Positions 1 to 42,561 of a stretch of 42,561 bases of DNA are shown here, piece by piece; position 1 is the stretch's first letter; the number at the start of each line of letters is the position of its first letter. The DNA is taken from NCBI GenBank assembly GCA_964645535.1, contig CAZYCQ010000027.1, positions 1 through 42,561 on the forward strand. The letters are read 5' to 3'. The translations under genes were made by a program, and so were the position numbers. Source of the stretch: an uncultured archaeon (GTDB lineage Archaea > Asgardarchaeota > Heimdallarchaeia > Heimdallarchaeales > Kariarchaeaceae). The notes below the pieces were generated by a model. The model had not been told where the DNA came from. It ran no database searches and saw only the letters and a program-made list of their open reading frames with translations.

Positions 1-3000
1 AATCACTTTCAAATGTTCTCCAAACAGACGAAGAAAGGTACTTGAGTATACTTATGGGGATCTTTACTTCTTTCACTAAGGAAATCTTATCAGATCTTAA
101 TTCTCCTAACAACTGATCTGGTAGAAGGGGGATAACTAAGGGGTTGGAAAGCATGTGCAAAATGCTCTGGGATCGATAAAGGTCGACAATCTCTGCAAGA
201 AGTCTTCCATCTAGATTCAGGAACAGAGGACTTTCAAGGAATGGCAAAAGAAAATCATTAAGTTTTTTGGGAAGGTGCATTTCTTTTGCACCAATCATTG
301 CCAAATCTTGGACAGTTCTGATATCTTTGACGTCCAACCAATCAAGCCTGAATGGAATGGGAATTGAACAATTGGTCCAAGAATACCATCCAAGATGGAG
401 GATATCTTTCATAGTGGAAGTGTCCAGATCATTTTGCCTGAAAACCAAAATTGCCTCAATGATATTCTCAGCACCTTGTTCTTGGGCAAATTCCATTTCT
501 CCAGGAAATGCCGTCAAATGGATGATATTGCTGAACAGAAAACGCTTCAAATCAGCAATTTCTGGGACTGAGGATTTGACGAATGGAATTACTTGATCTA
601 GAAATTCAATGCCGTTTTCCTTTAGTGATTTAATCAGTTCATTATCGGGTAGAACCTCTATGGGGATTCCTTTTGAGGAAAGGAGGATTCTATATTTTTC
701 TGTGGAAAATGTATCCTTCAATTCACGGAAGAATTTCAACGAGAGACCAGTCTTATCAGAAAGCTCATAGGGGTCTCTTAATATCAATTCCTCAATTGTT
801 GCCAAATTTGCATTCATCAGTGCCCTAAAGCTTGCTGGATCGATATCAAGAAGGGTAATGGGGGTATTGCCGCTTTGACTTAATTCAATGAGGAAACCAG
901 GAGTGTTGAAAGCCTCAAATAGAGGCAGTAGCCAATCATCATGATCGGGAGAATACCGAATCAATATTTCAGCTACTTTTTCGTCTAATATATCTTCATG
1001 TGGTGGAACAATGAAAGGAGCAAAGGCAGATTGTCTTAATTCAAGCATCAACAAAGATGGCAATCTTCTAAGTGCTTGTTTATCTACTTTATCCGGTGAA
1101 TTGATCCAGTTTTCTAGAATGGATCCATCGACAGGTGTTTGTGAGATGGCAGTGGCAGGGATTTTTGCCATTGCAACAAAAGGTCTAAAATCAATGAAAC
1201 GATTAGTCAATCGAGTTACCAAGGTATCAAGTTCAGCATCGTCATCAGACAAATCTTCTTCAGAAACGAATAAAAGATCCGCTAATGTAAGAATACCTTT
1301 TCCATTGAGTAAATCAAGTTCTTCTTCTGTTACAGAAGGAAATTCAGACAATGGCAAATCCAAAACCATTTGTGTATGTTTGATAAGGGTGGCCAAAGCA
1401 GGGTCATTAATGAAAGAATCAGAACTCAATTGATATTTAAGTTCTTGAAGTGTATCGATATCGCTACATTCGAATACACCTGATTTTGTTATTGACCTAA
1501 TCTCAGCTTTTCTGAAAATGTTGATGTCTTTGAGTGGAATACCATTCTCCTGTTCTGCCTCAGCCACTGTTTCACGAGAAATGTTGTCCAATATGAACTT
1601 GATTTCAGGTTTGGAAAGTCCAGTGATTTTAGAGGTTTTATTAATTGGAGTCAGAAGAAGGTTCAATATGCTTTTGATTCCACTTTCATGTAATTTCTTC
1701 GCGTGGAAATATCGAAGGTTGGGAGTAAAGAAAACCGTTTTGTCATATGCTTCGACAAGTGATGAAAACTCAAGAGCGTGCTTTAGATTTTCAAACCGTT
1801 CAGCAGGCAATCTGGTTTTTTGTTCAAGAATTTTGTCGCCAGTCAGCAGAAAGTCAATGATGGTCTGAATTCCACTTTTTGTCAGGGTGCTAATGATCTC
1901 TTCACCAAGTTCCTCTTCGGCAAATTTGACAGGGAGTTGGAGAAGTTGTTTGATTGAGCTTATGGCCTCCCATGGAACAAGATAGGAATCCCAACTCTCC
2001 TCGAATGTGGAGAAATAGAGATCCTCCAACGTAAGAAGATCATTTGCCTTCAGATGGGTGATTTGAATGGGTCTGAAAAGGTTAAGTGATTCCAAGTCAA
2101 TTCCAACTTCCTGAAGAATTACAGTAGTCTGTCTGGTCTTAGTCTGTTCAATCGGCCAGCCAAGGATTTCTGAAAGTTCTTCTGCCGGAGTGGTCAGAAA
2201 GTCAAAAACACGGGTAAGTTTTGCTTTGGATAGTTTCTTTAATTCATCTGCTTCCAAGGTTATGTATTTGAATTGTTTAATCTGTTCTTTTTCGTCAGCC
2301 TCAGGATTCTTTTCTGGGAGTGGAATTTCCTCTTTCCATGATAGAAGGACAGCAGGGGAACGAAGAAGAGATTTCATTTGGGAGATAACAGGCCATGTTA
2401 GTCCATAAACCTCAAACGTTTTGACCTCTGTCAGATAGTAGAGTTTCTCAATCGTATCATATCCAGATTCAATCAAAGATTGGATTTCATTGGAAGTGAA
2501 GTGAGGTACATTATCTACCTCAAATTCAAAGACACCCCTATACTTCCCTTTGGACACCTCAACTGCGATTGGTGTTCCTCGGAGTTTCAGGGAAGATTTT
2601 TCAATTTTGTCTTGTATCCGTTTCTTGGACTTTCCAAGGATATTGGCGATTCGAGTTGTCGGAGACAAAAACAATTGGTATATTCTTTTAATGCCATGCT
2701 TGCCTAATGTATCAATTTCAGAGCTTGAAAATTCACTTAGATGGACAAGTGAAAGATCGAGCTTTCGTTTTGCATTGAATACCTGAGCAACTCTGAAATA
2801 CAGGTTTTCAGGGTTTACCTCCTTTTCATCAGGATGATCAATCAGATAGAGAAAGAGATTTACAGCCTCAGAGGCTTTTTTCCCAGTCACCATTGAGGAG
2901 ATTTTGGATTTGGGGGAAGTAAGTAGCTGAAGGAAATTCCTAACACCTTTTGCCTGAAGCTTCTTCAATCCTTGCTGGAAAACCTTCTCAAGCTTTTCAT

Positions 3001-6000
3001 CCTTGAAAAATCCCGTAATTTCGGGTAGAGGACTGAAAAGGGCGGAATTTATGAGGTTATGTTTCACGATTTTTTTGCCTGCCATTGAATCAGGCAGTCT
3101 ATCCTTCCAGAGAATGGAAACAAGTTGACCGACGGTAAGAATGTTGAAAAACTTTGTAGCTTCTATTTCTGAAGAATTAAGAAATGTAATTGTTTCAATT
3201 GCAGGATCCTGTGCTTTGGCTTTTTTGATCTGTTTGAGATTAAACCCTTCTTGGAGTAATTCAAGCCATTCTTCAGACAGACCGGTTATCCTTGATATTT
3301 CATCTTTTGGCCAGATCAAGAACTTTCCAATTGTATTTATTCCTGCATCAATGAGAAAATTCATTGAGGGAATCAATTCATCAGACAGGAGATGAACAGA
3401 TTCAGCCAACAGCATGAAAAGTTCGGCCAACAGTGATTTATCTGTTTCACTTTCGATTCTTTGGTAGACACGATCAAAGTTGTAATAAAACTCTTCCAAA
3501 GTAAAAATTCCGACCTTATTGAGGATTTTAGCATTTCTTTTTCCAATCAAGTCAAGTTTATAGCCGTATTTCTTTTTCAGATTTTGCAGATCTTCTTTGT
3601 ATTCATTTTCATCAATCGGCGTTGCCAAGAATTCAAAAAGTTCTTCCAAATGGTTTTCGTTTATGTAATCTTCCAGTCCAGGCTCGATCACCTTGATTTC
3701 ATCTAAGGGGCTTACTTCATTGATTTGCATCAAACTATCGATGACACGATTCTTACTGTCTTCGAACAATAATATTCTCAGTTCATCGATTTTTTTGTGC
3801 TTGCTCATTTTGTGCGAATTGAGGTTTGCCAATTCTTCAAGAGTTTCAATTCCCAATTTTTGGAGGAGGGGAATAAATTTGGCACTTGTTTCAGATGCCA
3901 TAGTGTAGGGATCCAAAGGTGTCGAATAACCCATTAAAGTTTCCATGAGGTGTGTAAAAAGGAACCGTTGCAGTTCCCTGATTTCATTGACCACTTCAGA
4001 AGGCGTAGATAAGAGATCCTTGACTGTCTGCAATTTTCTTCGTTTGAATGCATTCCTCGTGTACCCATCAAAAAAAGGTTGGGGATTGTCAATACGTACT
4101 TCAAGGACAGAGGGGGTTTCATTTCCAATGTTATTCAATTTTTCCAGATATGTCTGGATAAGATCTGGACCAATGTTTTCTGAATTGATTGGGTTTGATG
4201 GGTGTGTTGTTTCTATTAGAAATTCGATATGGTTGGCAACCTTTCTTTTGCGAATTTCTGGGAATTTCAATAATTGGTCAAGGTCTGGGAGGAGATTTTT
4301 GGGATCAAGCAATCTTTGAAGGTCAATCTCTTCTTTATTTAGATCAATTTCAGATTTTGCTGTTGAAGGATCAAGAAATTCTTGAAGGGAAACTTTGTCT
4401 TCTTCGCTTAATTCATCCTCACCGACCATGGTTTCTTCAGCTAGTGATTGGGCAGAACTGAAATCAAGAGATTCAAGATCTGAGATCAAGGTTTCATTTG
4501 TTGAAAGTCTTTCATTGTATTGCTGGATTTCGTAAAGAAGAACAAGTTTTAACTCTTCAATTAATTTCGGTAATAGTCCTTGAACCTTATCCAATAAATA
4601 TGGTGGAGTTACAAGATAGTCCCAAGATGTTTGAATCCATCTTCTAGGAAGTGCTTTGGAAAGATGGGGCAGTTGAACTTCAGCATCACGTGAATGGAAT
4701 CTTCTTTCAATTTCCGGTGGAACAAGCAAATCAATTGGAAGGGAAGGAATATTTCCATAGGTTCCATGGATCAAGATTGTTTTTCGTTTGTAATAGTCAA
4801 TTCGTTCTGCTTTAATCCTCAATAATTTTGCAAGCCGTGCATTTTCGGTTCTGAGGAATTCTTCCGTTGTAAATATATTGTTTGATTGAAGTTTCAGTTT
4901 CCATTTTTCAGGAATCCAAATAGGTTCGATGAAAATTGATCTTCCCTTTGGAAGGTCAAATCTTCCAATTCGTGGCTCCCCTGACGAAAGTGCTGCAATA
5001 AGCCGTTCAGGTTTGAGTCCCACATCAGGATCCCACCGATTTGCTCGCTTCAGAATTTCGAGTAAATTATTCGCAGTCTGAGGAGCATATCGTTCAAAAC
5101 GTGATCGTCTCTGTCTTTCACGTTGTTTTCGTCTAGAACGGTTAAGGAATGATTTTAACTTTCGACCGAGTTGCAACAATGCCAATTTTATTTCTTCTGC
5201 AATCTCATCCACTTTGTCAATGTATTCTTTTGATGTTTCCGGGAAGGGAATTTTGGTCGATACGAGGGAGACCGCGATTGCCAAAGGATCAGATTGGCGT
5301 GTCAGACCATATTCATTCCACTTAATCGAATCTATGACATGTTTAATCACATCATTTCCTGCACCGAAAATCAAGGGAATACGGTTGGCATATCTATAGA
5401 TTACCTTGTTGTCGATAATTGTTGCCCCTTTTGATGCGGTTGCCTTATTGACCCCTCCACCATAGCCTATTGCAGCCTCAATAATAAAAGGATGTCCTTC
5501 ATAAGCTTTTGGCGGTCTGGTGACTGCTTCAACGAAAATCGGTTCTAATTCTTTCTCAATACCTTTACGCAATCTGTCTGCGCCCAATGGAGAAAGAGCA
5601 TCCCCTTTGGGCTCATCAAATTTGAAAATCCTATCTCTTTTTCTTTTTACTTCTTTTGCCTCACGGAAAGCTCTTTGAAATCCATCATGAACAATCCGCC
5701 TAATATCCTTTTCAGTCAGCTCCGAAGGTTTTTTTGTTGGATCAACACCTACTTCCTCAAAAAATGATTGTGCGGCTTGAAGACTTACGCCCATGAAGTT
5801 TTTTGAAAGAAACTCAACGACTGTGTCATTTGGGTCAGCCTGTGCAATCTCTCTTCGGAATGTGGTAATGTCGGTTCCCCAAGGGTGAACAGGGACAACC
5901 TCAGGAGGTTTAGGCAGATCATCAACGACCCTTTTGAAAATCAGTTCGTCTTCAGTTCCTGGTTCATCGCCAGGAAGGAAAATATGCATGTCTGCATAAG

Positions 6001-6742
6001 GGGTAATAATTGCCAATTGTTTGAAGTATTCTCTCACGTAATTCTTTGCTTGACCCCAGTTTCCAGTAAATGAGACCGTAACTTCTGTTCCGAAATCTTC
6101 GAAATAATCGGGGTCTTCTGGATGAATCACTTCATCAGAGATGATTATTGGCTTGTTTTGTTCCAAATTAATCTTCAACTTCACTCGATATGTGACATCA
6201 GATCCAATAGGTCTTGTAGTAATTTGGATGGGGAGATCCAGAGTAGACATTGAGTAAAGAAGAACCATCTTTGAACCGAGACCAAAACGTCCACGGGTTT
6301 GTTGAGCGCCATATTTTGTACCTGCAAGTACGGTTCCGAACAATTGCGGAATCAATTCGCGGGGAACACCGACACCATTGTCACGACATGTAAGTTGAAG
6401 GAAGTCCAATTTCTTGTTGCCCAAACGCGTTGAATCCATATCCATGAGATTGGAGACTTCTTCAACGGTCATTCGTCTGAGTCTCAGGAATATATTAGGG
6501 GTTACATTGCGTTTTTCTGCGGCATCTAACGCGTTTTCCACAAGTTCACGAATTGATGTAAAGACAGCCCTCAAAGGATTCCCAAAACCGGCTATGCTTT
6601 TGTTGTCATTGAAGAAGACAGCTGCACTTGCTGAACGAGCCTTTGAATCTGATCTTTTAATTTTCTTTGAGGGTGTTTGCTTAGTGACAATTTTTTCTTT
6701 TGAGATGGTCTTAGGTTTCTTTGGTGTCTGCTCGGTAGCCAA
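1..6742 (-). CDS. top6B: Giant DNA topoisomerase VI subunit B fused to a long array of HhH-like repeats (3' end lies outside the window; at least 2247 aa)
   Basis: Hand-translated from TTG at 6742 (AGGGG upstream). GHKL motifs: FFNDNKSIAGFGNPLRAVFTSIRELVENALDA, CRDNGVGVP, LAGTKYGAQQTRGRFGLGSK. Transducer motifs: RPPKAYEGHPFIIEAAI, RYANRIPLIFG, KWNEYGL, STKIPFPETSKEYI. No in-frame stop found by hand from about 5290 down to base 1. Its absence from the ORF track is consistent with no stop inside the window. Confidence 0.95.
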   Translation of the reverse strand, partial: MATEQTPKKPKTISKEKIVTKQTPSKKIKRSDSKARSASAAVFFNDNKSIAGFGNPLRAVFTSIRELVENALDAAEKRNVTPNIFLRLRRMTVEEVSNLMDMDSTRLGNKKLDFLQLTCRDNGVGVPRELIPQLFGTVLAGTKYGAQQTRGRFGLGSKMVLLYSMSTLDLPIQITTRPIGSDVTYRVKLKINLEQNKPIIISDEVIHPEDPDYFEDFGTEVTVSFTGNWGQAKNYVREYFKQLAIITPYADMHIFLPGDEPGTEDELIFKRVVDDLPKPPEVVPVHPWGTDITTFRREIAQADPNDTVVEFLSKNFMGVSLQAAQSFFEEVGVDPTKKPSELTEKDIRRIVHDGFQRAFREAKEVKRKRDRIFKFDEPKGDALSPLGADRLRKGIEKELEPIFVEAVTRPPKAYEGHPFIIEAAIGYGGGVNKATASKGATIIDNKVIYRYANRIPLIFGAGNDVIKHVIDSIKWNEYGLTRQSDPLAIAVSLVSTKIPFPETSKEYIDKVDEIAEEIKLALLQLGRKLKSFLNRSRRKQRERQRRSRFERYAPQTANNLLEILKRANRWDPDVGLKPERLIAALSSGEPRIGRFDLPKGRSIFIEPIWIPEKWKLKLQSNNIFTTEEFLRTENARLAKLLRIKAERIDYYKRKTILIHGTYGNIPSLPIDLLVPPEIERRFHSRDAEVQLPHLSKALPRRWIQTSWDYLVTPPYLLDKVQGLLPKLIEELKLVLLYEIQQYNERLSTNETLISDLESLDFSSAQSLAEETMVGEDELSEEDKVSLQEFLDPSTAKSEIDLNKEEIDLQRLLDPKNLLPDLDQLLKFPEIRKRKVANHIEFLIETTHPSNPINSENIGPDLIQTYLEKLNNIGNETPSVLEVRIDNPQPFFDGYTRNAFKRRKLQTVKDLLSTPSEVVNEIRELQRFLFTHLMETLMGYSTPLDPYTMASETSAKFIPLLQKLGIETLEELANLNSHKMSKHKKIDELRILLFEDSKNRVIDSLMQINEVSPLDEIKVIEPGLEDYINENHLEELFEFLATPIDENEYKEDLQNLKKKYGYKLDLIGKRNAKILNKVGIFTLEEFYYNFDRVYQRIESETDKSLLAELFMLLAESVHLLSDELIPSMNFLIDAGINTIGKFLIWPKDEISRITGLSEEWLELLQEGFNLKQIKKAKAQDPAIETITFLNSSEIEATKFFNILTVGQLVSILWKDRLPDSMAGKKIVKHNLINSALFSPLPEITGFFKDEKLEKVFQQGLKKLQAKGVRNFLQLLTSPKSKISSMVTGKKASEAVNLFLYLIDHPDEKEVNPENLYFRVAQVFNAKRKLDLSLVHLSEFSSSEIDTLGKHGIKRIYQLFLSPTTRIANILGKSKKRIQDKIEKSSLKLRGTPIAVEVSKGKYRGVFEFEVDNVPHFTSNEIQSLIESGYDTIEKLYYLTEVKTFEVYGLTWPVISQMKSLLRSPAVLLSWKEEIPLPEKNPEADEKEQIKQFKYITLEADELKKLSKAKLTRVFDFLTTPAEELSEILGWPIEQTKTRQTTVILQEVGIDLESLNLFRPIQITHLKANDLLTLEDLYFSTFEESWDSYLVPWEAISSIKQLLQLPVKFAEEELGEEIISTLTKSGIQTIIDFLLTGDKILEQKTRLPAERFENLKHALEFSSLVEAYDKTVFFTPNLRYFHAKKLHESGIKSILNLLLTPINKTSKITGLSKPEIKFILDNISRETVAEAEQENGIPLKDINIFRKAEIRSITKSGVFECSDIDTLQELKYQLSSDSFINDPALATLIKHTQMVLDLPLSEFPSVTEEELDLLNGKGILTLADLLFVSEEDLSDDDAELDTLVTRLTNRFIDFRPFVAMAKIPATAISQTPVDGSILENWINSPDKVDKQALRRLPSLLMLELRQSAFAPFIVPPHEDILDEKVAEILIRYSPDHDDWLLPLFEAFNTPGFLIELSQSGNTPITLLDIDPASFRALMNANLATIEELILRDPYELSDKTGLSLKFFRELKDTFSTEKYRILLSSKGIPIEVLPDNELIKSLKENGIEFLDQVIPFVKSSVPEIADLKRFLFSNIIHLTAFPGEMEFAQEQGAENIIEAILVFRQNDLDTSTMKDILHLGWYSWTNCSIPIPFRLDWLDVKDIRTVQDLAMIGAKEMHLPKKLNDFLLPFLESPLFLNLDGRLLAEIVDLYRSQSILHMLSNPLVIPLLPDQLLGELRSDKISLVKEVKIPISILKYLSSSVWRTFESD

Positions 6743-6764
6743 TTTCTTAACCCCTATTCTTGCA

Positions 6765-6827
6765 ATGTGCAAGCATTATTTCAGCTCATAATTTGGCGAT
6801 GACATTAGAGTTATCGCCAATGCACAT
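6765..6827 (-). promoter_or_regulatory. Nested inverted repeats in the top6B upstream region (structured leader or operator)
   Basis: ATGTGCA(6765-71)/TGCACAT(6821-27) encloses TTGGCGATGAC-N6-GTTATCGCCAA (6793-6820) and ATTAT-N8-ATAAT (6775-92). A TATA-like TTTAATTA lies on the minus strand at 6849-6856. Confidence 0.4.
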
Positions 6828-6960
6828 CATCCTAATAGTTGTTCTCTGTAATTAAAGGTTATCTATTGTACATTTATCAATTAACAATATTAATTTCCAA
6901 CGAAATGATTATTTATATAATTAATTTGCTATGAATATATCTGTCAAATTTTCATTGAAT

Positions 6961-8532
6961 TCAGAAAAAATTTGTTTCAAGAAACAACTTAATTCCTCCT
7001 TCATTCCGAGAAAGAAGAGATTTTTTAAGCATATTGGCAAAATTCATTCTTTTGGCTTCTTCATTTTCGATTATCAAGGTAAGCGTTGATCCAAGTTCCA
7101 TTCGAATTCTACTTTCAGTTTTCAACCATTCGAGTATTGAGAAATCTTCATCAGGGGAGTAGGTAGGATTAGATTGGCAAATGAAGTGCCTAAAAGTGGA
7201 CAATCTCTTTGTCGAGGAATTTGACAGTTCTTCCATGAATTTGGCGGAATCAAAATTTCCTAAGGAAATAAAGTCCAACATGGAAGTTATCCTCAAGGTT
7301 TCTTTAATGACACGTCCTTTCAATCCAATTTTCTTTAGATCGTCACCGTTCAATGGTTTAGGAAGAATCATGTAGCCTTGTTTGAACTTTTCCAGTTCTG
7401 CTTGAAGTTGGGTATATGATGAATTGTCAAGTTCGCCCATCAGAGACAATGTTTTTTTGGTTTCTTCAAGGAGCGGGAGGGCAAAATTCTTTTGTCTCAT
7501 GGAGAAGTAATATGCTGGTTTGAAAATCCATCGTCGAATTTCCCCATTACTTGTTTGTTGATCAGATAGATGAAAAGCCCCATCCAGAAGAATAAGTTTG
7601 ACTGCAATTCTCAAACATTGCCATTTTCCCATACCAGGGTATCGTTTGAGGAAAAATTTGCTTATTTTATCGATATTCTTTTCCGAGAAATTTTCATCGA
7701 TTTTGAGATGATTGAACAGGCCCCTCAAATAAATCAAGGCAAAAGTGGTTTCAATATCGAGCATATTAAGAATTGAATGGTATTTCTTTTCGAGCGATTT
7801 ACACCAATCGCTGGATTCAGGAAAAAGGACATCGGAAAGACCGGTTTGGTTCAGATACTTGATCCCAATGGAAGGACGGGCTTCAAAGGTTTTCTTCAGT
7901 TCAACGTAAATTCGTTCAAGAGAGACATTATGTTTTTTCAATAACGAAGCGGAATGCTTAATTGCATTGAGCGTTTGGTTTTCTATTTCAAAATTTAACT
8001 TGGATGCGAATCTTATGGCCCGTATGATTCTTAGGGAATCTTCTTCGAAACGTTCTTGAGGAACCCCTACTGCTCTAATGGTTTTGTTTTTTAAATCCTC
8101 CAACCCATTAAAGGGGTCATGGACATTTCCATCGGAATCAGCAGCCATTGCATTGATTGTAAAGTCTCTTCTTGCCAAATCCGCCTTAAGATCAGAGACA
8201 AATTCAACATTGTCAGGTCTTCTTCCATCAGAATATGATCCTTCAACTCGGAAGGTAGTTATATCGATCTTCACTCCCTTGAAATAAACACCCACAGTCC
8301 CATGCCTAATTCCGGCATAAAATTGCTTGTATCCTTTGAATATTTTTTTGATTTCATCAGGTCGTGCGTTCGTTGCGATATCTATATCAAAGTCCTTCAG
8401 GTTCAATTCAAAATTATAGAGTTCTGCAAGTAGAAGATCCCTGACTGTTCCACCGACTATAAACGCGGTAAAACCGGCATCTTCGATCAATCGCATAGCT
8501 TCTTTCGCTCTGGATGGAACATGGACCTTCAT
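6961..8532 (-). CDS. cca: CCA tRNA nucleotidyltransferase, class II (bacterial/eukaryotic type)
   Basis: GGTVRDLLL, DIDIAT, ITTFRVEGSYSDGRRPD loop, DLARRDFTINAMA, EDSLRIIRAIRFA templating motif. Confidence 0.9.
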   Translation of the reverse strand: MKVHVPSRAKEAMRLIEDAGFTAFIVGGTVRDLLLAELYNFELNLKDFDIDIATNARPDEIKKIFKGYKQFYAGIRHGTVGVYFKGVKIDITTFRVEGSYSDGRRPDNVEFVSDLKADLARRDFTINAMAADSDGNVHDPFNGLEDLKNKTIRAVGVPQERFEEDSLRIIRAIRFASKLNFEIENQTLNAIKHSASLLKKHNVSLERIYVELKKTFEARPSIGIKYLNQTGLSDVLFPESSDWCKSLEKKYHSILNMLDIETTFALIYLRGLFNHLKIDENFSEKNIDKISKFFLKRYPGMGKWQCLRIAVKLILLDGAFHLSDQQTSNGEIRRWIFKPAYYFSMRQKNFALPLLEETKKTLSLMGELDNSSYTQLQAELEKFKQGYMILPKPLNGDDLKKIGLKGRVIKETLRITSMLDFISLGNFDSAKFMEELSNSSTKRLSTFRHFICQSNPTYSPDEDFSILEWLKTESRIRMELGSTLTLIIENEEAKRMNFANMLKKSLLSRNEGGIKLFLETNFF

Positions 8533-8650
8533 ACTTTCCTCATTCTCTGAAACTTAAAATCAATATCTATTGCTTCGCAACTGCGTTAATTTTTAGATTT
8601 CAGAATTTCCATTTTTTTTGAACTATAGAGATAATTTAAAAGATACAATT

Positions 8651-9286
8651 ATGGAAAGCAAAACGTTGAAGGTCATAATTTTAGTAGGTCTACCGCTTTC
8701 AGGTAAATCAACCCATGCACGGATTTTGGAAAAAGAGGAAAATATTCCTCTCGTTGAAACTGGAACCTTTGTGTACAAGGCTGTTGAGGAAAGAGGGTTG
8801 GAAGCAACTCCCGAAAATATTGTCAAGGTTGCAGGAGAATGTAAGGCTCAATCAGATTCATATTTTACGGAAAGGGCACTTGAATATATTGAAGAGAATT
8901 ACAATGATCGACCCGTTGTTTTTCTTTCAGGTGTCAAAGCAAAGAGTGAGGTTGACCTTTTGAAAAACAAACTAGGAGACAAAAATGTCTTTATTGTTTC
9001 TTTCCATGCATCAAGGGAAACAAGACATGGTCGTTTGCAGAACAAAGATCGAATGGAAGCATCCAAAGCCCAAGGTGAAGGCAAGTTGACCGAAGATATT
9101 GCCATGGCCAATGACATCAGTAGGTTTGATTTAAGGGACAACAAAGAATTGAGCTATGGTTTGGGAAACCTAATTGCCTTAGCAGATTATGTAATAAACA
9201 CCGAGGACAAAAGGTGGCCTTTCAATAATGCTGAAACCACCCTTAAACAGTTCAAGGAAGTAATTGCAGAAATCAAGAATTCCTAA
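8651..9286 (+). CDS. P-loop nucleoside-monophosphate-kinase-fold protein (archaeal UPF0200/dephospho-CoA-kinase-like)
   Basis: GLPLSGKST Walker A and C-terminal RDNKELSYGLGNLIALADYVIN, typical of this archaeal family. ATG at 8651 preferred as start. Confidence 0.7.
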   Translation: MESKTLKVIILVGLPLSGKSTHARILEKEENIPLVETGTFVYKAVEERGLEATPENIVKVAGECKAQSDSYFTERALEYIEENYNDRPVVFLSGVKAKSEVDLLKNKLGDKNVFIVSFHASRETRHGRLQNKDRMEASKAQGEGKLTEDIAMANDISRFDLRDNKELSYGLGNLIALADYVINTEDKRWPFNNAETTLKQFKEVIAEIKNS

Positions 9287-10608
9287 AACTCAGGGTTCTT
9301 TCTTAAAGGCACTACTGACGCGATATATTTATTGTAAAATTCCAGTCTTTTCAGAGTCAGATCGAAAACTTCATCAGGAGTCATTGAATTTTGTGCAACT
9401 CCATCTTTAATGGCAGCTTCAGCAACAGCCTTGGCTTCCAGAGGCATAACCAACGGGTCTGTTGGCTTAACAATGATGTGGTTTACATCAAGTCTTTCTT
9501 CAGGAAGAGCATTAGCGATTGCCTTAGCAGCGGCAACCTTCATGTTCTCAGTAATTCTTTTTGCTTTCACATCAAGAGCACCCCTGAATATAGCAGGAAA
9601 TCCTAGAACATTATTGATTTGATTGGCAAAATCACTCCTGCCGGTGGCTACAATTTTTGCTCCAGCTTCAATTGCATCCTTTGGAAGGATTTCTGGAACA
9701 GGGTTTGCCAGACCAAAAACAATTGCATCGTCTGCCATTTTCCTAACATGATCCGGTTTGAATGCACCTTCGTGAGAAACTCCTATCAGAACATCTGCAC
9801 CATCTACTGCCACATCCAGCGGTTCTGAAATTTTTTTGGGGTTAAAACGATGAGAGATTTCTTCCTTGTAAGGATCCATACCTTCTTCTCTTCCGGAATA
9901 AACTGATCCCACACGATCGAAAAGCAATAGATTTTCCCCTTTCACACCTGCATCCAAAAGCATGGATGCGATAGCAATGCCTGCAGCACCTGCACCGTTT
10001 ACAACAACCTTGATTTCTTCCATTTTCTTGTCAACCAGTTTAAGTGCGTTATAGAGACCTGCAATTGTCACAATAGCAGTTCCCCATTGATCATCGTGGA
10101 AAACGGGGATATCAAGTTCCTTATCAAGAGTTCTCTCAATGTAAAAACAATCAGGTTTTCGGATATCTTCTAGGTTAATCCCACCAAAATTTTGAGCCAT
10201 GGCTTTTACATGGCTAATGAACTGATCAGGATCCTTTTCGTTAAGGACAAACGGATATGCATCCACACCCCCGAGAACCTTGAACAGAATTGATTTGCCT
10301 TCCATTACCGGCAATCCAGCTATCCCGATGTCGCCCAAACCAAGTATCCTTGTTCCATTGGAAATAACTGCAACCGAATTGCCTACATTGGTGTATTTAT
10401 GTAGATTTTCCTTAGGATTTTTCAGAATTTCATTGCATGCTACTGCAACTCCTGGAGAATAAGCCAAAGTCAAATCCAGAATAGATTTGACCGATGTTTT
10501 CGAAACGATCTCCACCTTACCATTGCCGGGAAAGTTATTTGAATGGTAATTAAGGACATCTTGCTCAGTGAATTCCACTTTTGCTGTTTTTGATGTATGT
10601 TCTTGCAT
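9283..10608 (-). CDS. NAD(P)-dependent malic enzyme (short form, no PTA domain)
   Basis: AYSPGVA, GLGDIG, PVMEGK, GGINLEDI, FHDDQWGTA, NGAGAAG, LANPVPEI, ATGRSD. ATG at 10608 has GAGGT upstream. Confidence 0.93.
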   Translation of the reverse strand: MQEHTSKTAKVEFTEQDVLNYHSNNFPGNGKVEIVSKTSVKSILDLTLAYSPGVAVACNEILKNPKENLHKYTNVGNSVAVISNGTRILGLGDIGIAGLPVMEGKSILFKVLGGVDAYPFVLNEKDPDQFISHVKAMAQNFGGINLEDIRKPDCFYIERTLDKELDIPVFHDDQWGTAIVTIAGLYNALKLVDKKMEEIKVVVNGAGAAGIAIASMLLDAGVKGENLLLFDRVGSVYSGREEGMDPYKEEISHRFNPKKISEPLDVAVDGADVLIGVSHEGAFKPDHVRKMADDAIVFGLANPVPEILPKDAIEAGAKIVATGRSDFANQINNVLGFPAIFRGALDVKAKRITENMKVAAAKAIANALPEERLDVNHIIVKPTDPLVMPLEAKAVAEAAIKDGVAQNSMTPDEVFDLTLKRLEFYNKYIASVVPLRKNPEF

Positions 10609-10782
10609 CAGCAATACCTCAATAGAATGGTTAACAACTGTATTCCACAATACACAATCATATAATTTTATGTATGTGCAAAGCAAAATGCATTATATTG
10701 CCATAAAATACCATCATTTGATTTGCATTTTTTTATGGAAATTCCAATTGCAATGAATTAATGTCAATTTTAGGTTGTTTTT

Positions 10783-13395
10783 TTAGGATTTGGAAAAGCG
10801 AAAGTCACCGTGAATAGGGGACGCAATAAATGTTTCAACTCCTTCAAAATTGAAATCTAGCTCTGTTGACATGGTCCCGAATTTTTGCAATGCATCTATT
10901 GCACCAATTCTATGGAGGGGTTGATTGTTATTTCCGCACTGATATGAGTAAGTGCATCTTGGACATCCATCAATCCTCCCACATGGACAATCATTCAAAA
11001 TTTTCAAGGTTCGGGAAATCCCTTTCTCCATTCGCTCAAAAAGAAGCTTTGAGAGACCTGAACCTCCCGGCGAACCATCATACACGAAAACGAGCCCAGT
11101 ATCTCCCATTGACAATCCACCTATCTGATTTGCACCGCCTCCTGTCAACGAATTACCGGATTCAATTAAAACATGTTCGATTGCGTGGAAAGTCCCACCT
11201 AGAACATCCTGAATTTTTTCCTCAGAAGTCTGTTCCAACACGTTTTCAGGTTTAGGGAATTGGATGGCAAATCCTTTCGTTTTGAATTTATATTGCAGAG
11301 GTTTTTCTAAACTATATTTTCCGATAATTCGGTCAGTGAAAATGTTTGAACGATAATATCCCGTTACAGTCTCAGTCAATTCCAATGTAAGGTAAGCAGC
11401 AGAAAGCCCGTCAATGTCTACCTCCTTGTCTATTTCAACAACAGTTGGCCACATTGTTCTTTCTGCTTGGGTTTTTTCTCCTCGTTTGTCAGTCTCACGA
11501 ATTCTGGCTACTTTTTTCTTGCCATCAAAGCCTATAACTTCATACGTTTTTCCTCCGTGAAGGTAGATGGCACCGGGATGGAGTTCTGAAAGAGCCATGG
11601 GCAGGGATCTTTGCCCCACCTTTTTGTTGCCGTTATAAATGTCAATTGCGGCCCCAATACCTCTGATTGAGAAATTCTGCAATAATTGGGAAACCTTGTA
11701 TTTATCTTTGACCCGGATTCTTCCGTTTCTCTTCACTAGAATTCCTCTTTTCAGAAGAGGTTCTGCAAAAGCAGAATACTTGTCAGCCTCCGCTTCAGTT
11801 AGAGGCAGTTCAAAAGCCATTGCGAGAATTTGCATGGTTCCGACCAGATCATTGTTTGGTTCAACAAATACAGGATCGATTTCAGTAAGGTATTCATTTG
11901 GATTTCGTGCATAATAGGCAGAGATTGGGTCATCTCCACGGAAAACAAGTGCAGAAATACTTTCATCTCCACGTCTTCCAGCTCTGCCGACACGTTGGAT
12001 GAAATTAGTCAATCCTGTCAGCATCGTGACTACAGCATCCAAATCACCTATATCAATTCCCAACTCCAATGTCGGGGTTGAGACAAGGGCTTCAAGTTTT
12101 CCAGTACGAAATGCTTTCTCCACAGATGACCGGTGGGAGTATTCAAGCCCTGCCCTATGAACCTCAGAATTGATTGAACTGTTTTTGAGAATCAGATTTA
12201 AGGCTTCAGCAGTCAAATGGCTATTTGCAAAGGCCAAAGTCTTTTTCCTTTCACGGACGAGATAGCTTATGATTCTAGCCATGGTTGATAGGTTTGACGA
12301 TTCCTTCGGATAGACCATGGTTAAATGCATAGGTGATTTCCGTGCGGTTTTAATTCCAATATGGATGACTTCTCGTTCGAACATCGTTTCCGCGAATCCT
12401 TTGGCATTTGAAACAGTTGCACTTGCTCCGATCAACTGCATTTTTGGTGCAAACCGTTTGAGCCGTCGTATCAGCCAGAGAACATTTGAACCATAGGAAC
12501 CAACACAAAGATGGATTTCATCAATGACCAAGAATTTCAGATTTCGAACCATTCCCTGAAATGAAAAATTGGATCGGAGGTGGTAATGTATCATATCTGG
12601 ATTAGTGATAAGGATATCGGGAGGATTCTGGTAAATTGAATCTCGTTCCGTTTTTGAGGTATCCCCATCAAACTTTTTGACAGAGACCCCAATGGTTGAA
12701 GCGTATTCTATTATCTTAAAGAGTTGATCCTTTGCAAGTGCCTTGGTTGGGTATATGAAAATGGCTTGAGGACCTTTTCGATCAAAAGGATTTGGATTTT
12801 CGGAGACAATTCTTTCGATTATTGGAAGGAGAAAGGATTCAGTTTTTCCCATTCCGGTTGGTGCAGTGATGATGACAGAGTGACCTGATGAAATTGCATA
12901 ATATGCCTGTTGTTGATATTCATAAAGGTTAGAGATTCCTTTGTTTTTCAGGACGTTATGAAGTCCATTAAAGAGAATGACATCCTCAACTGGATCCCCT
13001 TCTTTTGGAGGATTTGGTTTAAGATAATCGTAATTGACGAGATAATAGGATCGATCAGAAGCAATTTTTTTGACAACTTCAGGGATATTCTGAGGTAATT
13101 TTTGGATTGCCCTTATGGCATTTTGCTCGATTTTTGGGTCAACCCTTAGTTTCTTTCCCTTTTTGATCCAACCTTCATCAAGGGATCTCTTGGTTTTGAA
13201 ACCATGACGAGTTGCGGGAGAAGCATGGGTTCTCCGCATTTTTTTCTGCAAAAGATGGAATGTTTCTTCAGCAGAAAATCCAGGCTTTCCCTTGTGGGAA
13301 AAGCCACATTCTTCGCAAAAGAAGGTAACGATTCCCTTTCGTTTACTATGATCTAGATTTCCAGAACAGTAGGGGCATTCAAATGTTGAAACCAT
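10783..13395 (-). CDS. SF2 DEAH-box helicase, MrfA/Hrq1/SftH family, with N-terminal Zn ribbon and C-terminal DUF1998-type Zn site
   Basis: APTGMGKT, YPTKALAKDQ, DEIH, SAT, LELGIDIG, QRVGRAGR. C-terminal CPCGRIDGCPRC; N-terminal CPYC..CEEC. Confidence 0.9.
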   Translation of the reverse strand: MVSTFECPYCSGNLDHSKRKGIVTFFCEECGFSHKGKPGFSAEETFHLLQKKMRRTHASPATRHGFKTKRSLDEGWIKKGKKLRVDPKIEQNAIRAIQKLPQNIPEVVKKIASDRSYYLVNYDYLKPNPPKEGDPVEDVILFNGLHNVLKNKGISNLYEYQQQAYYAISSGHSVIITAPTGMGKTESFLLPIIERIVSENPNPFDRKGPQAIFIYPTKALAKDQLFKIIEYASTIGVSVKKFDGDTSKTERDSIYQNPPDILITNPDMIHYHLRSNFSFQGMVRNLKFLVIDEIHLCVGSYGSNVLWLIRRLKRFAPKMQLIGASATVSNAKGFAETMFEREVIHIGIKTARKSPMHLTMVYPKESSNLSTMARIISYLVRERKKTLAFANSHLTAEALNLILKNSSINSEVHRAGLEYSHRSSVEKAFRTGKLEALVSTPTLELGIDIGDLDAVVTMLTGLTNFIQRVGRAGRRGDESISALVFRGDDPISAYYARNPNEYLTEIDPVFVEPNNDLVGTMQILAMAFELPLTEAEADKYSAFAEPLLKRGILVKRNGRIRVKDKYKVSQLLQNFSIRGIGAAIDIYNGNKKVGQRSLPMALSELHPGAIYLHGGKTYEVIGFDGKKKVARIRETDKRGEKTQAERTMWPTVVEIDKEVDIDGLSAAYLTLELTETVTGYYRSNIFTDRIIGKYSLEKPLQYKFKTKGFAIQFPKPENVLEQTSEEKIQDVLGGTFHAIEHVLIESGNSLTGGGANQIGGLSMGDTGLVFVYDGSPGGSGLSKLLFERMEKGISRTLKILNDCPCGRIDGCPRCTYSYQCGNNNQPLHRIGAIDALQKFGTMSTELDFNFEGVETFIASPIHGDFRFSKS

Positions 13396-13464
13396 AAACT
13401 CTCTCTCGATAAGGTTGTTTCTGAGGGTAATTCTTCATACAGATTTTTGCTTAAGAAGTTCGTC

Positions 13465-14349
13465 TTAAGCCACGGTCAATTTTTCTATTGCGGCAACTAC
13501 CCTTTGGGTCTGTGAAGTCAATCGTTCGAGTTCATACAAATCGTTCGAAATGAGAATAAGGAAGGCTCCTTCATAGCAAAATGCAGGGAAAATACTTGCA
13601 TTACCCTTAGCGATTGGTACCAATTTTGGTTCTTGATCGATGTTGGCAAAAGGATCCTGAAGTTCTTCCATTGATTTTGTTGCAATATCTGCATAATCTT
13701 CAGGAGGATCCCTGCCACTGTACATATAATTGATATGCCCTTTATTCTTGACAATGAACATTCCAGCTCGGAGTTGGGTATGGGTTTTGACAATCTTGGA
13801 GATAATTTGACGGATTTTTATCCAAATTTTGGACTTCACATTGATCTTGGTCATATTGGATGTTTCCACGATATCCTTAGTCTTTAGTTGTTCAAGAACA
13901 GCTCCTTCTCTAATTGATTTGATTGTTTCCCATTCAATTGCCCTTCCCAATTCTTCAAAAAGGGATTTAAAGAGTAACCGACCTTCGGGATTTTTCTGTC
14001 TCAACTGTTCAATTGTCTCGAATCGATCCATGATCTGTTCAATTAGCCAAAGACTTTCTTCAGAGTTCATGTCGACATCTACATTTAGGACGACCAATTT
14101 ACCTTCATAATTCGCAAAGGCAAATTTGTGATTTTCCAACGATATGAGCTCTATATCTCCCCCACCCAATTGTTTTGAATACATATGGACAGTGGCGAAC
14201 ATTGCACTATGAAGATCAGGGTCTTCATCAGTTTCTACAAAATATTCATAATGCTCAAGAAGACCTGCGTCATTGATAATGTAAAATGCACGAACCTTTT
14301 TGATCAGATCATCGATTTTTCTCCATGGTTTTGAGGGTTGTGTCGCCAT
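13465..14349 (-). CDS. Longin-like domain protein with a possible second longin/roadblock-like domain
   Basis: N-terminal VRAFYIINDAGLL...DPDLHSAMFATVHMYSKQLGGGDIELISLENHKFAF resembles Asgard longin-like domains (pattern recognition only). Confidence 0.6.
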   Translation of the reverse strand: MATQPSKPWRKIDDLIKKVRAFYIINDAGLLEHYEYFVETDEDPDLHSAMFATVHMYSKQLGGGDIELISLENHKFAFANYEGKLVVLNVDVDMNSEESLWLIEQIMDRFETIEQLRQKNPEGRLLFKSLFEELGRAIEWETIKSIREGAVLEQLKTKDIVETSNMTKINVKSKIWIKIRQIISKIVKTHTQLRAGMFIVKNKGHINYMYSGRDPPEDYADIATKSMEELQDPFANIDQEPKLVPIAKGNASIFPAFCYEGAFLILISNDLYELERLTSQTQRVVAAIEKLTVA

Positions 14350-14437
14350 TCCTACACAACACTATTCTCTTACTGTAATTAATAGTTTTCCTGTGGTGGG
14401 GAAAATCGTTATGTACTCGTTCCGAACAAGCTGAGAA

Positions 14438-14896
14438 TTGATTGGAAAGTTTTTATCCAGTTTCTTCTTTCGGAATACAGTGAGTGAGGATTTAATTTCA
14501 AGGAAAAAAATCGATGATTACCTCGAAAGGCTCAATATCAAACCGATCAAGGTTATCGAGGAGGAGAAATACCTTACATATGTCATTAAAGTTGAACTTG
14601 ATTTTGGCGAAATTGAGTTGGACATAAGATTCAAGATCGAAACACCCCGGTGGGTAGAATTCAAGACAATTTTTCTGGAAGATTTGGAACCTTCGGTTGA
14701 GGTCTACGAAAAGATACTGGAGCTCAATTATGCAACAGTTTTGACAAGATTCGGGATTGAGAACAAAACGGTCTATGCGAAAATTGAATTGCCTTTTCCA
14801 ACTCTTGATTATGAGGAGTTTTTCTCAGCTATCAAACGGATTGCAAATGATGTCAATAATTACTATCCTTTATTCAATGAGACTACTCACCAATAA
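14438..14896 (+). CDS. YbjN / type-III-chaperone-like domain protein
   Basis: YEKILELNYATVLTRFGIENKTVYAKIELPFPTLDYEEFFSAIKRIA pattern. True start may be GTG at about 14480. Confidence 0.65.
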   Translation: MIGKFLSSFFFRNTVSEDLISRKKIDDYLERLNIKPIKVIEEEKYLTYVIKVELDFGEIELDIRFKIETPRWVEFKTIFLEDLEPSVEVYEKILELNYATVLTRFGIENKTVYAKIELPFPTLDYEEFFSAIKRIANDVNNYYPLFNETTHQ

Positions 14897-15638
14897 ATGG
14901 CAATAGGTTGATTGTATCTCCTCCAGAGATGGTATAAACGGCATATCCAATGGCAATTAAGGCGATGGAAATATTCATTATTCGAATAATCTTTTCTCTT
15001 CTTGTTTTGATGCTTATACTGTTTATTGCAGTCCCGAAGAAAGACATCCCAAGTACTACTCCAAAACTGAATATTAGAAGACCAATAAATATGAACAGGA
15101 AATTATTAATACCCAATGTCAGGGTAAACAGAAGAAGGAGTTCATCGTTTGATGCCAAGCCATGAATTATCCCAATTCCGAAAATTGCTTGATGTTCCCT
15201 TTTTGCCACAAAGACATGGACATGTTCAAGTTCTTCCACGTCATCTTCATGGCTATGGAGATGATCTTCAGGATGGACTTCAATCCCTTCATCCTTGTAA
15301 TGGATATGACCGTGAGTGTGTTTTCCCCATTTGATGACATCAAATTCCCAAAGAATTGTCAGCACTCCAATTAAAATAAGCATGATTGCAACTAATGCTT
15401 CAAAGTTCGCTAGATAATTGACCAGTATCTCTTCTTTGAAAGTGAATAAGATGAAGGTGATGATGCCAGCCGTTACCATATGTCCGATAGCCCATGAAAA
15501 TGAGAGCTTAAGGGTATTTTTCAAACTTGGAGATCTTGTGATAATAGATGAGATTGCCACAACATGATCTGCATCAAGGCTGTGTTTTATCCCCAAAAGT
15601 AGAGTTAGACCAAGTAATCCGAATGTAGAAAATTCCAT
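14883..15638 (-). CDS. Nickel/cobalt transporter (NiCoT/UreH-like) with His-rich loop
   Basis: GIKHSLDADHVVAI, WAIGH, HTHGHIH..HLHSH loop, GIGIIHGLA. Start placed at MEFSTFG (15638). Confidence 0.82.
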   Translation of the reverse strand: MEFSTFGLLGLTLLLGIKHSLDADHVVAISSIITRSPSLKNTLKLSFSWAIGHMVTAGIITFILFTFKEEILVNYLANFEALVAIMLILIGVLTILWEFDVIKWGKHTHGHIHYKDEGIEVHPEDHLHSHEDDVEELEHVHVFVAKREHQAIFGIGIIHGLASNDELLLLFTLTLGINNFLFIFIGLLIFSFGVVLGMSFFGTAINSISIKTRREKIIRIMNISIALIAIGYAVYTISGGDTINLLPFIGE

Positions 15639-15774
15639 TGTTTCCAATTTTGATTCAAAAATATAAACAATTGCTTTGGGATGAATTATCATTACAGAAA
15701 ATATAAAAGAATATTTTGCGAGAATAGCTCTTAAAATCATCAAATTAATTAGGAAGGCAATGCACGGATAGTCA

Positions 15775-16236
15775 ATGAATGAAAAGGAGTCATCATCGAA
15801 ATCTTTTGTTGATAAGGCAAGATCAAAAATCGAAAACATGGGAAATTTTATGGGAGATATTGCAGACAATCCCGAAAAACTATTAAAGAGGTTTTGGAAG
15901 AAATATGAAAAGTGGGTATTTCTTTTGATTTTATATATCTCTTCTTTTTTCATTTTCAGATGGATGGGGAAAAGCAACAATCTTGCCTGGATAATTGCAG
16001 TCTTTCTCTTGGTAGGTTTTCCGTTCTTTTTGCTTTGGATAATCACGAAGTTCATTCCAGAAATAAAAGTAAAAGACAAAGTAATTTTCTCTCGGAATAA
16101 CCTTAACCTTGAAAAGCAACTGAAATATGGTTTTCGTGGATTGGCAACTGTAGCAAAAGAAATTTACAAAGCATATCCGACATTTTCCTTGGTGGTTGTT
16201 TTTGCTTTATTGCTGCTATTATTCATTGCAGTTTGA
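15775..16236 (+). CDS. Hypothetical membrane protein (about 3 TM)
   Basis: 153-aa ORF with hydrophobic segments, divergent from the NiCoT gene and upstream of glpQ. Confidence 0.65.
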   Translation: MNEKESSSKSFVDKARSKIENMGNFMGDIADNPEKLLKRFWKKYEKWVFLLILYISSFFIFRWMGKSNNLAWIIAVFLLVGFPFFLLWIITKFIPEIKVKDKVIFSRNNLNLEKQLKYGFRGLATVAKEIYKAYPTFSLVVVFALLLLLFIAV

Positions 16237-16278
16237 GCGGATGGTTCAATTAACCTCAGAATAAATAATAAGGCAAGA

Positions 16279-16983
16279 ATGGATGAACGGCATATGGAAA
16301 TAATTGCCCATAGGGGATTGGACAAGCCTGAAAATACATTACAAGCATTCAGAAAGGCAATCGAGGCGGGATTCCCATATGTGGAATTAGATGTTCACCG
16401 CACAATAGACAATCAATGGGTTGTAATCCATGATTTTGAAGTTGAAGGCTTGGAAGTTGAAAGTTCAACATACAGTCAAATCAAGAATTTGTTTTCGGAT
16501 GATGAAAGACCCCCCCTTTTGGAAGAGGTCATTGAGATAAAAGAATTGAAACTCAACATTGAGCTCAAAGTACCAAGAAACCATGATGACCCAAGAACAT
16601 TGGGTCAAAGTCTACAGAAGTTTCTAAGCAATCGTCTTTCAGAAGAAAGGTATAATCTCTCTTCCTTCAATTACAAGGGACTGATCGGCGCCAGGACTGC
16701 CTCAAAGGATGTCAAGCTTTCTTACCTTTCATTGCGCCCAAACTTAAAAAAATGGGAACAACTGAATCGCAAACTCAAAGGATTGTATTCAGTCAACCCG
16801 CTCTTTCTTTTATTGCGAAAGAAACATGTTGATAGAATGCATAGACATGGAATCAAAATACATCCTTGGACCGTTAATCGTGACAAATGGATCAAGAGGA
16901 TGATTAAATTAGGAGTAGATGGTATCATCACAGATAAGCCAAAAAGAGTAGAGACGATCCTCCATCAAGTTGAGACAAGTTGA
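16279..16983 (+). CDS. glpQ: Glycerophosphodiester phosphodiesterase
   Basis: IIAHRG, PENTLQAF, VELDVHRTID..VVIHD, LNIELK, WTVN, GVDGIITD. Confidence 0.92.
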   Translation: MDERHMEIIAHRGLDKPENTLQAFRKAIEAGFPYVELDVHRTIDNQWVVIHDFEVEGLEVESSTYSQIKNLFSDDERPPLLEEVIEIKELKLNIELKVPRNHDDPRTLGQSLQKFLSNRLSEERYNLSSFNYKGLIGARTASKDVKLSYLSLRPNLKKWEQLNRKLKGLYSVNPLFLLLRKKHVDRMHRHGIKIHPWTVNRDKWIKRMIKLGVDGIITDKPKRVETILHQVETS

Positions 16984-17348
16984 GAATGATTTCTAAATTG
17001 GTAAGCACCAGTAATCAAGCAAACAACATAGGAAAGTGAAAGTTGGATGAAATATCCGAACGGTAACGGAATAAACGTATCACCAGCAAGTATCTTTCCG
17101 AATAGCAATCCAAGAGTGATTGCAACAAGGAAAACAGCAAGTGTCCATCTTTGTAGATTAACTTGCGTCAGTGACAATCTTTTCAATTGAAGCAAAGATA
17201 GGAGGATCAAGCGGTCAATTGCCAATAAAAGGAAACCACCCATCAAGAAGAGATTTGCAATAAGATCTGTGTTGGTTGCAGTAAGAATGGTGAAGAATCC
17301 CAAGACAGAAAATACAAAGTTCAGTACAATTTTGCCTTCCATTTTCAT
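16965..17348 (-). CDS. Hypothetical 4-TM membrane protein
   Basis: Four hydrophobic stretches. Start overlaps the acylase stop (ATGA) with GAGGAG upstream. Confidence 0.6.
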   Translation of the reverse strand: MKMEGKIVLNFVFSVLGFFTILTATNTDLIANLFLMGGFLLLAIDRLILLSLLQLKRLSLTQVNLQRWTLAVFLVAITLGLLFGKILAGDTFIPLPFGYFIQLSLSYVVCLITGAYQFRNHSQLVST

Positions 17349-19783
17349 TCCTCCTTATGATATGTTGTGACCAATGTTTGGCCTGAAATGACATCATCTG
17401 TAGAAAATGTCCATTTTGAATATCTTATTAATCTCCAATTATCGAAGGCATCATCATAATGTTTTGAGAACGGGTCGCCCTTTATTCCAGGGGGAGTCAA
17501 GCCGTAAACCACTTCCCACTTAGGTTCAACTCTTACAATCAATCTTTCAGAAGGGCCATGTGACTGTTCGAAACTTAGATTTTCAACATCGCCACCTCTT
17601 CCGCCACCTGCATTTATGGTAAAGGTGGTTCCATTGGCAGGAGCAGGACCTACATTCAAGAAAGGAAAAACTTCACCCATTACGTGTTTGAAGGTCGCTT
17701 GGTGCAAGTTTCCCCATTCCCATTTATCATTAATTGAATTCCCAACCTTGTTTTTCAGGAAATTAATTGCATTGGAAAATGCAATTGCGGCAGTATCAAT
17801 ATAACTTTCGTTTTGGCTTGTTCGTACATCATCAAACCAAGAAACACCTTGCGGATGTTTTAGGAAATTGACTAATGAACGGTGAGCTGCATAATTGATT
17901 GATTTTGTAAGATTGTAACCCAATTCATCCACAAAGGTGGAATGAACAAAATTGATTCGAAATGTCACAAAAATGGAAGCCTCAGGGGAAGATGAAACCA
18001 TTCTATGATCCCATGTATCCAAAAGACCCAAGGCTTCTTGAATAAGGTTGGGATCCGAATTTTCGATTTTGGTAAAATCATAGGATTTCAGACCTTCCAT
18101 TACCGGTATAAGAATATCGTCGACCGCTAGAGAATACACGTCGCCATGCATTCTCATGATATCAAATTCATCAAATTTGGATCCATCCATTTCAAAATTA
18201 GTTCTGTTGGCAAGAATTTGGTTGATTCGTGCACCTCGATATTGAACTGCATAATTTTCAGCGATGTAGAAGAGATGGCGATCATCAATTTCTTGGTTTG
18301 CAGTTCCAAAGAAGCCCTTTGATGGATTAACAACAAACAGTTGATCTTCATAGGGGATTGTTCCATTCCAGTCATTGAGTCCATTGCTTCCATTTTGAGG
18401 AAGGACACCAAAACCATTAGTTCTTGTTGGTATGAGACCTGTAAATTGATAACCTATGTCACCATCCACAGTAGCAAAGACAACATTCTGACCGGGAACT
18501 GCAAAATATTCCAATGCAGAATGAATTTGATCAACATTTTCTGCGACATTAAGTTCATAAATTGCCCGGAATATCTGATCCCTTTCGTATCCTTCGGTTA
18601 AAGTCCAACGAACTGCATATTCGGTTCCATCAATGGTATCCATTACGCCAAACTGCGATAATTCATAGGTAAATTCAACAGGGGCTTGGTTTTTGACAGG
18701 AATAGTTTCTGTGACTTTATTGAATGGAACCCATTGGGTATTGTCAACAAGATAATGGGTCTCATTTCTCTTCAGATAGAATAAGTCTATAGCATCAAGA
18801 CCTGTATTTGTAAAGCCCCAAGTAATATGTTCATTGTGTCCTACGATAATAAATGGAGCCCCCGGTAGAGAGAAGCCCTGAACATTTATTGACCCATCTG
18901 TTGCGATCAAATGCACCTGATACCATATTCCAGGGGTAGAAAGCCCAAGATGCATATCGTTGGCCAAAATCGGGAAACCACTTTCGGTCAGATTACCACT
19001 AATTACCCAATTATTTGACCCTACTCCCAAAGCTAACTTGTCAAGTCCTCCAAACATTGTATTCAGTGGATGGTTTGAGAAATCAGAACCCAATGCACCG
19101 ATTTCACTGACATTGACTGTTTTGATGTATTCCCCAGCAGGGGCATATACAACAGGAAGTACTTCCAAAGATTTTTCTCCACCGACAGCCTGGACAAGTT
19201 CCAATCTTCTCAATTCAGCAGAAAGTCCACCATAAGCCAAATCAAATGCCATAACACCTTGAATTGAAAGCGTGTCAACCACAGTCCATTCCTTTGGTTG
19301 AACCCCTAGCAATTCAAGTTCAAATGGCAATGCATTTCGGTGTGATCGAATATAATCATTGACTCCGGCAATATAATTTTCGATATAAGACTTGTATTGT
19401 TGAGGAAGTCGTTCTGCTGCCGCTACAGCCGCTCTATGAATTCCCAATTTACGGAGTGCCATATCATTTTCCAATTGACTAGAACCAAATAATCGAGAAA
19501 GTTCACCATTTGCCACGGATCGATAAAATTCAAGTTGCCACAGACGATCTCTTGCATATTCATAACCTTGGGCGTAAAGAACGTCTTGGATATTAGATCC
19601 AATAATTGTTGGTGCACCCATTTCGTCCCTGTAAACCTTGACAGTATCTTTCAAGTAAGGAGATTTGATTTCGGAAAAATCGTCAGTTGTGTTGTTTACC
19701 ACAAGGTAAGCGGTTACTGAAAGGACAAGGAGAACAGATAAAATGGATATACCTAGCCTATTAAGAATTTGCCGTTTCTGCAT
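17345..19783 (-). CDS. Penicillin acylase family Ntn-hydrolase (S45), N-terminal membrane anchor
   Basis: RDEMGAPTI, QGYEYARDRLWQLE, GSNNWVISG catalytic Ser, LANDMHL, WYQVHL, WGFTN. Confidence 0.92.
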   Translation of the reverse strand: MQKRQILNRLGISILSVLLVLSVTAYLVVNNTTDDFSEIKSPYLKDTVKVYRDEMGAPTIIGSNIQDVLYAQGYEYARDRLWQLEFYRSVANGELSRLFGSSQLENDMALRKLGIHRAAVAAAERLPQQYKSYIENYIAGVNDYIRSHRNALPFELELLGVQPKEWTVVDTLSIQGVMAFDLAYGGLSAELRRLELVQAVGGEKSLEVLPVVYAPAGEYIKTVNVSEIGALGSDFSNHPLNTMFGGLDKLALGVGSNNWVISGNLTESGFPILANDMHLGLSTPGIWYQVHLIATDGSINVQGFSLPGAPFIIVGHNEHITWGFTNTGLDAIDLFYLKRNETHYLVDNTQWVPFNKVTETIPVKNQAPVEFTYELSQFGVMDTIDGTEYAVRWTLTEGYERDQIFRAIYELNVAENVDQIHSALEYFAVPGQNVVFATVDGDIGYQFTGLIPTRTNGFGVLPQNGSNGLNDWNGTIPYEDQLFVVNPSKGFFGTANQEIDDRHLFYIAENYAVQYRGARINQILANRTNFEMDGSKFDEFDIMRMHGDVYSLAVDDILIPVMEGLKSYDFTKIENSDPNLIQEALGLLDTWDHRMVSSSPEASIFVTFRINFVHSTFVDELGYNLTKSINYAAHRSLVNFLKHPQGVSWFDDVRTSQNESYIDTAAIAFSNAINFLKNKVGNSINDKWEWGNLHQATFKHVMGEVFPFLNVGPAPANGTTFTINAGGGRGGDVENLSFEQSHGPSERLIVRVEPKWEVVYGLTPPGIKGDPFSKHYDDAFDNWRLIRYSKWTFSTDDVISGQTLVTTYHKEE

Positions 19784-19839
19784 AAGATGATTTTGAAGGT
19801 TGATTTAAGAATAATTCTAGAGGGGATACATTAATGTCT

Positions 19840-21324
19840 TTAGAACTCTATCCAATTTTGTGATTTCTCAACTGCTTTTTTCCAGAAAATTTTTCTTGCC
19901 TCTTCATCTTCAAGTTTCGATTTTGGTTTGTATCTTTTCTCAGCTGGGTTCAATTTCCTTATTTCATCAATACTATCCCACAAATGTCCCAAACCGGCCA
20001 TCAATCCTGCTCCAAAAGCAGTGGTTTCCAAGTTGCTTGGGATAACGACATCGAGCCTGCTGATATCCGCTTGCCTTTGCATTAAAAGGTTGGAATTGGT
20101 GATTCCTCCATCCACTCTAAGTTCGTTGAGGTTGATTTTTGCTTCTTCAGCCATAATTTTCAAAAGATCGTCAGTCTGGTAGGCAATGCTTTCAAGTGTA
20201 GAATAAACAATGTCTTCTTTTCCGCTATCTCTTGTAAGACCAATGATCATACCTCGTGCTGTTGAATCCCAATGGGGTGCACCAAGACCAACAAAAGCCG
20301 GAACAAAAAATACCGACCCATTTTTATTGGCACCCTCTGCAAGGCCATCAATTTCCGAATAGTCTTTGATCAATCCCAATTTGTCTCTCAACCAAAGAAG
20401 AGCTGCACCTGTAACAAAAACACTTCCTTCCAATGCATAGGTAAGCTTGTTTTCAATCTGCCAGCCGACAGTGGTCAAGAGACCTTTATTGGATGAAACA
20501 GGGGTTGAACCAGTATTCATCAAAACAAAATTGCCAGTTCCGTACGTGCATTTGATATTCCCGGTTTCGAATGCCCCATGTCCAAAAAGGGCCGCCTGTT
20601 GATCGCCCAACACCCCAGTTATCGGCACTTGGGAACCATTCTGTTCCAAGATCCCAAAACTTTCAGATTTGTTTGGAACAACCTTAGGAAGTGTTTCAAT
20701 TGGTACTCCTAAGATTTCGCAAAGTTCCTCATCCCAATCACCGGAATGGATGTTATAAAGCAAGGTACGGCTGGCATTGGAGGCATCTGTCGTGTGGGAA
20801 CCAGTAAGTGAATAGATTAACCAAGAATCAATGGTTCCGAATTGAAGGGTGCCTTTACCTAAAGCAGTCTTCACTTTTGGGACATTCTCGATCATCCATT
20901 TCATTTTAGTTCCTGAAAAATATGCATCAAGAACAAGACCGGTTTTTTTCAGGAAAACTTCATCAAATCTTTCTTCTTTGAGGTTTTGAACAATTGGGGC
21001 AGTTCTCCTGCATTGCCACACAATGGCATTGTATAATGGTTTTCCTGTTTGTTTGTCCCAAGCGATCACCGTTTCTCTTTGATTGGTAATTCCAATGACA
21101 TCAACATCCCCCCAATCAAGATTGACATTTTGTAATGCCTTTGCGGAGGTATGTCGTACATTTTCAATTATTTCCAAAGGATTATGCTCTACCCACGCAG
21201 GATTGGGGAAAATTTGCTCATGTTCCAATTGGAAAGAAGACCGTATGTTTCCACTTTCATCCATGACCAGTGATCTTGTGCTTGAAGTTCCCTGATCAAT
21301 TGTTAATACAAAGCCCATACCCAT
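19840..21324 (-). CDS. glpK: Glycerol kinase
   Basis: IDQGTSSTR, GITNQRET, AIVWQCRRT, YFSGTK, GDQQAALFG, KCTYGTG, ALEGS, LRVDGG. Confidence 0.96.
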   Translation of the reverse strand: MGMGFVLTIDQGTSSTRSLVMDESGNIRSSFQLEHEQIFPNPAWVEHNPLEIIENVRHTSAKALQNVNLDWGDVDVIGITNQRETVIAWDKQTGKPLYNAIVWQCRRTAPIVQNLKEERFDEVFLKKTGLVLDAYFSGTKMKWMIENVPKVKTALGKGTLQFGTIDSWLIYSLTGSHTTDASNASRTLLYNIHSGDWDEELCEILGVPIETLPKVVPNKSESFGILEQNGSQVPITGVLGDQQAALFGHGAFETGNIKCTYGTGNFVLMNTGSTPVSSNKGLLTTVGWQIENKLTYALEGSVFVTGAALLWLRDKLGLIKDYSEIDGLAEGANKNGSVFFVPAFVGLGAPHWDSTARGMIIGLTRDSGKEDIVYSTLESIAYQTDDLLKIMAEEAKINLNELRVDGGITNSNLLMQRQADISRLDVVIPSNLETTAFGAGLMAGLGHLWDSIDEIRKLNPAEKRYKPKSKLEDEEARKIFWKKAVEKSQNWIEF

Positions 21325-21374
21325 AATTTTGATTGCCTTTATAGAAATTTACCTCGTAAAAGGAAAATTTACGA

Positions 21375-22715
21375 TTAGTTGAATATCGGTTTTTTGTCTG
21401 GAGTGTTTCTATTGTCAAAAATCCTTCCAAGAGGAAAATAAAATACCAATCCAACCATTACAATAATTATTGCAGCCATAAATGCAACCCTATAAGCCTG
21501 AAGATCAGTAGTTCCAATACTGTAAATCATGTAATCGCTGATTGGGCCAGTTATCAGGGTTCCTGCAATTCCAAATGAGAGCATAAAGGTGGCATTATAC
21601 CATGAAAATATCCGTCCTCTCCAATCAGGAGGGATCAGTGATGAGATTAGAGAATAGCTAGTGACTTGAATCACGATCTGGGCAGTTCCAATCAGGAACG
21701 CACTGATAAGAGAGAGTTCAAAAGAAGGAGCAAATATCAGCCAAAAGAAACCAACCATCGCAGAGATGACTCCCAGAATGAACATTTGAGGTTCTTTCTT
21801 TTTCAATGCTTTTGTATTCAACAAGAAGCTCCAGAACATAACTGCAATTGAAGAGATATTACGAAACAATCCTAAACCTTCTCCACCAACATTGAATCCA
21901 TTGTCTGAAGCAAGGTATAACTGGGTGATCAAAATAACAGAATTTCGACCGAAGTTTATAAGGATCAAAGCTATGAGAAACATTGTGATAAGGCGATGAT
22001 TTGGAATTTCCTTGAATCGTTTGTAAAGTTCAGGAACCTCTCCCGTCGACATTTGATTCTTTCCATTAATTACCTCCATTGCTTGATCAACGTCTTTTTG
22101 TTTTATTGAAATTGCAACCAACAATCCTGAAAGAACCATGATTAAGGCAGGAATATAGAACAAAAGACCTTCAGAGAAGCCTTTTCCATCGAGGAAAAGA
22201 AAGCCGCCAATTGATGCGCCAACCAAGCCCCCAATCCCCCCAATGAAGGAAAGAAGAGCCATAAGCTGCGATCTCTCCTCCTCTTTGGTAAGATCCGAAA
22301 TGATAGCAGACCATCCAACATTTGACATGCTCCAAAAAACTTCGATTCCCGCCAATCCAAAAATTATTGAGAAACCTCCTAACAAAAGATTGTGGTTCAT
22401 GATTTCAGATTTATGCCAAAAATACACTAGGATATGGCCTACGCCTGCAAGACCCTCTCCAATGGAAATAAACCAAGATGGCTTATGGAAACGATCTAGA
22501 AGACGTCCCCAGATGAGGGTTTGAGTTGCAGTATTGGCAATCATTCCAATCGTGCCAAGAAGGGTCACCTGAGTCGTTGTTAGACCCATATTTTCCCTTA
22601 GGTAGACAATGACGAAAGTATAGAAAATAGCCCTTCGAAAGAAAGCAAGGAATTGGAATGTTGAAAGCCCAACCAGATGAGAGCTTTTCATGAATTCAAA
22701 ACGTAAGGTTACCAC
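21375..22715 (-). CDS. MFS transporter
   Basis: About 12 TM segments, WGRLLDRF motif A-like, PPDWRGRIFS. Start may be ATG at about 22691. Confidence 0.85.
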   Translation of the reverse strand: MVTLRFEFMKSSHLVGLSTFQFLAFFRRAIFYTFVIVYLRENMGLTTTQVTLLGTIGMIANTATQTLIWGRLLDRFHKPSWFISIGEGLAGVGHILVYFWHKSEIMNHNLLLGGFSIIFGLAGIEVFWSMSNVGWSAIISDLTKEEERSQLMALLSFIGGIGGLVGASIGGFLFLDGKGFSEGLLFYIPALIMVLSGLLVAISIKQKDVDQAMEVINGKNQMSTGEVPELYKRFKEIPNHRLITMFLIALILINFGRNSVILITQLYLASDNGFNVGGEGLGLFRNISSIAVMFWSFLLNTKALKKKEPQMFILGVISAMVGFFWLIFAPSFELSLISAFLIGTAQIVIQVTSYSLISSLIPPDWRGRIFSWYNATFMLSFGIAGTLITGPISDYMIYSIGTTDLQAYRVAFMAAIIIVMVGLVFYFPLGRIFDNRNTPDKKPIFN

Positions 22716-22782
22716 AGGATATGCTAATCCCCATTCCCTAAAAATTGAAGGAAATGGACAAAATAAAAATGGAACAGGCGAA

Positions 22783-22900
22783 TGACCCGAGTGGGACTTT
22801 CGGAAGAGTTCCGCAGATTTTCTTCTATCGAACCCACAGCTAGGGAGATTTGTGGATTACTCCACCACAATCCCCAATGTTACCATTACACCATCGGGTC
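22783..22900 (-). tRNA. tRNA-His(GTG) with two BHB introns (37/38: 22848-22864, 17 nt; 59/60: 22797-22826, 30 nt); CCA not encoded
   Basis: Spliced sequence GACCCGA TG GTGT AATGGTA ACAT T GGGGA TTGTGG|C TCCCT AGCT GTGGG TTCGAT|T CCCAC TCGGGTC A folds to a full cloverleaf with an A15:U48 pair. Both introns form bulge-helix-bulge motifs. Confidence 0.93.
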
Positions 22901-22945
22901 TAAGCTCAGGTTGTCGCCTGTTCCGATTGTTCCTTGATTTTACAA

Positions 22946-22960
22946 TTATTAAAATTTTTC
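22946..22960 (-). promoter_or_regulatory. Putative BRE/TATA promoter of tRNA-His
   Basis: Minus strand reads GAAAAAT-TTTAATAA, about 29 nt upstream of the leader start at 22924. Confidence 0.5.
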
Positions 22961-23240
22961 AAGAAGAACAGTTCGGAGAACAGCTAGATATGGCAACTTT
23001 GTTCGCGAAGAAGAGAAGGAAATCCAGAAGTCCTTTCATTTTTGAATTGCCGTCAACTGCAATGGGATCAAATGGCTATTTGGAACCATTGAAAAGAGGA
23101 AGAATATCTCCAGAAAGCACAAAATGTTTCAAGGGGTTGGGATCTATCACATCATTTCTACTTATCAGACATTATAAATGTCGGTTTGATTTCCATGATG
23201 TATCAATCAAACCTGATTAAAAAAATCAAGGGCTAGATAC

Positions 23241-23552
23241 CTATTGTTCTTGGATTGTTTCTTCCACCCATTTTTCATATTCTGCTGTGGAACTTACTTC
23301 ATAAGTCAAAATTTGAGGTAAATCATAAGGATGGAATTTCTTAAGATAGGTTAAGAGTTTCTCTTTGGAATTGACTGAGTGCTTGAAAGTGATTTCAATT
23401 TCATTTTCAGTGATCCACTTCCCCTTCCAAAAGTAAGTTGATTGAATTTCCTTACTCTGCGCGCAAGCAAAAAGCTTGTATTTTCTTAATTCGGCAATCA
23501 GGTTCTTTTCCTCATTCCATGACGCAACGGTTGTAACAGTTTCCAAGATCAT
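23241..23552 (-). CDS. cutA: Divalent-cation tolerance protein CutA
   Basis: LFACAQ, QSTYFWKGK, ENE, HPYDLPQI, AEYEKWV. Confidence 0.88.
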   Translation of the reverse strand: MILETVTTVASWNEEKNLIAELRKYKLFACAQSKEIQSTYFWKGKWITENEIEITFKHSVNSKEKLLTYLKKFHPYDLPQILTYEVSSTAEYEKWVEETIQEQ

Positions 23553-23587
23553 CCTTTTAGTATTGGTTTATAATCAATTAATAGCTT

Positions 23588-24127
23588 TTAGTAGTCGTCA
23601 TCATCATAAAGGAAAAACTCATCGTCATATTCACTATAATAGTCGTCCCCAGAATCAAAATTAAGATCATTTTCGTAATCAAAGTCTGCATCTTCATCAA
23701 AAGACAGTTCTTCAGCAGTTTCGCCGACCTCATCGGCAATGAGATCTGCCATGTCATCTCCATCCATAAGTTTGTCAAAATCAGAAAGGTCAAGAACTTC
23801 AGCGCGAACAATCCATGTCTGGAATGGCTTTTCATTCAAAATTTCAGGATTATCAGCCACTGCAAAGTTAACTTCATTCACCACCAATGACATTGGGGAT
23901 TTCAGGACATAGTCTTTTGAGATGGATTCAATTTTAATGAAAGGTGTTCCTTCAGCAAATCTTTGAGATTTTTGAGGAAGTTCAATATCGATGATGTCTT
24001 TTAGTTCTTGCTGTCCATAATCAGTCAAGCCAATCTCGACTTCATTGTCGCTTTCTCTATTAATCCAAATGTAGGTATCATAATAGTAGTAATCTAAGTT
24101 TACTTCATATTTTCCAATCTTAACCAT
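23588..24127 (-). CDS. Glycine cleavage H-protein-like protein with acidic tail; lipoyl Lys apparently substituted
   Basis: IGLTDYGQQELKDIIDIELP, IESISK, SPMS..VNEVN, NPEILNEKPF..WI. D/E/Y-rich C-terminus. Confidence 0.85.
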   Translation of the reverse strand: MVKIGKYEVNLDYYYYDTYIWINRESDNEVEIGLTDYGQQELKDIIDIELPQKSQRFAEGTPFIKIESISKDYVLKSPMSLVVNEVNFAVADNPEILNEKPFQTWIVRAEVLDLSDFDKLMDGDDMADLIADEVGETAEELSFDEDADFDYENDLNFDSGDDYYSEYDDEFFLYDDDDY

Positions 24128-24313
24128 GATTTTCACACTCTTTCAGTGGCTTCAATTGACTTGCATTCAAGTCATTTTTAGGTTTATTGATTATGGTTCT
24201 TCATTGATTTTTCCATATTTAACCTTTATTGAGTGAGCTTCCTACCATTGAAATTGAGTAAAAAACATATACCAATCGATCATAAATTAAAGGGTTAAAT
24301 CAGAGAGGGGTCA

Positions 24314-26692
24314 ATGATCACCCAATTGATTGATTGGATCTCTCTTAATGGGATAAGAGCTGTCGGTTTAGGGATAGCAATCATATCGTTGTTTTTCTTG
24401 ATTTCAGAACTTCGGGTTTATTTTCGGCATAATTCAAGTGAAGAAATGCTTTGGTTTTGGCTTTCAGCATTTTTGACAGGAATGACAACGTTCGGATTTG
24501 ACGACATTGCATTGGGCTTCTTTTTTGGAATCAGTGTCTTGATGATCCAACAGACCTATTCTTTAAGAGATGTACCTGTTTGGGGAAAACTGATGTTGGC
24601 GACTACGGCGTCATATCTAACCATTCTAGTCGGGAAGATTGCGCAGATGATCTTCAATGCCGTGACTGGGGCACCTGAAAGCGATGAAAGAATTTTTGCG
24701 ATTGCATTCTCTTCAGCATTTTTTGTTTTCCTGATTGTTTCATTTATCTTCTTCGGGAAAAAGTTCATCTTGGTTTCTAGGTTTTCTTCTCCACAGATTG
24801 TTTACCTTCTTCTTTTCGGGGTCATATATTTTGCAATTGCAACAAGATTGAAGGAATTAAGAGAATTATTCTACTTAGATACAGTCCCTAAGGAAATCGC
24901 GAGACATGTCCTCTTTCTTTCATTTGGAGTTTACGAAATCCTTGCTATCGTCATGGTTTTGATGTACATGATTTCGGGATGGCTGTTGCATGTATTATTT
25001 GGAGTGAAAAATGTAGAGGACGAGTTCATTCTTTCAAAGGTGAGTGAAATTGCCTCTAAATTGGGAATCAAAGGAAAGGTGAAGGTTGGTTATGTTCGTG
25101 CCCCCATCCTTAATGCTTTTGCCTATGGTCCATTTTTTGACAAACGGATTGCATTCATCAGTAGCAACTTAGAAGATTTCACTGAATCAGATCTAAACGG
25201 GATCGTAGGACATGAACTTGCCCATACTGCAAAGAACCATGTCTTGCTTCTGCTTGGGCTTTCCATTTTCGAATTGGCCTTGAAAAAAGCCCTATTGCTT
25301 CCCGCGACCCAATTAGATTATGCAGTTTTTAGTGAGGGGCTGACTGTTGATTTTGTAACATATATTATTATTAGCTACGGATTGGTGATATTTCTTTACA
25401 TCTTTGTCCGAGCCCTTGAGGGTCATGCAGATAAGGTAACAAAGGATGTAGGCTATGGTGAGGACTTAAGCAAGGCACTGTATAGGTTGGAAGGTTTTTA
25501 CCAAGGAGTGGCCGCAGATTTTGGAATTTCAGTCAATCTCCTGACTGACAAAAAATATACAAAAGAGGAAAAAGAGCGATTTGAAGCGTTGGCAGGAAGA
25601 AGAATATACAGGGAGACGATCCAACCAACAAGAGGGGCTGCATTTTCAAATATTTTCGTATCGCATCCTCGAACCAGCTATAGAATCGCGGCACTAGTCA
25701 CTGATAAAATCACCCCAGCAAAGGCAGCATTCCTTCCTTATCGACTGGTGTGGTTTAGGAGGAAAGGACCGATAGAAATTCTAAGATCAGCTCATGAGCA
25801 GACAAGGGAAATCTTGGATTCTACCTTTGTAGAGGATTTTGGGGAAACAGCATTTGAACGATTATTTGAAATTCTACCTTTCGAAGAAGAGTACAAATTT
25901 TATGTTGGTAAGAATGTGTTGTTGGTAAATCTGCTTTCAGGTGATGTCACTGAAGGAGTATTGGAAAAACTTGAAAAGGTAAAATCAGTGACAAATCCCA
26001 TTGCTTTCATCGTGAATGGAAAACATTTCCCCTCAGGAGATCACGCAATCAAAATTTTGAATCTTGATCAACCAACGATTTGCAAAAACGGAGAAATTTT
26101 CTATCCGGAATCATATCGTTTAGATGAAGAAGAAGGGGTTATCGTTCAAGGAAAGAAAGGAAACCAAAAAATGGAGGTCAGGTTCAAAGACCTTGGGCTT
26201 CCTGTAGAAGAATTACAAAATTTGGTTGGCAGAAACGTCTTTCTTTATGAGAAAGGAAAATCTCGGTTGGTTAAGCTGAACGCAATGGAGATTCAAGAGA
26301 AATGGAGTAGATTCAAAATTCAACTAGGTGATGAATGGGAAAATGGGGAAGAGTTTATTGTAGGATTCTCACCCATTGGAGTTGAATTCAAGAAAGAAAA
26401 AACAGAGGAAGATTTCAATATTCTGGAATCCAATATTGGTAAAAAGATTGGAATTTATTCAAAAGAAAATTATGATATTCTTATCCCAGGAGTTCTTGAA
26501 AAGGTTGACCGAGAAAACAACACCATCACCATGAAAGAGGAAAATGGTTCAAAAGAGCACAAATTGGAACTGATTGATTATATTCTCACCTATGAGCCAA
26601 ATATAGAATTGATACGAAAAGATCATATTTCAATTTTCACGAAATTAGGGATTTGGTGGGAAAATCGGAAAGGATTCAACTACATTTCCTGA
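24314..26692 (+). CDS. Multi-pass membrane M48 (HtpX/Ste24-like) zinc metalloprotease with long soluble C-terminal region
   Basis: LNAFAYG, GIVGHELAH, EGHAD, SHP..SYRI, multiple TM segments. Confidence 0.85.
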   Translation: MITQLIDWISLNGIRAVGLGIAIISLFFLISELRVYFRHNSSEEMLWFWLSAFLTGMTTFGFDDIALGFFFGISVLMIQQTYSLRDVPVWGKLMLATTASYLTILVGKIAQMIFNAVTGAPESDERIFAIAFSSAFFVFLIVSFIFFGKKFILVSRFSSPQIVYLLLFGVIYFAIATRLKELRELFYLDTVPKEIARHVLFLSFGVYEILAIVMVLMYMISGWLLHVLFGVKNVEDEFILSKVSEIASKLGIKGKVKVGYVRAPILNAFAYGPFFDKRIAFISSNLEDFTESDLNGIVGHELAHTAKNHVLLLLGLSIFELALKKALLLPATQLDYAVFSEGLTVDFVTYIIISYGLVIFLYIFVRALEGHADKVTKDVGYGEDLSKALYRLEGFYQGVAADFGISVNLLTDKKYTKEEKERFEALAGRRIYRETIQPTRGAAFSNIFVSHPRTSYRIAALVTDKITPAKAAFLPYRLVWFRRKGPIEILRSAHEQTREILDSTFVEDFGETAFERLFEILPFEEEYKFYVGKNVLLVNLLSGDVTEGVLEKLEKVKSVTNPIAFIVNGKHFPSGDHAIKILNLDQPTICKNGEIFYPESYRLDEEEGVIVQGKKGNQKMEVRFKDLGLPVEELQNLVGRNVFLYEKGKSRLVKLNAMEIQEKWSRFKIQLGDEWENGEEFIVGFSPIGVEFKKEKTEEDFNILESNIGKKIGIYSKENYDILIPGVLEKVDRENNTITMKEENGSKEHKLELIDYILTYEPNIELIRKDHISIFTKLGIWWENRKGFNYIS

Positions 26693-28368
26693 TCCTCATC
26701 AGCCAACCATTTTTGAGATGAATTGAGTTTCTTTTCAAATCGTTCCAATAATGATCCAACTGATTTTTCATCAATGTCCTTTTGTTGGGTTTCCTTTTTC
26801 TCCATTTTTTCGGATTTTGTGTGTATGTCTTCTTCAGGCATTTCAGAAATTTCGTGAGTTTCGAATTGTTTAGGAGCTTCCTTCATTTCAAGCTGTTCCA
26901 AAAGTGCATCTTTTAGGCTCTTTTCCTCTTTTAATTGGAGAGTAGGTTCACTTTCCTCAATTGCAAAACTATTTGGGGTATCATTGCTCTCTTCATTCAC
27001 CTGGACAAATTCGTTAGTTAAGTCAAGAGTGGTAGATTGTGGTTCTTGATCAAGATCTAGTTTCTGATTAAGTTGGGGTGCTTCTGTTTCTTTTTCGAAC
27101 ATTTCATCCAATTCTTTCTTGATTTTTAGTGGCTCTTCCATGGATCCAGTAAGGTCAATCAATCTATTTCTCAATTGGACAATTTCTGATTGAAGTTGAA
27201 TTTTCTCAATCAGGAACTCTCTTTTTATTTCTTCCAGTTTGGTTTCCATGAGATTACCTAATGCAATGGAAAGAAGGTCTTCTATTATCGGAAGCAAACC
27301 ATAAGGATCTTTGTTAGCAACTTCCTTTATTTCTTCCTTAAGATTATAGAGATCAACAGTGGGGTCTTTTGTTCTAATTGCGTTAAAAAGTGATGTAAGA
27401 TGTTTTTTCAGTTCCTCAATGGTATCTTGCGATCGTTCTACTGCCGGTTGGGTTGATAGATCTTCTTTTATAACCCTGGTTAAGGTCATCATATCTTTTT
27501 TGAGATCAAGTATATCAGATTTCCCCATCATTTCCTCAAATGTGTCTTTTTCCTTCTCAGGCAATCCTTCTGAAATTTTGTTGGCCTTTAGATTTACAAT
27601 CTCCTTCCTTAATTCATCATTCATTTTCTCTTTAGATAGAAGATCCTTTTCGAGAAATTCAATTCTTGAATTGGCCTGTCCCAACTTAAGCTCCAATTCC
27701 TCTACTCTTTTCATCAACGTTTCCGAATTCCGTTGGAGAGATATATTCTGTTCCATGAGTTGAACATTATCAAAAGTCAGTTTTTCAATCACTTCTTTTT
27801 GATCTTCAATTTCCTGTTCATAGGCACTTAATTTCTGATCTAAAAGAACCGCTTCGGTTACTGCATCTGAAGAGAGAGTAGATTGTGAGTTCAATTCACT
27901 TTTAAGCATCATGACCTCTTGTTGAAGTTTCTCCACCATTTCAGTTTTTGCTTTTGATTCTTCTTCAAGAGCCTTTATCTCCTCTTCAGTAAGTGAAAGT
28001 TGAGTGGCAACATCCCGTTCTAGTTTTTCAAGGAGGTTTGCAATGTATTCCCTTCTCTCGTTCAGCTCTTTCGTGACTTTCTGAACCTCTCGTTCTTTTA
28101 TGGATACCTCTTTTTTCAGCTCTTCCAATGTATCCAAAAGGGTTGAAATCTCAAAGACAAAACTTGTGAAGATATCTTTTGTAAGTGGGTGAAATGCGTC
28201 CCAGAATCTTCTCATCAATGCATCAAATTTTCGATGCGTTGTTGAGAGTTTGAGGAAGTCATAATCGGGAATTTCATCGGTCTGAAAAAACCGCGTATAA
28301 TCCTTTACAAGCTGAAAGAGAGAGGTCACCGGAAAAATCTTGGATTCCTTGAAAATAAAGGTTACCAT
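26680..28368 (-). CDS. Long coiled-coil protein of unknown function
   Basis: E/K/L-rich heptad pattern over about aa 70-265 and 370-410; acidic low-complexity C-terminus; no Walker motifs. Confidence 0.75.
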   Translation of the reverse strand: MVTFIFKESKIFPVTSLFQLVKDYTRFFQTDEIPDYDFLKLSTTHRKFDALMRRFWDAFHPLTKDIFTSFVFEISTLLDTLEELKKEVSIKEREVQKVTKELNERREYIANLLEKLERDVATQLSLTEEEIKALEEESKAKTEMVEKLQQEVMMLKSELNSQSTLSSDAVTEAVLLDQKLSAYEQEIEDQKEVIEKLTFDNVQLMEQNISLQRNSETLMKRVEELELKLGQANSRIEFLEKDLLSKEKMNDELRKEIVNLKANKISEGLPEKEKDTFEEMMGKSDILDLKKDMMTLTRVIKEDLSTQPAVERSQDTIEELKKHLTSLFNAIRTKDPTVDLYNLKEEIKEVANKDPYGLLPIIEDLLSIALGNLMETKLEEIKREFLIEKIQLQSEIVQLRNRLIDLTGSMEEPLKIKKELDEMFEKETEAPQLNQKLDLDQEPQSTTLDLTNEFVQVNEESNDTPNSFAIEESEPTLQLKEEKSLKDALLEQLEMKEAPKQFETHEISEMPEEDIHTKSEKMEKKETQQKDIDEKSVGSLLERFEKKLNSSQKWLADEDQEM

Positions 28369-28381
28369 CTTGAGTTCCCAA

Positions 28382-28840
28382 TTATTTTATCAAAGATTCA
28401 ACAGATTTGGCAATGGCAAAATCACATAACTCGTCTTGATTTGTAGGGTTCATCTTTTTGTAAAAATGTTTTACATTGTCATTTGGGGTAAGAAATGGAA
28501 GTCCACCAGTAATTCTCATGGAATCCAACTCCAAGGGTTTTGTTGAGACAATGACAACCGTTTTTGAGGTTTCTTTCAGCTCAAAATAAGACAGAGCATT
28601 CTTGATTTGTGTTTCCCCAGAAAGTTTGAGAAGAAGTTCAATTCCGAATGTGGATGAGAAATTCGTTTTTGTTTCATATGCAAGATGCGTTAGAAGAATG
28701 GCATTCAGCAGTTGTTCTTTGCAGATCAGATATTCTGAGTCAAAAAATGCTAAGACAGAAGGATTTTCAATGAGTTCTTCCTTGAGTTGACTGATTTCTA
28801 GAGGTTTTTCGATATCACCATTATAAATCCATATATCCAT
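28382..28840 (-). CDS. cgi121: KEOPS complex subunit Cgi121
   Basis: QLLNAI..AY...NFSSTFGIELLLKLSGETQIKNAL matches the Cgi121/TPRKB signature. Confidence 0.8.
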   Translation of the reverse strand: MDIWIYNGDIEKPLEISQLKEELIENPSVLAFFDSEYLICKEQLLNAILLTHLAYETKTNFSSTFGIELLLKLSGETQIKNALSYFELKETSKTVVIVSTKPLELDSMRITGGLPFLTPNDNVKHFYKKMNPTNQDELCDFAIAKSVESLIK

Positions 28841-28945
28841 TTTATGTGGGTAAGAAGGGAGAAGATAAAATCATTTCCATTTGAACGTCCTGAGATAACA
28901 TAGAGAGATTACCTTTCCTTATGAGACAACAAACGTAATCTCCAA

Positions 28946-29329
28946 TTGATGTGCTCATATGATGAAGGTTTCCCCGAAGACATCATTGAAGAATGGATTC
29001 AATTTCATCATCTACAAATGGAAAAGAATTTCAAGGTGGGGAAAGGTTTTATCGGGTTGACTTATCTTCTACCTCAGATTAACGTGGGAATAGTTGTTAC
29101 CAAATGGAAACGACCTATCACAATTTCGGTGATACATAAGGTGATGCGAGTGAAAGATTGGTTAAATCTCGATTCAATCATTTTAGTGGCAAGCAAGGTA
29201 TCCCATGTAGCTCGTGAAACAGTGGAACGTTCTAAAGAAAATGTTCACATCGTTACAATGGATAGATTGTCTGAACTTGCCATTTTTTTGTCCACAAAGG
29301 CAATCAAGAGGATAGAAACCTGTGCTTAG
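28946..29329 (+). CDS. Mrr-like restriction-endonuclease-fold protein, probably catalytically inactive
   Basis: IVVTKWKRPITISVI...IILVASKVSHVARE..VHIVTMDRL resembles the Mrr catalytic domain, but the D and E/Q-x-K acidic residues are not evident. Confidence 0.5.
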   Translation: MMCSYDEGFPEDIIEEWIQFHHLQMEKNFKVGKGFIGLTYLLPQINVGIVVTKWKRPITISVIHKVMRVKDWLNLDSIILVASKVSHVARETVERSKENVHIVTMDRLSELAIFLSTKAIKRIETCA

Positions 29330-29517
29330 TCTTTTGCGATGTTACCAAATCCATCACAGCGTTTGGCGATGTCATCATCCCTTCTCATGCATTTTCCTGT
29401 TTTGGTAACCCATCCATAGCAAAGACCGGCAGATTCCTTGTTTCCATCGTAAAGTTCACATTCAGACTTGAAATTTTCATCCTTATCCTTTGAAACATTC
29501 GGCAATGGGATACTCAC
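29326..29517 (-). CDS. Small Cys-rich protein (63 aa)
   Basis: GTG start with GAGGGT upstream, 4 Cys, fills the intergenic gap. Confidence 0.55.
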   Translation of the reverse strand: MSIPLPNVSKDKDENFKSECELYDGNKESAGLCYGWVTKTGKCMRRDDDIAKRCDGFGNIAKD

Positions 29518-29693
29518 AGTTTAACCCTCATATCTTCTTAACTATTCAGAGTATTTCAAGGTTTTTAGTCGTGATTGGTAATTTCTCTGTGTTTATATTC
29601 ACCAACATTTCATATCGTGAAGAATTTTGACAAGAGACATCTTGAATCCATTTTGATGGCTGAGTATTTTTTATCCCTCTTTCATTTGATCAA

Positions 29694-30830
29694 TTGATGA
29701 TATTAAATGAAGACCAAAAAATGATCAGGGATTCGATCCGTGAACTGGTTAACGACAAAATCAAACCTAGAGCTCGGATGTATGATGAGAAGGAAGTATT
29801 TCCCGAAGAAAACATCAAGGATCTGAGGGAAACTGGATTTCTCTACATGACTCTTCCTGAAAAATATGGAGGGATTGGCGCGGACATGTTGACATATGCA
29901 ACAACCTGTGAAGAGATTGCAAGAGGTTGTGCTGCAACCGCCACAATTTTTGCGGGAAACAATTCTCTAGGAATATCTCCAATACTTACTTATGGAAATG
30001 AAGAACAGAAAGAGAGGTTCCTTCCCAAGTTTGCGGAAGAAGGAGGTTTAGGTGCATTCTGTCTGTCAGAACCTCACGCAGGATCAGATCCGGCATCCCT
30101 TAGCACTCGTGCAAGATTGGAAGGGGATGAATGGCTAATCAATGGTTCAAAATTCTATATCACAAATGCAAAAGAGGCAACTGTCTTTATAGTCTTTGCA
30201 AGGTCAAATGATCAACCAGGTCATCGAGGGGTATCTGCATTTATTGTCCCTGCTGAAACACCGGGGATAACTGTGATGCCTCCTGAAAAAAAACTTGGAA
30301 TCAAAGCGAGTGTTACAAGTGCAATGACATTTGAAGATGTCAGAATTCCAAAGGAGAATCTTTTGGGTGAAGAGGGCAAGGGGATCAGAATGGCTTTGTC
30401 GATACTTGATAAGGGAAGAATTGCAGTAGCCGCTCAAGCAGTGGGAATTGCTCAGGCAGCTTATGAAGATTCAATTAAATATGCAAAAGAACGAACACAG
30501 TTCAATCAACCCATTTCAAATTTCCAAGCGATACAATTCATGATTGCAGATATGGCAACACGAATAGAAGCAGGAAGAACCCTTTATCAAAAAGCAGCAC
30601 TTCTTGTTGATAATGGAAAAAATTATGTGAAGGAAGCAGCAATCGCCAAGCTATATGCTTCAGAATCGGCCACATTTGTCACTCACCGAGCCATCCAGAT
30701 CCATGGAGGGGCTGGTTTCCTAAAAGATTTTGAGGTGGAACGGTATTATAGAGATGCAAGGATAACAGAAATCTATGAGGGAACTTCAGAAATCATGAGA
30801 CTAGTGATTGCCCGTGAAGCCTTGAAATAG
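29694..30830 (+). CDS. Acyl-CoA dehydrogenase (short/branched-chain type)
   Basis: FCLSEPHAGSD, INGSKFYITNA, KLGIKAS, GRIAVAAQAVG, IQIHGGAG, RDARITEIYEGTSEI. Confidence 0.95.
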   Translation: MMILNEDQKMIRDSIRELVNDKIKPRARMYDEKEVFPEENIKDLRETGFLYMTLPEKYGGIGADMLTYATTCEEIARGCAATATIFAGNNSLGISPILTYGNEEQKERFLPKFAEEGGLGAFCLSEPHAGSDPASLSTRARLEGDEWLINGSKFYITNAKEATVFIVFARSNDQPGHRGVSAFIVPAETPGITVMPPEKKLGIKASVTSAMTFEDVRIPKENLLGEEGKGIRMALSILDKGRIAVAAQAVGIAQAAYEDSIKYAKERTQFNQPISNFQAIQFMIADMATRIEAGRTLYQKAALLVDNGKNYVKEAAIAKLYASESATFVTHRAIQIHGGAGFLKDFEVERYYRDARITEIYEGTSEIMRLVIAREALK

Positions 30831-30983
30831 CATGTTATTATTATTACAAATTTGAGATGAAAATGTTACAATGATTACGCATTTGTCCAGAATCTGATTC
30901 ATTGCTCACTCTAAGAGATATGGGGGATGAAAGATTCTTGCAACATGATTAATTTTAAAACGCCTAAATCAAAGAATCTCTGT

Positions 30984-32303
30984 ATGGAAACAAGTTTAGC
31001 GAAGTCAGGTTTAGAACATCTAAAGAAACATATCCTTGTGGATGGCTATCCCTTCATTCTGGATTTGGAAAAATCTTTTGGATCAGAGCTCTATGATTCT
31101 TCAGGCCGTCGGTTTTTGGATATGATGTCCTTCTATGCGTCAATGCCACTTGGTATGAATCATCCGATTTTTAATGAACCTGAGGCAAGGCATGAGCTTC
31201 TTCTTGCTGCAAAAAATAAAATATCAAACAGTGATTTCTACACTGAAAGCTATATCGACTTTGTTGAGACATTCGCTAAAATTGCAGTTCCATCTTCCTT
31301 CCCACATATGTTTTTTATTTCTGGAGGAGCACTGGCCGTTGAAAACGCATTGAAAGCGGCGTTTGATTGGAAAGTACGAAAGAATCTCGGCAATGGGAAG
31401 GGAGAAATTGGTCACCAGGTCATTCATTTTAAGGAGGCCTTCCACGGCAGGTCAGGATACACACTTTCGTTAACCAATACGGCAGACCCAAGAAAATACA
31501 TGTATTTCCCAAAATTTGATTGGCCACGAGTCATCAATCCCAAGATAACCTTCCCATTGGAAGAAAATATAGAAGAGGTTCGTAAACTTGAAAGGAAAGC
31601 ACTAGATCAAATTCAGACAGCCATAGAACAAAGGGGGGACGATATCGCTTCGATCATAATCGAACCTATTCAAGGAGAAGGCGGAGACAATCACTTCAGA
31701 GATGAATTTTTTGTTGAACTTAGAAGAATTGCAGATGAAGCAGAAACAATGCTCATTTTTGATGAGGTTCAGACAGGGCTTGGGTTGACAGGAGAAATGT
31801 GGTACCTCAATCATTTACCGATTCAACCAGATTTGGTCTCATTCGGTAAGAAAACGCAAGTGTGCGGCTTTTTCTCAAATAAGAGGATTGAAGAAGTAGA
31901 AGGACATGTCTTTGAAGAATCATCTCGAATCAATTCTACATGGGGAGGAAATCTTGTGGATATGGTAAGATCAAAATATTATTTGAGAGTTATTGAAAAC
32001 GAAAATATTTTGGCAAATGTGAAAAAACAAGGAGAATATCTTGACAAATTGTTGCATGAGCTTTCAGAAACGCATGAAGGAATTATTTCCAATGTAAGAA
32101 GGAAGGGGCTTTTTGCAGCTTTCGATCTCCCTCATATGGAAAGCCGTGATCAACTTCAAAAACAGCTTTTTAAGGATGGGGTGTTGATTCTCAAATCGGG
32201 TGTACAGTCAATTCGTTTCCGTCCTGCATTGAATGTCCAAGAAGAGCAGCTTGATGAAGCAGTTGGGATTATTGGCACTGCAATTAAAGCAATTAAACTT
32301 TAG
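30984..32303 (+). CDS. lat: L-lysine 6-(epsilon)-aminotransferase (class III PLP)
   Basis: HILVDG, GALAVENALKAAFDWK, FHGRSGYTLSLTNT, EPIQGEGGDNH, DEVQTG, FGKKTQVCG, SRINSTWGG. Confidence 0.92.
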   Translation: METSLAKSGLEHLKKHILVDGYPFILDLEKSFGSELYDSSGRRFLDMMSFYASMPLGMNHPIFNEPEARHELLLAAKNKISNSDFYTESYIDFVETFAKIAVPSSFPHMFFISGGALAVENALKAAFDWKVRKNLGNGKGEIGHQVIHFKEAFHGRSGYTLSLTNTADPRKYMYFPKFDWPRVINPKITFPLEENIEEVRKLERKALDQIQTAIEQRGDDIASIIIEPIQGEGGDNHFRDEFFVELRRIADEAETMLIFDEVQTGLGLTGEMWYLNHLPIQPDLVSFGKKTQVCGFFSNKRIEEVEGHVFEESSRINSTWGGNLVDMVRSKYYLRVIENENILANVKKQGEYLDKLLHELSETHEGIISNVRRKGLFAAFDLPHMESRDQLQKQLFKDGVLILKSGVQSIRFRPALNVQEEQLDEAVGIIGTAIKAIKL

Positions 32304-33210
32304 GAAGAAGATTTTCAAGATTTTTATAGAAAATTTGATCAATTTGTTGTTGGTTCAGGTTCAGATCGTTGCAAACAGCAAGTTGAGTTTTAAAGATTGC
32401 AGATCTCCAACCTCTCGGGAACATGGTGGAATCTGTTCCAAAAATGATTTTTTGTGCACCTTTCAAAGAAATGATTTTTTCGAAGACATCCTTCAATTCA
32501 ATTTTGTAAGGGAGGTAATGAATCCATTTGTTGCTACTGCTACTTTCAGCATAGACATTGTCTACATGATACATCAAAAAGAGGAGTTCTCGGAAATAGC
32601 CAGTCGCAAAATGGGCAAACAGGATATCCAATTTTGGAAAATTCCTAGCAACTGGAGACACGTCAGTTGGATTCATGAAACGAAGATCCGCATACTTCCC
32701 AATTGAAACACCCATATGATAAGTAACCAATAAACCATTGTCTTCGCAGAATTCGTAAAGAGGAGTCAGTCTTTCGTCATATGCATGGTAATAATGGCTG
32801 GGTGGATAGAGTTTGATTCCATGAATTCCAACTTTTGAATGGACATTTTCAACGAAAGCAAGAGAGTTTTCCAATGTCGGATTGATCATGAGGAAACGAA
32901 TAAATCTATCTGGATAGTGTTCTGCAGCTAGCGTAACAATTGAATCATCATTCCAATCTGGAAGAATGAGAGCCTTGTCAACATTGTTCTTGTTAAGTTC
33001 ATCTATCCACATTTTCAATAATTCCAAATCGTTCTTTGGTGGAAGAACGAAGGATTGACCCACCCTATCTGACATATAATCCACCAATTGGTCAAGGGAA
33101 GTAAATCCCATTCGGTTTGCCCGTTTCTCCATCCCTTTATAATTGAAAATATGAAGATGTGCGTCATAAAGCCTTTTGGGAGTAATCCAATCATCTATTG
33201 AGATGCCCAT
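32293..33210 (-). CDS. Amidohydrolase family 2 protein
   Basis: DAHLH, GIKLYPP, YHMG, AHF, FGTDS. Start is 33210 or 33273. Confidence 0.85.
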   Translation of the reverse strand: MGISIDDWITPKRLYDAHLHIFNYKGMEKRANRMGFTSLDQLVDYMSDRVGQSFVLPPKNDLELLKMWIDELNKNNVDKALILPDWNDDSIVTLAAEHYPDRFIRFLMINPTLENSLAFVENVHSKVGIHGIKLYPPSHYYHAYDERLTPLYEFCEDNGLLVTYHMGVSIGKYADLRFMNPTDVSPVARNFPKLDILFAHFATGYFRELLFLMYHVDNVYAESSSSNKWIHYLPYKIELKDVFEKIISLKGAQKIIFGTDSTMFPRGWRSAIFKTQLAVCNDLNLNQQQIDQIFYKNLENLLPKV

Positions 33211-33273
33211 TGAAACCGAATATAAGAATGTCTTTTTGTTCCTTTCTATTAGGTAGACTAATAATTCCTTCAA

Positions 33274-35850
33274 TTAATCGTGCTCTTCTGTTTCATCATC
33301 TATTTCTTCGTCTACATCATCAGTTATTTCAACATCAGAATCATCAACTTCTGCTTCTTCTACCTCTTCAATTTCTGAATCATCGACAATTAGGGAGGCA
33401 AAAACCAATTTCTCCTTTTGGGTCAATCTCATTACTCTTACCCCCTGAGTATTTCTTCCCATAATACGAATGGTATTGACATTAACCTTGATGATTTTTC
33501 CAGAACTGCTGATTAGAGAAATTGGGATAACTCCTTCAACATCAGGGACATAAAGAGAAGCAGTTACATATCCGTTTTTGTTTGTAATCTTGATGTTTTT
33601 TACTCCTTTTGCCCCTCTTTTGGTGATTCTGTATTTAGAAAGATATGTTCTTTTGCCATAACCCTTTTCTGTTAGAGTTAGGACTGTTGCCGTTTCAAAT
33701 TTATCTTTGGGGACAGCAAAGGAAGAAATCACCTCATCACCCGGTTCCTTGATGGAAACACCTATTACACCTTGAGCCACTCTTCCCGTCAATCGTGCCA
33801 ATTTTTCTTCAAACACACAGGCATGGCCGAACTTAGTGGCCATGAAGATGTAGGAATCGCCATCAGTAATGAAGGCATCCGCGACGGAATCATCTTCTTC
33901 TTTGAAAAGGAGACATTTTATACCGTTCTTACGGATATTCCTGAATTTGTCCAATGTGGTTCTTTTGATAATACCATGTTTGGTTACCGTCACCAATACT
34001 TTCTCATTGGTAAACTCGTCTTCTTTTATAGGAACAATCTTCTTTACACGGGAGGAAACTGGGAGATAGGTATTCAATTTTCGTCCCTTTTGGGTTCTTT
34101 TACTTACTTCGATCACTTCAAAAGCAGGGATCTTGTGAACAATTCCTTCTTCGGTAATCAAGAGGAGATCATCCTTATTGCTGGCAATAGTGAAATCAAG
34201 TAGTTGTTCATTTTCATTTAAGGGGACTCCGATCACACCAACACCAGCCCTACCCTGCACTTTGAATTTCTCGAAATCAATAGATCGGAGATAGCCTTCA
34301 CTGGTTGAAGTTATCAAAAGTTTCCTTTCATGGAGCAATTCCCTATCGTTAGTGAGGTCAATCTCATCGTGTTCGAGGATGGTTGTCCGTCTGGAATCAT
34401 TGTAAGTTTGTTTAATCTGAAGAAGTTCTTCCTTGATCACCTCAAGTCTACGAGTTCTGTTATTGATGATTTCTTGGAGGAACAAAGCTCTTTCTGTTCT
34501 AGCTTCCGCTTCTTTCTGTAAGTCATCCTGTTCAACCCTTGCCAAACGTGCAAGAGTCATATCCAAAACTGCCTTGGCCTGTTTATCTGAGAGATCGAAA
34601 GAGTTCATCAGATTTTGTTGTGCCTCTGAACGGTTTTCAGATGCCCGTATCATGGCTATGATTTCATCAATATGCTGGGATGCCTTTATCAGACCTTCAA
34701 GGATATGCAGACGAGCCATTACCTTCTCTAATTCTTCTTCTGATCTTTTCAGAACGACATCTTCTCTGAAATCCAGAAAAATTGAAAGAGCCTGCTTTAG
34801 ATTCAGGGTTCTGGGTCTTCCATAGACAAAGGCAAGGATACGACCATGGAACATTGTTTCTAGATTGGTCCTCTTGAAAAGTTGGGCTTGAACAGTCCTT
34901 AAAGATTCATCATCACTATATCCTTCTTCCACAACAATCTCGATACGTATCTTATCTTTCGATAAATCCCGGACATTGGTAATTCCCCTGATTTTTCCAG
35001 AGTTGATGAGTTCGGCAATCTCTTCAATCAATGAAGTCTTATTAACGAAATAGGGAATTTCATCAACCACAAGCATAGGTTCCTTAACTTTGTGCGTGTC
35101 TGGTCTCTCAACGTGGATACGGGATCGTAATCTGATGCTCCCTTTTCCAGTCCTATAGAGATTCTCAATACCCTTTGTCCCAACGATCAGGCCACCTGTT
35201 GGGAAGTCAGGACCTTTGACATAAGTCATTAATTCATCAATGGTAATCATTGGGTTGTCAATGATAGCCACAGCCCCATCAATCAATTCACCAAGCTGAT
35301 GGGGAGGGATATTTGATGACATTCCCACAGCGATTCCTTTTGCCCCATTTAGCAAGAGATGTGGAACACGAACAGGAAGAACCGTTGGTTCTCTTTCCTC
35401 GCCATCAAAATTATCCACAAATTTGACAACCTTTGGAGATAGATCAGCCAACAATTCCTGGGAAATCTTTTCAAGTCGAGCTTCAGTATACCTCATGGCA
35501 GCTGGTGGAAAACCGTCAATGCTTCCAAAGTTACCCTGCCCTTCAACCAGTGGATAACGTAATGACCAATCTTGAGCCAATCTTACCAAACTTTCGTATG
35601 TTCCTCCTGCATGAGGATGATATTTGCCAGTTACTTCCCCAACAATTCTTGCACATTTCTTGAAGCTTGAGCGATGGGTCAGGCCTAAGCCGTACATTGC
35701 ATAGATTATTCTTCTATGGACAGGTTTCAGTCCGTCTCTTGCATCGGGAAGCGCCCGATCAGAGATAACATATCTAGAATATTCTCCAAAACCATGTTTG
35801 AGTTCATTGGTTAATGTGCTTTCTCTAATAAAATCTTCAGCCGTTGTCAT
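33274..35850 (-). CDS. gyrA: DNA gyrase subunit A
   Basis: [31 protein letters not shown] active site, GPDFPTGG, GyrA-box-like QGRAGVG, C-terminal pinwheel repeats, acidic tail. Confidence 0.96.
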
Positions 35851-35866
35851 CTATCAAATCCCATCC

Positions 35867-37987
35867 TTAAAATTGAGGTTCATGAGTCCAATCCTCTAGC
35901 TGAGAGATCAAATCAGCTGCGAGGATCGCTTGATCAGTTTCCAAGTCCTCTTCCACCTCATCAAGATCCAAATCACCATTTTTTTCTTCTTCAAATGCAA
36001 GAGTATAGAATTCACCAAATCTATGCTCTTCTTCTTCAGAGAACACTTCTTCATTGATGAATTTCTTTCTTCCCGCGATATCATCCCCCATCAACTTGGT
36101 AATCCACCTTTCAGTTTTAGCACTGTCTGCGATGATCACTCGTTCAATACGCCGCGTCATTGGGTTCATTACAGTTTCTTCCAATTGATCCGCATTCATT
36201 TCACCAAGACCCTTGAAGCGAGAGACCACAATGTCCTTTGTTGAAAGGTTCATATCATTGAGGGCAATCTTGAGAGCTTCCAAATCCCTGTCGGAAGTCA
36301 AATACACATAGGGTTTTCCAGATAGTTTAATGGATTTGGGAGAGAATTGGACTTTATAGAGAGGAGGTCTTGCCATATAGACATACCCTTCTTCTATGAG
36401 TGGTCGCATATGTCGATAAAACAGAGTAAGGAGTAATGTTGCTATATGAAGTCCATCAACATCGGCATCTGTCAGAATTACGATTTTTCCGTATCTTAGT
36501 TTAGAGATGTCAAAATCATCATCAATTCCTGTTCCCACTGCGGTAATGATGTTTCTGATTTCCGCATTATCCAGGATTTTGCTTAAACGTGCCTTTTCAA
36601 CATTGAGTACCTTTCCTCGAAGGAACAGAATTTCTTGGTTCTGGGCATCACGTGCCTTTACAGCCGTACCACCGGCAGATTGACCCTCAACGAGGAACAG
36701 TTCTCTTTTCATAGGGTCTTTTTCTCGGGATGCGTAAAGTTTTCCAGGGAGAGAAACACGGCTGGAGCCTGATTTCCGGATCAATTCCCTAGCTTTCTGT
36801 GCTGCAAGTCTGGCTCTACGAGAGAGAACTGCCTTTTGGATGATCGTTTTTGCATAGGTAGGATAGGTTTGGAGAAATTCCTTGAACTGCTTGCCAAAAA
36901 TTCCTTGAACGATACCGTCTACTTCACCATTTCCGAGTTTTGTTTTTGTTTGCCCTTCAAATTGGGGCTCGGGAACCTTGACGGAAATAATTGCCACCAA
37001 TCCTTCCCTGGTATCATCACCTCTGAGATTTTCCTCTTTGTCCTTCAATAGCTTATTCGTACGTGCAAAATCGTTTAAAGTACGTGTCAATGCAGTTTTG
37101 AATCCTGAAACATGTGTACCCCCCTCTCTGGTGTCGATATTATTGACAAACCCTTTAATCAATTCTTGAAAGGAATCCGTATAAGCCAAAGCTATATCTA
37201 CCTTGACTCCTTGTGCCTCACCTGTTGCTCGGAAAACTGGAGCATCCGGATCAAGTTTCTTCCGATTTTGGATGGTATCTTGGACAAATTGAACTATCCC
37301 TCCCTCAAAGTGGTAAACAACTTTCTTGGGTTCAGGTTTTCCGTCCTCTGTCTCCACAATTTGGCGTTCATCAATAAATTCAATGGTAAAACCTTCCGTC
37401 AGGTAAGCCAATTCCTTGAAACGACCGGCAAGAATATCGAAGTTGAACTCAGTTGTATTGAAAATCTCTGGATCGGGTTTGAAACGAATGAGAGTACCTC
37501 TTTTATCCTCCGGTTTTCGTTCCCGCGTTTGTACATCATACAGTTTTTTACCTCGGCTATATTCTTGCCAATAAACTTTTTTCTCACGAACAACTTCCAC
37601 ATAGAACTCTATGCTGAGCGCGCAAACTACGGATAAACCGACACCATGGAGTCCTCCGGAAACGGAATAGGCCTTTTTTCCGAATTTTCCGCCAGAATGG
37701 AGTTTGGTCAATATGACCTCCAATGTGGAGACACCATATTTCGGATGGATATCTGAAGGAATGCCTGCCCCATCATCCCTAATGGAGACTGAGCCATCCT
37801 GATGCAAGATTACCCGAGCCATGCTGCATCTTCCTGCCATGGCCTCATCCACACTATTATCAATTACCTCATAAACCAAGTGATGGAGACCTCGTGATCC
37901 GACGTCACCGATATACATTGAGGGTCGATGTCGAACCCCTTCCGTACCTTCCAATACTTGAATATCCGATTCATTATATTCTTCCAT
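35867..37987 (-). CDS. gyrB: DNA gyrase subunit B
   Basis: VRHRPSMYIG, EVIDNSVDE, LHSGGKF, SGGLHGVG, FEGQTK, TDADVDG, RFKGLGEM. Confidence 0.96.
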   Translation of the reverse strand: MEEYNESDIQVLEGTEGVRHRPSMYIGDVGSRGLHHLVYEVIDNSVDEAMAGRCSMARVILHQDGSVSIRDDGAGIPSDIHPKYGVSTLEVILTKLHSGGKFGKKAYSVSGGLHGVGLSVVCALSIEFYVEVVREKKVYWQEYSRGKKLYDVQTRERKPEDKRGTLIRFKPDPEIFNTTEFNFDILAGRFKELAYLTEGFTIEFIDERQIVETEDGKPEPKKVVYHFEGGIVQFVQDTIQNRKKLDPDAPVFRATGEAQGVKVDIALAYTDSFQELIKGFVNNIDTREGGTHVSGFKTALTRTLNDFARTNKLLKDKEENLRGDDTREGLVAIISVKVPEPQFEGQTKTKLGNGEVDGIVQGIFGKQFKEFLQTYPTYAKTIIQKAVLSRRARLAAQKARELIRKSGSSRVSLPGKLYASREKDPMKRELFLVEGQSAGGTAVKARDAQNQEILFLRGKVLNVEKARLSKILDNAEIRNIITAVGTGIDDDFDISKLRYGKIVILTDADVDGLHIATLLLTLFYRHMRPLIEEGYVYMARPPLYKVQFSPKSIKLSGKPYVYLTSDRDLEALKIALNDMNLSTKDIVVSRFKGLGEMNADQLEETVMNPMTRRIERVIIADSAKTERWITKLMGDDIAGRKKFINEEVFSEEEEHRFGEFYTLAFEEEKNGDLDLDEVEEDLETDQAILAADLISQLEDWTHEPQF

Positions 37988-38129
37988 TTAGTTCACCCAA
38001 GTCCTGCAAAAATTCAGAAGCAATCTCTCTACAACTTTATTTGTACATTAAGGAATAAAAGCACTTCCTCATTGCAACTTTATGGTAACCTTCAACACAA
38101 TCTATAGATGGCATTTTGTTTTAAAGATA

Positions 38130-38795
38130 TCATTCTTTCGCTTTTTGCACCACGTCAATTTTGGTTTCCAATAACTGCTTTAGATCTTTCATGCATTTGA
38201 TGTAAGTTGGGTCATCAATCTGGAATGCTCGGCGAACAATGTCCATGGCCCAATGGACATCTTTTCCTTGGTAATTAGGAGATAACTTCTCTGCAAGCTG
38301 CGAAAAGTAAAATGAGGAATTACGGGAAATTTTTGTCAGTAGGTTGGCAACTTTCTCTTTTTCGGTATCAGATAGACTAAGATCAAAGGTTTCATCCAAG
38401 GTTTTAGCCAAATTCTTTCCTTGTTCCTCATACATTTGACCTGTTTCGTCTGCTTCGTAGGCAATGATGAAGTTTCTTGCAGTCCTTCTGTAAAAAGTGA
38501 TAACAGAACGAACTTTTTTCACTTCTCTGGATTTTTCAACCAGTCCAGCTTCGATCAATTTGTCAATATGATGATATAAACGTTGAGGGGTGGTTTCTAG
38601 GATTTCCGCAATTTCACCTACACTCATGTCATAGGAGATTTTTGAGGATCCGTCCCTATAGTAGCCTTTTCTCAATACCCTAAGGATTTCCCTCCGAGTT
38701 GGATTGAGAAGGATTTTAATGACCTCAGGATCGCTTATAACTTGAACTTCAGGGATGTTTTTTTTCTTTGCTTGAACAGTACTTTCTTCCATCAT
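38130..38795 (-). CDS. ArsR-like winged-helix transcriptional regulator
   Basis: NPTRREILRVL, SVGEIAEIL, LYHHIDKLIEAGLV, FYRRTA. Confidence 0.85.
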   Translation of the reverse strand: MMEESTVQAKKKNIPEVQVISDPEVIKILLNPTRREILRVLRKGYYRDGSSKISYDMSVGEIAEILETTPQRLYHHIDKLIEAGLVEKSREVKKVRSVITFYRRTARNFIIAYEADETGQMYEEQGKNLAKTLDETFDLSLSDTEKEKVANLLTKISRNSSFYFSQLAEKLSPNYQGKDVHWAMDIVRRAFQIDDPTYIKCMKDLKQLLETKIDVVQKAKE

Positions 38796-39003
38796 GGTGC
38801 CTCAAATGGATATTTAGTTCACTTTCTAAGTGGGGATTAAGAAGATTTTTGCCTAAGGCAATATTAATTTGCAAACTCTAGTAGAATGTTAGAAATTGGG
38901 AATAGTCATCTGTTCCGACTAAAGAACTAAATTTGAATTTTGTTTGGAATGGTTTCTATTAGATTAATATACTTCAATTTCAAGTAGGGTTGAGGAATTA
39001 AAC

Positions 39004-39405
39004 ATGTCCGTCAGGGTTGACAAGAATACCGCAGCGAAATTGGCAAAAGAATTAAGGGCAATAACCCAAGAAGCGAAGGTTGATACGTTGGCAATTATCA
39101 CAACTACTGGTGCACGAGTAGCCTTCTTCACGAAATCAACAGCAGATCCTTCAGAATTTTCTGCAATTAGTGCTTCTCTTCAAAATGCCGCCAACCTTGC
39201 CGTCTCAAGGGTAGGTTTCGGAGAGACCACAGATATCATGGTTCGGTGTAAAAGCGGTTTTCTGATTTTGAGGAATCTTGGGAGGTTTATCTTGGTTGCT
39301 GGCGCCAGAAACATAGAAACGTTTACAACCAGTGCATCGGTTTTAGTTCAGCATTCACCAAACATAGATGAAATATTGAGTGTAATTCCTGAAGATCAAT
39401 ACTGA
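39004..39405 (+). CDS. Roadblock/LC7 domain protein
   Basis: LAIITTTG, EFSAISASLQNAANLAVSRVGFGETTDIMVRCKSGFLIL. Confidence 0.85.
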   Translation: MSVRVDKNTAAKLAKELRAITQEAKVDTLAIITTTGARVAFFTKSTADPSEFSAISASLQNAANLAVSRVGFGETTDIMVRCKSGFLILRNLGRFILVAGARNIETFTTSASVLVQHSPNIDEILSVIPEDQY

Positions 39406-39409
39406 AATT

Positions 39410-40297
39410 CTATTCGATTTCGATCATGAACATGCTTGTAAGGTCAGACAGGTTTTGGGTAAGTGTTTCATCCATATCTTCTTCTAAACCAGTTCGTTTG
39501 AGCAATTCAATTACTTTGACTTTGCCCGATTCACATATCAGACGAGGAGTGAATTCATCAACCCTAAAAATACCTTCCAAAGGAGTATCCAATTCTTCAA
39601 GCTGATACTGATCCTTGACACGATAGACTTGGTCTCCTACAACGACCATTTCTCTGGTGTATCCTTTTGGATCTCCAAGTTCTTTCAACAATTCCGTCGC
39701 TTCATCAATTAGATTTTTCTGAGATTTCCTAGGAGTTGTTGATACTGTTGGCGAGGGGGGAGTTGCAGAGGATCTAGCCTGGGTCTGTGGTACGGGAGCT
39801 GTTGCAGAGGATTTAGCTGAAGAGAGTTCTGTGAGAAGGGTTTTCTTGGGTCGGGTGGTCAATCCGCCCATCTTACCAAATTTGTCTCCCACTTCGCCCA
39901 TTGTTTCTTGAAATTCCTTGGTTGCTTCCTCAACTGAGATACCTTGCTGTTTTGCCAATTCTTCAAGGTTGGGTGGAGCTTCTGGTTCAATCTCATACAC
40001 CTTCCGTTTTGGAACTGCTGAGGGAACTTCTTTTCCTTCCAAGACTGCCAAGAACAATTCTGTTTCTTCACCTTGATCAAGGACATGAATTTGGTAATGG
40101 AACCCCAAATCCTGTCGTTTTTCACTCATAGCACGAGATCCAATGAATTTCAAACGGACACCGGCATCCGATCCTTTCCACAAAAAGAGGTTCCGTTTAT
40201 CGTGATCAATTACAATATAAACTTGGTCAGGTTCCTGACCGAAATCTGAAGAGGGTTGAAGAGTACCGTCTTCCTGCACCTTATAATATTCTGCCAT
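39410..40297 (-). CDS. Asgard-type gelsolin-domain protein (one gelsolin domain + linker + C-terminal domain, 1DGelX-like)
   Basis: VYIVID...LFLWKGSDAGVRLKFIG...VLDQGEETELF gelsolin signature; S/T/P-rich linker; C-terminal PKGYTREMVVVG...PRL...IELL. Confidence 0.8.
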   Translation of the reverse strand: MAEYYKVQEDGTLQPSSDFGQEPDQVYIVIDHDKRNLFLWKGSDAGVRLKFIGSRAMSEKRQDLGFHYQIHVLDQGEETELFLAVLEGKEVPSAVPKRKVYEIEPEAPPNLEELAKQQGISVEEATKEFQETMGEVGDKFGKMGGLTTRPKKTLLTELSSAKSSATAPVPQTQARSSATPPSPTVSTTPRKSQKNLIDEATELLKELGDPKGYTREMVVVGDQVYRVKDQYQLEELDTPLEGIFRVDEFTPRLICESGKVKVIELLKRTGLEEDMDETLTQNLSDLTSMFMIEIE

Positions 40298-40451
40298 CGT
40301 ATTCACCAATCGCTTCAGGTTTGAAACTTCTAATAAGAATTACCCCTTTTCTTTTTTAACTATTTTCGTATTCTGTTGGGGAAAAGAGCATGAAGATTGA
40401 ATTTGTTCATGTTGGGAATGGGATCCCAAGCTACACTATCGGAAAGGTTTA

Positions 40452-42284
40452 TTGTCCAGAAAGGTATTTTGTTTAGTGACACAATTCCAAGTAGTTAAAG
40501 AACAGGGGTTCATAAGATCTTTAAGTGCAAAAAAACCCTATAAGCTTCCCACCACGCCATGGTTGTTGGAAGTTGTTTCTGGAAGGTTGATGGTTGGAGA
40601 GCAAGAGATTGTGCCAATAACAGTCGATCAAAACCTTACGAGAGAAAGTATGCCACATGGAACAATCCCCATTTATACACCCCTTCTCACACCCGACGAA
40701 GAATTTTTGGAATCGAATGAATATGAGTATGACCTTTTCTTGGACAGATTGGTTGATTTCAAACCGGAAGGGTTATTTGGATTGACTTTTGATCCAAAAA
40801 AGCAGAGTGAAGAACAATTGGAGGCTGCTTTGGATCTCAAGCCTTCAATTATTTCATTAAGAACACCTCCTTTAAGTAAGTCCAGCCCAAAAGAATGGAT
40901 CAAGAACATCTATGAAATACGTCAGGCCATTCCTCCAGACATTGCAGTCTATCTTCCCAGAACAGGGTATAAAGGTTTGAACACTTTACTCATTGCAATG
41001 GGAATTGACATTATCGACAATGTTGAAGCATATTTGGTAAGCTTGGAAAGAATTTCGTTTCAGGATGGTTTTGCAGAAGTCAGAGACATGGAATTAAAAG
41101 ATCTGATTGAAGAAAATCTCAAGCATATCTCCAATGATTTCAAGGCAATACGAGAAAGCATCGAACATAATACGATATGGCAACGGCTTTACAGGGAAAT
41201 GCATGTTTCTCCCACAGTAGCCTCCTATGTAAAGCACCTTCAAAAGATCAAATTTGATTATTCCAAGTGGGGTTTTAACCAATCCAATAATGTTATGTTC
41301 ATTGGAGATGAAGCACTTAAACATCCAGAAGTATTGGCATTTCAAGATCGGCTTCGAAAAAGATATGCAATTCCAAAAGGTAAAAGGGTGGTTGTACTTC
41401 TCCCTTGCTCTGCAAAGAAACCCTATCATAGGTCTCGATCACATAAATTGTTTGAAAAGTCAATCAACAATGGATTCAAAGGACTGGGTAGACTTGTGGA
41501 GATATGGTCATTGACTTCACCATTAGGTGTTGTCCCAAGAGAACTTGAAACACTTTACCCTGCAAGAACATATGATATTCCTGTCAGCGGAGATTGGTCA
41601 GCTGAGGAAATCTCTGCAACAGTCAACATTTTGAATGACCTATTGAACAATCTCCCTACAGGCATTCCAGTAATTGCACATGTTTCAAGCGGTTACAGAC
41701 CCATCATTGAAGAGATTCAGAAAAAGCACGAACTGAATGTTTCTTGGGCAGATGAAAAACCAGCATCACGCACGGCACTGAATCATTTAGAAAAAACACT
41801 ACGTGAAATTAGGCCTTCAGAACGTATTTTTTTCTCAAACAAGGCATTGATTCAGCATTGGATCGACATGGCAATTGTTCAAGCAAAATGGCAACATGGA
41901 AAAGAATTTGAGTTGGATACAGAAGGGTGGAGATTTAAAGGAAAACCACCACGACCAATTGCCATCCAAAAGAATAATCAGCACTATGCAACGTGGGACA
42001 TTGAAAATGGACAGTTAAGATTATTTCCGCAAGCAATCTTGGATTCAAATCTCAAGACAGTTTCTTGGGCGAGATTTGACGGAAATGAACTCAATGGGTC
42101 TTCGTTGTTTATTCCAGGAATACAAGAGGCCTCTTCCGAAATTTCACCGGGTGATGAAGTAATCATCTTGAACACAGAAAATGAACCAATTGGAGTGGGG
42201 GATGCCTTGGTAAGCGGTTCTACAATGAACAAAGCAAGCTCTGGGGCAGGGATAAAAATCAGAAAGAAAATTGAGGTGAAATGA
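40452..42284 (+). CDS. arcS: Archaeosine synthase subunit alpha (ArcS) with C-terminal PUA domain
   Basis: LLPCSAKKPYHRSRSH, TSPLGVVPRELE..YPA..YDIPVSGDW, PUA (GSSLFIPGI..ISPGDEV). Start may be GTG at 40476. Confidence 0.9.
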   Translation: MSRKVFCLVTQFQVVKEQGFIRSLSAKKPYKLPTTPWLLEVVSGRLMVGEQEIVPITVDQNLTRESMPHGTIPIYTPLLTPDEEFLESNEYEYDLFLDRLVDFKPEGLFGLTFDPKKQSEEQLEAALDLKPSIISLRTPPLSKSSPKEWIKNIYEIRQAIPPDIAVYLPRTGYKGLNTLLIAMGIDIIDNVEAYLVSLERISFQDGFAEVRDMELKDLIEENLKHISNDFKAIRESIEHNTIWQRLYREMHVSPTVASYVKHLQKIKFDYSKWGFNQSNNVMFIGDEALKHPEVLAFQDRLRKRYAIPKGKRVVVLLPCSAKKPYHRSRSHKLFEKSINNGFKGLGRLVEIWSLTSPLGVVPRELETLYPARTYDIPVSGDWSAEEISATVNILNDLLNNLPTGIPVIAHVSSGYRPIIEEIQKKHELNVSWADEKPASRTALNHLEKTLREIRPSERIFFSNKALIQHWIDMAIVQAKWQHGKEFELDTEGWRFKGKPPRPIAIQKNNQHYATWDIENGQLRLFPQAILDSNLKTVSWARFDGNELNGSSLFIPGIQEASSEISPGDEVIILNTENEPIGVGDALVSGSTMNKASSGAGIKIRKKIEVK

Positions 42285-42285
42285 A

Positions 42286-42561
42286 ATGCGAGCAGATCCA
42301 TCAAAGGCAAAATCCTTCACTGTTGAAATCGGAAGGCTCCGGGTTCTTTCAGACCAGCAAAGAAAGGAACATTCCAAAATTATTTCATGGATTGATAGAC
42401 ATTATCTTCCGGATGGTCGTCAGGTCAATGCAATTGCAATGGTATTGCCAACTAGGGCTTGCAAATATGCAAGAGCAAAACACGGAGGTTGTTCCTTCTG
42501 TACCCTTCCTTCAGACAATCCTTTGAATCCTTCAATTGAAGATTTAAGGAGGATACCAATC
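42286..42561 (+). CDS. raSEA: Archaeosine biosynthesis radical SAM protein RaSEA (5' part; runs off the window)
   Basis: Hand translation MRADPSK...IAMVLPTRACKYARAKHGGCSFCTL (widely spaced Cx9Cx2C), directly downstream of arcS. Not in the ORF track. Confidence 0.8.
   Translation, partial: MRADPSKAKSFTVEIGRLRVLSDQQRKEHSKIISWIDRHYLPDGRQVNAIAMVLPTRACKYARAKHGGCSFCTLPSDNPLNPSIEDLRRIPI

Follow-up and report, generated by a model that had tools for sequence, protein, structure and literature searches.

The window, the whole stretch of 42,561 nucleotides that was analysed, is the beginning of contig C27 from a Heimdall-group Asgard archaeon, and its left edge lies within a gene for the B subunit of topoisomerase VI (Topo VI). 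In our analysis of open reading frames, the top6B frame starts with a TTG at 6772 and comprises 2,257 codons; an alternative TTG at 6742, preceded by a GGGG run, gives the 2,247 codons described in an earlier note on this DNA. At 39% G+C, stops make up about 6.5% of random codons, which gives a stop-free run of 2,257 codons a chance of roughly 1e-65. The features discussed below are as follows, in window coordinates unless another contig is named.

2..6772, minus strand: 5′ part of the giant top6B, codons 1-2257, an open frame running off the left window edge
L003:3-3881 on contig C110: remainder of top6B, 3,505 codons in total
1..135, no strand: end-to-end overlap of C27 and C110, 133/135 identical and in frame, marking an assembly break within top6B
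6593..6772, minus strand: basic N-terminal extension, aa 1-60, net +12
5036..6643, minus strand: canonical Top6B core (GHKL ATPase, H2TH, transducer), aa 44-579
6176..6556, minus strand: GHKL ATPase, aa 73-199 (Pfam HATPase_c), with E/N, DNGVG and QTRGRFGLG boxes
5108..5611, minus strand: transducer, aa 388-555 (Pfam Topo-VIb_trans, E 1e-53)
5036..5215, minus strand: long, basic, C-terminal stalk helix, aa 520-579, net +11, from which the arm begins
2..5035, minus strand: window portion of the arm of (HhH)2 modules, aa 580-2257, with a further 1,248 residues on C110
4754..4927, minus strand: first arm module, aa 616-673, matching the RAD51D/RAD51C N-terminal domain (NTD)
4331..4468, minus strand: acidic linker, aa 769-814, pLDDT <50, part of a block whose acidity is shared by the orthologues
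1193..2785, minus strand: dense block of eight modules and two small beta inserts, aa 1330-1860
1751..1945, minus strand: best-matching single module, aa 1610-1674
33274-35850, minus strand: gyrA
35867-37987, minus strand: gyrB

The long frame leaving the window on the left had been noted before, and the leftward extension proposed at that time located both its stop codon and top6A. On contig C110 the frame continues for another 1,292 codons, 1,248 of them beyond the window part, and ends with a stop at L003:3881; top6A, with a product of 470 aa, starts 12 nt past this stop. In an alignment spanning 3,488 residues, the joined Top6B (3,505 residues) is collinear with a 3,501-aa protein encoded on a contig of 631 kb. 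The genome, which is 89% complete, contains one Top6B and one Top6A, and the protein described here is therefore the B subunit of the sole Topo VI found in it.

Enzyme core and arm

The catalytic part of Top6B is intact, as the earlier note held. In addition to its Pfam domains, aa 44-579 align end to end with residues 6-491 of Saccharolobus shibatae Top6B (2zbk_B, E 2.8e-94), the ATP-binding motifs are intact, and the transducer keeps the switch lysine, with WNEY at the WKxY motif. The stalk contains seven conserved Arg columns in the orthologue alignment, and in M. mazei Topo VI the stalk binds, or helps to hold, the G-segment (PMC5922973).

The core is followed by an arm of about 2,925 residues, for which the previous figure of more than 1600 was an underestimate. 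The arm consists of roughly 30-45 diverged, degenerate modules of the five-helix (HhH)2 fold, of the RAD51-NTD or RNAP alpha-CTD type, with helices that connect them, a few acidic linkers and two small beta inserts in between. With a module HMM, 18 modules passed a domain E-value of <0.01, and a lenient setting raised the number to 29. We looked for a DNA-level tandem repeat in the arm and found none, the modules being strongly diverged, so that the tandem HhH-like repeats reported earlier are real as protein modules but not as repeated DNA.

AlphaFold and Foldseek runs on fragments, also suggested earlier, gave confident, continuous segments of (HhH)2-type modules, with a pLDDT of 84 and pTM of 0.69 for aa 520-1135 and a pLDDT of 86 and pTM of 0.72 for aa 1330-1860. 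These pTM values, for two segments, suggest that the arm may be mostly stiff. The two blocks are homologous to each other (hhalign probability 99.4, E 5e-22). The first module, aa 616-673, matches the RAD51D/RAD51C NTD with Z 6.2-6.7 and an rmsd of 2.7-2.8 Å over 57-58 residues, and aa 1610-1674 match the RAD51C NTD with Z 8.4 and an rmsd of 1.7 Å over 61 residues, with Pfam RAD51D_N at E 8e-9. More generally, modules match the NTDs of RAD51C/D, RAD51, Dmc1 and RadA, the alpha-CTD, the AF1548 C-domain and the Hel308/PolQ HhH domain (Z 7-8.6, rmsd 1.7-2.4 Å, 56-61 residues), although Z-scores of this size are common among small helical domains and a fold match alone does not imply a shared function.

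In sequence and charge the arm departs from canonical HhH arrays. Canonical G-hydrophobic-G (GhG) hairpins are absent from the 2,925-aa tail, whereas they occur at 8.3 per 1,000 aa in a short-tailed relative and at 21.8 in a net basic, canonical HhH protein encoded by the same genome. The hairpin-1 glycine is retained in 19 of 29 modules and the hairpin-2 glycine in 9 of 29. The tail has a net charge of -57 to -60 and a pI of 5.5, its acidic blocks are conserved in all orthologues, and aa 1330-1860 contain 5 conserved K/R columns. The last 45 aa of Top6B form a Lys/Ser/Thr-rich basic tip of net +16, and a K/S/T-rich end is present in 15/15 of the Kari/Heimdall-type orthologues inspected. Because the Hodarchaeales-type forms of 2,300 aa lack this tip, it cannot be a universal functional end.

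Lineage distribution and accompanying topoisomerases

The reading in the earlier note depended on fused homologues in related genomes, and these proved plentiful, including on contigs 0.47-3.1 Mb long and in closed genomes. The giant Top6B is a lineage-wide design, with orthologues of 2,300-4,300 residues, closed genomes included, stop-free frames of 2,300-4,300 codons in more than 50 genomes, and 79 protein clusters of 1,241-3,950 aa. Two genomes of the same genus have frames of 3,473 and 3,496 aa, one of them on a 473-kb contig, and a closed genome of a sister family has one of 4,185 aa; in all three, a top6A of about 470 aa follows directly. In the family codes of our genome search, open frames span 3,473-3,587 aa in f1, the window's own family, 4,140-4,305 aa in its sister family f2, and 2,312-2,346 aa in f5. 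The Top6A partners of giant B subunits share an additional domain of about 88 aa at the N-terminus, which is missing from the partners of short B subunits.

The giant Top6B, arm included, is under purifying selection, with pN/pS against genome G026 of 0.07/0.77 for the core, 0.26/0.80 for the proximal arm and 0.39/0.77 for the distal arm. Within the family the arm is collinear along its whole length, and with the 2,300-aa forms over aa 35-1840. In a tree of the cores, HhH-tailed Top6B proteins form one split (100/100), in which a form of 1,123 aa branches first, then those of about 2,300 and then those of 3,500-4,300, indicating a single origin and stepwise growth. The early-branching 1,123-aa relative has canonical modules above Pfam cut-offs (HHH_5 E 4.5e-27, IMS_HHH_1, RAD51D_N), and the arm therefore descends from true HhH domains.

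The giant Topo VI accompanies a second type II topoisomerase, an association based on three related lineages and hence on dependent events. Gyrase is encoded in 52/56 genomes of families f1-f5. The HhH tail is also present in families f6 and f19, in which gyrase is absent or rare (0/5 and 1/5 genomes, respectively) and which both encode a second Topo VI, of the canonical kind. In other Asgard families with gyrase (f13, f26 and f28), Top6B has about 1,000-1,350 aa and lacks these modules.

Possible roles of the arm

Our tentative preference, to which we give slightly less than even confidence as a whole, is for a working Topo VI B subunit whose arm is a tether or scaffold with a DNA- or partner-holding tip. 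The Top6B core and adjacent Top6A would form the usual A2B2 strand-passage enzyme, with each B subunit running on from its basic stalk into about 2,900 residues of arm, which would serve as a tether or scaffold, long and for the most part stiff, and not as a DNA wrap. The basic tip, perhaps with a minority of basic modules, may grip DNA, chromatin or a partner, and the rod would set its reach. The Topo VI of M. mazei works slowly and distributively and prefers decatenation (PMC8837201), and an enzyme of this kind would thereby be kept on the chromosome, close to second duplexes, while supercoiling may fall to another type II enzyme, in this genome gyrase.

Because the arm lacks GhG hairpins and is net acidic, a tether or scaffold is favoured over wrapping of the Topo V kind; of the wrapping, tethering or scaffold roles offered in the earlier note, the built-in giant arm stands and wrapping is weakened. 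In f2 the tail carries a small net positive charge (+23 over 3,625 aa), a point against the tether reading. It appears improbable that the majority of modules contact double-stranded DNA irrespective of its sequence and that the two arms wrap or track it, in which case the arm would raise affinity and processivity or sense DNA crossings. Domains of the (HhH)2 fold typically bind dsDNA non-specifically, the arm is rooted in a DNA-binding stalk, and its descent from canonical modules and the frequent retention of the hairpin-1 glycine agree with such binding; because the backbone amides of HhH motifs touch phosphates, weak binding along the arm may occur. However, the absent GhG hairpins, the acidity of the blocks in all orthologues, the few conserved K/R columns and the loss of most hairpin-2 glycines argue against it, and the Topo V chains that appear among weak Foldseek rows do so at probabilities of 0.04-0.07.

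A protein-docking platform, in which modules provide position-specific sites for replisome, segregation, chromatin or cytoskeletal factors and the arm recruits or localises Topo VI or builds a larger machine, is unlikely on balance but has real points in its favour. The nearest structural matches, the alpha-CTD and RAD51-family NTDs, have known protein-protein roles, the arm surface is acidic or neutral, and the extra domain on Top6A hints at an enlarged complex. The modules are also positionally orthologous, each with its own conserved motifs and not interchangeable, but packing between modules explains this equally well, and the conserved neighbours among the loci inspected are top6A alone, plus gyrase in some lineages. 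An artefact, whether misassembly, a Top6B chimera or a decaying pseudogene, is extremely improbable. The gene is split over two contigs of a metagenome-assembled genome whose overlap has two mismatches, but the same fusion in closed one-contig genomes and on long contigs, the intact frames in more than 50 genomes, the collinearity with the 3,501-aa orthologue and a pN well under pS in effect refute this reading.

Comparison with known systems

The core aligns with canonical Top6B from S. shibatae (2ZBK_B, 530 aa) and from M. mazei (2Q2E_B, 621 aa; E 4.2e-67), with which it shares the ATP boxes, switch lysine, basic stalk and adjacent top6A. The giant Top6B is 6-7 times longer, with some 2,900 residues of helical modules after the stalk, and differs in its WNEY motif and the enlarged Top6A. 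Whereas M. mazei Top6B ends in an Ig-like domain, the AF2 model of aa 520-1135 contains no beta-sandwich.

To our knowledge, Topo V is the sole other topoisomerase with a long C-terminal (HhH)2 train. The HhH region of Topo V is basic and binds DNA. As here, the Methanopyrus kandleri enzyme (PDB 2CSB, 8DF7) joins a topoisomerase domain to tandem (HhH)2 domains, but it is of type IC rather than type IIB, the catalytic classes being unrelated, and the arm described here is about 3-4 times the length of the entire Topo V, lacks GhG hairpins and is net acidic. For RAD51/RadA/Dmc1, the RAD51-paralogue NTDs and the RNAP alpha-CTD, the match of a single module spans the whole small domain, and Pfam RAD51D_N and RNA_pol_A_CTD match arm modules by sequence. 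Those are single domains on a recombinase or polymerase, whereas tens of copies are chained and packed together here.

The C-terminus of eukaryotic TOPOVIBL binds REC114, and plant Topo VI has accessory proteins (PMC9671922, PMC9665070). By analogy, the giant Top6B, a type IIB B subunit, may likewise use its C-terminal part for a non-catalytic role, although the C-terminal regions of TOPOVIBL are short and nothing here suggests meiosis-like break targeting. NCBI labels these proteins 'DNA topoisomerase VI subunit B', and our literature search found no paper describing a giant Top6B with an HhH arm. The earlier view that the architecture is undescribed holds to that extent, but Villain et al. 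2022 had noted that in Asgard archaea with gyrase Top6B carries C-terminal extensions particular to individual lineages, describing a 'globular domain' without giving the size seen here or the HhH array (PMC9348778). The same paper cites the 'sequestration' idea of Corbett et al. 2007 and proposes that Topo VI specialised after the arrival of gyrase, which the co-occurrence of giant Top6B and gyrase fits (PMC9348778). Together, the core, the arm and the homologues support the earlier proposal of a type IIB topoisomerase with a built-in giant arm in an Asgard archaeon.

The giant top6B gene, its catalytic core and its Top6A partner

The earlier note described one long Top6B frame with an HhH-like tail that ran past the edge of the window, and our analysis extends this frame to a complete gene of 3,505 residues with its stop codon and a following top6A. 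Within the window the frame spans positions 2 to 6772 of the minus strand and comprises 2,257 codons, stop-free to the left edge; by simple arithmetic, a run of this length has a chance of about 1e-65 at 39% G+C, where about 6.5% of random codons are stops. The candidate starts are a TTG at 6772 and a TTG at 6742, the latter preceded by a GGGG run and chosen in the earlier note. Contig C27, whose first 42.6 kb make up the window, belongs to a 3.6-Mb genome that is 89% complete and divided into 176 contigs. Another contig of this genome, C110, overlaps window positions 1-135 end to end (133/135 bases identical, in frame), and its plus strand (locus L003) extends the frame by 1,292 codons to a stop at L003:3881. 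The stop and the top6A gene that the earlier note expected to its left are thus both on C110. Of the 3,505 residues of the joined protein, 3,488 are collinear with a 3,501-aa protein encoded on a 631-kb contig, and the genome holds a single match to the Top6B transducer and a single match to TP6A_N. The proposed joint between C27 and C110 inside top6B rests on the overlap and on the orthologues. DNA-level tandem repeats of note were not found in top6B. The genes considered here are as follows.

Window 2-6772, minus: giant top6B, continued on contig C110
L003:3893-5305, plus (contig C110): top6A, 470 aa; TP6A_N E 3.7e-20, TOP6A-Spo11_Toprim E 1.3e-58
Window 6961-8532, minus: 523-aa protein directly upstream of top6B, with a PolyA_pol head domain (E 1e-34) and its RNA-binding domain
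Window 10783-13395, minus: 870-aa DEAD/Helicase_C protein with a C-terminal MrfA-type Zn-binding domain (MZB)
Window 33274-35850, minus: gyrA
Window 35867-37987, minus: gyrB

The upstream 523-aa protein is predicted to be a CCA-adding enzyme of class II type or a member of the poly(A) polymerase family, and such a protein is to our knowledge unusual in archaea; a PolyA_pol-type neighbour of top6B is also present in the same-genus genome G045.

The first part of the giant protein carries the features of a Top6B catalytic core. In Pfam, HATPase_c covers aa 73-199, and aa 388-555 match the Topo VI-B transducer (PF09239) over model positions 1-159 of 159 (E 1e-53, 181.8 bits against a cut-off of 24). 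Residues 44-579 align with residues 6-491 of S. shibatae Top6B (2zbk_B) without large gaps (E 2.8e-94), and the core also matches M. mazei Top6B (E 4.2e-67). In the 2zbk_B alignment, the GHKL/Bergerat boxes ELVENALDA (E/N box), DNGVGV and QTRGRFGLG lie opposite the S. shibatae boxes, and by hand count a Lys stands opposite the switch lysine K427. The H2TH domain between GHKL and transducer has no Pfam model and was therefore assessed on the same alignment, which is unbroken through 2zbk_B residues 200-300. The last core helix, or stalk (aa 520-579), has a net charge of +11 and seven Arg columns conserved across 31 orthologues. The WKxY motif reads K-W-N-E-Y in both the giant Top6B and its closest orthologue (P0002), with Asn in place of the Lys after the Trp. 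In M. mazei, G-segment binding requires the stalk/WKxY surface (PMC5922973). Every sequence feature of the Top6B family that we tested is therefore present except for this K-to-N change, and the giant Top6B and its Top6A are predicted to perform ATP-dependent strand passage as an A2B2 enzyme.

The top6A gene starts 12 nt past the top6B stop, and the same order is found in three other genomes; a top6A of about 470 aa directly follows the giant frame both in two genomes of the same genus and in one closed genome of family f2 (f1 to f28 are our codes for the Asgard families searched, f1 being the window's own). Top6A partners of giant Top6B (own genome, f2 and f19) share an extra N-terminal domain of about 88 aa, which is absent from the partners of short Top6B (the canonical f19 copy, f6 and f13). 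A language-model look-up of this N-terminus gave weak ubiquitin-like leads (0.77), on which we claim no fold. Complex prediction of the arm base (aa 575-760) with Top6A aa 1-100 scored 0.00 and is evidence neither way.

Conservation, fold and origin of the arm

Long Top6B proteins, which the earlier note proposed to look for in other Asgard proteomes, proved to be common in related archaea. A length-restricted search returned 79 protein clusters with a Top6B core, 1,241-3,950 aa long, which NCBI names DNA topoisomerase VI subunit B and assigns to Kariarchaeaceae, Heimdallarchaeaceae, Hodarchaeales and 'Heimdallarchaeota'. In a survey of 251 Asgard genomes, the length of the frame that contains the transducer depends on the family.

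Length of the open frame around the Top6B transducer in Asgard families
f1 (the window's own family): 3,473-3,587 aa
f2 (two closed genomes included): 4,140-4,305 aa
f3/f4: up to 4,244 aa
f5: 2,312-2,346 aa
f19: 2,286-2,297 aa
f6: about 1,110-1,123 aa
Majority of remaining families: about 500-680 aa

Within the family, the entire arm, comprising the roughly 2,925 residues after the core, is collinear, and with the 2,300-aa forms collinearity holds for aa 35-1840; its modules are therefore positionally orthologous rather than shuffled. Against one same-genus genome, pN/pS values are 0.07/0.77 for the core, 0.26/0.80 for the proximal arm and 0.39/0.77 for the distal arm, where synonymous sites are saturated against both same-genus genomes, making pN versus pS usable and dN/dS not. 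By this comparison, the arm is evolving more rapidly than the core yet is clearly constrained. A misassembly or a pseudogene was rejected on the stop-free orthologue frames in Asgard genomes, the same-genus and closed-genome copies, and pN versus pS.

Sequence matches and structural models both point to helix-hairpin-helix modules. Weak HhH-type Pfam matches (RAD51D_N, RNA_pol_A_CTD, HHH_5, TfoX_C and DUF4332) are dispersed over aa 970-2021; summed over the whole protein, RAD51D_N (42.4 bits, cut-off 27.3) and RNA_pol_A_CTD (28.6 bits, cut-off 23.8) pass their thresholds, and the other three fall marginally under theirs. The RAD51D_N match at aa 1622-1657 has an E of 8e-9, and PF26169 is listed for many orthologues. 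A module HMM, started from one module and iterated across the long orthologues, settled at a unit of about 48 residues and finds 18 modules at domain E<0.01, or 29 leniently. AlphaFold2 with orthologue alignments modeled aa 1330-1860 (pLDDT 86.3, pTM 0.72) as eight helical modules with two small beta inserts, and aa 520-1135 (pLDDT 84.4, pTM 0.69) as the long stalk helix and about six modules, with long connecting helices and one disordered acidic linker (aa 769-814). Compared with known folds, the modules match over their full length (56-61 residues) with Z of 7-8.6 and rmsd of 1.7-2.4 Å, values of Z that are common among small helical domains and that we rely on only jointly with the Pfam sequence matches. 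The matched structures are the N-terminal domains of RAD51C, RAD51B/D, RAD51, Dmc1 and RadA, together with the RNA polymerase alpha-CTD, the AF1548 C-domain and the Hel308/PolQ HhH domain (Hel308 domain 5), the match to the RAD51C NTD having Z 8.4 and rmsd 1.7 Å over 61 aa. A wide search with VIA on the proximal segment (aa 520-1135) gave Z of 5.3-6.7, with the long stalk helix accounting for the majority of rows. Foldseek with the whole 531-residue model of aa 1330-1860 gave no match at E<=0.001, and it was the domain-wise comparison that was informative. The models thus indicate that the arm modules adopt the five-helix (HhH)2 fold, about 60 residues with two helix-hairpin-helix units. About 30 modules are supported by sequence alone, and about 40-45 would be expected if the whole 2,925-residue tail were as dense as the segment with eight in 531 residues. 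The segments aa 520-1135 and aa 1330-1860 are themselves homologous (profile comparison, probability 99.4, E 5e-22, 14% identity), and therefore the arm grew by ancient duplication of multi-module blocks.

In a maximum-likelihood tree of 25 Asgard Top6B cores, a branch with 100/100 support separates all nine HhH-tailed proteins from the others. With the midpoint root outside this group, the 1,123-aa form branches before the forms of about 2,300 aa, which in turn precede those of 3,500-4,300 aa; the short second Top6B copies of f6 and f19 fall outside the group. The 1,123-aa form has canonical HhH modules above Pfam cut-offs (HHH_5 E 4.5e-27) and six module-HMM matches, and in the giant form of f19, 17 modules are regularly spaced, about 62-65 residues apart. 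The gyrase-bearing families f13, f26 and f28 encode Top6B of about 1,000-1,350 aa without HhH modules. At the loci inspected in these families, which lie outside the Heimdall group (L010, L012 and L014), the transducer starts near aa 610-660, pointing to a large insertion before it, and the C-terminal extension has only a weak Rho_N match and no HhH modules.

Possible roles of the arm

The earlier note took topoisomerase V as the precedent for a long HhH array and proposed a DNA-wrapping, tethering or scaffold arm. The modules are borne out as (HhH)2 domains, and the case for wrapping is weakened. The G-hydrophobic-G (GhG) hairpin occurs 0 times in the 2,925-aa tail, compared with 8.3 per 1,000 aa in a short-tailed relative and 21.8 per 1,000 in a net basic, canonical four-HhH protein of the same genome (contig C49, L015:2792-4096). 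By sequence, the arm lacks the canonical DNA-phosphate-contacting hairpin of (HhH)2 domains. Of 29 modules, 19 retain a single Gly in hairpin 1 and 9 in hairpin 2. The tail has a net charge of -57 to -60 and a pI of 5.5, some of its blocks are acidic throughout all orthologues, and only five K/R columns are conserved in aa 1330-1860. Together, the missing GhG hairpins, loss of glycine, negative charge, acidic blocks and scarcity of K/R columns argue against a polycationic wrap. In contrast, both arm ends are basic, with +11 in the stalk at the root and +16 in the last 45 residues. All 15 Kari/Heimdall-type orthologues inspected share a K/S/T-rich C-terminal end, which Hodarchaeales-type proteins lack. 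A strict PIP box (Qxx[LIVM]xx[FYW][FYW]) occurs nowhere in the giant Top6B, and a looser PIP-like pattern is found neither in its last 150 residues nor in the last 120 residues of 18 orthologues. The C49 protein, 434 aa with four GIG-type HhH repeats, is the only protein of the genome besides Top6B with multiple module-HMM matches.

The topoisomerase complement of these cells bears on what such an arm may do. The complete gyrB-gyrA pair (window 33274-37987, minus) lies 27 kb from top6B on the same strand. The two enzymes are adjacent in an f5 genome (G136), where about 1.4 kb separates the end of gyrA from the Top6B transducer on contig C23. Of the 56 genomes of f1-f5, 52 have the GyrA C-terminal repeat, compared with 0 of 5 in f6 and 1 of 5 in f19, and f6 and f19 have a second, canonical Topo VI. 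The HhH-tailed Topo VI is therefore always accompanied by another type II topoisomerase in the genomes searched, a co-occurrence that represents three related lineages and not independent trials. The f19 genome G041 has its canonical Topo VI 6 kb from the giant one, as two complete operons in tandem on one strand (L013, G041:C6:514500-530500), encoding canonical B of 564 aa and A of 389 aa, and giant B of 2,293 aa and A of 473 aa, with a 972-aa HEAT-repeat protein between them. GyrA open frames of 1,266-1,738 aa occur in several Asgard genomes (e.g. G186:C10, G154:C15, G183:C59, G015:C1), compared with about 812-860 in most, and might contain inteins or fusions.

We infer that the arm may be mostly a stiff rod with a DNA- or chromatin-binding tip, because both of its ends are basic and two segments of 500-600 residues are modeled with a pTM of about 0.7. 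M. mazei Topo VI is a slow, distributive decatenase (PMC8837201), and as a tether or scaffold the arm would keep such an enzyme on the chromosome, with gyrase or the second Topo VI handling the remaining topoisomerase work in those cells. Alternatively, weak DNA binding may be distributed along the arm, or the arm may serve as a protein-docking platform, and either role could be combined with that of a tether. A more far-reaching and rather improbable reading is that, with two arms of about 2,900 residues and the extra Top6A N-terminal domain, Topo VI forms part of the chromosome's own structure, serving as a bridge or axis element that acts over long range to join distant DNA or to anchor the nucleoid to another cell structure. 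If true, an archaeal equivalent of the scaffold function of topoisomerase II in eukaryotes would have arisen in the lineage closest to them.

The giant Top6B among known topoisomerases

Topo VI is the ancestral type II topoisomerase of archaea and the ancestor of the meiotic Spo11/TOPOVIBL machine, and its B subunit has hitherto been regarded as 500-800 residues long. In Heimdallarchaeia, which are usually placed as the archaea nearest to eukaryotes, Top6B is among the largest proteins of the cell, grown stepwise from a short HhH tail and retained for a very long time at a coding cost of 7-13 kb. This implies an unrecognised layer of control or localisation over DNA decatenation. It also offers a concrete, testable case for division of labour between Topo VI and gyrase, and a case from nature in which (HhH)2 domains make up a rod that is very long and apparently ordered. 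The architecture is real, ancient and striking. Consistent with the novelty suggested in the earlier note, a full-text literature search, with subscription journals mostly outside its reach, found no published account of a Top6B of this size or of an HhH array on Topo VI.

Topo V is a type IC enzyme, whereas the catalytic part here is a type IIB Top6B core that pairs with Top6A, and the giant protein is not a relative of Topo V. It also differs from M. mazei Top6B, in which an Ig-like beta-sandwich CTD follows the transducer; DSSP on the AlphaFold2 model of aa 520-1135 assigns helices only, with no strand of at least 3 residues, and the strand-free model argues that such a CTD is absent here. 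Villain et al. (2022) proposed that lineage-specific C-terminal extensions of Top6B were acquired following the arrival of gyrase (PMC9348778), and the giant Top6B fits this proposal while far exceeding what they describe.

Follow-up and report, generated by a model that had tools for sequence, protein, structure and literature searches.

The window, by which the whole analysed stretch of 42,561 nucleotides from an uncultured archaeon is meant, begins with a minus-strand reading frame that encodes the B subunit of topoisomerase VI (Topo VI) and runs off the contig end (Table 1). The rest of top6B is located on a second contig, where top6A directly follows it, and no other Top6B or Top6A besides this adjacent pair was found in the genome. 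A second assembly record has the gene in one piece, and the source-run contigs tile the region with no joints listed. All nine peptides quoted in an earlier note on this DNA lie in this frame, where that note had placed them. The whole Top6B has 3,505 residues, about six times the normal size of a B subunit, because about 35 small helical modules are strung together behind a normal core.

Table 1. Features of the Topo VI locus and of the second type II enzyme in the window
Feature	Position	Strand	Evidence or remark
top6B reading frame, first 2,257 of 3,505 codons	2..6772	-	continues on G000:C110:3-3878 (+), then top6A at C110:3887-5302
Top6B catalytic core, aa 44-577: GHKL ATPase, H2TH, transducer	5042..6643	-	NF003218, 2zbk_B, motifs, Foldseek
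Units 1-2 (aa 615-665, 703-746)	4535..4930	-	probability 98 and 94%; folded in model 2
Acidic low-confidence linker, aa ~769-815, likely hinge	4328..4468	-	three stretches with pLDDT <50 there
Unit 3 (aa 836-856), weak	4205..4267	-	probability 53%
Units 4-8 (aa 897-944, 963-997, 1022-1055, 1072-1112, 1125-1182)	3227..4084	-	probability 90-98%
Units 9-10 (aa 1191-1220, 1266-1299)	2876..3202	-	probability 84 and 94%
Units 11-16 (aa 1340-1732)	1577..2755	-	probability 97-98%
Unit 17 (aa 1806-1841), strongly acidic, net charge -11	1250..1357	-	probability 96%
Units 18-19 (aa 1971-2026; aa 2037-2072, weak)	557..862	-	probability 97 and 60%
Unit 20 (aa 2136-2163)	284..367	-	probability 85%
gyrB-gyrA, second type II topoisomerase of the genome, 27 kb upstream of top6B	33274..37987	-	

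The catalytic core scores 457 bits against NF003218 (cut-off 274), aligns continuously to 2zbk_B over residues 44-579 (E 2e-93) and is matched by Foldseek (E 5e-11). All boxes of the GHKL ATPase are present (N box at residue 76, G1 at 131, G2 at 161), together with the H2TH domain and the transducer (PF09239, E 1e-53), in which Lys515 is the switch lysine. A WKxY-type motif at residue 485 retains its Trp and Tyr without the Lys, which is replaced in families f1, f3 and f4 and retained in f5 and Borrarchaeum. (Family labels are inferred: f1 denotes Kariarchaeaceae, from colinear proteins so labelled, f5 Hodarchaeales and f28 Ca. Borrarchaeum.) The partner Top6A keeps its catalytic Tyr and the metal-binding Toprim acids, and bears a ubiquitin-like N-domain. 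These matches identify the protein as subunit B of the Topo VI of this cell, with its ATPase-transducer core intact.

The earlier note had described the tail as about 20 degenerate modules with a recurring pattern. The recurrence is real, since a simple form of the motif occurs 14 times in the tail versus 2.2 +/- 1.5 times (maximum 8) in 1,000 shuffles; the full consensus with its Gly-Leu-Ser hairpin, however, fits only a minority of units. A unit HMM, seeded once from this Top6B and then rebuilt from other families only, detected 15 units in the window at E<=0.01, with a mean of 0.02 (maximum 1) in shuffled tails and none in the reversed tail. An HMM-HMM comparison, in which an alignment of 24 orthologues was set against units of other families, gave 20 units of about 60 residues in the window (residues 615-2163, nucleotides 284-4930), 16 of them at 90% probability or more, two at 84-85% and two weak (53% and 60%), while core windows peaked at 2%. 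Therefore, the proposed count is right for the window, but the gene continues for about 1,250 residues more, the whole protein holds about 35 units by the same comparison, and the design is lineage-wide. At the DNA level repeats are essentially absent; the search returned only short matches in two copies, of which the best spans 38 nucleotides at 74% between two adjacent units. The mean identity between units inside the protein is 12.8%. Both results agree with the old expansion that had been proposed from the lack of visible DNA repeats.

Profile searches support the suggested relationship to the RNA polymerase alpha-CTD and RadA/Rad51 N-terminal domains. RAD51D_N reached 42.4 bits (cut-off 27.3) and RNA_pol_A_CTD 28.6 bits (cut-off 23.8), the best stretch for the latter being residues 1968-2021, at unit 18. 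Among 27 orthologous segments, RAD51D_N was matched in 27, RNA_pol_A_CTD in 17 and HHH_5 in 16. Against PDB sequences, the unit profile placed alpha-CTD and NusA-AR on top (1doq, E 3.7e-5), with Dmc1 and RAD51D weaker. The best structural matches of the AlphaFold model were the N-domains of RAD51D, B and C, with middling Z scores of 6.3-6.9 that count only alongside the sequence evidence (best RAD51D superposition: Z 6.9, rmsd 3.1 over 61 residues); many SAM domains were also among the matches. Thus, the roughly 35 tandem modules have the five-helix (HhH)2 fold of the RAD51-N/alpha-CTD type. The helix pattern repeats through units 4-8 (pLDDT ~86-95), and the model of units 11-16 (pLDDT 86.7) has a pTM of 0.73, which is consistent with packed neighbours, pTM being only a proxy for rigidity. 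A Foldseek search of this six-unit model against the PDB gave nothing at E<=0.001, and the ESM Atlas structure search gave no whole-array match (best TM 0.29 by query).

Canonical DNA-binding features are scarce along the arm. The Gly-hydrophobic-Gly (GhG) hairpin occurs in 1/111 and 0/111 units of this Top6B family (0-1%) and in 0-4% of units of other long arms; in the basal 7-unit family, f7, the figures are 44% and 30%, and a control protein of this genome scored 3/3. Net charge per unit is +1.7 in f7 versus -1.0 to +0.1 in longer arms, and the tail studied here is slightly acidic (-1.9 charges per 100 residues). The DNA-binding residues of alpha-CTD, which we take to be Arg265, Asn268, Gly296, Lys298 and Ser299, are not conserved, and the equivalent columns vary in the units (for example, Arg 7%, Gly 3%). 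Neutral or acidic units form the majority, and the basic ones cluster at anchors around residues 633, 713, 1277 and 3375-3427. Units 1-2, which directly follow the Top6A-binding helices, are basic across relatives (family mean charge +2.5 and +3.5). The last 50 residues contain 19 K/R and 1 D/E, and this end is basic in nearly all relatives; in the 2,190-residue form of the marine relative RS678, an isolate presumably of f1, it is weakly basic.

With GhG hairpins lost and long arms neutral or acidic, a DNA wrap like that of topoisomerase V (Topo V) or an AP-lyase role is therefore doubtful here, and the DNA-binding or lyase function implied by the earlier note is not established. The array could still be a clamp, whose tandem units encircle or follow DNA lengthwise as a built-in processivity factor: here, too, a topoisomerase carries tandem domains of this fold class, the short f7 tail is basic with GhG motifs kept, and in Topo V 12 such domains wrap DNA, although only some of them touch it (PMC9489208). 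The array of Topo V forms a positively charged interior (PMC9489208), with which the slightly acidic tail and its near lack of GhG accord poorly, and the similarity of the six-unit model to Topo V (2csb) is negligible (E 0.63, probability 0.07), a result that alone does not exclude a clamp. On balance, the clamp is improbable. A repair function, by way of AP/dRP-lyase lysines in some units like those in three domains of Topo V (PMC9489208), is far less probable; Lys occupies 46% of units in the last helix, yet outside the hairpin context, and the hairpin that positions DNA has been lost.

Conservation along the arm is highest in units 11-16, a stretch that includes acidic units with Trp as well as a beta-hairpin insertion; mean identity over residues 1401-1700 is 42-55% versus 21-43% elsewhere in the tail. 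From its composition, this acidic block (residues 1400-1700) would fit protein binding better than DNA binding. Another possibility is that the degenerate modules serve as a protein scaffold in the manner of NusA-AR, alpha-CTD and SAM domains, docking partners such as the replisome, SMC, histones or the division machinery and thereby localising Topo VI. Alpha-CTD and NusA-AR, the nearest profile matches, mediate protein contacts, and the SAM domains among the structural matches and the lack of DNA-binding hairpins in long arms point the same way. Moreover, the branch on which Top6A acquired its ubiquitin-like N-domain is also that of the long arm; a complex prediction for this domain with units 1-2 scored 0.00, which counts neither for nor against. 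Set against a scaffold, no partner gene is conserved beside the top6B-top6A pair in the loci inspected, the C-terminus of this protein has no convincing PCNA-binding motif (similar motifs are seen in some f3 proteins), and the need for 17-40+ units or a basic tip is left unexplained. This explanation is unlikely, though less so than a clamp.

The fusion is inherited and lineage-wide. Arrays of 7 to 39+ units occur across Heimdallarchaeia and Borrarchaeum: 7 in f7, whose enzyme has 1,110 residues, 17 in Borrarchaeum, with 2,290 residues, 25-27 in Hodarchaeales and 34-39+ in forms of 4,200 residues. Among the best 150 matches, arrays of at least 12 units are Top6B proteins or fragments, with the single exception of a partial ORF, P0111, which is probably also a Top6B. 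The Top6B proteins of about 1,000-1,250 residues in Lokiarchaeia and others were rejected as tailed forms; insertions explain their length and they have no unit matches. A seemingly natural split of the gene in Dive100_bin10.34 can most likely be put down to one base missing from a short stretch of A. Tailed Top6B proteins form one clade, and in the Top6A tree, which included no eukaryotic sequences, the tailed enzymes fall inside an Asgard-wide clade, sporadic extra copies excepted. We infer that the array was at first a short and basic tail of the canonical DNA-binding HhH type, as still seen in f7; this short-to-long order rests on one Top6A tree with a midpoint root and 94/87 support.

Neutral repeat expansion or an assembly artefact might be considered, given lengths from 1,100 to 4,300 residues and a distal tail that drifts to 21-30% identity within a family group. 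The tail is, however, under purifying selection, with dN/dS of 0.09-0.31 in six species pairs (this genome and its nearest relative, saturated at synonymous sites, are not among them). Its frame is open and colinear in dozens of genomes, two of them closed, and the assembly evidence given above adds to this. Such an origin is largely refuted already.

A second type II enzyme is present in all tailed families. Gyrase is found in 68 of 70 genomes of f1-f6, and the giant top6B of Hodarchaeales has gyrA immediately upstream of it; f7 and Borrarchaeum have a short second Top6B without gyrase. Strict dependence on gyrase is rejected by Borrarchaeum, which has 17 units and lacks gyrase in 5/5 genomes, two of them 100% complete. 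The co-occurrence reflects few inherited events, not independent cases. Topo VI is a preferential decatenase (PMC8837201), and C-terminal extensions have been proposed to sequester or specialise Topo VI beside gyrase (PMC9348778).

In the preferred reading, with a probability of roughly 0.4, the chain is a long arm that tethers a Topo VI specialised for decatenation, an enzyme working alongside gyrase or another Topo VI. A short basic HhH tail would have grown until it was mostly a structural, semi-rigid arm with a hinge behind unit 2. This arm would tether the enzyme to DNA or chromatin by a few basic units (core-adjacent, mid-arm and terminal) and the Lys-rich tip, and would not wrap DNA from one end to the other. 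With two arms, each A2B2 enzyme would have a longer dwell time and would more readily capture a second, distant duplex, which may specialise Topo VI for decatenation and segregation and leave supercoiling to gyrase or a canonical Topo VI. More speculatively, and with less likelihood, the pair of arms, with 25-40+ modules each and a length that may reach tens of nanometres, might link distant stretches of DNA or chromatin or offer a docking site to segregation factors, making the enzyme both topoisomerase and structural scaffold.

Spo11/Top6BL and plant Topo VI both descend from Topo VI. The conserved copy in Asgard archaea is reported to be the sister of its eukaryotic counterpart (PMC12680538). 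If eukaryotes arose within or beside Heimdallarchaeia, an arm of this kind may have been present on the Topo VI of their ancestor and later lost. A series found in nature, with 0, 7, 17, 27 and 35+ units, makes the proposed function of the Top6B C-terminal domain testable. No description of the giant tailed design was found in the literature searched, whose coverage excluded subscription journals and most supplements.

Canonical Top6B (S. shibatae 2zbk_B, 530 residues; M. mazei 2q2e_B, 621 residues with an Ig-like CTD) shares with the present protein the GHKL, H2TH and transducer domains, the motifs and the top6B-top6A pair. It ends in a short helix or an Ig-like CTD of about 100 residues (PMC9348778), whereas here about 2,900 extra residues of (HhH)2-fold units and a Lys-rich tip follow, and the partner Top6A has its ubiquitin-like N-domain. 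The units resemble the N-domains of RAD51, RadA and RAD51 paralogues, alpha-CTD and NusA AR1/AR2 in length, helix pattern and hydrophobic core; those domains occur in one or two copies, and their DNA-contact positions are not conserved in the Top6B units. Uncharacterised multi-alpha-CTD proteins have shorter arrays, of up to about 11 units, and archaeal type IA topoisomerases (TopA clusters of the Atlas) carry HHH_5 tails; neither is fused to Top6B. Topo V is the textbook tandem (HhH)2 array. In the Methanopyrus kandleri enzyme, as in the present protein, tandem domains of this class come after a topoisomerase domain (PMC9489208); the catalytic domain of that enzyme is unrelated (type IC versus the type IIB core here). 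Its array of 12 units, about one third the length of the ~35 found here, is basic and DNA-wrapping with AP-lyase sites, whereas the array of this Top6B is neutral to acidic and without GhG hairpins.

The giant Top6B protein opens with a core whose identity was assigned over residues 44-577, where NF003218 scored 457 bits (cut-off, 274). S. shibatae 2zbk_B aligns to this core without a break (E 2e-93), with the switch lysine and the N, G1 and G2 boxes all preserved. Contig C110 of the source genome carries the rest of the ORF, with a 44-codon overlap with the window contig, giving 3,505 residues, the length also called in a second record from a near-identical strain. On C110, top6A starts within a few bases after the end of top6B, and its product keeps the catalytic Tyr and the Toprim acids. 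No other Top6A or Top6B was found in the source genome, which is 89% complete and derives from a hot-spring metagenome; the host belongs to the Asgard class Heimdallarchaeia and to the family of isolate RS678. A Top6B core followed by an arm of HhH-fold units is, on this evidence, practically certain.

About 20 degenerate modules had been counted by eye in the window, and all peptides quoted in that earlier note are present. Profile-profile comparison gives 20 units in the window and 35 in the whole protein (negative control, the Top6B core: 2%). At E<=0.01, an HMM rebuilt from other families detected 15 window units, versus 0.02 in shuffles, and a longer unit model detected 16, with 27 in the whole protein. 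Some stretches of 100-250 residues without an assigned unit may hold further degenerate ones. Mean identity among the units is 12.8%, whereas same-position units in relatives are usually 25-60% identical to them; the expansion is therefore old, as had been proposed, with a separate history for each unit.

Matches to HhH-type folds were found in both profile searches and structure prediction. Pfam RAD51D_N matched 27 of 27 orthologous segments, and the best PDB sequence matches of the unit profile were alpha-CTD (E 4e-5) and NusA (E 7e-5), followed by Hel308, XPF, Dmc1 and RAD51D. AlphaFold models of aa 1335-1745 (pLDDT 86.7, pTM 0.73) and aa 385-1185 (pLDDT 84.3) both display one identical helix pattern per unit, and the latter includes an acidic disordered linker at about aa 769-815. 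Structural matches at Z 5-6.9 (RAD51D/B/C N-domains, AF1548, NusA-AR2, alpha-CTD and SAM domains) are modest in value and agree with the sequence evidence.

Features at and around the giant top6B gene and at other loci (L003 and L052, loci on contigs C110 and C49 of source genome G000; L076, Borrarchaeum locus)
Feature	Position	Strand	Remark
Giant top6B ORF, single frame holding the arm	window 2-6772	minus	open at contig end
Class II (bacterial/eukaryote-type) CCA-adding enzyme	window 6961-8532	minus	directly upstream of top6B
DEAH-box helicase, 870 aa, MZB domain (Hrq1/SftH-like)	window 10783-13395	minus	4 kb upstream of top6B
294-aa protein	window 13465-14349	minus	weak roadblock/LC7 match only, E 0.13
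gyrB-gyrA	window 33274-37987	minus	
Ubiquitin-like N-domain of Top6A, ~88 aa	L003:3887-4156 (G000:C110)		
Convergent gene, several CxxC pairs	L003:5301-5786	minus	downstream of top6A; position kept in f1, f4
435-aa protein, four canonical HhH_5 domains	L052:2789-4093 (G000:C49:11788-13092)		GhG hairpins kept
HEAT-repeat protein	L076:2-2749		directly upstream of giant top6B

The distribution of the arm was surveyed in 400 Asgard genomes. Top6B open frames span ~2,200-3,600 aa in the host family (f1), 4,140-4,305 aa in family f3 (two closed genomes included), and ~3,570 aa in f4. Those of Hodarchaeales run to ~2,315 aa, those of Ca. Borrarchaeum (Sifarchaeia) to ~2,290 aa and that of the second copy in f7 to ~1,110 aa. 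With one common HMM, 7 units were counted in f7, 17 in Borrarchaeum, 25-27 in Hodarchaeales, 24-30 in full-length f1/f4 proteins, 13 in the 2,190-aa form of RS678 (f1) and 34-39 in f2/f3; the remaining Asgard Top6B proteins sampled have none. In the Top6A tree, tailed pairs form one group (94/87) within an Asgard-wide clade, with f7 branching first, Borrarchaeum next and Hodarchaeales after. The position of Borrarchaeum, nested among families of Heimdallarchaeia, may reflect a transfer or hidden paralogy. Tail dN/dS is 0.09-0.31, versus 0.01-0.13 for the core, and purifying selection acts on the tail. The ubiquitin-like domain opening Top6A (profile to ubiquitin, E 1.5e-4) occurs in all sampled long-arm families and in neither f7 nor other Asgard Top6A; it was gained on the same branch as arm lengthening.

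Among the best 150 matches in 1.8 billion representatives, arrays of at least 12 units occurred only in Top6B proteins or fragments and one unplaced partial ORF; non-Top6B carriers among the matches listed reach ~11 alpha-CTD-like units. The database proteins P0149, P0155 and P0126 are uncharacterised, 800-1,030 aa long, with 9-11 such units and signal-peptide-like N-termini. Other Asgard Top6B proteins of 1,000-1,285 aa (loci L060, L062, L064) owe that length, as judged by eye, to apparent repeated H2TH-type insertions within the core, an expansion separate from the HhH arm. In Dive100_bin10.34, Top6B is split into frames of 629 and 3,018 codons by one base lost in a short A run directly after the core (L011:6720-6780), probably an assembly error; recoding may be an alternative.

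The f7 tail is basic, with Gly-hydrophobic-Gly (GhG) hairpins in 44% and 30% of units. In all longer arms these fall to 0-4%, and the arms are neutral or slightly acidic; the 435-aa four-HhH_5 protein served as control for the hairpins. DNA wrapping by the arm in the style of Topo V, ranked third, is accordingly rather improbable. Basic units in the host family lie beside the core, around aa 1277 and at the far end of the arm, and the final 50 residues of the giant protein are Lys-rich. We favour, at roughly 40%, a long tethering arm, in which a few basic modules and the Lys-rich tip would hold Topo VI near DNA and might bias it to decatenation. The best-conserved stretch of the arm in the host family, aa 1400-1700, is acidic. 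A scaffold docking proteins is the second-ranked reading, less likely than the tether, and the two are not mutually exclusive.

A second type II topoisomerase is found in every tailed family. Within f1-f6 it is gyrase (68 of 70 genomes); f7 and Borrarchaeum have no gyrase and carry a second, short Top6B. Gyrase genes lie directly upstream of top6B in Hodarchaeales. In host GyrA the GyrA-box is of a variant form and the tail is acidic. Among the GyrA frames of f3, many are longer and were matched piecewise, a pattern as inteins would give. The CCA-adding enzyme gene and top6B are also neighbours in one further species of this genus, a Pfam search of the CxxC-pair gene gave no match, and in Borrarchaeum the short second top6B lies ~5 kb upstream of the giant one.

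The giant protein belongs to the Top6B family and, despite a similar layout, is not a Topo V (PMC9489208). Topo VI diversity surveys, in the portions consulted, describe C-terminal short helices or a single globular domain, and a repeat arm on Top6B does not figure there (PMC9348778, PMC11302465, PMC9665070, PMC12680538, PMC8185306). New here is a graded series of arms, in which GhG hairpins and positive charge were lost as the arm grew.

Follow-up and report, generated by a model that had tools for sequence, protein, structure and literature searches.

Asgard archaeal histidine tRNAs with A73 and no encoded G-1 accompany remodelled histidyl-tRNA synthetases

A minus-strand tRNA-His(GUG) gene with A at the discriminator position 73 and A at position -1 lies in the window analysed here, a 42,561-nucleotide stretch of an Asgard archaeal genome (G000), and is confirmed as a real gene. 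A73 is a lineage trait of five Asgard families (f1, f2, f4, f6 and f17) that share one enlarged histidyl-tRNA synthetase (HisRS), and tRNA-His and HisRS seem to have changed in concert on two or more independent occasions in the phylum. Reviews describe C73 as universal in bacterial and archaeal tRNA-His save in one alphaproteobacterial clade, and place a change to A73 early in eukaryotes (PMC6471195, PMC3245924). We consider it probable that, instead of the eukaryotic Thg1 route, a G-1-independent HisRS operates here, comparable to those of Caulobacter, Acanthamoeba and Trypanosoma. Among HisRS homologues, those labelled Kariarchaeaceae and Heimdallarchaeota LC_2 share a tree branch with the enzymes of G000's family, and the genome is thus best read as that of a Kariarchaeaceae-like Asgard archaeon.

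Two introns, absent from the earlier note, interrupt the gene, which explains why neither ARAGORN nor Rfam returns anything from the raw window. We scanned every start position for introns of 11–59 nucleotides with a strict bulge–helix–bulge (BHB) motif and obtained four candidates, two of which fit a tRNA. The resulting gene is organized as follows:

22783..22900, minus strand: tRNA-His(GUG) gene from G1 to A73, 118 nucleotides unspliced and 71 nucleotides spliced, CCA not encoded
22901, minus strand: position -1, an A, that is, no encoded G-1
22865..22900, minus strand: exon 1, with the acceptor 5' strand, the D arm, the anticodon GUG at 22868-22866 and G37
22848..22864, minus strand: intron 1, 17 nucleotides, at the canonical 37/38 site, strict hBHBh'
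22827..22847, minus strand: exon 2, C38 to U59
22797..22826, minus strand: intron 2, 30 nucleotides, at the T-loop 59/60 site, strict hBHBh'
22783..22796, minus strand: exon 3, U60 to A73
22783, minus strand: discriminator A73

Intron 1, after G37, has a BHB with h = 7, a central helix of 4 and h' = 3, and intron 2, after U59, one of h = 5, 4 and h' = 5. Removal of both introns yields a 71-nucleotide cloverleaf that ARAGORN calls as tRNA-His(GUG), as expected of the archaeal class of intron-containing tRNA-His with a strict BHB at each intron. In the cloverleaf G1 (22900) pairs with C72 (22784), which is followed by A73, and the earlier note had read these bases and the A at -1 correctly; the canonical prokaryotic histidine identity, encoded G-1 with C73, is replaced here by A-1 and A73. 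A homologue in a second genome of the same genus (G002) matches it exactly in the exons and differs in the introns, which occupy the same two positions, and this homologue, the 7-bp acceptor stem and both BHB motifs together establish that the gene is real and not a chance assemblage. Our scan found no other 59/60 T-loop intron in G000. A first intron of 14–15 nucleotides was rejected in favour of the 17-nucleotide BHB intron because it leaves a malformed loop, and a plus-strand ORF overlapping the gene (22852-23220), which has no Pfam match, was taken as spurious.

Sequences flanking the gene bear on how its 5' end is made:

22947..22960, minus strand: BRE/TATA-like element, kept in G002
22914..22924, minus strand: leader arm of an 11-bp G+C-rich leader/trailer helix
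22771..22781, minus strand: trailer arm of that helix, followed by a U-rich terminator-like tract at 22770-22759

[quoted passage not shown] A leaderless start at -1 in the manner of Nanoarchaeum is unlikely, with an archaeal RNase P RNA found in G000 and the TATA-like box about 54 nucleotides upstream in two genomes. The leader/trailer helix is the longest among the tRNAs of G000, a length reached by 2 of 5,000 shuffles, and has 10 bp in G002 (L032), where one pair is absent on both sides. In both genomes it starts about 30 nucleotides past the TATA start and stops at the U tract, and it was not seen outside these two. The helix forms no BHB and its conservation ends at the genus, so it cannot account for a family-wide trait and was rejected as the cause of A73.

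Pattern and BLAST searches of G000, which is 89.4% complete, returned only the studied locus and no second histidine tRNA; the second, C73 copy that the earlier note had listed among its refuting findings was not found, and public contigs covering position 73, from two samples of one study (the better one perhaps being the source sample itself), list no difference there and no C. ARAGORN also calls a 'tRNA-His' on contig C21, which is in fact a tRNA-Tyr, wrongly spliced and with C1-G72. The neighbours of the gene encode an MFS transporter, an FGGY kinase, CutA1 and glycine cleavage H protein, with no tie to tRNA processing. Elsewhere in the window, positions 267-6800 hold only short ORFs (<145 aa), against a dense remainder. 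That the gene is a pseudogene or an assembly error, with a canonical G-1:C73 copy in the unassembled part of the genome, is very improbable. The 89% completeness leaves room for such a copy, and a bin of the same genus (G001) does hold a G-1:C73 histidine gene, but that gene is probably a contaminant because it sits on a small contig (4.8 kb) whose CTP synthase is just 38% identical to that of G000. A73 is moreover invariant from family to family, and every closed genome that was read has one credible histidine gene, with A73, which largely refutes this explanation. Two bacterial-looking G-1:C73 histidine genes on short contigs in bins of A73 families, L160 (G001 C162) and L208 (G318 C772), are probable contamination.

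The survey of N73 in Asgard tRNA-His that the earlier note had proposed revealed A73 in all 46 complete readable genes of f1, f2 (Heimdallarchaeaceae, including H. aukensis), f4, f6 (presumably Gerdarchaeales) and f17, a tally made partly by hand from printed matches. Among these 46 genes, 28 have T at position -1, 15 have A, two have G and one has C, one survey pattern having excluded C at -1 and G at 73, and G1-C72 is present in every gene read. A further 67 Asgard genomes, from 14 families, have G-1:C73, and the pattern searches missed histidine genes in several families (f8, f13, f15, f18, f22, f23, f25, f30 and f32). The G-1:C73 genomes include Thorarchaeota (38), Njordarchaeales (6), f14 (4) and f5 with f7 (6), the other two families of G000's class, which by inferred name are probably Hodarchaeales. 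A73 also occurs in a second set, made up of two f33 genomes, the Helarchaeota genome G310, Ca. Lokiarchaeum ossiferum and Ca. Harpocratesius repetitus. The last two (G314, loci L225 and L133; G220, loci L228 and L138) are single-contig genomes with A73, U10 in the D stem and no Thg1. Two genomes of the first five families encode G-1 opposite A73 (L201 in G006 and L067 in G303), the gene state of C. elegans, probably by chance. One candidate, L170 (G149), proved to be a tRNA-Phe with a D-loop intron; it was wrongly labelled A in the first HisRS tree and left out of the tRNA counts and the later tree.

HisRS varies together with the tRNA. G000 encodes a single HisRS that we could find (contig C6, 496 aa), with strong matches within its class in f1, f2, f4 and f6 and almost none in f5 and f7. 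In trees that were built without eukaryotic or alphaproteobacterial HisRS, the enzymes of f1, f2, f4, f6 and f17 form clade I (support 100/99), which lies in a well-supported group with enzymes of f14, Woesearchaeota and Gemmatimonadota, away from most Asgard HisRS, and those of the second A73 set form clade II (support 100/100). The insertion domain measures 158–164 aa in clade I versus 98–108 aa in enzymes of G-1:C73 genomes and outside homologues, and clade II enzymes carry an insert of 7–14 aa in the loop that precedes the LRPE motif, the same loop that lines the G-1 pocket. On the strength of this insert we predicted A73 for f27, and both f27 genomes read have A73. A topology with all A73 enzymes as one group, a group set by tRNA state but after a first tree had been seen, is rejected (p-AU about 1e-48); the two A73-associated clades thus appear unrelated on these trees, with a single origin rejected. 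The tree requires two changes of state, and related A73 genomes are therefore not independent evidence. In addition, an f3 genome (G013; L222/L149) has a tRNA-His with A-1/U73, two introns and encoded CCA, and on the same contig a HisRS on a long branch, whose pocket loop carries an insert of 13 aa. This pair may represent a third solution; T. brucei tRNA-His likewise has U73.

The gene encoding HisRS, hisS, lies near the tRNA-His gene in f6, f17 and clade II. This proximity and the patchy spread of clade I, in which f17 joins four Heimdall-class families, suggest that the tRNA/HisRS pair may have been transferred. Two f6 loci (L202 and L203) have tRNA-His about 4–5 kb from hisS, with an aromatic amino acid ammonia-lyase gene between them in L203, and in G314 and G220 the clade II HisRS lies within 10 kb of tRNA-His. 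A structural model of the G000 HisRS (pLDDT 93) places the extra part in added helices at about residues 194–249, and its best structural matches are the Thermoplasma and trypanosome enzymes, ahead of the human one; in sequence comparison Thermoplasma scores E 1e-70 and human E 3e-25. The description 'eukaryote-like' in the earlier note accordingly holds for the state of the gene, A73 without encoded G-1, and not for the synthetase, which has more in common with its Thermoplasma and trypanosome counterparts than with human HisRS.

The T. thermophilus complex has G-1 next to the two glycines of a D-R-G-G-R loop, with Arg115 and Arg122 binding the G-1 phosphate, and Caulobacter HisRS has Asp-Asp in place of Gly-Gly (PMC4357726). 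The first of these two loop positions is G or A in 0 of 34 clade I enzymes, versus 13 of 18 from G-1:C73 genomes and 10 of 12 outside homologues, and five clade I enzymes have D-D or D-E. Arg122 is replaced by Lys in 19 of the 34, versus Arg in 34 of 34 other Asgard enzymes, and position 115 is Thr in 33 of 34, at a site that varies among archaea anyway. The loop forming the G-1 pocket thus appears altered in both HisRS clades, with an imperfect signature: Ser occurs at the first position in A73 and G-1:C73 groups alike, f14 enzymes have E or K there although f14 tRNAs are G-1:C73, and the G000 enzyme itself reads N-G, keeping the second glycine, Arg122 and Gln117. The inspection of motif 2 and of the phylogeny that the earlier note had proposed yielded two remodelled clades and a Gln117 kept in 34 of 34 clade I enzymes. 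Gln117 is reported to co-vary with C73 in bacteria (Hawko and Francklyn 2001), and its retention would fit an editing of position 73 to C, or a trimming and rebuilding, that restores part of the usual identity. We give this idea hardly any credence, as most relatives (32 of 39) encode CCA immediately after A73 and a source of G-1 would still be absent. We know of no archaeal case in which tRNA position 73 is edited to C.

The choice posed by the earlier note, between Thg1-style G-1 addition and a G-1-independent HisRS, is a sound framing, and the search for Thg1 or Thg1-like proteins (TLPs) that it recommended came back negative. None was found in G000 by Pfam PF04446 or PF14413, by an unfiltered custom profile of 13 Asgard TLPs (best E 0.85) or by tblastn. 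Across the phylum 14 of 301 genomes are positive, and none of these is in f1, f2 (single-contig H. aukensis included), f4, f6, f17 or f27, a search that covered 73 genomes of clade I families; nor did 32 genomes from f27, f33, f31 and others, including single-contig Ca. Lokiarchaeum ossiferum, give a match. As a control, G077 (L197, C1:153000-162500) has a U-1/C73 tRNA-His with a TLP gene 8 kb away, the textbook templated route in chromosomal linkage. The only f14 genome with a Thg1 match in the 301-genome search (G057, a 155-aa frame) also has an A-1/U73 histidine gene that directly abuts another tRNA gene (L214) and may belong to a mobile tRNA array.

Characterized archaeal TLPs perform templated addition and opposite A73 would place U, not G (PMC3245924, PMC3061083). 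Eukaryote-style addition of G-1 opposite A73 after transcription, whether by a Thg1 that escaped assembly or by some enzyme not yet known, is quite improbable, even though the gene state equals that of eukaryotes, TLPs do occur in Asgard genomes, G000 is incomplete and both G006 and G303 encode G-1 opposite A73. Searches of A73-family genomes, some of them closed, all failed to turn up a Thg1 or TLP, and G-1 addition would leave the remodelling of the HisRS pocket without a reason. Of the two branches in the earlier note, the Thg1 one is thus unsupported, and a G-1-independent HisRS is favoured by the co-variation of tRNA and HisRS and by the altered pocket loop.

In the favoured mechanism, tRNA-His would be transcribed with the leader of about 24 nucleotides, the archaeal splicing endonuclease would remove both introns at the BHB motifs identified here, and RNase P would cut at +1 because the G-1:C73 pair is absent. 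Addition of CCA would give a mature tRNA-His without a -1 nucleotide, to be charged by the single remodelled HisRS, which would no longer need G-1. By analogy with Caulobacter, the enzyme probably reads the GUG anticodon, A73 and the acceptor stem, and so probably identifies tRNA-His in a way that has no described archaeal precedent. A different outcome, in which RNase P cuts one base upstream and the encoded N-1 is kept, with HisRS reading the extra 5'-phosphate and not the base, is unlikely. In its favour, A. pernix HisRS accepts A-1 and C-1 (PMC9976931), yeast is viable with U-1 tRNA-His (PMC6471195), an encoded G-1 is retained opposite A73 in C. elegans (PMC4338351), U-1 able to pair with A73 is present in 28 of the 46 genes, and the G000 enzyme keeps Arg122. 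Against this, N-1 is not conserved (T, A, G or C) and does not pair with A73 in 18 of 46 genes, G000 included; A and T are the usual bases before other tRNAs in G000; known shifted cleavage needs G-1:C73; and the HisRS pocket loop is altered.

Several families of Asgard archaea, which are among the closest archaeal relatives of eukaryotes, have A73 as a fixed state with neither G-1 nor Thg1. On the synthetase side there are at least two independent solutions, to which the U73 case may add a third. Our literature searches, with most subscription journals outside their coverage, turned up no report of A73 or of G-1-less tRNA-His from Asgard or other archaea; if charging is confirmed, this would be the first archaeal G-1-independent histidine system. 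It is doubtful that eukaryotes inherited A73 from an Asgard ancestor already without G-1:C73, the Heimdall-group tRNAs representing a stage before non-templated Thg1. Convergence is more likely, because f5, f7 and Njordarchaeales keep G-1:C73 and because A73 goes with two unrelated HisRS clades and the G000 enzyme is not close to human HisRS. If the favoured mechanism is true, an 'almost universal' identity element would be easily lost, the order of events in eukaryote origin (A73 first or Thg1 first) would be affected, and candidate orthogonal HisRS/tRNA pairs would become available. Ca. Lokiarchaeum ossiferum, a carrier of A73 that is grown in enrichment culture, should allow the mature 5' end to be read directly and is, with Ca. 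Harpocratesius repetitus, the most accessible test system.

Among known systems, the RCS-clade Alphaproteobacteria, exemplified by Caulobacter crescentus, have tRNA-His without G-1 and a divergent HisRS (PMC3064791, PMC4357726). The Asgard system resembles theirs in A73, the lack of an encoded G-1 and a co-varying HisRS that carries inserts and has the Gly-Gly of the loop replaced, by D-D in Caulobacter and by D-D or D-E in the five clade I enzymes. It differs in having G1-C72 in all genes read where Caulobacter has G1-U72, a motif 2 Gln where Caulobacter has Gly118 (PMC4338351), a large insert in the catalytic insertion domain and not in the anticodon-binding domain, and an archaeal, intron-split gene. 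Trypanosoma brucei and Acanthamoeba castellanii have no need of G-1 and a Watson–Crick 1-72 pair (PMC4338351, PMC3561963), a likeness that for charging in Asgard archaea is one of prediction, and trypanosome HisRS is among the best PDB matches to the G000 enzyme in sequence and fold. However, T. brucei tRNA-His has U73, and trypanosome HisRS has no counterpart of the extra 55–60 aa of clade I. Mature eukaryotic tRNA-His normally has G-1. The eukaryotic cytosolic pathway, A73 with non-templated addition of G-1 by Thg1 (PMC3245924), is matched at the gene level by A73 and the absence of an encoded G-1, but no Thg1 was found in G000 (89% complete) or in its closed relatives. Standard archaeal tRNA-His (G-1:C73, or C73 with a TLP) shares BHB introns, RNase P RNA and G1-C72 with the gene described here; by contrast, C73 is A here and neither source of G-1 is present, and the pairing of C73 with a TLP gene that marks TLP-dependent archaeal histidine identity is absent from G000. 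By analogy, the Asgard A73 system would work like the G-1-independent systems of alphaproteobacteria and protists, without being a member of the Caulobacter type.
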